A stretch of 32,000 bases of DNA from Cyanobacteria bacterium P01_D01_bin.105 (GCA_039025345.1 JBCCOO010000022.1:15790-47789); one strand, 5' to 3'; counted from the first letter of the stretch, positions 1 to 32,000 are shown. The notes: a model not told the origin generated them from the letters alone. Numbers and translations are program-made.

Positions 1-333
1 CAGACTGTGAAAATGGGCGGGAAACTGTCACTCGGGTATCGGCGAGCCGAAGCCCTGCAAGCGGGGCCTTTACTCAAAAAAGGCCAGATTATCGTCGGCC
101 ATGAGTTTCATCGATCTAGCGTAGTCTCCGAAATAGTCTCTGGCATAGCATCTGATAGAGAGGCGATGCGATCATATCCGGCCTATCGCACTCAGCGCTA
201 TTGGAACGCAGAGCGCAAACCAACAAATGAAGGCTATCAGCAAGGGAACCTTCATGCATCGTATGTGCATATTCACTTTGGCGGAAGGGATGCGATCGCG
301 CAAAAATTCATCGCATCCTGCCGTAGGGGCTGA
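1..333 (+). CDS. cbiA: 3' end of cobyrinate a,c-diamide synthase (CbiA/CobB family, glutamine amidotransferase domain). The 5' end lies upstream of the window.
   Basis: Frame 1 is open from base 1. The tail contains GHEFHRS and NLHASYVHIHF, which resemble the C-terminal GATase domain of CbiA/CobB. The stop TGA at 331-333 lies inside a perfect palindrome. Confidence 0.6.
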   Translation, partial: QTVKMGGKLSLGYRRAEALQAGPLLKKGQIIVGHEFHRSSVVSEIVSGIASDREAMRSYPAYRTQRYWNAERKPTNEGYQQGNLHASYVHIHFGGRDAIAQKFIASCRRG

Positions 334-353
334 GTATACTCAGCCCCTACGGC
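320..353. terminator. Perfect 34-bp palindrome (GCCGTAGGGGCTGAGTA/TACTCAGCCCCTACGGC) between convergent genes. Likely a bidirectional transcript-end hairpin.
   Basis: The two arms, 320-336 and 337-353, are exact reverse complements. The element spans the cbiA stop codon and lies 33 nt from the stop of the minus-strand epimerase gene. It has no clear U-tract. Confidence 0.45.
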
Positions 354-385
354 AGAATCGGCAAAATTCTATTGATTAATTTTTT

Positions 386-1315
386 CTAGCCAATCTTTTC
401 AACCACATCCCGCAGAGCTTCTTTTGCTTCCGCATAATCAAATGCAAAGCCTGCTGCCTGGGTTCTTTCCGGCAACACCTTCTGACCTTTCAGAACTACC
501 ACAGCACCATCACCCAACAATGCCTCAATCGCAAAATCAGGCACCGGCAACCAAGAAGGCCGATCCATCACCGCCCCTAACGTATCTGCCAATGTCTTCA
601 TGCGCACTGGGTCCGGAGCAGTTCCGTTATATACCCCCTGCATGGACGAATCGAGCAGTGCCTTGAGATACAGGCTCACCAAATCATCAACGTGAATCCA
701 AGAAAACCACTGCCGACCACTACCCACCGGGCCACCGGCATATAGCTTAAAGGGCATGATCATTTTGCCAATTGCACCCCCATCACCCAGCACAATTCCA
801 GTCCGAATAATCACCGTGCGCACACCCGAATCCTGCGCCTTCTTTGCCTCAGACTCCCAGGCTTGGCAAACCTGAGAAAGAAAATCGCTTTCAGCCGGTT
901 CACTCGTCTCAAAAAACTCTGCGGTTTCACTGGTGCCGTAGTAGCCAATCGCTGAAGTACTGACAAGGACAGCAGGCTTCTGTGCGGCCTTAGCAATTGC
1001 CTCCACCAGCTTCTGTGTCCCTACCTTGCGGCTATCCATAATTTGCTTTTTTCGATCTGTCGACCACCGCTCTGAGATCGGCTCACCCGCCAAGTTAATC
1101 ACCCCATCACAGCCGGAAATTGCGTTCTGCCAATCACCCGACTGAGTAGGGATATAGCTCACACACTCAACCGATTTGAACTTAGGCGCGGGAAACGCCT
1201 TTTTCGCTTTCTCCACACTACGCGTCAGCACTTTCACATCGTGCCCTTCATCCACAAGGCGAGCAACCAAATAAGACCCCACAAACCCTGTCGCACCCGT
1301 AACGGCAACTTTCAT
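386..1315 (-). CDS. Epimerase family protein, extended SDR (TIGR01777 / SDR39U1 / YfcH-like, with DUF1731-type C-terminus)
   Basis: 309-aa ORF. N-terminal Rossmann motif MKVAVTGATGFVGSYL. The overall length and the C-terminal GQKVLPERTQAAGFAF tail are typical of this family. Confidence 0.8.
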   Translation of the reverse strand: MKVAVTGATGFVGSYLVARLVDEGHDVKVLTRSVEKAKKAFPAPKFKSVECVSYIPTQSGDWQNAISGCDGVINLAGEPISERWSTDRKKQIMDSRKVGTQKLVEAIAKAAQKPAVLVSTSAIGYYGTSETAEFFETSEPAESDFLSQVCQAWESEAKKAQDSGVRTVIIRTGIVLGDGGAIGKMIMPFKLYAGGPVGSGRQWFSWIHVDDLVSLYLKALLDSSMQGVYNGTAPDPVRMKTLADTLGAVMDRPSWLPVPDFAIEALLGDGAVVVLKGQKVLPERTQAAGFAFDYAEAKEALRDVVEKIG

Positions 1316-1618
1316 AACTCAATTAATATTTCCATTTTTTATTCGCGGCTACTTAATAGTATTGCAAAGTAAGGATGCATTCTAATACTTTGTCTTGGTA
1401 AGCATTCTCTAGTGCCGCAAAGCGACACGGTTTCCTACAGCTGTCTGGATGCATATTCCTTAGACGAATACAATTCGCCAGGGTCACATCGCTGCAAATC
1501 GAGTCAGCCGTTTCGACTAAAAGCATCTGGCAATTACTGACGGCCTAACTCACGCCGACTTGCTGATAGTGTAGATTCCTGACAAGAACAGTTTTCTTCG
1601 TTTCTTCCTGTCGAGAAC

Positions 1619-2917
1619 ATGGTTAAGTTTCTGCACATTTCTGACATTCATCTTGGCTTTGATCGCTACGACAGTAAGGTGCGATCACTAGACTTTTTCT
1701 ACGCGCTACAAGACGTCCTCAAAAAATACGCCATTGATGAATCAGTAGATTTTGTCCTCATCGGCGGCGACCTCTTCGAGCATCGAAACATCAAGCCCGG
1801 CGTTTTGAACCAAGCCCAACTTTGCTTCCAAATGCTAAAAGAAGCCAACATTCCGGTGCTGGCCATTGAAGGAAACCATGACAATGCACCGTTTGGGACA
1901 AAATCGAGCTGGTTGCGCTATTTATCGGACTGGAAGCTGATCAAGCTTTTAGAACCAGGAAGCGCCAACAGAGGAGAACCGTTTTACTCAGCATGGGATG
2001 AAGAGACGCTGCGAGGCGGGTATATCGATATGCCCTGTGGCGTGAGGGTATTAGGCTCTAGTTGGTACGGAGCGGCAGCCCCTAGAGCCATTGAGCAAAT
2101 TGCAGAAGCGATTGGCGAATTACCCCCCGCACCAGGCCCCTCTATCTTGATGTTTCATCATGGACTGGAAGGGCAGATCGCTCGCTACTCAGGCGCACTG
2201 CGCTACACAGAAGTGCTGCCGCTAAAAAAAGCAGGCGTAAACTATCTGGCACTGGGACACATTCACAAAAACTACGAAGAAGAGGGTTGGATTTTTAATC
2301 CCGGATCTTTAGAAGCCAATAACGTTGAGGAGGGCCAGTTTAAGCGGGGAGCGTATCTGATTGAAATCGATAAAAGCGGCAAGATTTCGGCAGAGTTGAA
2401 GACAGATTATCAGCAGCGAAAAATCGTGCGGCTGAAACTGAAGATGAGAACGCAGGATCAGCTCGAAGCCGTTGCAGAAAACGCGGAGACACTTATTAAG
2501 AAGGCGATCAAGTCGAAAGAGATTGTGCCAGATGAGCAGCCCATCGTAGAGCTGTGGATTACGGGCACCGTAGGATTTGACCGATTGGAGTTAGATACTC
2601 GGGCCCTGCAAAGCAACCTTAAAACGCTGTGTGGGGCGCTGATTCTGCTGCTGCGCTATGACGTGAATGAAGCGGCATACGAGTCTCCAATTGCAGATGA
2701 GGCGAGCCGGTTGCAGGTAGAGCAGGAAGTGTTTACGGACTTGCTAGCAGCGAATGCCAACTATAAAAAGCGAGCGGAGCGGCTGGCACAGGGACTGATC
2801 GATTTGAAGGATAGACAAATGGCAGGGGAAAACGAGGAGCACCTGTATGAGTTTGTGGAAAAGATTTTGATTGAAAAGGATGAGGGCACAAAATCAGTGA
2901 ATGGCACTAGTGAATAA
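1619..2917 (+). CDS. SbcD/Mre11-like calcineurin-type metallophosphoesterase (DNA repair exonuclease family)
   Basis: 432-aa ORF carrying the phosphoesterase motifs ISDIHLG, GGDLFE, EGNHD, MFHHG and GHIH in canonical order. Confidence 0.8.
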   Translation: MVKFLHISDIHLGFDRYDSKVRSLDFFYALQDVLKKYAIDESVDFVLIGGDLFEHRNIKPGVLNQAQLCFQMLKEANIPVLAIEGNHDNAPFGTKSSWLRYLSDWKLIKLLEPGSANRGEPFYSAWDEETLRGGYIDMPCGVRVLGSSWYGAAAPRAIEQIAEAIGELPPAPGPSILMFHHGLEGQIARYSGALRYTEVLPLKKAGVNYLALGHIHKNYEEEGWIFNPGSLEANNVEEGQFKRGAYLIEIDKSGKISAELKTDYQQRKIVRLKLKMRTQDQLEAVAENAETLIKKAIKSKEIVPDEQPIVELWITGTVGFDRLELDTRALQSNLKTLCGALILLLRYDVNEAAYESPIADEASRLQVEQEVFTDLLAANANYKKRAERLAQGLIDLKDRQMAGENEEHLYEFVEKILIEKDEGTKSVNGTSE

Positions 2918-3704
2918 ACAACGCGCGCTGCTGCCAAAGCATCCACACACCGCTAAAACCAACGAAGCTAAGCACTGCAATTTGGAACTGCGCCGCGCTC
3001 ATCTTTTCTAATACGATGCGACCTAGCCAATTAGCGGGAAAGGCTGCGCAGCCGATGAGCAGCCCGTAACCTACGAGGCGAGGCGACAGAACGCCGAGCA
3101 CTGTGTAAGTCAAGATTTTAATAACGTGCGTGAGCGTCAGACTCGCAGCACGAGTGGCTACCATAGCCTCCTTTTCAAGGCCGTAGTTAAGATAGGCCGG
3201 ATTTAGGATGGGGCCGGTGCTACCGACAAGCCCTGAGAGAACGGCATTGCAGAAGCCAAGCGGGAGAAAATGCCATGCTTTGAATGAAAAGAATGGACGC
3301 TGGCTTTGCCCATCCGCAAGAGACTTGCTCAACAAAGCCCTGACTAATACATGCATCACCATGTATATCAAGGTGATCGCCACAAAAACCTGTAGCCCCT
3401 GTGCTTCTACTTGAGTAAATGCATAGGCTCCCAAGACAGCCCCTACAACCACACCCGGCACCTGCCAAAGCGTCAGAGACCAGTCAATATGCGGCCACAG
3501 CAACAGGCCACGCTGCACATTGCCCAAGACGCTGCCAATGGTGAGTACTGGTGCTACGGCCTGAGCGCCTAACAATAGCGTCACTAAGGGGATCAGAATC
3601 AATGGGCTCCCCCCGCCTACCAACATGCTGACGAACCAGGCAAGGAAACTAACTGCAGCAAGGAGAAAAATCAGCAAGGCAGAAGACATGTAACAAATCG
3701 ACAA
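2907..3704 (-). CDS. TSUP family (TauE/SafE-type) anion transporter membrane protein
   Basis: 265-aa polytopic hydrophobic ORF with a two-halves repeat architecture and Gly-rich helices (GGGSPLILIPL, GLVGSTGPILNP). Its 3' end overlaps the convergent SbcD-like gene by 11 nt. Confidence 0.7.
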   Translation of the reverse strand: MSICYMSSALLIFLLAAVSFLAWFVSMLVGGGSPLILIPLVTLLLGAQAVAPVLTIGSVLGNVQRGLLLWPHIDWSLTLWQVPGVVVGAVLGAYAFTQVEAQGLQVFVAITLIYMVMHVLVRALLSKSLADGQSQRPFFSFKAWHFLPLGFCNAVLSGLVGSTGPILNPAYLNYGLEKEAMVATRAASLTLTHVIKILTYTVLGVLSPRLVGYGLLIGCAAFPANWLGRIVLEKMSAAQFQIAVLSFVGFSGVWMLWQQRALFIH

Positions 3705-3884
3705 GGCAGACTATTAACCTGCTCTTAATCATAGAACCTCGTTGCTTAGAATGCCGCGATCGCCTGCGCGGATGATCCGTGGCTTGTTATGAATTTGATC
3801 GGTTTGAGTACCCTGAGCTCAGTCTCATCGTTATAAAGGGCTGCTTTAAGCAGGCTACCGACCAAAAGATCGACCGAAAGAGCT

Positions 3885-6320
3885 ATGACAACTGCAACGG
3901 ATTGGGAAGGGTTGCTTAACACCGGCATCACTGCCTACAAACGAGGCCACTACACGCAGGCGATCGCCACCTTCAAACAACTCGGCCGTTGTCCCAGCAG
4001 CACTCTGCGCACTAAAGCTGGCATGGGACTTGTCCGCGCGTACATGGCGACACAAAATTGGGGTCGCGCTAAGGCACTTTGTGAAACCATCAAAATCAGT
4101 TCTAACCCGGCTGTGCAGACATGGGCAAAAGACACCCTCAGCAAAATTGAGCAACGAAGTCAGCAAGCTTCAACCGCCGCAGATTTATCAGGATTCACGC
4201 CGCTGGGCTCTTCTCGCACCCCAGCAGAAGATATTGGGGCGGGAAATATTCGGGCGGGAAATATTCGGGCAGAAAGAGAATCGAGACTATCGATCTTTCA
4301 CTACGATTATCTGAACGATGAAATCGAGGCCAAAAAGACAGACACAGCGGACATAATCACCAATCAGACAACGACAGAAGAACTGCCCAATAACACGACG
4401 CTAACAGCCGTCACACCTATATCCACAAAAAAACCTGATGAGTCCCAACCCAGCTACGAGTGGCGCAATTCAGGGCGACTGAGCAAAGGGCGATCGCTCG
4501 GCAAAATGAAGCGACAACAAATTTGGCTCTCACAAACCTTCGGGGCGATCAGCCTCTACGCCCTTGTGTTGTTTGTGACCCACAGCATGATTGTTGAATA
4601 CAACAACTTTATTCGCCTCATCAGCCGATTACTGCCCTTTTGGATAATCCAACACCTACCGCTTCAGTCCCTTTCAGATAACTACGGCGATCTCGCGTTA
4701 AAAGAGCTTATTGCTTGGGGAGCCGCCGCAATCGCGGCCCCATGGCTATGGGACTTATGTCTCCGCTTTACAACTCAGCGTCAGTCATTCTCAACCCAAA
4801 AGTTACGCCAGCACTCGCCCGAAGCAGCCAGCCTAATGACTAAACGCTGCCAAAAACAACACTGGCCAACGCCGACCCTCTGGAAGCTCACTACAAGCGT
4901 TCCTTTACTGTTTTCCTACGGTTGGCGCCCTCGCAATGCTCGATTAGTCGTAACAGATGGCCTTTTATCTAACCTCTCCGCAGAGGAACTTGCGACCCTT
5001 GTGAGCTATGAGATGTCGCACTGGCAGACCCTCTACTGGCCGCTGTTGTCGCTGCAAGGATTAGTACTGCTGCTATTCCATCAGGGATATTGGACAGTGG
5101 CGCTGTGGGGTAACCGACAGTCCGGCCACCTGCGGTGGATGGCAGGCGTGCTCAGCAATGTCAGCTACGGCCTCTTTTGGATCATTCGACTGCCAGGACT
5201 GTGGGTCAGTCGGGTGCGGACATATTACGGCGATCGCGCAGCTGTACAGCTCACTGGCAATCCAAACGCCCTTACCCGAGCCCTCGCAAAGCTCTCCTTT
5301 GCGTTAGCTCACAGCACCGAACAACAGGGATACACGCCCCCAACTATTGAGCAATTCTCATTGTTACTGCCTGTTTCTATGGAACTAACTCGCAGCAGCT
5401 TATATGGCACGTTGCCACTGGCTGAGGTGTTTGCTTGGGACAGTCAGCACCCGCTACGGAACTGGATGAGTGTGCAAGATCCGCATCCGCCGTTGGGCGA
5501 TCGTCTCCGCTTACTGATGGCCTATGCCAAACACTGGAAGCTAGAACCAGAAATTCCATTTGCCACGATTGCGTCAATGAGGAAAAAGGGACTTTCCAGG
5601 CAAAACTGGTTTACGCTGATTCGCCAAGGCACCCCGTTTTTTGGACTGATCATAGGCATCGGCATTGGACTGGGCTGTTGGGTGCTCGGCGGGATAGGGC
5701 ACTGGCTAGAATGGCCTGCTATAGATTGGATGTACGAGGACTCTGGCATATTCTGGTTCTGCCCACTGATGGGATTTGGCCTGGGCACAGTTTTAAGGAT
5801 GAATCAATTCTTTCCAGACCTATCTCTTGGCATGCCATCCTCCCAGGATATGCCTAGTCGGCTTTGCGATACGACGCTTTTACCGCTGGATAGCCCTGCG
5901 ACAAAACTCTCCGGCACCGTTTTAGGCAGACCCGGACTCGCCAACGGGCTCGGTCAAGATCTGATGCTTAAAACATCGGATGGGATACTAAAGCTGCATG
6001 TTTTTTCTACGCTAGATGCCGCGATTGGGCCCATCAATACCTACTTTCTGCTTGCGCTTGGCCCATTTGGGAATTTAATTGCTCAGCGCGATCGCCCCTC
6101 TAAACTTCTGGGTAAATCTGTACAGATTATCGGTTGGTTTCGCCGAGGCAACCAAGTTTGGCTCGACGTCAATAAAGTGCGCCTCAGTAACGGCAGGGTA
6201 ATAGAAGGCACACATCCGATAACCTCCCTAGGAATAGCAGTCATTGCCAGCGGGCTAGCGCTTTGGCTACTAGGTTTTGGACAAATCTTTCAAGAAATCT
6301 GGCATCAGATTAAATACTAG
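3885..6320 (+). CDS. Large membrane protein with an N-terminal TPR-like segment, a low-complexity linker, an M48 (HtpX/Ste24)-like peptidase core with a degenerate zinc motif, and C-terminal TM helices
   Basis: 811-aa ORF. It has a TPR-like N-terminus (GITAYKRGHYTQAIATFKQL). The M48-like block is RLVVTDGLLSNLSAEELATLVSYEMSHW, where canonical M48 has HExxH. Multiple predicted TM segments are present. Confidence 0.6.
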   Translation: MTTATDWEGLLNTGITAYKRGHYTQAIATFKQLGRCPSSTLRTKAGMGLVRAYMATQNWGRAKALCETIKISSNPAVQTWAKDTLSKIEQRSQQASTAADLSGFTPLGSSRTPAEDIGAGNIRAGNIRAERESRLSIFHYDYLNDEIEAKKTDTADIITNQTTTEELPNNTTLTAVTPISTKKPDESQPSYEWRNSGRLSKGRSLGKMKRQQIWLSQTFGAISLYALVLFVTHSMIVEYNNFIRLISRLLPFWIIQHLPLQSLSDNYGDLALKELIAWGAAAIAAPWLWDLCLRFTTQRQSFSTQKLRQHSPEAASLMTKRCQKQHWPTPTLWKLTTSVPLLFSYGWRPRNARLVVTDGLLSNLSAEELATLVSYEMSHWQTLYWPLLSLQGLVLLLFHQGYWTVALWGNRQSGHLRWMAGVLSNVSYGLFWIIRLPGLWVSRVRTYYGDRAAVQLTGNPNALTRALAKLSFALAHSTEQQGYTPPTIEQFSLLLPVSMELTRSSLYGTLPLAEVFAWDSQHPLRNWMSVQDPHPPLGDRLRLLMAYAKHWKLEPEIPFATIASMRKKGLSRQNWFTLIRQGTPFFGLIIGIGIGLGCWVLGGIGHWLEWPAIDWMYEDSGIFWFCPLMGFGLGTVLRMNQFFPDLSLGMPSSQDMPSRLCDTTLLPLDSPATKLSGTVLGRPGLANGLGQDLMLKTSDGILKLHVFSTLDAAIGPINTYFLLALGPFGNLIAQRDRPSKLLGKSVQIIGWFRRGNQVWLDVNKVRLSNGRVIEGTHPITSLGIAVIASGLALWLLGFGQIFQEIWHQIKY

Positions 6321-6342
6321 ACGGAAACGAATAAGTGATATG

Positions 6343-6370
6343 GCAATCGACGGATGCATCCGTCGATTGC
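6343..6370. repeat. Perfect 28-bp palindrome (GCAATCGACGGATG/CATCCGTCGATTGC), 23 nt downstream of the M48-like gene stop
   Basis: The arms are exact reverse complements. No U-tract follows, so termination function is uncertain. Confidence 0.4.
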
Positions 6371-6711
6371 TATTCAGGTTAGCTACTGCTCTGTAACAGT
6401 TTCAGCCAATGATAGTGCCCTAACTAACCTGACAGATGCAATAGTTAGCAGACAGGCGCTACACATAGACTGAAATATCTGTGTAGCGCGTACCGGGTGC
6501 ATACTCTGTCAATCGGGCAACGCTACACACTTGCCTTAGAGATCTATGGCATTTATTTTGTCAAGCAATATTGCGAACTCTGTCAGATAATGTTACATTC
6601 TTTCGCAAGAACTTGATTCGTCTATGTATCGCTCGACTTCTTGTCGGTTTATCCACAGCAGGCGTTTGTGAAAATAGGGCATCGGTTCTCCTACTCTCAA
6701 CACAGCATCAT

Positions 6712-6750
6712 AGTCAGCCGGCAGAGTCGGCTGACTTTTTTTTGTTTTTT
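6712..6750 (+). terminator. Rho-independent terminator with no coding gene immediately upstream
   Basis: A GC-rich 9-bp stem (AGTCAGCCG / CGGCTGACT) with a 7-nt loop (GCAGAGT) is followed directly by the T-rich run TTTTTTTGTTTTTT. Confidence 0.7.
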
Positions 6751-7190
6751 CTCTGTGAGTTTAAAATCTAAAAACTTGCCTGTTGGGCAACAAAGTAGAT
6801 GCACACTTGCCGTGGATGCTGAGCCTGCGTACACTTCTGCTAGCTTGTCTCAGTTGTACGTATCACTCAAGTGAGACAAGCTATATCAAAAAGGCTCGCC
6901 AAAAGGACTTCTAAACAGATAGAAGTCTTGTCATTTGGAACTATTTAATGACTGGTATGACTACAGACCTCGTGATAGTTTAAAGAAGATAAAGGAAAAG
7001 AAATTCTGTTTCATATCCCACGGGTCAAGGCATCGTCAGCGTCTCCAAACGGTTGAGGCTCCTATGCCAAGCGGCACTTTTAGGCATGCATCCATCAACG
7101 CCTAATAGGACAACAGATGCCGGACAGACGCTTTTTTGAGCTTGTTTTTTAAGCTTGTACTCGCATTTAAGAAGTTAGAGGTCATTCTCA

Positions 7191-7628
7191 ATGTCAGTTC
7201 GTTTGTACTTTGGCAATTTGCCAAGAGATTTAGAGCGTGAAGCTTTTGAAGCCCTTCTCGCTGAAGAGTCTGAAAATTTAGTTTCAGTTAAACTGATTTC
7301 AGATAACAAGACCGGTAAGTGTCGTGGCTTTGGCTTTGTCACCGCCAAAGATGATGAAACAGCAACTGCTCTAGTTGAAAAGTACAACGGTTCTTCTTTG
7401 CAGGATGCAACCCTGAAAGTTGAAAAGGCTCGCGAGAAAGACAGTAGCACTGACGGCCGTGAAGGTAACAGCAGCAGTCGACGGAGCAAAAAAGGCGGAA
7501 ACCGGCGTGGTGGGAACACTGTCGTGGTTTCTGAGACCCAGTCAGCAGCGGCTGAGCCCGATCCACGCTGGGCACAGGATTTAGCGAAGCTTAAAGAAAT
7601 GTTGGCTGCTCAGGCAACGCCTTCTTAG
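7191..7628 (+). CDS. RRM-type RNA-binding protein (cyanobacterial Rbp class with an Arg/Ser/Gly-rich linker and a conserved C-terminal PDPRWA motif)
   Basis: 145-aa ORF with RNP2 (LYFGNL) and RNP1 (CRGFGFV) motifs and a C-terminal PDPRWAQDLAKLKEML. Confidence 0.85.
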   Translation: MSVRLYFGNLPRDLEREAFEALLAEESENLVSVKLISDNKTGKCRGFGFVTAKDDETATALVEKYNGSSLQDATLKVEKAREKDSSTDGREGNSSSRRSKKGGNRRGGNTVVVSETQSAAAEPDPRWAQDLAKLKEMLAAQATPS

Positions 7629-7646
7629 TTGAAAAAGCCCCGTTTC

Positions 7647-7678
7647 CGACTGAACTTTCAGCGCTGAAAGTTCAGTCG
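7647..7678. repeat. Perfect 32-bp palindrome (CGACTGAACTTTCAGC/GCTGAAAGTTCAGTCG), 19 nt after the rbp stop
   Basis: The arms are exact reverse complements. It is likely a 3'-end hairpin for the rbp mRNA. Confidence 0.5.
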
Positions 7679-7705
7679 AAATAAGTTCAGGTTAAATTTT
7701 AGACA

Positions 7706-7749
7706 GATAAAAAGCCGCTTATCTCACTGCTGATAAGCGGCTTTTTATC
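7706..7749. terminator. Bidirectional rho-independent terminator between convergent rbp (+) and crtB (-)
   Basis: An 18-bp perfect stem (GATAAAAAGCCGCTTATC / GATAAGCGGCTTTTTATC) with an 8-nt loop. The A-run on the 5' side and T-run on the 3' side give a U-tract on both strands. Confidence 0.8.
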
Positions 7750-7794
7750 CAATGACTGGTTTGCACGGCCAATCACAATAGCCGCCCATAATGT

Positions 7795-8739
7795 CTATGA
7801 AATTCGAGCCCGCAGGAGCGCTTGAGGAAGACATGCGAATTTGCGCACTTTGGGTACGAAGGCACGTCTATTAAAGACGTCGTAATCGTTTTCCTCTATG
7901 ACAGTCAGGATCTTGCGGTAAAGCATGAGGGCCGTCCAAACAGGCCAGCGAGCGTCAGGATGCAAGCGACTAATGCCACTTTCGGCTTCTCGGTAATACT
8001 TCAAAGCTCTTTGAATTTGAAACCGCATGAGGGCCCGCCAGCGGTCATCAATAACGCTATTGAACAGGTCTTCAGGCGTATAGTCGAAGAGGGCTAAATC
8101 TTCTAACGGGAGATAAATGCGATCACGCCTTGCATCTTCACCGACATCCCTCAAAATATTGGTCAGCTGATTCGCGATGCCCAATGAAACGGCTTCAGGA
8201 ATCGGCGGTAAAGAAGGTTTTTGCTTTTTCCACGGCGCTGTGTTCACACCTCTATCCATACCCATCACAGTGGTAGACATCAGGCCCACGGTGCCAGCGA
8301 CACGATAGCAATAAAGCTTCAACTCTTCAAAAGAGTCATACCTAGAGCGATGCAAGTCCATCCTTTGCCCTGAAATCATGTCCCTAAAGGGCTGAATGTC
8401 GAGGTCATAGCGCTCAAGCGTATCGACCATCGCAACATCCAAATCATCTTTTGGGTGACCTGCAAATAGCTTTTCAAGCTGCCCTTCCCAATGGTTGAGG
8501 GTAGCTTCAGTGGTGAACTTTCCCTGGGGACCATCGACCAGCTCATCCGTACGGCGGCACCATACGTAAATGGCCCAAATGGCCCGACGCTTGGACTTAG
8601 GCATGAGTAACGTTCCCATATAGAACGTTTTAGAAAATTCTGCCGTAATCTGACGGCACTGCTCGTAGGATTCCTCAAGGGATGCAAACTTAGGAGCGGC
8701 GGTAGTAGTTGTAGAAGGGTGGGTCAGTTGCAGCATCAA
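7795..8739 (-). CDS. crtB: Phytoene synthase (15-cis-phytoene synthase)
   Basis: 314-aa ORF with squalene/phytoene synthase signatures YVWCRRTDELVD and GIANQLTNILRDVGEDARRDRIYLP. Confidence 0.9.
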   Translation of the reverse strand: MMLQLTHPSTTTTAAPKFASLEESYEQCRQITAEFSKTFYMGTLLMPKSKRRAIWAIYVWCRRTDELVDGPQGKFTTEATLNHWEGQLEKLFAGHPKDDLDVAMVDTLERYDLDIQPFRDMISGQRMDLHRSRYDSFEELKLYCYRVAGTVGLMSTTVMGMDRGVNTAPWKKQKPSLPPIPEAVSLGIANQLTNILRDVGEDARRDRIYLPLEDLALFDYTPEDLFNSVIDDRWRALMRFQIQRALKYYREAESGISRLHPDARWPVWTALMLYRKILTVIEENDYDVFNRRAFVPKVRKFACLPQALLRARIS

Positions 8740-9226
8740 CGCCTCAAACTGGAAAATGAACAGTGCTGCCTAATGCAGGCTTGCCAGAGCTGCCATTAAA
8801 CAATGCTTAATTCTCACTATTATATGTTTCAAAGCGTTACATTTTGGCACTAACCTTCGTTTCTTCACCTTAAGAGGCAACAACTGAAATAGCTACGGGC
8901 CACTTTGTCTATACGTTTGAGTTAATTTCAGTTTTTTAAGATTGGGTTTAGAAGATTGACTTTTAAGCCTGTTTTTTAAGCGCTACGCACTCAATATTTG
9001 TAACTTCGCACTGGTGTTGACCATTGGCTTATATGGCAGGCGGTATCCTATCCAACACATCCATCAAGTTACATTCTGTTCTTTCATATAATTTATCGTG
9101 ATTCGCCCGCCGAATGGCCGTTGTAGGGCGTTATCATGATGATTCTTCAAAAGGGAGCTTCAGTGACGCTAGCTCTCACCGACAATCGGCCTAATTGCAG
9201 GCTCTGTAACCAGAGGAACTGAGTGA

Positions 9227-10510
9227 ATGACAAAGACCAACACCGATTTTTTACAGCAGGGCGATCCAGAAATTTCAGCTATTTTGGGCCAAGAGCTCAA
9301 TCGCCAGCAGACTCACTTAGAACTGATCGCTAGCGAGAACTTCACATCCCCTGCTGTGATGGCGGCTCAAGGCTCCGTACTCACTAACAAATATGCAGAA
9401 GGGCTGCCTAACAAACGCTATTATGGCGGGTGCGAATTCGTTGATAAGGCGGAGGCACTTGCTATTGAGCGTGTTAAGCAGCTGTTTGGTGCCGCTTATG
9501 CAAATGTGCAGCCTCACTCTGGGGCCCAGGCAAATTTTGCGGTATTTCTTGCCTTGCTTAGCCCTGGAGACACCATCTTGGGAATGGATTTGTCTCACGG
9601 CGGCCATCTAACCCATGGTTCTCCAGTGAATTTTTCAGGGAAATGGTTCAATGTTGTGCAGTATGGCGTAAGCCAAGCAACAGAACAGCTGGATTTTGAT
9701 GAAATTCGCACGATTGCGCTAGAGCACAAGCCAAAGATGATTATCTGTGGCTACTCAGCCTATCCTCGTACTATTCATTTCGATAAGTTTCGAGCGATCG
9801 CAGACGAAGTCGGTGCATACCTGATGGCAGACATCGCGCACATTGCAGGTCTTGTCGCAACGGGCCATCATCCCAATCCAATGCCACACTGCCACGTTGT
9901 CACCACCACCACCCACAAAACCCTACGCGGACCTCGTGGGGGGCTGATTATGACCAATGACGCTGATCTAGCTAAGCAGTTCAATAAAGCCGTTTTCCCA
10001 GGTAGCCAGGGCGGCCCACTAGAGCATGTTGTTGCAGCAAAAGCAGTTGCCTTTGGCGAAGCCCTCAAACCAGAATTTTCTGAGTATTCTAGTCAGGTCA
10101 TTAAAAACGCGAAGGCGCTAGCCACTCAACTGCAGGCGCGGGGTATTAAGGTTGTTTCAGATGGCACTGACAATCATCTTGTACTGGTTGATTTGCGCTC
10201 TATTCATATGACAGGCAAAATTGCAGATGCCTTAGTGAGCGAAGTCAACATCACCGCAAATAAGAACACGGTGCCGTTCGACCCTGAGTCTCCGTTTGTG
10301 ACTAGCGGTTTGCGCTTAGGAACACCTGCGATGACTACACGGGGAACGGGTGAGCTGGAGTTCGTTGAGATTGCCAATATTATTGCGGATCGACTGCTCA
10401 GCCCAGAGGACAGCTCGGTAGAGCAAAACTGTAAGCAGCGAGTGCTTGCTTTGTGCGATCGCTTTCCTTTGTATCCTCACCTGCAGGCGACAGAACCTGC
10501 ACTGGTATAA
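9227..10510 (+). CDS. glyA: Serine hydroxymethyltransferase
   Basis: 427-aa ORF with [27 protein letters not shown] and the PLP-lysine region [23 protein letters not shown] Shine-Dalgarno sequence lies 8 nt upstream of the ATG. Confidence 0.95.
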
Positions 10511-10576
10511 CCATAGCGGGTTTTCGAGCAGAGTCTGCGCTATACAGGTTATCTGGCAAAATCGTCGCGAAATCGT

Positions 10577-10624
10577 TACCCCATGGGCTCAACTTCCTGT
10601 ACAGGAAGTTGAGCCCATGGGGTA
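10577..10624. repeat. Perfect 48-bp palindrome (24-bp arms, centre GTAC), 67 nt downstream of glyA
   Basis: Bases 10577-10600 (TACCCCATGGGCTCAACTTCCTGT) are the exact reverse complement of 10601-10624. The palindrome explains the mirrored peptide PHGLNFLYRKLSPWG seen in ORFs on both strands. Confidence 0.9.
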
Positions 10625-11004
10625 TTCGTATAAGTAAGAGATTGTTGATATTTTTCTCAAAACAGATAGATTGTAAAGAGGTATACTGTCGCGCAGTGGC
10701 CAAAAACGCCAGTACAGCTGAGCTAGCTGGCCATGCAGCTAACACCTTGCACTCATATCTACCGCTAACATCTTTCACAAAGCTACCGTTAACCCATCTT
10801 AATTCGTTCCATCACGCCTTCGAAGTACTCTCCTCGAACAATTTCCTCAATAACTGCTGTAAAACCGTAAAGCGCCGTATTCACTTTCTGAAGGCCATTC
10901 TCTGACATCTAAATGCTTGGATAATTCTGAATATTTGGATACGGCTTTGGCGCAAGGTGTGCTTTCGTTAAGAACCTGCTCACACTACTTAACCATCCGT
11001 TCTG

Positions 11005-12069
11005 ATGACGTTTCCGTCTTATCACCTCATTGCGTTTGTCATCTCAGCCACTGTCGTCCTTGTCTCGACACCTATCGTACGCAAGATAGGGCTAGCTAGT
11101 GGGAAAGTGGATTTACCGGGTGGGCGTAAAGTGCACAGTCAGCCAATGGTGAGACTTGGCGGCGTTGCGATTTTCTGCGGCGTACTCGTTTCGTTGATGG
11201 TGGTCTGGTTTGCAGGTGGTTTTTTAGGGTCAGATGGGCTACCGCTGGATCCGGTCACGGATAACTCCATTTGGGGGGTCACGTTAGGTGGCGTTGCTTT
11301 CTTTCTAATTGGTTTGGCAGATGACCTCATAGGGCTCTCGGCAATCAGTCGATTGATTATGCAGGTGATTGTGGCATCTCTTGCTTGGTATGTCGGCGTG
11401 GACATTGCCTTTTTGAGCTTGCCACTGGTAGAGACTGGCATTATTCAGTTGCCTAACTGGCTGAGTTTAATTGTGACAGTGTTTTGGCTCGTGGGTATGG
11501 CCAACGCAATTAACTGGATAGATGGACTAGATGGCTTAGCTGCAGGTGTTGCCGGTATCGCTGCGGTGGTCATGACAGTTGTAAGTTTGTATATGCAGCA
11601 ACCTGCAGCTGCGCTGATTGCCGCTGCACTTGCAGGTGGCTCCCTTAGCTTTTTGCGCTATAACTTTAATCCTGCGCAGATATTCATGGGAGATGGCGGC
11701 GCGTATTTTATCGGCTACACCTTAGCAGGGGTCGGCATTATCGGCTTGGTCAAGGGCGTTACGACCGTCGCAGTACTGTTACCTTCTCTAACCTTGGCTA
11801 TTCCAATTTTAGATATGTCGGCAGTTATTTTGCTTCGATTGCGTCAAGGGCTATCTCCATTCGTTGCCGATAAGCGTCACTTGCATCATCGACTACTTAA
11901 AGCTGGTTTTTCGCATCGGTTCACGGTGCTGTTTATCTATGTGCTGGCGCTTTGGGTTGGCAGCTTAGCGATGGCAGTTTCAGGCCTGCGTGTGGGTGTG
12001 CCGTTTATGTTTGCATCGACAGCGTTGCTAAGCTACACCGGATGGCGAGCGCTACGTCATGCGAGATAA
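11005..12069 (+). CDS. Glycosyltransferase family 4 polyprenyl-phosphate N-acetylhexosamine-1-phosphate transferase (MraY/WecA family)
   Basis: 354-aa polytopic ORF with ADDLIGL, NAINWIDGLDGLA and MGDGGAYFIGY motifs. Confidence 0.8.
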   Translation: MTFPSYHLIAFVISATVVLVSTPIVRKIGLASGKVDLPGGRKVHSQPMVRLGGVAIFCGVLVSLMVVWFAGGFLGSDGLPLDPVTDNSIWGVTLGGVAFFLIGLADDLIGLSAISRLIMQVIVASLAWYVGVDIAFLSLPLVETGIIQLPNWLSLIVTVFWLVGMANAINWIDGLDGLAAGVAGIAAVVMTVVSLYMQQPAAALIAAALAGGSLSFLRYNFNPAQIFMGDGGAYFIGYTLAGVGIIGLVKGVTTVAVLLPSLTLAIPILDMSAVILLRLRQGLSPFVADKRHLHHRLLKAGFSHRFTVLFIYVLALWVGSLAMAVSGLRVGVPFMFASTALLSYTGWRALRHAR

Positions 12070-12160
12070 ACGCCATGACTAGAACCGCCATGACTAGAAC
12101 ATAGACATCAAGCTAAGCACAAACCAAAACAATAATTCAGAGAAAACCAACAATAGCCTT

Positions 12161-13450
12161 GTGGATAATAATAAGAGGGCCGAGATTATCTGTGTAGGCA
12201 CAGAACTGCTGCTCGGCGATATTTTAAATGGAAATGCACAGTATCTGGCACAGCAATTAGCGAGCTTAGGCATTACTCACCATTACCAAACAGTCGTGGG
12301 AGATAATCCTTTACGCATTCAGCGGGCAGTTGAGATCGCTTGTGAACGTGCTCGGCTCATCATCTTTACAGGCGGACTTGGCCCAACGCCAGACGATCTC
12401 ACCATGGCTACTTTGGCGGATTTCTTCGATACGCCAATGGCCGAGCATCCTGAAGTAATCGCTGACTTGGAAACAAAGTTTGCTCGCCGAGGATACGTCT
12501 TAAAGGCCACCAGTCGTCGTCAGGCACTGCTTCCTGTAGGTTCAGATGTTTTGCCTAATCCAGTTGGAACCGCACCAGGGGTCATTTGGCAACCCAGACC
12601 AGAACTACTGGTAATGACGTTTCCTGGTGTGCCTAGTGAAATGAAGTCGATGTGGCAAGAGACTGCTGTGCCGTATCTGCAAGAGCACGGTTGGGTAGAT
12701 GGCGTGATTCACAGTCAAACACTGAAGTTTTTCGGCATTGGGGAAGAAGTACTGGCCACTCAGGTAGGGACCTATCTTGAGCAGGCAAATCCGACGGTTG
12801 CTCCCTACGCAGGGGAAGGAGAGGTGAAGCTAAGGGTTTCAGCACGAGCAAACTCTGTAGAAGCAGCCAATACCCTAATAGAGCCGGTAGTGACAGAAAT
12901 TAAGCAGATAGGTGGTACGTTCTATTTTGGGCAGAACGAAGAGACGCTAGCGAGTGTGGTAGGCCAGCTTTTACAGGCAAAGTCTCAGACGTTGAGCGTT
13001 GCTGAATCTTGTACCGGTGGCGGACTGGGTCAGATGATTACGGCAACCCCGGGCAGCTCTAGCTACTTTTGGGGCGGGGTGATTTCTTATGCTAATTGCG
13101 CAAAGCAAGCAATATTAGGTGTCGATGAAGCAGTGCTAGCCAGCAAAGGGGCTGTGAGCGCAGAGGTGGCAGCGATGATGGCCGAAGGCGTGCGCAATTG
13201 CTTAGGGACAAACTATGGCCTGAGTATCACGGGTATCGCAGGCCCAGGTGGAGGCAGCGATGAGAAGCCAGTCGGGTTGGTATATCTTGGCCTAGCCTCT
13301 ACAGAGGGCACAACGACTTATAAAAAGATGTTTGGCGCAGATCGAAGCCGCTCACATATCCGGCGGCAAAGCACTTTGCACGCGCTCAACATCTTAAGGC
13401 TTAAATTGTCTGAGTTCCCTGACGGAACGATCGGCGTAGATCGGCGTTAA
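12161..13450 (+). CDS. cinA: CinA family protein (N-terminal MoCF-biosynthesis-like domain plus C-terminal nicotinamide-nucleotide amidase PncC domain)
   Basis: 429-aa ORF with a GTG start. It has AEIICVGTELLLGDILNGNAQYLA at the N-terminus and LSVAESCTGGGLG ... GLSITGIAGPGGG in the C-terminal domain. Confidence 0.85.
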   Translation: MDNNKRAEIICVGTELLLGDILNGNAQYLAQQLASLGITHHYQTVVGDNPLRIQRAVEIACERARLIIFTGGLGPTPDDLTMATLADFFDTPMAEHPEVIADLETKFARRGYVLKATSRRQALLPVGSDVLPNPVGTAPGVIWQPRPELLVMTFPGVPSEMKSMWQETAVPYLQEHGWVDGVIHSQTLKFFGIGEEVLATQVGTYLEQANPTVAPYAGEGEVKLRVSARANSVEAANTLIEPVVTEIKQIGGTFYFGQNEETLASVVGQLLQAKSQTLSVAESCTGGGLGQMITATPGSSSYFWGGVISYANCAKQAILGVDEAVLASKGAVSAEVAAMMAEGVRNCLGTNYGLSITGIAGPGGGSDEKPVGLVYLGLASTEGTTTYKKMFGADRSRSHIRRQSTLHALNILRLKLSEFPDGTIGVDRR

Positions 13451-13777
13451 TCCTAGCTTTTTCTCAAGTACCTTCAGGTATATTCTGAGTTGCAACATAC
13501 GTCCACAGCGGACATCCCGTCACGTAAAAACGCGAGCTGCCTTCATCTAAAGAAATACAGGAGATTGTGTAAATTCTCCCAAGTCACCTTGATCATTACT
13601 CTCAATTGGTTATCATAGATAAACATACCAGCACATTTTCCAAGCTTTTACTGAAGGCGCTTTAGTGTGTAGATAAGTGTGTAGATAACTTTCCTAATGC
13701 GATAGTGGATACAAAGGCATCCGCGACTGCTCGAACAGGAAGCTGTTGCAATAAGATGAGAGGGAGCGAGCTAGCTC

Positions 13778-13912
13778 ATGGATCATATCGAAAAGGCTCT
13801 AGAGAAGCTCAAGGACTGGATTGATAAGGTGGTAGATGCCTTGTTTGGCCCACAGGTTCAGCCAGAGCGTGAGCCTATTCCTATTCCGGTAGATGACCGT
13901 CGTCGCCGCTAA
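13778..13912 (+). CDS. Unannotated small ORF, 44 aa (MDHIEKALEKLKDWIDKVVDALFGPQVQPEREPIPIPVDDRRRR), hypothetical small protein
   Basis: ATG at 13778 is preceded by a GAGGGAG Shine-Dalgarno sequence about 10 nt upstream. The peptide has an amphipathic helical N-half and a Pro-rich, Arg-terminated tail. It is co-oriented with the downstream aroQ-miaE cluster and lies below the 60-aa cutoff of the supplied ORF track. Confidence 0.4.
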   Translation: MDHIEKALEKLKDWIDKVVDALFGPQVQPEREPIPIPVDDRRRR

Positions 13913-14042
13913 CTGAGCAATATAGGAATAGATTGAGCTGGCAGGTAGGGTAGAGTTCTTTTGACTCACGCTTACCGAGCGGTTAGATGGCCAATAGTTG
14001 CATAGTAAGCTAGGTGGACAGGCAAGTAGCTGCTTCAAACTT

Positions 14043-14495
14043 ATGCTTAAAGTACTGGTTATCAATGGACCTAACCTGAATATGCTAGGCAAGCGAGAGC
14101 CTGAGGTATATGGCTCGCAGACACTGGAAGACATAAACCAATCGCTTGCATCCATTGCGCAAAAGCTAGATGCTTCTCTAACTTTCTTTCAATCAAATCA
14201 TGAAGGTACCCTGGTGGACAAGATTCAAGATGCCTTGAGTCTCTACCAGGGTATTTTGATCAACCCTGGAGCATATACGCATACCAGCGTAGCCATTCGA
14301 GATGCCATAGCAGCTGTAGCGATTCCGACCGTAGAGGTGCACCTCAGCAACATTCATAAGCGAGAAGCGTTTCGTCACCACTCGTACATCGCGCCTGTAG
14401 CCGTGGGTCAAATTAGCGGCTTTGGCGCGGATAGCTATCGAATCGGGCTAGAGGGCTTGGTAAGCTATATTCGAAAACGTTCACCCAATGACTGA
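14043..14495 (+). CDS. aroQ: Type II 3-dehydroquinate dehydratase
   Basis: Starting at internal Met16 (ATG 14043) gives [24 protein letters not shown], the canonical N-terminus, and about 150 aa. The motifs [16 protein letters not shown] and [17 protein letters not shown] are present. The ORF-track start at 13998 is probably too far upstream. Confidence 0.9.
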
Positions 14496-14598
14496 TTCAC
14501 CCTAGCCTGATTGGTTACTCCCAGCTTGCTCGTTTCCTCAGTGCTATTTTTTAGCAATGCCAAGATCCTGACATCTCGCAATTAAGGCATCTAACAAC

Positions 14599-15219
14599 AT
14601 GGTCTCTTCCGTTGCAGATCGATCGACTACGGCTCGATCCACTATCAAGTTCCTAAAAACGCCAACTTCTGAGGCTTGGGTAGAACAAGCATTGGCGGAT
14701 ATGGATACGATTTTGCTCGATCATGCGCAGTGTGAGCGCAAAGCAGCGGGCACGGCAATCCAAATGATGTCGCGCTACCCATCAAGCGACCGTTTGGTAA
14801 GAGAACTGACTGCGATTGCCCAAGAAGAACTCAGTCACTACGAACAGGTCAACCAGTGGCTCGATAAACGCGGGATACCGCTGCAACCTGTGACGCCACC
14901 GCCTTACGGTGCGAGCCTAAAAAAATTAGTCCGTAGGCAAGAGCCTGAGCGAATGCTGGATTTACTGCTGGTTTCTGCGCTGATAGAAGCGAGAAGTCAT
15001 GAACGCTTAGGCCTCTTAGCACAGCATTGTTCTGATGCTCCGCTCGCTAAGTTTTATCGATCTTTAATGGCCTCAGAAGCACGACACTATGGCAGCTATT
15101 GGCTGCTAGCGACTGAGTATTTTGATGCAGATCTGGTGAAGGAACGACTGGCTGAGTTGGCTGAGCAAGAAAGTGGAATTTTGAGCGTGCTACATCCTGA
15201 ACCTAGGGTTCACAGCTAA
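14599..15219 (+). CDS. miaE: tRNA-(ms2io6A37) hydroxylase MiaE family (ferritin-like di-iron protein)
   Basis: 206-aa ORF with LLDHAQCERKAAGTA, ELSHYEQV, LIEARSHERL and SEARHY. These are paired E..H di-iron ligand motifs in MiaE-like spacing. Confidence 0.7.
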   Translation: MVSSVADRSTTARSTIKFLKTPTSEAWVEQALADMDTILLDHAQCERKAAGTAIQMMSRYPSSDRLVRELTAIAQEELSHYEQVNQWLDKRGIPLQPVTPPPYGASLKKLVRRQEPERMLDLLLVSALIEARSHERLGLLAQHCSDAPLAKFYRSLMASEARHYGSYWLLATEYFDADLVKERLAELAEQESGILSVLHPEPRVHS

Positions 15220-15274
15220 GCGCGCGTATTGTCGAGCGTATTGTCTTTGAGAAAAGGGATTCAGATAAAGGAGA

Positions 15275-15796
15275 ATGCAGCATACTTTCAAAGATTTTTT
15301 AATTCGAGATTGGTCAGAGAGTGATCGCACGGCTGCGGCCAATGTAATTAAGACTGTTTTAGAAGAGTACGGCTTAGGCTGGGAAGCAGGCGCTAGCTGC
15401 TGTGGTGGCGCAGACCAAGATGCGGTTGAAATCGAAAAATATTACCTAGAAACAGGTGGCGAGTTTTGGGTAGTGGAATGCGATGGTCAAATTGTCGGGA
15501 CAGGTGGCTATCATCCAATTGAACGGGGACAGCAGGCTGTAGAGATTCGAAAAATGTATTTGCTGCCGGTAGCGCGTGGATACGGTCTGGGGCGTTATCT
15601 CCTTGCTCAGTTAGAACAGGCGGCGGCTAGTAGCGGATTTTTTCAGGTTTGGGTAGAGACTGCCACTGTCCTGAAAGAAGCGGTGAAGCTATACGAACGC
15701 AACGGGTATAAACCGATGAGTGGTGTTGAGACTGATCGCTGCGATAAGGTCTATTGCAAAACCATCGGTAGGGCGGATGCGCCAATGCATGAGTAG
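15275..15796 (+). CDS. GNAT family N-acetyltransferase
   Basis: 173-aa ORF with acetyl-CoA motif A, VEIRKMYLLPVARGYGLGRYLL, and a C-terminal YERNGY. Confidence 0.8.
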   Translation: MQHTFKDFLIRDWSESDRTAAANVIKTVLEEYGLGWEAGASCCGGADQDAVEIEKYYLETGGEFWVVECDGQIVGTGGYHPIERGQQAVEIRKMYLLPVARGYGLGRYLLAQLEQAAASSGFFQVWVETATVLKEAVKLYERNGYKPMSGVETDRCDKVYCKTIGRADAPMHE

Positions 15797-15822
15797 AAGA
15801 CTTAAACGCGAGGAAATCTAGC

Positions 15823-16416
15823 TTGAAGCCCATCAACGCAGCCCCTACAAAAAACTTTTTTGTCGATATGCTCACACGAGACATCGATCTCAAAGATGCC
15901 ATTCTCGACTTACTAGACAACTGTGTGGATGGCATTCAGCGAACGCTGCGAGATGAGGAAGACAATGAGGCAAACCCAGATCTTCCCTACGAAGGCTTTT
16001 GGGCCGATATTGAACTTTCAGAAACCTGCTTCCAAATATCGGATAACTGCGGAAGAATCCCGTTGGATGTGGCCCGGCGCTACGCTTTTCGTATGGGGAA
16101 ACCCAAAGGAATTAACGACGATGATGATATCGCGACTATCGGCACCTACGGCATTGGCATGAAGCGGGCCATTTTTAAGATGGGACAGTCAGCACAGGTG
16201 CGATCGCAAACCGCAAAAGATGCGTTTCAGGTATCGATTCAGCCAGGCTGGCTAGCGAGCGATCAGAGCTGGAATCTGCCGATAGAGATGACGGATGATT
16301 TTTTAGAGGCCCCAGGGACGATTGTAGAAGTGCAATCACTCAAATCAGAAATCGCAACGCAGCTCGGCTCAAAATCATTTCAAGCTGACCTATCTAGAGA
16401 AATTGAAGCGCTGTAA
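15823..16416 (+). CDS. N-terminal fragment: GHKL ATP-binding domain (HATPase_c_3-like)
   Basis: N-box ILDLLDNCVDG, a degenerate G1 box SDNCGRIP and G2 box GTYGIGMKRAIF. The fragment is 197 aa and ends at the TAA. Confidence 0.6.
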   Translation: MKPINAAPTKNFFVDMLTRDIDLKDAILDLLDNCVDGIQRTLRDEEDNEANPDLPYEGFWADIELSETCFQISDNCGRIPLDVARRYAFRMGKPKGINDDDDIATIGTYGIGMKRAIFKMGQSAQVRSQTAKDAFQVSIQPGWLASDQSWNLPIEMTDDFLEAPGTIVEVQSLKSEIATQLGSKSFQADLSREIEAL

Positions 16417-16425
16417 AGCTACATT

Positions 16426-17310
16426 ATGGCGAAAGGCTTAGAAATCACTGTGAATGGCAAGCCTGTCAGGGCTAAGCCAGTTGTGCTCCAGTGGGAAGGC
16501 GTGAAGAAATTAACCAAGCAAGATACTGAGGCGATCACCCCCTACCTCTATGAAGGCTATGAAGAAGACGTCGAAGTCACGATCGCAGTGGGTTTTCATC
16601 GCAGGCAGCCTTCTGCAAACGAAGTTGAGAATGCAGAAAGTCCTAAGCGTCGCACCCGAGACACGGCTGGGTGGACGATTGTTTGCAATGACCGAGTTGT
16701 GGTTGCAAACGACAAAACGATTTTGACGGGTTGGGGAGAATCAGGCATCCCCCGATATCATACCCAGTATATTGCTATCTCGGGCATCGTAAACTTTAGA
16801 AGCAATGATGCAAGAAGGCTGCCGCTGACAACGACAAAGCGCGGCATTGATGCTTCTTCAGAGCTGTATTTGCACGTGAAAGAGCGCATGCGAGAAGGGC
16901 TACGACTCTTTACGACCTATACCAACAAGTGGAAGCATATTCCCAAAGAGGAGCGCGCGCGGACACAACAGGCCAAAGCACAGTCACCCTCAATGATGTT
17001 TGAGCGAGTGAAGAAAGTTGACGATGGTCAGTTTTCGACGGCCAAAGGGAAAAAAATAGGCGGACAATCGAGCCAGTCGTCTGTGTGGACAGCTGTGAAA
17101 GACAAAAAGCTCACTGTCGAGCAGCGCTTCATTCCTAACTTGCCAACACCGCCTGCGATCGCTCAACGCAACCGCATTAGCTTCAATAAGCCAGTAGCAG
17201 AAGTGAGAACCATCGCAGAATACCTGTTTGGGGATCCAGAATGTCCGGCTACGACGGTGGGTGAAGCCTGCTTTGAAGAAGTTTTGAATCAAGCCCAAGA
17301 TGCCGAATGA
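16426..17310 (+). CDS. C-terminal fragment: second (S5-fold/transducer-like) domain plus a basic tail of the GHKL ATPase
   Basis: 294 aa. It continues the family pattern (KGLEITVNGKPV, GWTIVCNDRVV, LPLTTTKRGID with a candidate transducer lysine). I saw no nuclease motif. Confidence 0.55.
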   Translation: MAKGLEITVNGKPVRAKPVVLQWEGVKKLTKQDTEAITPYLYEGYEEDVEVTIAVGFHRRQPSANEVENAESPKRRTRDTAGWTIVCNDRVVVANDKTILTGWGESGIPRYHTQYIAISGIVNFRSNDARRLPLTTTKRGIDASSELYLHVKERMREGLRLFTTYTNKWKHIPKEERARTQQAKAQSPSMMFERVKKVDDGQFSTAKGKKIGGQSSQSSVWTAVKDKKLTVEQRFIPNLPTPPAIAQRNRISFNKPVAEVRTIAEYLFGDPECPATTVGEACFEEVLNQAQDAE

Positions 17311-18598
17311 ATGTCGGGCGCGGCCCATTGCAATTGATTTATTTGCTGGGGCAGGCGGCCTGAGCCTAGGGTTTGAGCAGGCTGGGTTTGACGTGGCTGC
17401 AGCCGTTGAAGTTGACCCAGTTCATGCATGCGTACACAGGTTTAACTTTCCAGGCTGTGCGATTGTTCCGCACTCGATTTCTGCTGTCAGCGGCACAGAG
17501 ATTCGAAGGGCGGCGGGCCTGTCGCCGTCAAGCGCGGTGGACGTGGTGATGGGCGGAGCGCCTTGTCAGGGCTTTTCGATTATGGGGCCAAGGGCATTTA
17601 ACGATCCTCGCAATGCGCTGGTTCGAGAGTTTATTCGGATTGTGCGTGAGCTTCAACCGTCTTATTTTTTATTTGAGAACGTGAAGGGGCTCACGATTGG
17701 CCGAAACTTTCAGTTCTTAGAGCAGATTATTCGAGAACTGAATGACGCGGGTTATCAGGTTAGACAGCCCTGGAAAATTCTGAATGCGAAGGACTATGGC
17801 GTGCCTCAGAGCCGAGAGCGTCTGTTTTTAATCGGTGCGAAAAAGGAAACAGCGCTGCCAGCATATCCTTGCGCTGTTGATATGCCTGTGACCTGTGCGG
17901 ATGCGCTACAAGATTTGCCTGATGCTGAGCAGTTTGAGCAATTGTTGCGCCGTGATGAAGTTCGAGCTGATTATTTGCGGCCACCGACAGGATATTCGGC
18001 AGCAATGCGCTGTAGCGATCGCACTCAATGGAAATATGGCCATCCGCGAAAATGGAGCCCGCGGGTTCTAACCAGCAGCCGCCGGACCAATCATTCAGCG
18101 GCTTCTCGGGCGCGCTTCAAACACACGCCTCAAGGCAAGCGGGAACCCATCTCTCATTTCTACAAACTTTCTCCCGATGGCGTTGCCACCACACTGCGAG
18201 CCGGTACGGATTCGGCTAGAGGCGCGTTCACTAGCCCAAGACCGATTCACTATCAATACGCTCGCTGCGTCACCGTTCGAGAAATGGCGCGGCTGCATGG
18301 CTTCCCAGATTGGTTTCGGTTTAATGAAACCAAGTGGCACGGGGGAAGGCAGATAGGGAACTCAGTGCCACCGCCTTTAGGGTTTGCGATCGCGCAAGAA
18401 ATTATGCGGGTTTTGCCCTATGAGCCGGTTCAACCTGAAACGAAAGTGGCACTGGGCGATCGTGCTCTTTTAAGCATGACGATGTCGTCAGCATCGAACT
18501 ATTGGGGCATTGATAGCCCGATTGGAGGACGAGATCGTAAAACCGGTTTGAGAAAGCGCAAGCAGGAAAAAGGCGAAATTTTGCTGCACGGTGCATAA
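17300..18598 (+). CDS. dcm: DNA (cytosine-5)-methyltransferase
   Basis: 432-aa ORF with motif I IDLFAGAGGLSLGF, IV GGAPCQGFS, VI FLFENVKGL, VIII QSRERLFLIG, IX-like TVREMARLHGFPDWF and X GNSVPPPLG. Its ATG overlaps the ATPase stop (ATGCCGAATGA). Confidence 0.9.
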   Translation: MPNECRARPIAIDLFAGAGGLSLGFEQAGFDVAAAVEVDPVHACVHRFNFPGCAIVPHSISAVSGTEIRRAAGLSPSSAVDVVMGGAPCQGFSIMGPRAFNDPRNALVREFIRIVRELQPSYFLFENVKGLTIGRNFQFLEQIIRELNDAGYQVRQPWKILNAKDYGVPQSRERLFLIGAKKETALPAYPCAVDMPVTCADALQDLPDAEQFEQLLRRDEVRADYLRPPTGYSAAMRCSDRTQWKYGHPRKWSPRVLTSSRRTNHSAASRARFKHTPQGKREPISHFYKLSPDGVATTLRAGTDSARGAFTSPRPIHYQYARCVTVREMARLHGFPDWFRFNETKWHGGRQIGNSVPPPLGFAIAQEIMRVLPYEPVQPETKVALGDRALLSMTMSSASNYWGIDSPIGGRDRKTGLRKRKQEKGEILLHGA

Positions 18599-18832
18599 CA
18601 GACGACTGATTATCTGCCGTCGAAGCCAAGCTAAATGCTCAGATATTGACTCACGCATAACTATCAGTAACGTCAGCAGCGTTAAGAGCAAAGCTGTTGC
18701 TATAGCAAAGTGCGGGTGCATACTTGCGGAGAAGGCTAGCGCCTACACACTTTGCTAGTTGAGTGAGCGTTATCGTGTAAGACTTCTAGCCATCATTAGT
18801 ACCCTAACTCACTCGCCAGAAACCATAGTGAG

Positions 18833-20194
18833 TTAGCTGCGTTGATATTGCTTCCACTTTGCATACAAGAACAAGTGATTGCGCTGCTTGAGGAAAAAAT
18901 AGAGATAGACGCTGGCGATCACAACGACACAAAGCCCACCCAAACCGTTGTAAGTATTGATAATTTGCTGATCGCTCCACCCGTGCCCGACCAGCCGATT
19001 CATATCTCCGCCCATATCGCCTGACCCGCCAAGCAGCGTGCCCCATGGAATAGCCTGTAATCCGCTTTCAATTTTCTGCCATCGCCAAGCCGACCCCAGA
19101 AAAACGAACCCTGCGCCAAGCACCGCTGGATATCGATAAAAATCCCATCGCCACTGCGCTGGCAACGGAAAGTAAAAGCTCACGATGAGTAGGGTAGACA
19201 GATAAAACTCCCCGCCCACGCCACCAAAGGACAGTAGTAGATCATAGGTATTGTCTGAAATCACCCAAGTCCCTAGGAATTGTACTGCTGCTAATATTGC
19301 CGCCAACACCATCGGCCACTTTCTTTGTTCCTTCTGCCCCGTCCAAAACAAAAGTCCCAGCAGCGTCAGCACGCCACAATAAACAAAAAGAGATTTTTCA
19401 AGACTCGTATTCGTCCATCCAAACGGCAATGGAATCGCGCGATAGCCACAGAGCCATGCCACTGTTGCATGCCCAAATTCATGTATCCAAATGACAATGC
19501 CGAACAGCAGCAACCGAATTCCCTCAATGCTGTTCAGCAATGCGGCAAACAATAGCAGTCCTGGAAAGATAACAGCATTGCTAATTCTGTTATCAAAAGA
19601 AAAAAGGTCTGCATCGTCTGCTGTTGCCTGTACGTTCGGCATTGGAAAGGTCGTCTTCCATGCCGCCGTTTTTCCGTCAGATAATCCATAAACGCGAACA
19701 ATCTCTACCTCGCTTAATCCATATTCTGCAAGATTAGATTGACTCAATAGCGCATATATCTGCTGGGTAATTTGGTTTTTGATATCGTTTGATTGAACGA
19801 TAACGCCCAGGTGCAGTGTTTGCTGCCGAATGCTCAACTTCGTCGCTAGACCTATCTCTGTTAAGGCTGCAGTTAGTTTTTCTGCTGGCGACGTCTGGGA
19901 TGCCTGATAAGTTATGTGATGGGGTTTAAAAGATTGAGCAACGTCAGTATGGTCTTTTCGACTCTGTCGGGTCGGCTCATGGCCAGCAGCACTCACTGAA
20001 CGGTTAACGTCTGCTAGCAAGTGCTTTTTTATCTTGTGGTATGCCGACTTCAAGGGTTCTAGTGCTTGCCGTTGGCCCGCACAAATCATCTGTCCGCGGA
20101 GCTGAAAGTAGGCACTATCCAATGCCTCCAAATCAGCATCCGTCGATAGGTCTAATTGGCGGTAACAGGCGGCTAATTCTTCAGAGGATGTCAT
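18833..20194 (-). CDS. Membrane protein with an N-terminal J-like (HPD-less) helical domain and a C-terminal polytopic domain carrying an HEFGH zinc-metalloprotease motif (M50/site-2-protease-like)
   Basis: 453-aa ORF. The N-terminus, CYRQLDLSTDADLEALDSAYFQLRGQ...LKSAYHKIKKHL, resembles a J domain without HPD. The motif WIHEFGHATVAWLCGY sits in the first TM region. At least 5 hydrophobic helices are present. Confidence 0.55.
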   Translation of the reverse strand: MTSSEELAACYRQLDLSTDADLEALDSAYFQLRGQMICAGQRQALEPLKSAYHKIKKHLLADVNRSVSAAGHEPTRQSRKDHTDVAQSFKPHHITYQASQTSPAEKLTAALTEIGLATKLSIRQQTLHLGVIVQSNDIKNQITQQIYALLSQSNLAEYGLSEVEIVRVYGLSDGKTAAWKTTFPMPNVQATADDADLFSFDNRISNAVIFPGLLLFAALLNSIEGIRLLLFGIVIWIHEFGHATVAWLCGYRAIPLPFGWTNTSLEKSLFVYCGVLTLLGLLFWTGQKEQRKWPMVLAAILAAVQFLGTWVISDNTYDLLLSFGGVGGEFYLSTLLIVSFYFPLPAQWRWDFYRYPAVLGAGFVFLGSAWRWQKIESGLQAIPWGTLLGGSGDMGGDMNRLVGHGWSDQQIINTYNGLGGLCVVVIASVYLYFFLKQRNHLFLYAKWKQYQRS

Positions 20195-20293
20195 GACCCA
20201 AGCTTTCCTAATGCTGTAAAAAGACGATGCTTTTCATACAGCTTGCCCGAGCCAACAGGAACGCATTGATTATCTGGTGATATCTTTGTGTGC

Positions 20294-21163
20294 CTATAAA
20301 TCGAGGGCATCGAGTCCTTGCTGACGATAGTAAATACGTAGCTTAATGCCAAGGGTAATTTGCTTCATAAGCCAGTAAAGCACTGTCAAAATAATGAACG
20401 TGATAAAGATGACAGCAGCCGGACGCTTTGTGGTGAGCGCGTTGAGCGTAGTTGCCAAAACGCTGGTTGGATCAGTCGCTAAATCCCAACTATTGAGGCG
20501 GATGAAACGACCGAGGTAAATACCAATAGCACTGAGGGCATGAATCAGCAGCTCCGTTGGGAGTATGAACGCTTCGCTGCCTTTCTTTTTTAGGTAGTAG
20601 GCTAAGTTGACGATGGATAGCGTGTAAGCCTCAAAGCCCAGTAAGATGGCGGCAGCGTGTATTGGAATAAAGACTAAGGCAACGACCCAAATACGAATGA
20701 GGCCGGAGCTGGTACCGCGAATAAGGTGAATGATATCGGTGAGGACATAGGGTGCGTTAGGCAAGAACGCAATGAACCCAATTAGCCCTAGCCACCATAA
20801 GACAGTTCTTCTATTTCTTTCTCGCTTAAAAAGAAAGATGCTCATTCCTAGCGAGATAAGTCCGAGGGCGAGCCACCACATAAGTTTCAGCTGAGTGGCG
20901 CGATCGCCCATAGCAAGCGCATTGACCACCTGCATCTGCGCTCCCATGATGCGCGGCAACCTTGGCCACAAGCCAACTACGCCAATCATCGCGATAATCG
21001 CACAAGATATCAATATCTTAGTTTTAGAAAGCGCTTCGCGCCGAAATAGCAGGAAACTCAAAAATAATGGCACCGCTGCCAGAAACAAATTCCACAAGAT
21101 CCATCCGCTATACACGTTGGAAAAAGCCGCAGCGAGGTCCCTTAGAATCGAAGACAAAAACAT
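20294..21163 (-). CDS. DUF1361 family integral membrane protein
   Basis: 289-aa polytopic ORF with WILWNLFLAAVPLFLS and LPNAPYVLTDIIHL motifs, which I recognise as DUF1361-like. Confidence 0.6.
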   Translation of the reverse strand: MFLSSILRDLAAAFSNVYSGWILWNLFLAAVPLFLSFLLFRREALSKTKILISCAIIAMIGVVGLWPRLPRIMGAQMQVVNALAMGDRATQLKLMWWLALGLISLGMSIFLFKRERNRRTVLWWLGLIGFIAFLPNAPYVLTDIIHLIRGTSSGLIRIWVVALVFIPIHAAAILLGFEAYTLSIVNLAYYLKKKGSEAFILPTELLIHALSAIGIYLGRFIRLNSWDLATDPTSVLATTLNALTTKRPAAVIFITFIILTVLYWLMKQITLGIKLRIYYRQQGLDALDL

Positions 21164-21574
21164 AGAAAATCTGGTAGCTGACTCAAATTTATTCCACCGT
21201 AACCTGAGAATTCAGCATTGTATTCTGAGGGGTATCACTTTCCCAGCCTTCCCCTGCCTTTTCAGACTATTTCAAAGATTGTCGTATGGAGTCAGTTCAA
21301 GTTTTCACCAGGCCCCTTTAAGCTTTTTGCGTCTCTTCTCATCAGTTGCCACAGCAAAATAAGGACGCATTCTTACTTTGCGAATTTCTTACTTTGCTAA
21401 TTGAGTTGCCTGCCATCACGTCAAAGGGTCAGCCAATCAAAATTGTCCTAAGCAACTCAACAAATGCAATATGTGAAGCCATAAACAAAGGCGGGACAAA
21501 CTGGTTAAGCGTGAATACCGCCTCTGATAAGTATGATTCTCGTTTAATAAGCGTTGGCTAATAAGCTAGCCTAC

Positions 21575-24500
21575 TTAGCCAACAGAACTGGCCACCTTGT
21601 CTTTTTGTACACCGGCTTCGGCAGAATCTGCTTCAGAAGGGGGGACAACTTGCCAGAACTTAGGTAGATAGCGACCCCACTCAGCCAAAATAGCGTCTGC
21701 TTTAGGACTCCCTGTGCGCTCCGCATGCGCTTCAATGAGTGACCTCAGCTGCTGTTCTCCCGCATCGGTTAAAACGCGCTGAACCTGAACAATTTCTGGG
21801 TTCACCCGCGTTTGAAAATCGCCCCCCTCGTCAAGGAAATAGCCCAAACCGCCGGTCATGCCCGCGCCGACGTTGCGGCCAACGCTACCGAGCACGACAA
21901 TCACACCGCCGGTCATGTATTCGCAGCAGTGGTCACCGGCCCCTTCAATTACGGCCTTGCCTTTTGAATTTCGCACACCGAAGCGCTCGCCTGCAATGCC
22001 GTTGACATACAGTGTGCCGCCGGTTGCACCGTAGATGCAGGTATTGCCCACAATGACGTTGCTAGCGGCTTCGTAGGTCGCGCCTTCGAAGGGCTTAATG
22101 ACGATTTCGCCGCCATTCATACCTTTGCCGACATAGTCATTGGCTTCGCCAATGATAGTGAGATTCATGCCATCCAGGTTAAAGGCACCAAAACTTTGAC
22201 CGACGCTACCCTTGAAGGTGAGATCAAGCTTGCCACCGAAACCGTGGTTACCGTATTTCTCGGCAATCACGCCTGAAATTCGTGCGCCGACAGAGCGATC
22301 TGTATTCACCACATCCCACGTTTTGCTGACATTGCTATGGGTGGAGATCGCCTCTTTCACCCCACTATCCGCCAAAATCTTGTCGTCTAACACATCACCG
22401 TTACTATTAACCTCACCGTGATCGAGCCAAGTGCGATCCCTCTTAACATCCGGCAGCTTAACCAAAGCGGACAGGTCTAATGTACTTGTTTTAGTCAAAG
22501 ACACATCACCACGGGGCACCAGCAAATCAGCGCGACCCACAATCTCAGCTAGGGATTTATAGCCCAGCTTAGCCAACAAAGAACGCACTTCTTCCGCAAT
22601 GAAGTAGAAGAAATTCACCACTTTGCCAGGGGTGCCAGGGAACCGCTTGCGCAATGCCTCTTGCTGAGTAGCCACACCTACCGGGCATTGATTGGTATGA
22701 CACACACGGGCCATAATACAGCCCTCAGCAATCATCGCGATGGAGCCGAAGCCGTATTCTTCTGCGCCCATTAATGCGCCCATAATCACATCCCAACCGG
22801 TTTTGAGGCCGCCATCTACGCGGAGCGTCACGCGATCACGTAACCGATTCTCCATCAAAGACCGATGCACTTCCGTTAGACCCAGCTCCCAAGGCAGCCC
22901 CGCATGCTTAATCGAGCTCAACGGAGATGCGCCCGTGCCACCGTCGTGGCCAGAGATTTGAATCACATCTGCGTTGGCCTTGGCCACACCGGCTGCAATC
23001 GTGCCGATGCCGACTTCCGCTACTAGCTTCACCGAAACACCCGCTTTAGGATTGATTTGGTGCAGGTCAAAAATGAGCTGGGCCAAATCCTCAATCGAGT
23101 AGATGTCGTGGTGTGGCGGGGGGGAAATCAGCGTTACGCCTGGTTTAGAGTTACGCAGCGAAGCAATGTACTCGCTGACCTTTTTGCCAGGGAGCTGACC
23201 GCCTTCACCCGGTTTCGCACCCTGAGCCATCTTAATTTCAATTTGCTTGGCGCTCATCAAATATTCGGGGGTGACACCGAAGCGACCTGATGCCACCTGT
23301 TTGATAGCAGATGACGCTGTGTCGCCATTCGCTAACCCTTTCAAATGAGGCAAGGTTGCAGATAGCCCTTCTTCATCAACATCGTCGAGCACTTTGAAGC
23401 GCACAGCATCTTCGCCGCCTTCGCCAGAGTTGGATTTGCCGCCGATGCGGTTCATGGCAATACCGAGAGTCTCGTGTGCTTCTCGGGAAAGGGAACCCAG
23501 CGACATACCGCCTGTGCAGAAGCGCTGCATAATCGATTCAACGGATTCGACTTCAGACAACTCAATTGAATCGCGATCACCCTCAAAGTCGAGCAAATCC
23601 CGCAGTGCCGCAATCGGACGCCCCTTGAGCTGCTCGCGATACACCTCATAGTGGTCATACTGTTTGGTTTCCACCGCCTTGTGCAACAGTTTCGTCATCG
23701 CCGGGTTATTCATGTGATACTCACCCGATGGTCGCGACTGCACAAAACCCATGTTTTCTAGGCGCTTGCGAGTTAGCTCAGGAAACGCCTTTTCGTGGAA
23801 GGTCATGGTCTCTTGGGCAAGTTCCGAGACACTGAGGCCCCCAAGACGAGAAACGCTGCCTCTGAAGGCTAAATCTTTGAGATCTTTGCCGATGCCAATT
23901 GCCTCAAAAATCTGTGCGCCTCGATAGCTACTCAGCAGCGAAATGCCCATTTTAGACAAGATTTTCAGCAAACCGTTATCAACGGCTTTGCGATAGTTAG
24001 CTTGTGCGCCGTTGAGGGTGGAGACCGGCAGTTTGCCAGAGTCCATCTGCTTTTGCGTTTTCTTATCCGCCCACCAATGACGGACACTTTCTAGGGTGAG
24101 ATAAGGGCAAATCGCGGTTGCACCGTAACCCAGCAAGCAGGCATAGTGGTGCGTGCTCCAGCATTGCGCAGTATCTACGACCAGTGAGGTTTCCATCCGC
24201 AGACCGTGCGCAATCAGGTAGTGATGGACTGAGCCAACAGCCACGAGGGGCGGAATGTAGGTCTTAGTTTCAGAGAGGGTAGTGAGGGTGCCGTCGGCAT
24301 CAAGGCGATCGCTCAAAATCAGAATCTGATTTCCGGCCTTCACCGCCTCAGCCGCCTGCTTGCACAGGGCCTGAACCGCAGCATCTAAGCCAGCAGGCCC
24401 AGATGAAACTGGATAGAGCGTAGAGAGGTCATAGGTCGGAAAATCCGAGTCCCGAATCATTGCCATCTCAGTGTCATTAATGACAGGAGACTCCAGCCTC

Positions 24501-26224
24501 ATCAGCCGCGCCTGCTCAGGATGCTCTTCCAGCAAGTTCCCCTGAGCACCAAGCTGGGTCGAAAGCGACATCACCAAGCGCTCACGCAGCGGATCAATCG
24601 GGGGATTAGTAACCTGAGCAAAGCGCTGCTTAAAGTAGTCGTACAGTAGGTGAGGCTTATCAGACAAAATGGCCAGCGGCGTATCGTTGCCCATGCAGAA
24701 GGTAGGTTCTTTGCCCTGGGCGGCCATGTCTTGAATGATCATATCCACGTCTTCAGCGGTGTAGCCGAACGCAGTTTGCTGGGTCAGTAGCGTCGATTTC
24801 TCCAGGCGAGTCTTTTCACTAAAGAGCTGCGGCGCAATTTCCATCCGCCGCTCAGCGAGCCACTGGCCGTAGGGCTGAGACTGAGCAATGCGCTGCTTAA
24901 TTTCCCAGTTATGCAAAATCTCGTGGCCGTCTTCAAAGTTCACAGCCAGCATCTGACCGGGGCCAAGCCGACCTTTTTCAACCACGTTTGCCACGGGCAA
25001 ATCCACAACGCCTGCTTCAGATGAAACCACGACGTAGCCGTCTTTAGTAATCACGTAGCGAGCGGGGCGCAGTCCATTCCTATCTAGCGTTGCGCCCACC
25101 TGCTTGCCATCGCAGAACACCACCAGCGCAGGGCCATCCCAAGGCTCTTGAATGCTGCTGTAATACTCGTAGTAGTCCACAATTTCAGGATATTTATCCA
25201 GTTCGGGTTGATTTTTGTAGGCTTCTGGCACCATCATGGTTAGCGCTTGAGCCGGCGATCGTCCTGTGCGCACCAGCAGTTCCATGACGTTATCCAGGTT
25301 CGATGAGTCACTGTTTTCCGCATTCACAACAGGCTTGAGTGCGTCAATATCATCGCCCCAGCTCGAATGCTTTAAGTTCGCCTCACGGGCACTCATCCAG
25401 TTAATATTGCCAATCAGCGTATTGATTTCGCCATTGTGACCTAGCAACCGCATGGGGTGAGCCAGTGGCCACTTAGGCAGCGTATTGGTGCTAAAGCGGC
25501 GGTGATAGACTGCAAATGCGCTCTTATAGCTTTCGTTCTGTAAGTCTTGATAGAACTGGGCGAGCACTTCTGAGCGAACCATGCCTTTATAGACAATTGT
25601 GCGACAGGAGAACGAGCAGGTGTAGGCATCGGCTAAATCTGCATTACCGGTTTCGGTGATTTGCGCGGCAAGGCCTTGCTCAAAGCGGCGACGGGCAAGA
25701 TAGAGTGATCGCTCTAGGGCGTCTCCACTCAAACTTGCCGAAGTCACAAATGCTTGCTCAATTTGAGGCTGAAATTCCAGCGCCAACTCTCCCAAGGTCT
25801 CCGGTAAAACCGGAACCTGACGCCAGCCCAGAAACTCTAGCCCAGTGGCGACCGCCGCCTTTTCAAACAGATCTCGAGCGGTGACCGCAGCCGCCTCAGA
25901 CTGGGGCAAAAACACCATCGCCACGCCTGTTTGACCTGGCGTGAGCGGTGCAAATCCAGAGGCACTGCTCCATTCTTGCAGCAGCGCCCACGGAATCGCG
26001 GTCATAACGCCAGCGCCATCACCAGAATATTTATCTGCGCAGCAGCCGCCCCGATGTTCCATCCCGACCAGCGCGTCTAGCGTATCGGCAACGAGCTTGT
26101 GGCTAGCGCGTCCCTGCTGGTCGGCGATGAAGCCAACCCCACAGGCATCTCGCTCTTCGACTAACCAACCAGGCCCCAAATCTTCTAATACATCTGTCTG
26201 AAATTGAGTTGAATTGAGAGTCAC
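21575..26224 (-). CDS. gltS: Ferredoxin-dependent glutamate synthase (Fd-GOGAT, single large polypeptide)
   Basis: 1549-aa ORF. It has the Ntn-amidotransferase catalytic Cys after a propeptide ([11 protein letters not shown]), central and FMN domains, and the C-terminal GXGXG beta-helix domain ([17 protein letters not shown]). No adjacent small subunit is present, consistent with the Fd-dependent type. Confidence 0.95.
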
Positions 26225-26817
26225 GCGTGTGTCACCTAAATGAGAAAACTGCTTCTTTGTTGTAGTTATTTAAATACTCTATAGAAATATTAAGTAGAAA
26301 TAAAGCGATGCGCCATCCGAGGCAGAACGTATGCGATCACTATCACTAAATTTTACGCCTGACTTTTTTCATAAATCTGTTCATGAATAACAGCGCCGCA
26401 GAAGTGCTGATGGTGGGTGCAGTCTATGCACTTTTGAGTCGTTTTGTACTTAGCAAGCGCTCTCCAGCCGGGCAAGTGACGGCCATTATCCGCTTGCTCA
26501 GCCAGTATGAGCAGTGTCAGCGCCCCCCCTCATTCCCTGCTTGGGTTTGTCATCTTAGAGAAAAGCCAAAGAAAAGCGCTGTCCAAGACCATGCATTTGG
26601 TAGCGCATTTATTGATAGGGCACAGCAGAAGGGAAATATCAAGCAGAGTTTAAGTAACTTTCTTAAAACATTTTCCGGCATCGGGCTCATTTCGAGCGAA
26701 CCTTGAAAGTGCTTTTCCAGCAACGTGCTTGGCAATGGCTGCTTACCCTTTCGCAGAGTCCCTCTCTGGGATCTTTTTCATACATTGGTTATCCCATCCA
26801 ACAAAACTTTTCGAGAC

Positions 26818-28785
26818 ATGTTTCTTCGGAGCCTACTGCGTCAGCCTAGTTGCAAAAATCAGCGTGCCCCTCGGTTGGGGTCCTCACGCATAGTCTCTTT
26901 AAGCTTGTTGACGGGGCTAGGGTGGGCTGTGTTCAACTCCATTGACTTGCAGCCTGCACCTGTCCCATCCATTGGCTCAATTGAGCCATCTTCATCCATT
27001 CCTACACTTGCTCAGACAGCAGCGCCAGATGGTTGGCCACCTGTTATCAGCTCAGAGTCAACTGTTCTCAGCGCTTCTCAGCCTCTGGGGAAAGTGGTTA
27101 ATGCTCAAGTTCCGCCTACTGATACTTTGAGCGGTTCGAGCGGTAACAGTATTCGCATTAACGGTCATCAACTGTCTGGACGCTGGCAACAAAGGAGCGG
27201 TCGTATCGGCATCTCAAGTAAAACCATGACTGAGGTGTTGGGCATAGAACTCATGAGTACCTCTGTGCCAACGGAGCAACCTGTTCGCTGGTTCTCCGGG
27301 AGTAACGATGAGGTCATAACCCTCCCCGCTTGGTGGGATGCCACGGATCGCTATTTAGACATAACAGACTTGGCTATGAGGGCTGGTTGGGTAGGCCAGC
27401 CGATAGGGTCAACGTTAGATTTGGCCTTACCGCAGAGTGATGTTAAGGGGATTCGTCAGGGGAAACAGACTTGGGGCGATCGCATCGTTGTGGATCTCTC
27501 TGGGCCTGCCACTTGGCAAGTCTCAGAAGCTGCCGATGGTTATACTCTGACGGTCGGCGGAAAAATAACTCAGCAAATTGTCAAAGACTTCAAAGCAGCG
27601 CGTGGAAATCTCATCACCCAGCTACACGTAGCACCTCTCAACGGGAGCACCATACTCAAGGTCAAAACTAAAGCCGGTGCTCGCCCACAAGTTTGGTCTA
27701 CGGGCAATCCAGCACGAGTAGTCATAGACATTCGCAAAGACGCAATGGTAGAGCGAGACATTGCCTGGGCTCCCGGTCTGCGCTGGCGGCAGCAATATGT
27801 TCCTGTAGGCGCTCACCGCTTTCCAGTTTATATGTTCATTGCCCAGCCCAATCCGTCAACGCTATCGCTACGCACCATTCACGCCCGTCCCGGCAGTGCC
27901 ACTGGCATTGAACCGATTATCCGACAGGCACAAGCACAAGGTGTAACGGGAGCCGTGAACGCAGGCTTCTTTAATCGAAACAATCAGCTGCCTTTAGGCG
28001 CAGTGCGTAACCAAGGTGAATGGATTTCAGGGCCGATTTTGGGTCGGGGGGCAATGGCTTGGAACGATCAGGGTGATTTGGTGATGGATCGCCTAGCACT
28101 GACTGAGGTCGTTAGAACAGAATCGGGCGAGAATTTACCTGTACTCGCTGTTAACAGTGGCTATGTTCAAGCAGGGATTGCCCGCTACACTCGTGGCTGG
28201 GGCACAAACTATACGCCGCTGATTGATGGCGAAATTGTTGTCACAGTGCGCAACGATCAAGTCACTGCTCAGCAGACATTAGGAAAAGCGGGCACCGGCA
28301 ATGTGACTATTCCAGCAGATGGCTACTTGCTGACACTCCGTAACAACCGAGGCGCTGCACGGCATTTCGCCCCAGAAAAACGGGTAGCGCTCATCAGTTA
28401 CACTCAGCCAGCCGCATTTGACCAATATCCAAACGTGGTCGGCGGTGGCCCCCTATTGATACGAGATCGCCGGGTTGTGCTCAACCCTCAGCTAGAGGGG
28501 TTCAGCAAAAACTTTACCGAAGGTGCCGCCCCCCGCACTGCTGTGGGCAAAACATCAGAAGGGACTTGGCTAATTGTAACAATGCATGATCGCGTTGGCG
28601 GCAGAGGCCCAACCCTCACCGAAACTGCCCAAATCATGAAACAACTAGGCGCTGTCGATGCACTCAATCTAGATGGTGGAAGTTCATCTAGCTTGTATTT
28701 AGGCGGCCAGCTATTAAACCGCCACCCTCGAACAGCAGCTAGGGTAAATAATGGAATTGGCCTGTTCGTACTAGGCGCACCATGA
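26818..28785 (+). CDS. Secreted or membrane-anchored protein with an AMIN-like domain and a C-terminal phosphodiester glycosidase (DUF2233) domain
   Basis: The ORF is open from GTG 26725, but ATG 26818 (MFLRSLLRQ...) precedes a signal-anchor helix (IVSLSLLTGLGWAVF). An AMIN-like segment is present (GDRIVVDLSGP...ARVVIDIRKD). DUF2233-like motifs are AVNAGFFN, VGGGPLL and ALNLDGGSSSSLY. Confidence 0.7.
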   Translation: MFLRSLLRQPSCKNQRAPRLGSSRIVSLSLLTGLGWAVFNSIDLQPAPVPSIGSIEPSSSIPTLAQTAAPDGWPPVISSESTVLSASQPLGKVVNAQVPPTDTLSGSSGNSIRINGHQLSGRWQQRSGRIGISSKTMTEVLGIELMSTSVPTEQPVRWFSGSNDEVITLPAWWDATDRYLDITDLAMRAGWVGQPIGSTLDLALPQSDVKGIRQGKQTWGDRIVVDLSGPATWQVSEAADGYTLTVGGKITQQIVKDFKAARGNLITQLHVAPLNGSTILKVKTKAGARPQVWSTGNPARVVIDIRKDAMVERDIAWAPGLRWRQQYVPVGAHRFPVYMFIAQPNPSTLSLRTIHARPGSATGIEPIIRQAQAQGVTGAVNAGFFNRNNQLPLGAVRNQGEWISGPILGRGAMAWNDQGDLVMDRLALTEVVRTESGENLPVLAVNSGYVQAGIARYTRGWGTNYTPLIDGEIVVTVRNDQVTAQQTLGKAGTGNVTIPADGYLLTLRNNRGAARHFAPEKRVALISYTQPAAFDQYPNVVGGGPLLIRDRRVVLNPQLEGFSKNFTEGAAPRTAVGKTSEGTWLIVTMHDRVGGRGPTLTETAQIMKQLGAVDALNLDGGSSSSLYLGGQLLNRHPRTAARVNNGIGLFVLGAP

Positions 28786-29274
28786 ACGCTTAAAACGGGA
28801 ACCATTCAATAGCGGCTGGCTGTAAACATAAGGTATGGGTTAGCAGCTTTGACTTCTTCTTCAATGATTACTAACTAGGATGAAGACTTGATAGAGAAGA
28901 GCGTTTAGTGGCCTGTGATGCTTTACAGACCACCGAAGCGCACTGTTAAAATCAAGCTGTATTGGAATGGAAATGCCTCGAGAAGGAAGCGGGCACCTTT
29001 CTGCTCTCTTAGGTCTTGCTCTTACAGGACATGCCCTTACAGGGCGTAGAGTTCATAGGATATGGAAAGTTAGCTCTAGAGAAGTCAGCCCTAGATGAGC
29101 TTAGAGATTGAGGCCACTGCCTGCAAAAACAGTTTTCACGAGATGTTTCACTTCAGCTCAATATTCTAAGTCTTCAGTTTTACGCGCCAGGTTATCCAAA
29201 CCTGCTTTCATTCAAATTCATTAGTCCAAATTTGTTTACGAAGAGATATCCTCACTTAGGAGACTATCCACATC

Positions 29275-29703
29275 ATGGTTCAAACAAAAGAGCTAGCAAC
29301 AGCTAACACAGGTATCAGTAGCAAGGCTGCTGGCCCAGAAACCTTTGAAGGTGTAGCTGCCACCGAACTCAGGCCCTGGGGTTCATTCACCGTCCTAGAA
29401 GAAGGTATCGGTTATAAGATTAAGCGTATTGAAGTGAAACCAGGCCATCGACTAAGCCTACAGATGCACCATCACCGTAGTGAGCACTGGATCGTGGTTT
29501 CAGGCACTGCCAAAGTGACTTGCGGCGACAAAGAAATCATGCTCTGCACAAATCAATCCACATATGTACCTGCCTGCACGAATCACCGTCTAGAAAATTG
29601 CGGCGTCATTCCCTTGGTTCTCATTGAGGTACAAAACGGCCAGTACCTAGGTGAAGATGACATTACTCGTTTTCAAGACGACTACGCTCGTAGCTCCGAG
29701 TAG
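29275..29703 (+). CDS. Cupin-fold protein of the type II phosphomannose isomerase C-terminal domain family
   Basis: 142-aa ORF with RPWGSFTVLEEG..YKIKRIEVKPGHRLSLQMHHHRSEHWIVVSGTAKV and NHRLEN. This matches the ManC/PMI cupin pattern. Confidence 0.8.
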   Translation: MVQTKELATANTGISSKAAGPETFEGVAATELRPWGSFTVLEEGIGYKIKRIEVKPGHRLSLQMHHHRSEHWIVVSGTAKVTCGDKEIMLCTNQSTYVPACTNHRLENCGVIPLVLIEVQNGQYLGEDDITRFQDDYARSSE

Positions 29704-29729
29704 ATTAGAGGCAGTCTAAATATGGGGTT

Positions 29730-29773
29730 AAAAAGAGTAAGGAGAGAACCGAAGCCCTCCCCTTACTCTTTTT
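29730..29773. terminator. Rho-independent terminator downstream of the cupin gene
   Basis: A 17-bp stem with one mismatch (AAAAAGAGTAAGGAGAG / CTCCCCTTACTCTTTTT) and a 10-nt loop. It has flanking A and T runs. Confidence 0.65.
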
Positions 29774-30078
29774 AGGTCGCTTTCTCAATAGTCTAGCTCT
29801 AGCGTCATGGTCTACATCTAGCGCCATGACCAGCATATGGGCGAATGGTTTGAGTACCGTTCCCCTATGCGTACCGTTCCGCCATATGCTGACTACACCC
29901 ATATGCTGGCTACATCAAGGCTTATAACTGAGCGTATAAGTCTGATGGCGTTCAGGCTAAAGCTCACAGGACAACATAGAGAAGAACCAGATAGGTGATC
30001 GGTGATATTTGGGCGTGAGCAAGAAAGGGACAGCAGGCTAACTTACAATCAGCTGGATAAGTAAAATCACAACAGCTC

Positions 30079-30432
30079 ATGATTCAGCTCACCCCTGCCG
30101 CTTGCCAAGAAATCAACCGTTTGCGCGTTCGGCAGGGGCGACCCAGTGCCCTTTGCCGATTAGATTTACAGCCCAGCGAGTGCGCGCAGTGGGCCTATGT
30201 GTTGAGCTTAGAGGATGTCATTGCAGAAGATGACGACGTGCATACCTTTGATTCTGATGGCGGCGATGGACTGGAGGTGATACAGGTAGTTGTTAAAAAA
30301 AGCGATCGGCTCTCCTATATTCAAGGCCTCCAAATCGACTTTTCCGAAGATCTTCAAGGCGGAGCTTTTCGCTTTGATAATCCGCAGGCTACTGAAAGTT
30401 GCCGGTGCGGATATGCTTTCGCTATTCGCTAG
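30079..30432 (+). CDS. HesB/IscA family iron-sulfur cluster assembly accessory protein (divergent, with an acidic insertion)
   Basis: 117-aa ORF with an N-terminal MIQLTPAACQEINRL and a C-terminal CRCGYAF (C-x-C-G-x-x-F signature). The internal segment AEDDDVHTFDSDGGDG is atypical. Confidence 0.6.
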   Translation: MIQLTPAACQEINRLRVRQGRPSALCRLDLQPSECAQWAYVLSLEDVIAEDDDVHTFDSDGGDGLEVIQVVVKKSDRLSYIQGLQIDFSEDLQGGAFRFDNPQATESCRCGYAFAIR

Positions 30433-30477
30433 GGTGACTGAATAGTCGAACCAAGCTTGCCAAATGTGTGGTCTGGA

Positions 30478-30507
30478 TTGACAGGTTGAAAAAATAATTG
30501 ATATCAT
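30478..30507 (+). promoter_or_regulatory. Candidate sigma70-type promoter of the str operon
   Basis: Consensus -35 TTGACA (30478-30483), an 18-nt spacer, and -10 TATCAT (30502-30507), about 60 nt upstream of the rpsL ATG. Confidence 0.4.
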
Positions 30508-30566
30508 CAAAAGCCTGCAAAAATTATCCTGTGGAGAAATGACCTCCGCTCTATCACCAATACTCA

Positions 30567-30941
30567 ATGCCTACGATTCAACAGCTCATTCGCACTGAGC
30601 GTTCAAAAGCAACCAAAAAGACAAAGTCTCCCGCACTCAAGAGCTGCCCTCAGCGACGCGGTGTATGTACTCGTGTGTACACCACAACGCCTAAGAAGCC
30701 CAATTCAGCCCTGCGAAAGGTCGCTAGGGTTCGTTTAACATCTGGGTTTGAAGTAACTGCTTACATCCCTGGAATTGGCCACAACTTGCAAGAGCACTCC
30801 GTAGTCATGATTCGTGGTGGTCGTGTTAAGGATCTTCCTGGTGTTCGCTATCACATCATTCGTGGAACCCTTGACACCGCAGGTGTGAAAGATCGTCGCC
30901 AAAGTCGCTCTAAGTACGGCGCTAAGAAACCCAAAGAATAA
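30567..30941 (+). CDS. rpsL: 30S ribosomal protein S12
   Basis: 124-aa [12 protein letters not shown]...[19 protein letters not shown]...VRYHIIRG. This is a near-universal S12 sequence. Confidence 0.98.
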
Positions 30942-31245
30942 AAGTATTTCATGAGAAAAGGTTAGCTTCCTGTGTGGTGCCAACTTGCTTAGAGCGCAGC
31001 GGATATGATGCTGAAATTCCCTGCAGCTCAAAGCTCGCTGGTTTTCGTTGCATTCCACCCTCGGAAATTTCAGCTCTCTTCTCACTACCCACCTCAGGCT
31101 ATGCGAGCACATCTTAAATAACAGAAGCGCTCGGTTCAGCCCTACTCGCTTGGTAGCTGCACCAAGGCATTCTCAAATATACAGATAGCTCCAGCTTCAT
31201 CCCATTCAACTTAACTCTAACCAAACACTCTAGGACTGCAACACC

Positions 31246-31716
31246 ATGTCACGCCGTTCAGCCGCGCAAAAACGTACCGTTCCCCCAGACTCTGTTTACA
31301 ACAGTCGCTTAGTTAGCATGATGTCTCGTCGAATCATGCTGAGTGGCAAAAAATCAGTTGCCAACAAAATTCTCTACGGAGCCTTCAAGATTATTGAAGA
31401 GCGCACAGGCAACGATCCGCTAGAAGTATTTGAGCAGGCTGTCCGTAACACAACGCCGCTGGTAGAAGTAAAGGCTCGCCGTGTCGGCGGGGCAACCTAT
31501 CAGGTGCCTATGGAGGTTCGCTCAGAGCGAGGCACTGCCTTATCCTTGCGCTGGATTACTCAATTCTCTCGCTCGCGCGGCGGCCGTACAATGGCAAGTA
31601 AGCTGGCTAACGAGCTAATTGATGCGTCCAATGAAACAGGTGGCGCGGTTCGTAAGCGTGAGGAGACTCATCGTATGGCCGAAGCAAACAAAGCGTTTGC
31701 TCACTACCGTTACTAA
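31246..31716 (+). CDS. rpsG: 30S ribosomal protein S7
   Basis: 156-aa ORF with [17 protein letters not shown] and [20 protein letters not shown]. Confidence 0.98.
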
Positions 31717-31975
31717 TGCCATACTCCTCAGGGAAACGGACTTCCTTGTTTATGTGCATGCTCTCTTGCTTTCTATAGTAGAGGGGGTGCAATGTGTCTG
31801 ATTTTTAAGTCTGATTGCTTAAAGAGAATGCAACGCCCATACCTCGGATAGAAGCTGAAACCTGGTCGAGTGTATCAGCCGCCAAACTTCTGGATAGTTT
31901 TGTCCAGGGATTTTTTATAATCTAGGCTCGTATCGCATCAATTTTCGTTGTGACTTGCCATCATGGAGGAGCGTC

Positions 31976-32000
31976 ATGGCCCGTACTACCCCTTTAGAAA
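31976..32000 (+). CDS. fusA: 5' end of elongation factor G (continues beyond the window)
   Basis: ATG 31976 is preceded by a GGAGGA Shine-Dalgarno sequence 5 nt upstream. It encodes MARTTPLE, the typical EF-G N-terminus, and sits in the expected position after rpsG. Confidence 0.75.

Follow-up and report, generated by a model that had tools for sequence, protein, structure and literature searches.

Genes and features of the locus

The window, which is the whole stretch of 32,000 nucleotides that was analysed, contains two co-oriented genes, one with a frame for an ATPase of the GHKL superfamily and one for a C5-cytosine DNA methyltransferase (Dcm), which are coupled by a short overlap (Table 1). 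The TTG start codon of the ATPase is preceded by the Shine-Dalgarno sequence GAGGAA and follows the stop codon of a GNAT acetyltransferase gene after a gap of 26 nucleotides. Further upstream lie aroQ and miaE, housekeeping genes which anchor a conserved chromosomal site. A convergent gene for a membrane protein forms the downstream boundary of the locus; in a tblastn search of loci L001-L084 it yielded zero matches, and its position is not conserved in relatives. The coupling of the two genes, the flanking genes and the 495-codon frame with its motifs had all been proposed in the original prediction and were confirmed by the sequence and the open reading frames, with the addition that an in-frame TAA splits the ATPase frame in two. 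The lack of island hallmarks was corroborated as well: the window contains no tRNA genes and no flanking direct repeats, only two short imperfect inverted pairs, and its GC content is flat. Due to this flat GC and to the four of the window's 15 HIP1 sites which fall within the module, the latter is considered compositionally native.

Table 1. Positions of the genes and features of the locus within the window.
Feature	Position	Strand	Basis
aroQ	13998-14495	+	ORF; L001 orthologues of aroQ/miaE annotated PF01220 and PF06175
miaE	14599-15219	+	ORF; L001 orthologues of aroQ/miaE annotated PF01220 and PF06175
GNAT acetyltransferase	15275-15796	+	PF00583 at 7e-16
GHKL ATPase frame, 495 codons	15823-17310	+	frame 1, TTG 15823 to TGA 17310
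ATPase pseudogene, N-terminal fragment, ATP-binding Bergerat domain, 197 aa	15823-16416	+	ORF list, translation
AGA codon, Gly78-to-Arg in G1 box	16054-16056	+	family alignment, clade codons
Premature in-frame TAA in ATPase	16414-16416	+	translation, independent Logan assembly
ATPase C-terminal part: S5/transducer and helical C-terminal extension	16417-17310	+	alignment, AlphaFold, Foldseek
Annotated second ATPase ORF, ATG 16426, 294 aa	16426-17310	+	ORF list
11-nt ATPase/methyltransferase overlap, ATGCCGAATGA	17300-17310	+	sequence
C5-cytosine DNA methyltransferase (Dcm type), 432 aa, ATG 17300 to TAA 18598	17300-18598	+	PF00145, TIGR00675, PADLOC MTase_II
Convergent membrane protein, 453 aa	18833-20194	-	ORF; weak M50-like matches only

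The methyltransferase, which had been described as complete, is intact. It contains motifs I (FxGxG), IV (PCQ), VI (ENV), VIII (QxRxR) and X (GNSV), is of full length, and matches PF00145 at 1.2e-68 over residues 12-369, TIGR00675 at 3e-56 and the PADLOC model MTase_II at 3e-161. The best match to a solved structure is 3g7u at 7.5e-63, and comparison with orthologues gave a dN/dS of about 0.08-0.17. In agreement with the original prediction, neither protein matched a nuclease family in the Pfam, NCBIfam and PADLOC profiles. A cognate restriction endonuclease gene, as expected for a type II restriction-modification (R-M) system, is not present in the window, and neither are genes for DrmA, DrmB and DrmC/D/E of DISARM, for Vsr or for an HhH-GPD glycosylase.

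The four stretches by which the ATPase had been recognised, LDLLDNCVDG, GTYGIGMKRA, GWTIVCNDRVV and LPLTTTKRGID, were all found in its translation. The N-box of the window copy conforms to the E/DxxxN pattern of the GHKL superfamily, with asparagine 33 and aspartate 36 being invariant in an alignment of 40 family members. The position of the general base is occupied by aspartate 29, not by glutamate, in all 40 sequences. Also invariant in the family are the G1 box DNCGGIP and the G2 box GTYGIGMKR, of which only the latter is intact in the window, where the G1 box reads DNCGRIP and the last glycine of the DxGxG pattern is gone. With the Pfam profile HATPase_c_3 the window fragment scored 21.8 bits, under the cutoff of 25 bits, and the C-terminal part had no Pfam match. 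Thousands of intact homologues carry the annotation PF13589, and AlphaFold gave a confident model of the intact homologue P0002 (84% identical, pLDDT 83.5) with a GHKL plus S5 fold; together they secure the assignment to the GHKL superfamily. The family thus belongs to the GHKL superfamily and the window copy is a defective member.

The Bergerat fold and the S5/transducer domain, which harbours the phosphate-sensor loop TTTKRG with the invariant lysine 339, were supported by AlphaFold and Foldseek. In Foldseek, TRAP1/Hsp90, SMCHD1 and MORC2 ranked about equally (TM 0.43-0.47, E 2e-14 to 2e-12, about 400 columns). These best structural matches differ from the present family by their glutamate general base, and no sequence similarity of the ATPase to solved structures was detectable, even with the family profile. 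In a comparison by eye, the nearest stretch to the MORC motif GhXhhpXXRhl in the S5 domain was G-I-V-x-F-R-S-x-D-A-R-K-L, the spacing of which does not fit. The S5 domain is followed by a C-terminal extension of about 150 amino acids, where only Y, M, G, F, W, L and P residues are invariant in the family alignment and no catalytic-type, acidic or histidine residues are conserved. From the designation as MutL/MORC-like, the GHKL plus S5 fold could be retained while MutL found no support: Pfam, NCBIfam and PDB sequence searches gave no match to it, it was absent from the top 50 Foldseek matches, and the C-terminus lacked conserved acidic or histidine residues such as those of the motif DQHA(X)2E(X)4E in nuclease-proficient MutL.

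Two lesions separate the window ATPase from its family. The TAA replaces a tyrosine codon (EALYSYI in the family, EAL-stop-SYI in the window); tyrosine occupies this position in 39 of 40 family members, encoded by TAC or TAT in 21 of 21 clade relatives. The glycine lost from the G1 box, glycine 78, is invariant in all 40 family members, with a GGY codon in 21 of 21 clade relatives. Both lesions are known from the reads of one sample, in which an intact allele may exist as a minority. The stop codon is not an artefact of the assembler, as run SRR22824307, assembled independently by Logan, was 100% identical across 4,156 bp including the TAA. The window ATPase is a pseudogene with two lesions at conserved positions. 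The two halves are unlikely to fold, since the break falls within the final helix (H184-202 in the model) of the ATP-binding domain. Most likely, the only functional remainder at the locus is an orphan Dcm which methylates its own target sites. The original prediction had mentioned neither the exchange of glycine 78 nor the third tightly coupled partner gene which is absent here.

The ATPase family and its partner genes

A search for homologues of the ATPase gave more than 4,233 matches, and the family comprises 976 clusters at 50% identity (E<=1e-30) in at least 517 species genomes. At all 51 loci tested, a gene of the Pfam family PF20553 is located directly downstream of the ATPase gene. By tblastn PF20553 was found at 45 of 46 non-cyanobacterial loci and at 13 of 14 other cyanobacterial loci, and the loci scored negative outside the window clade are cut by contig ends. 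The PF20553 protein has about 325 amino acids, is translationally coupled to the ATPase and has a Rossmann SAM-methyltransferase fold; its model showed the class I fold (pLDDT 91.7) with Trm1 as best PDB match at 2e-7, and the residues of motifs I, II and IV are invariant. Dcm is encoded at 45 of the 46 non-cyanobacterial loci, while Nostocales loci have the ATPase-PF20553 pair without a nearby Dcm. A second GHKL gene is present in loci L038, L047, L053 and L085. Sampling from PF20553 and from distant members of the ATPase family led to the same module.

Judging by these gene orders, the conserved core consists of GHKL and PF20553, usually joined by Dcm, and the conserved gene set is a widespread and uncharacterised three-gene module of GHKL plus S5 ATPase, PF20553 and Dcm. 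No paper describing this module was found in the literature. The adjacency of ATPase and methyltransferase, which the original prediction had proposed to trace across genomes, does recur, but a minimal pair of the two is not the native unit, as PF20553 has been lost from the window locus. The third gene of intact versions, for which a nuclease had been envisaged, encodes the methyltransferase-fold protein.

The only conserved nuclease beside the module in a clustering of neighbours at 49 loci was Vsr, encoded at 22 of the 46 non-cyanobacterial loci; HNH_2 was found in 5 of the 49 loci, and a canonical restriction endonuclease was not conserved among them. No fused nuclease occurred in the best 150 representatives of the ATPase orthologues, none of which is longer than 519 amino acids. 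These findings bear on the view of the locus as an ordinary type II R-M system that has lost its endonuclease gene by deletion, with the ATPase as an incidental neighbour. An orphan Dcm beside a pseudogene, with no other partners in the window, would be expected from such decay. However, a canonical restriction endonuclease is not conserved at the 46 intact loci outside the cyanobacteria, which represent many phyla, nuclease-fused orthologues are missing from the representatives mentioned, and the linkage of ATPase and Dcm at 45 of 46 loci is too consistent for a chance neighbour. This view is largely refuted, and we assign it a very low probability. The idea of a decaying locus as such fits the window best, yet its ancestor was the three-gene module without a recognisable nuclease and not an ordinary type II R-M system.

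The repair genes Vsr (22 of 46) and HhH-GPD glycosylase (9 of 46), one or the other of which is present at 31 of the 46 non-cyanobacterial loci, are often immediate neighbours of the ATPase gene. Escherichia coli MutL stimulates Vsr. Such a setting would suit a dedicated MutL-like matchmaker that stimulates Vsr or the glycosylase in the repair of T:G mismatches caused by deamination of 5-methylcytosine, and a MutL-Vsr analogy was discussed in PMC2292703. This role is highly improbable for the GHKL protein, because the invariant partner is PF20553 rather than Vsr and the methyltransferase-fold protein would be left unexplained. In addition, Vsr and glycosylase are both lacking at 15 of the 46 loci and at all 37 cyanobacterial loci, the Nostocales pairs have no Dcm nearby, one pair is located in a DISARM operon having an N6-adenine methyltransferase, and a specific similarity to MutL in fold or sequence is absent. 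The related proposal that the ATPase takes the place of Vsr is contradicted by the co-occurrence of Vsr or HhH-GPD with the ATPase at 31 of 46 loci.

Mobile and defence contexts were found for the parent module, which occurs in defence islands. It is present in the accessory (moron) region of the Pseudomonas Pf prophage PfAC20; in one published analysis the copy on the Pf prophage was rated an "incomplete" system. The DISARM operon with the ATPase-PF20553 pair was found on one plasmid only, from Microvirga. One copy of the module is bracketed by IS elements and adjoins type I R-M and TIR/caspase genes, one is located about 4 kb from Gabija genes, and one adjoins an IS1595 element. With PADLOC-DB v2 no model matched the window ATPase, three of four intact homologues or four PF20553 proteins at E<=0.1, the fourth intact homologue (P0096) had a marginal AbiEii match (E 0.039), and Dcm matched generic methyltransferase models only.

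History of the locus in its cyanobacterial clade

The window clade consists of 23 loci of Phormidesmidales/Leptolyngbya-like cyanobacteria. The order MiaE-GNAT-ATPase is kept in 22 of these, with MiaE identities of 75-88% among the clade members. GNAT is the conserved upstream neighbour of the clade ATPase, an adjacency which need not reflect a functional link. Dcm is encoded at 11 of the 23 loci and 12 have the ATPase without it. PF20553 was detected at one locus only, L006, where a second ATPase paralogue heads a GHKL-PF20553-Dcm array with a Dcm 64% identical to that of the window. For the clade ATPases dN/dS was 0.05-0.13 and dS was saturated, also in copies that lack Dcm or PF20553; they are under strong purifying selection. 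The long selection on copies that lack both partners shows that the ATPase can serve a role in which PF20553 and Dcm take no part.

Sister genomes, where the pair seems to work as a unit, also provide the case for a working two-gene unit at the window locus, whereby ATPase and Dcm would serve the host in an epigenetic or DNA-handling role without PF20553, the TAA being a minority allele, a consensus error or bypassed by re-initiation at ATG 16426 to give a split ATPase. In ten other genomes of the clade an intact ATPase gene directly precedes Dcm, both genes are under purifying selection, and their divergences run in parallel, which suggests long co-inheritance. The window ATPase furthermore matches 131 of the 133 columns conserved at 95% or more in the family, the stop codon and the exchange of glycine 78 being the sole deviations, and the in-frame ATG is only 9 nucleotides past the stop. 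Nevertheless, the TAA was seen in two independent assemblies, the interrupted helix makes folding of the halves doubtful, the family-invariant glycine of the G1 box is lost, and the pair is not obligatory, as shown by the 12 of 23 clade genomes in which the ATPase occurs without Dcm. A unit still working in the window is therefore rather unlikely, while it may have been functional until very recently.

We consider it likely that the window locus derives from the three-gene module by reduction and recent inactivation, and that the parent module serves as a mobile system of defence or addiction linked to methylation. As the sequence and its relatives show, one copy of the ATPase gene was fixed 3' of miaE-GNAT in the window clade and kept there by purifying selection. 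PF20553 was lost from this site and Dcm repeatedly, and finally the window ATPase was knocked out by the exchanges of tyrosine 198 to a stop codon and of glycine 78 to arginine. The series of cyanobacterial reductions from triad to pair, solo ATPase and pseudogene could show which parts work alone.

Possible function and relation to known systems

From gene order and context the parent module looks like a defence system. Of the readings offered in the original prediction, that of a methylation-linked defence module suits the intact parent best, though not the window copy. Upon ATP binding the ATPase would dimerise, by analogy with other GHKL plus S5 proteins, and together with the coupled PF20553 partner it may act on DNA. 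Since all SAM-binding motifs are kept, PF20553 would either methylate or read nucleic acid. Dcm would provide the self mark, and Vsr or HhH-GPD glycosylase would mend the T:G mismatches which arise from deamination of 5-methylcytosine. Unmarked DNA would then be handled without a dedicated nuclease of the module itself, possibly by clamping or silencing, by aberrant methylation, or by recruitment of a host or neighbour nuclease such as that encoded by the HNH gene of some loci.

No nuclease is involved when MORC and SMCHD1 act on chromatin that is methylated or silenced. It is conceivable, if somewhat improbable, that the GHKL-PF20553 pair, usually with Dcm, is an unrecognised and widespread nuclease-free system against mobile elements which recognises self by cytosine methylation, and that its ATPase was domesticated in Phormidesmidales-type cyanobacteria. 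A MORC-like ATP-driven clamp might be loaded by a SAM-dependent methyltransferase-fold reader, or else PF20553 might exert toxic or aberrant methylation. The clamp ATPase of Phormidesmidales-type cyanobacteria would then be a domesticated stand-alone chromosomal gene, long kept in view of the saturated dS, in parallel to the recruitment of MORC in eukaryotes.

Among known proteins, the paraMORCs of R-M contexts, as described by Iyer, Abhiman and Aravind (2008, PMC2292703), share with the present family the GHKL plus S5 ATPase, the intact ATP-binding motifs of the family and the patchy distribution across phyla. Their neighbourhoods likewise encode cytosine methylases and Vsr, and at times an HNH nuclease or another, larger GHKL protein. 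Differences are that no description of a methyltransferase-fold partner like PF20553, which is the invariant neighbour here, was found in the paper, and that helicases occur in about 70% of the MORC operons it covers but not in the present module. The nearest paraMORC, compared by description only, is paraMORC1, the listed neighbours of which are DNA methylases, genes for MORC-type GHKL proteins or HNH nucleases, but no helicase; the corresponding features here are the C-terminal extension of about 150 amino acids, Dcm at 45 of 46 loci, the second GHKL gene and HNH_2 in five loci. By the descriptions given there, paraMORC2 was rejected, as the sole conserved Glu/His pair of the S5 domain is E306...H313 (E-x6-H) and the family ranges far more broadly than cyanobacteria and Firmicutes. 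So were paraMORC3, 4 and 5, as Pfam matches to RE-fold nuclease, TIR and HxH domains are absent, the C-terminal invariant residues are non-catalytic and members have at most 519 amino acids.

For paraMORC3, an antiphage function has been validated experimentally with the GHKL-Shedu protein VcSduA (PMC12137116). VcSduA resembles the present family in that its GHKL ATPase module is found in a context of defence, and both are predicted to be dimeric clamps. It differs by its C-terminal PD-(D/E)xK (DUF4263) nuclease and by acting as a single protein, whereas the present ATPases have no nuclease domain, conserve hydrophobic or Gly/Pro residues in the extension and have separate methyltransferase-type partners. 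Ambrosia and the HEF_HK/Response_reg_2 modules (10.1101/2025.09.30.679545; PMC8011034) combine a methyltransferase, an Hsp90/HK-like HATPase, a REC domain and a type IV HNH nuclease. They are similar in their R-M-like gene set with a GHKL-type ATPase and an adjacent DNA methyltransferase, and HNH occurs in a minority of the present loci. Unlike in these modules, the window ATPase has no Pfam match to HEF_HK or Response_reg_2, the partners match PF20553, a REC or XRE regulator is lacking, and the methyltransferase is of the C5-cytosine and not of the N6-adenine type. With the Dcm-Vsr and M.MthTI-Mig pairs the parent module has the combination of Dcm with Vsr or HhH-GPD in common, but it includes two further conserved genes, and the window has neither repair gene.

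The window locus itself, a pseudogene with an orphan methylase, holds modest interest. Its parent module is compact, very widely distributed and devoid of a conserved nuclease, and is a good candidate for experiments. Should it prove to be a defence system, bacterial immunity would gain a MORC-like mechanism that needs no nuclease, and the module would provide an experimentally tractable bacterial model for GHKL clamps which read DNA methylation.

The window locus and its ATPase gene

The gene pair in the window was found to be as the original prediction had described it, a long ATPase frame running into a methyltransferase gene, and inspection of ORFs and domains also bore out the flanks, with aroQ, miaE and GNAT on the upstream side, the last of them stopping 26 nt short of the ATPase start, and a convergent membrane protein on the downstream side. 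Promoter and terminator scans gave counts no higher than in shuffled sequence. The second protein is unambiguously a C5-cytosine DNA methyltransferase (Dcm), with all catalytic motifs present and matches to PF00145 (1e-68), TIGR00675 (3e-56), the PADLOC type II MTase model (3e-161) and the solved structure 3g7u (7.5e-63). The N-terminal fragment of the ATPase reached 21.8 bits with HATPase_c_3, below the cutoff of 25, its C-terminal part had no Pfam match, and the repaired protein had no match in NCBIfam, PADLOC or PDB sequences.

Features of the ATPase-methyltransferase locus in the window
Feature	Position	Strand	Detail
Shine-Dalgarno sequence	upstream of TTG 15823	+	GAGGAA
ATPase frame	15823-17310	+	TTG start, TGA end, 495 codons
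General-base Asp, codon 29	about 15907-15909	+	four residues before the N-box Asn
Codon 78, AGA (Arg)	16054-16056	+	GGY in all relatives
In-frame TAA	16414-16416	+	splits the frame into ORFs of 197 aa and 294 aa
ATPase/methyltransferase overlap		+	11 nt, ATGCCGAATGA
C5-cytosine DNA methyltransferase	17300-18598	+	ATG to TAA, 432 aa

Relatives of the ATPase are numerous. A search of 5.8 billion proteins gave more than 4,233 matches, the intact homologues being 460-500 aa long and up to 84% identical, an exhaustive profile search yielded 976 clusters at 50% identity (E of 1e-30 or below), and a pattern scan with one genome per species found a relative encoded in 517 genomes. When 40 members are aligned, conservation reaches 95% or more in 133 columns, and the window deviates at exactly two of these. 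One is the in-frame TAA, which takes the place of a tyrosine encoded by TAC or TAT in 21 of 21 relatives from the same clade and breaks the protein off within helix 184-202 in the model of the homologue P0002, the final helix of the ATP-binding domain. The other is the arginine at codon 78, where the family has the last glycine of the G1 box in a motif DNCGGIP, which we take, from alignment by eye, to correspond to DNGRGIP of GyrB. The TAA recurs in a Logan assembly made independently from run SRR22824307, in which 4,156 bp match the window at 100% identity; an assembler artefact was therefore rejected. Together the two deviations and the recurrence of the stop codon identify the window ATPase gene, as judged from sequence, as a recent pseudogene with its second lesion in the ATP lid, and the methyltransferase alone is likely to be active. 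The main competing explanation is that ATPase and methyltransferase still work as a two-gene unit, through a minority intact allele or as a split protein; the stop leaves an ORF on either side of it, it is found in both assemblies, and we regard this explanation as unlikely. A pseudogene next to an orphan methylase is in itself of modest interest.

Predicted fold of the ATPase

In the AlphaFold model of the 84%-identical P0002 (pLDDT 83.5, pTM 0.78) a Bergerat domain for ATP binding is combined with an S5/transducer domain and with a C-terminal extension that is helical and about 150 aa long. When compared with PDB structures by Foldseek, the model matched Hsp90/TRAP1, SMCHD1, and MORC2 almost equally well (E 2e-14 to 2e-12, TM 0.43-0.47), and MutL was absent from the top 50 matches. 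By this model the ATPase is a clamp-type GHKL+S5 protein, but the likeness to MutL in the earlier assignment is not specifically supported. The loop TTTKRG, which supplies the phosphate-sensing lysine, is invariant. The position of the general base carries an aspartate rather than the usual glutamate of GHKL proteins in all 40 aligned members (position 29 in P0002), by which ATP hydrolysis may be slow or regulated.

The ATPase had been described as lacking a nuclease, and alignment, protein lengths and model agree with this. In the C-terminal extension the invariant residues are only hydrophobic ones or glycine and proline, so no nuclease site is evident; a hidden nuclease was rejected on account of the missing conserved polar catalytic residues and the helical predicted structure. 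As the largest representative of the family has at most 519 aa, the orthologues contain no fused nuclease.

The three-gene module and its genomic contexts

Eighty loci from 80 species were examined together with loci reached via individual proteins. The gene directly 3' of the ATPase, which it usually overlaps by 4 nt, encodes a product of about 325 aa that matches PF20553 (Pfam label "Methyltransf_35, putative O-methyltransferase") in 51 of 51 loci tested. Its model (pLDDT 91.7) is a class I Rossmann SAM-methyltransferase, with the tRNA guanine-N2 methyltransferase Trm1 as best PDB structure match (E 2e-7), and glycine-rich motif I, the glutamate of motif II, and the aspartate of motif IV are invariant. 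The protein has no PADLOC match, and neither its family profile nor that of the ATPase has a meaningful PDB sequence match.

Partner genes found by tblastn at loci of the ATPase family
Loci	n	PF20553	Dcm	Vsr	HhH-GPD
Non-cyanobacterial	46	45	45	22	9
Other cyanobacterial	14	13	1	0	0
Clade of the window	23	1	11	0	0

The linkage of ATPase and methyltransferase seen in the window recurs in relatives, but the native unit is not a pair. The sole non-cyanobacterial locus without PF20553 and Dcm ends at a contig edge. In the others Dcm is either upstream in the same orientation or convergent on the downstream side, and Pfam confirms the identity of Dcm, Vsr, and HhH-GPD. The same arrangements of Dcm, GHKL, and PF20553 came up when sampling started from PF20553 and from the most distant members of the family. 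Of 49 loci, 5 have an HNH_2 endonuclease; a few loci have an additional GHKL protein of larger size. A canonical restriction nuclease as a third gene of intact loci had been considered beforehand; neither such an enzyme nor a helicase is conserved among the clustered module loci, and the third gene is PF20553.

With these linkages the window locus is probably a decayed derivative of a GHKL-PF20553-Dcm module. Decay had been among the original readings and is supported by the lesions in the ATPase, but two other explanations, which invoke nuclease or repair partners, are disfavoured. That the locus is an ordinary degraded type II restriction-modification system, has very little probability given that no canonical restriction endonuclease is conserved beside the module. 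Equally improbable is that the GHKL protein serves as a MutL-type accessory for Vsr; Vsr accompanies 22 of the non-cyanobacterial loci and none of those in cyanobacteria, and MutL did not emerge from the structure comparison. In the preferred reading of a decayed three-gene module, its intact form would employ an ATP-driven dimeric GHKL+S5 clamp acting on DNA together with the translationally coupled, SAM-binding PF20553 protein, Dcm would provide the self mark, and Vsr or a glycosylase would compensate for deamination of m5C. Unmarked DNA would be affected either independently of a nuclease or via host or neighbouring nucleases.

Dcm occurs with the module in two subtypes. The one nearest to that of the window (41-46% identity) is found in loci with HhH-GPD (L048, L050, L052, L058, L059, L073, L077, and L078), usually with the glycosylase immediately 5' of Dcm; those loci with the other subtype that were checked, such as L036, L041, and L045, carry Vsr. 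Some loci show a five- to six-gene variant, as in L085 (6518-9435), where Vsr-GHKL-PF20553 comes after an unannotated protein of 341 aa and a second GHKL protein of 574 aa, which shares about 29% identity with the family, and an IS1595 element adjoins.

The parent module is patchily distributed across many phyla and occurs in mobile and defence contexts. GHKL-PF20553-Dcm constitutes ORF1-3 in the accessory (moron) region of the Pseudomonas filamentous prophage PfAC20 (PP058144; 280-3711 of locus L092), for which the original paper, using PADLOC, lists only a "cytosine methyltransferase, incomplete system" (PMC11878078). On the Microvirga terrae plasmid pR24_2 (NZ_CP102847.1, 90375-103724; L091) a GHKL-PF20553 pair is located inside a DISARM operon in the order DrmD, MmeI-like N6-methylase, GHKL, PF20553, DrmA, DUF1998, with no Dcm annotated in the stretch examined. 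One module locus is bracketed by two IS copies beside type I restriction-modification and caspase/TIR genes, one lies about 4 kb from Gabija genes, and one adjoins an IS1595 element.

GHKL ATPases in operons resembling restriction-modification systems were predicted by Iyer et al. 2008 (PMC2292703). By description only, the family resembles their paraMORC1 in the C-terminal extension, the methylase and HNH neighbours, the occasional second GHKL protein, and the lack of a helicase, and by description it is unlike paraMORC2-5. Two experimentally validated relatives, the GHKL-Shedu nuclease VcSduA, which is paraMORC3 (PMC12137116), and the MTase/HATPase/REC/HNH system Ambrosia (bioRxiv 10.1101/2025.09.30.679545), both differ from it in architecture; membership of the window ATPase in the Ambrosia-type HEF_HK/Response_reg_2 families was rejected for want of Pfam matches. 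A literature search found no paper mentioning PF20553 or the GHKL-PF20553-Dcm module, nor do the YprA/ARMADA papers mention the latter. The parent module is a variant of the computationally predicted paraMORC/restriction-modification theme, with no PADLOC model and experimentally untouched.

History in the cyanobacterial clade

In the clade of the window, comprising Phormidesmidales/Leptolyngbya-like MAGs and isolates, the ATPase directly follows miaE-GNAT in 22 of 23 loci. Dcm follows it in the 11 loci that have this gene, and PF20553 is confined to Cyanobacteria bacterium J06634_5 (L006). This genome has tandem GHKL paralogues (8001-9497 and 10229-11725) with 57% identity between them. The former is the solo orthologue of the window ATPase; the latter (P0034) is the leading gene of a full GHKL-PF20553-Dcm set, whose Dcm is 64% identical to that of the window. 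Across the clade the divergences of Dcm and ATPase from the window run parallel, which fits vertical coinheritance followed by repeated loss. For the ATPase dN/dS is 0.05-0.13 with saturated dS, copies with neither Dcm nor PF20553 included, and for Dcm about 0.08-0.17.

The ATPase-Dcm module is compositionally native. The HIP1 palindrome GCGATCGC has 15 sites in the 32-kb window (292-27483) compared with 0.72 expected from shuffles, and four of them (16200, 17155, 18015, and 18386) fall within the module, where density is highest, which argues for long residence in the genome. As originally noted, hallmarks of an island are absent: neither a tRNA nor an integrase nor direct repeats at the flanks were found in the window. 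GC is flat. With HIP1 enrichment and a conserved chromosomal site in addition, a mobile island was rejected for this genome.

Ancestrally all three genes, perhaps with the ATPase in duplicate, would have settled at the miaE-GNAT site; PF20553 would then have been lost, and Dcm lost repeatedly, with the ATPase kept under selection and inactivated only just now in the lineage of the window. That the parent module is a MORC-like defence system gated by methylation and free of a nuclease, its solo ATPase having been domesticated in this clade, can be put forward only tentatively.

A further clade member (P0029; L017, 8001-9449) has an intact ATPase ORF with 12 substitutions at columns conserved to at least 95%, for example MLTRD to MPTRD and GTYGIGMK to STYGTGIK, and their number suggests a second, independent decay or relaxation of selection. 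In another cyanobacterial lineage a solo ATPase (P0087; L089, 10001-11503) is surrounded by housekeeping genes, and PF20553 and Dcm are both absent within 10 kb of it, so solo retention is not unique to the clade of the window.
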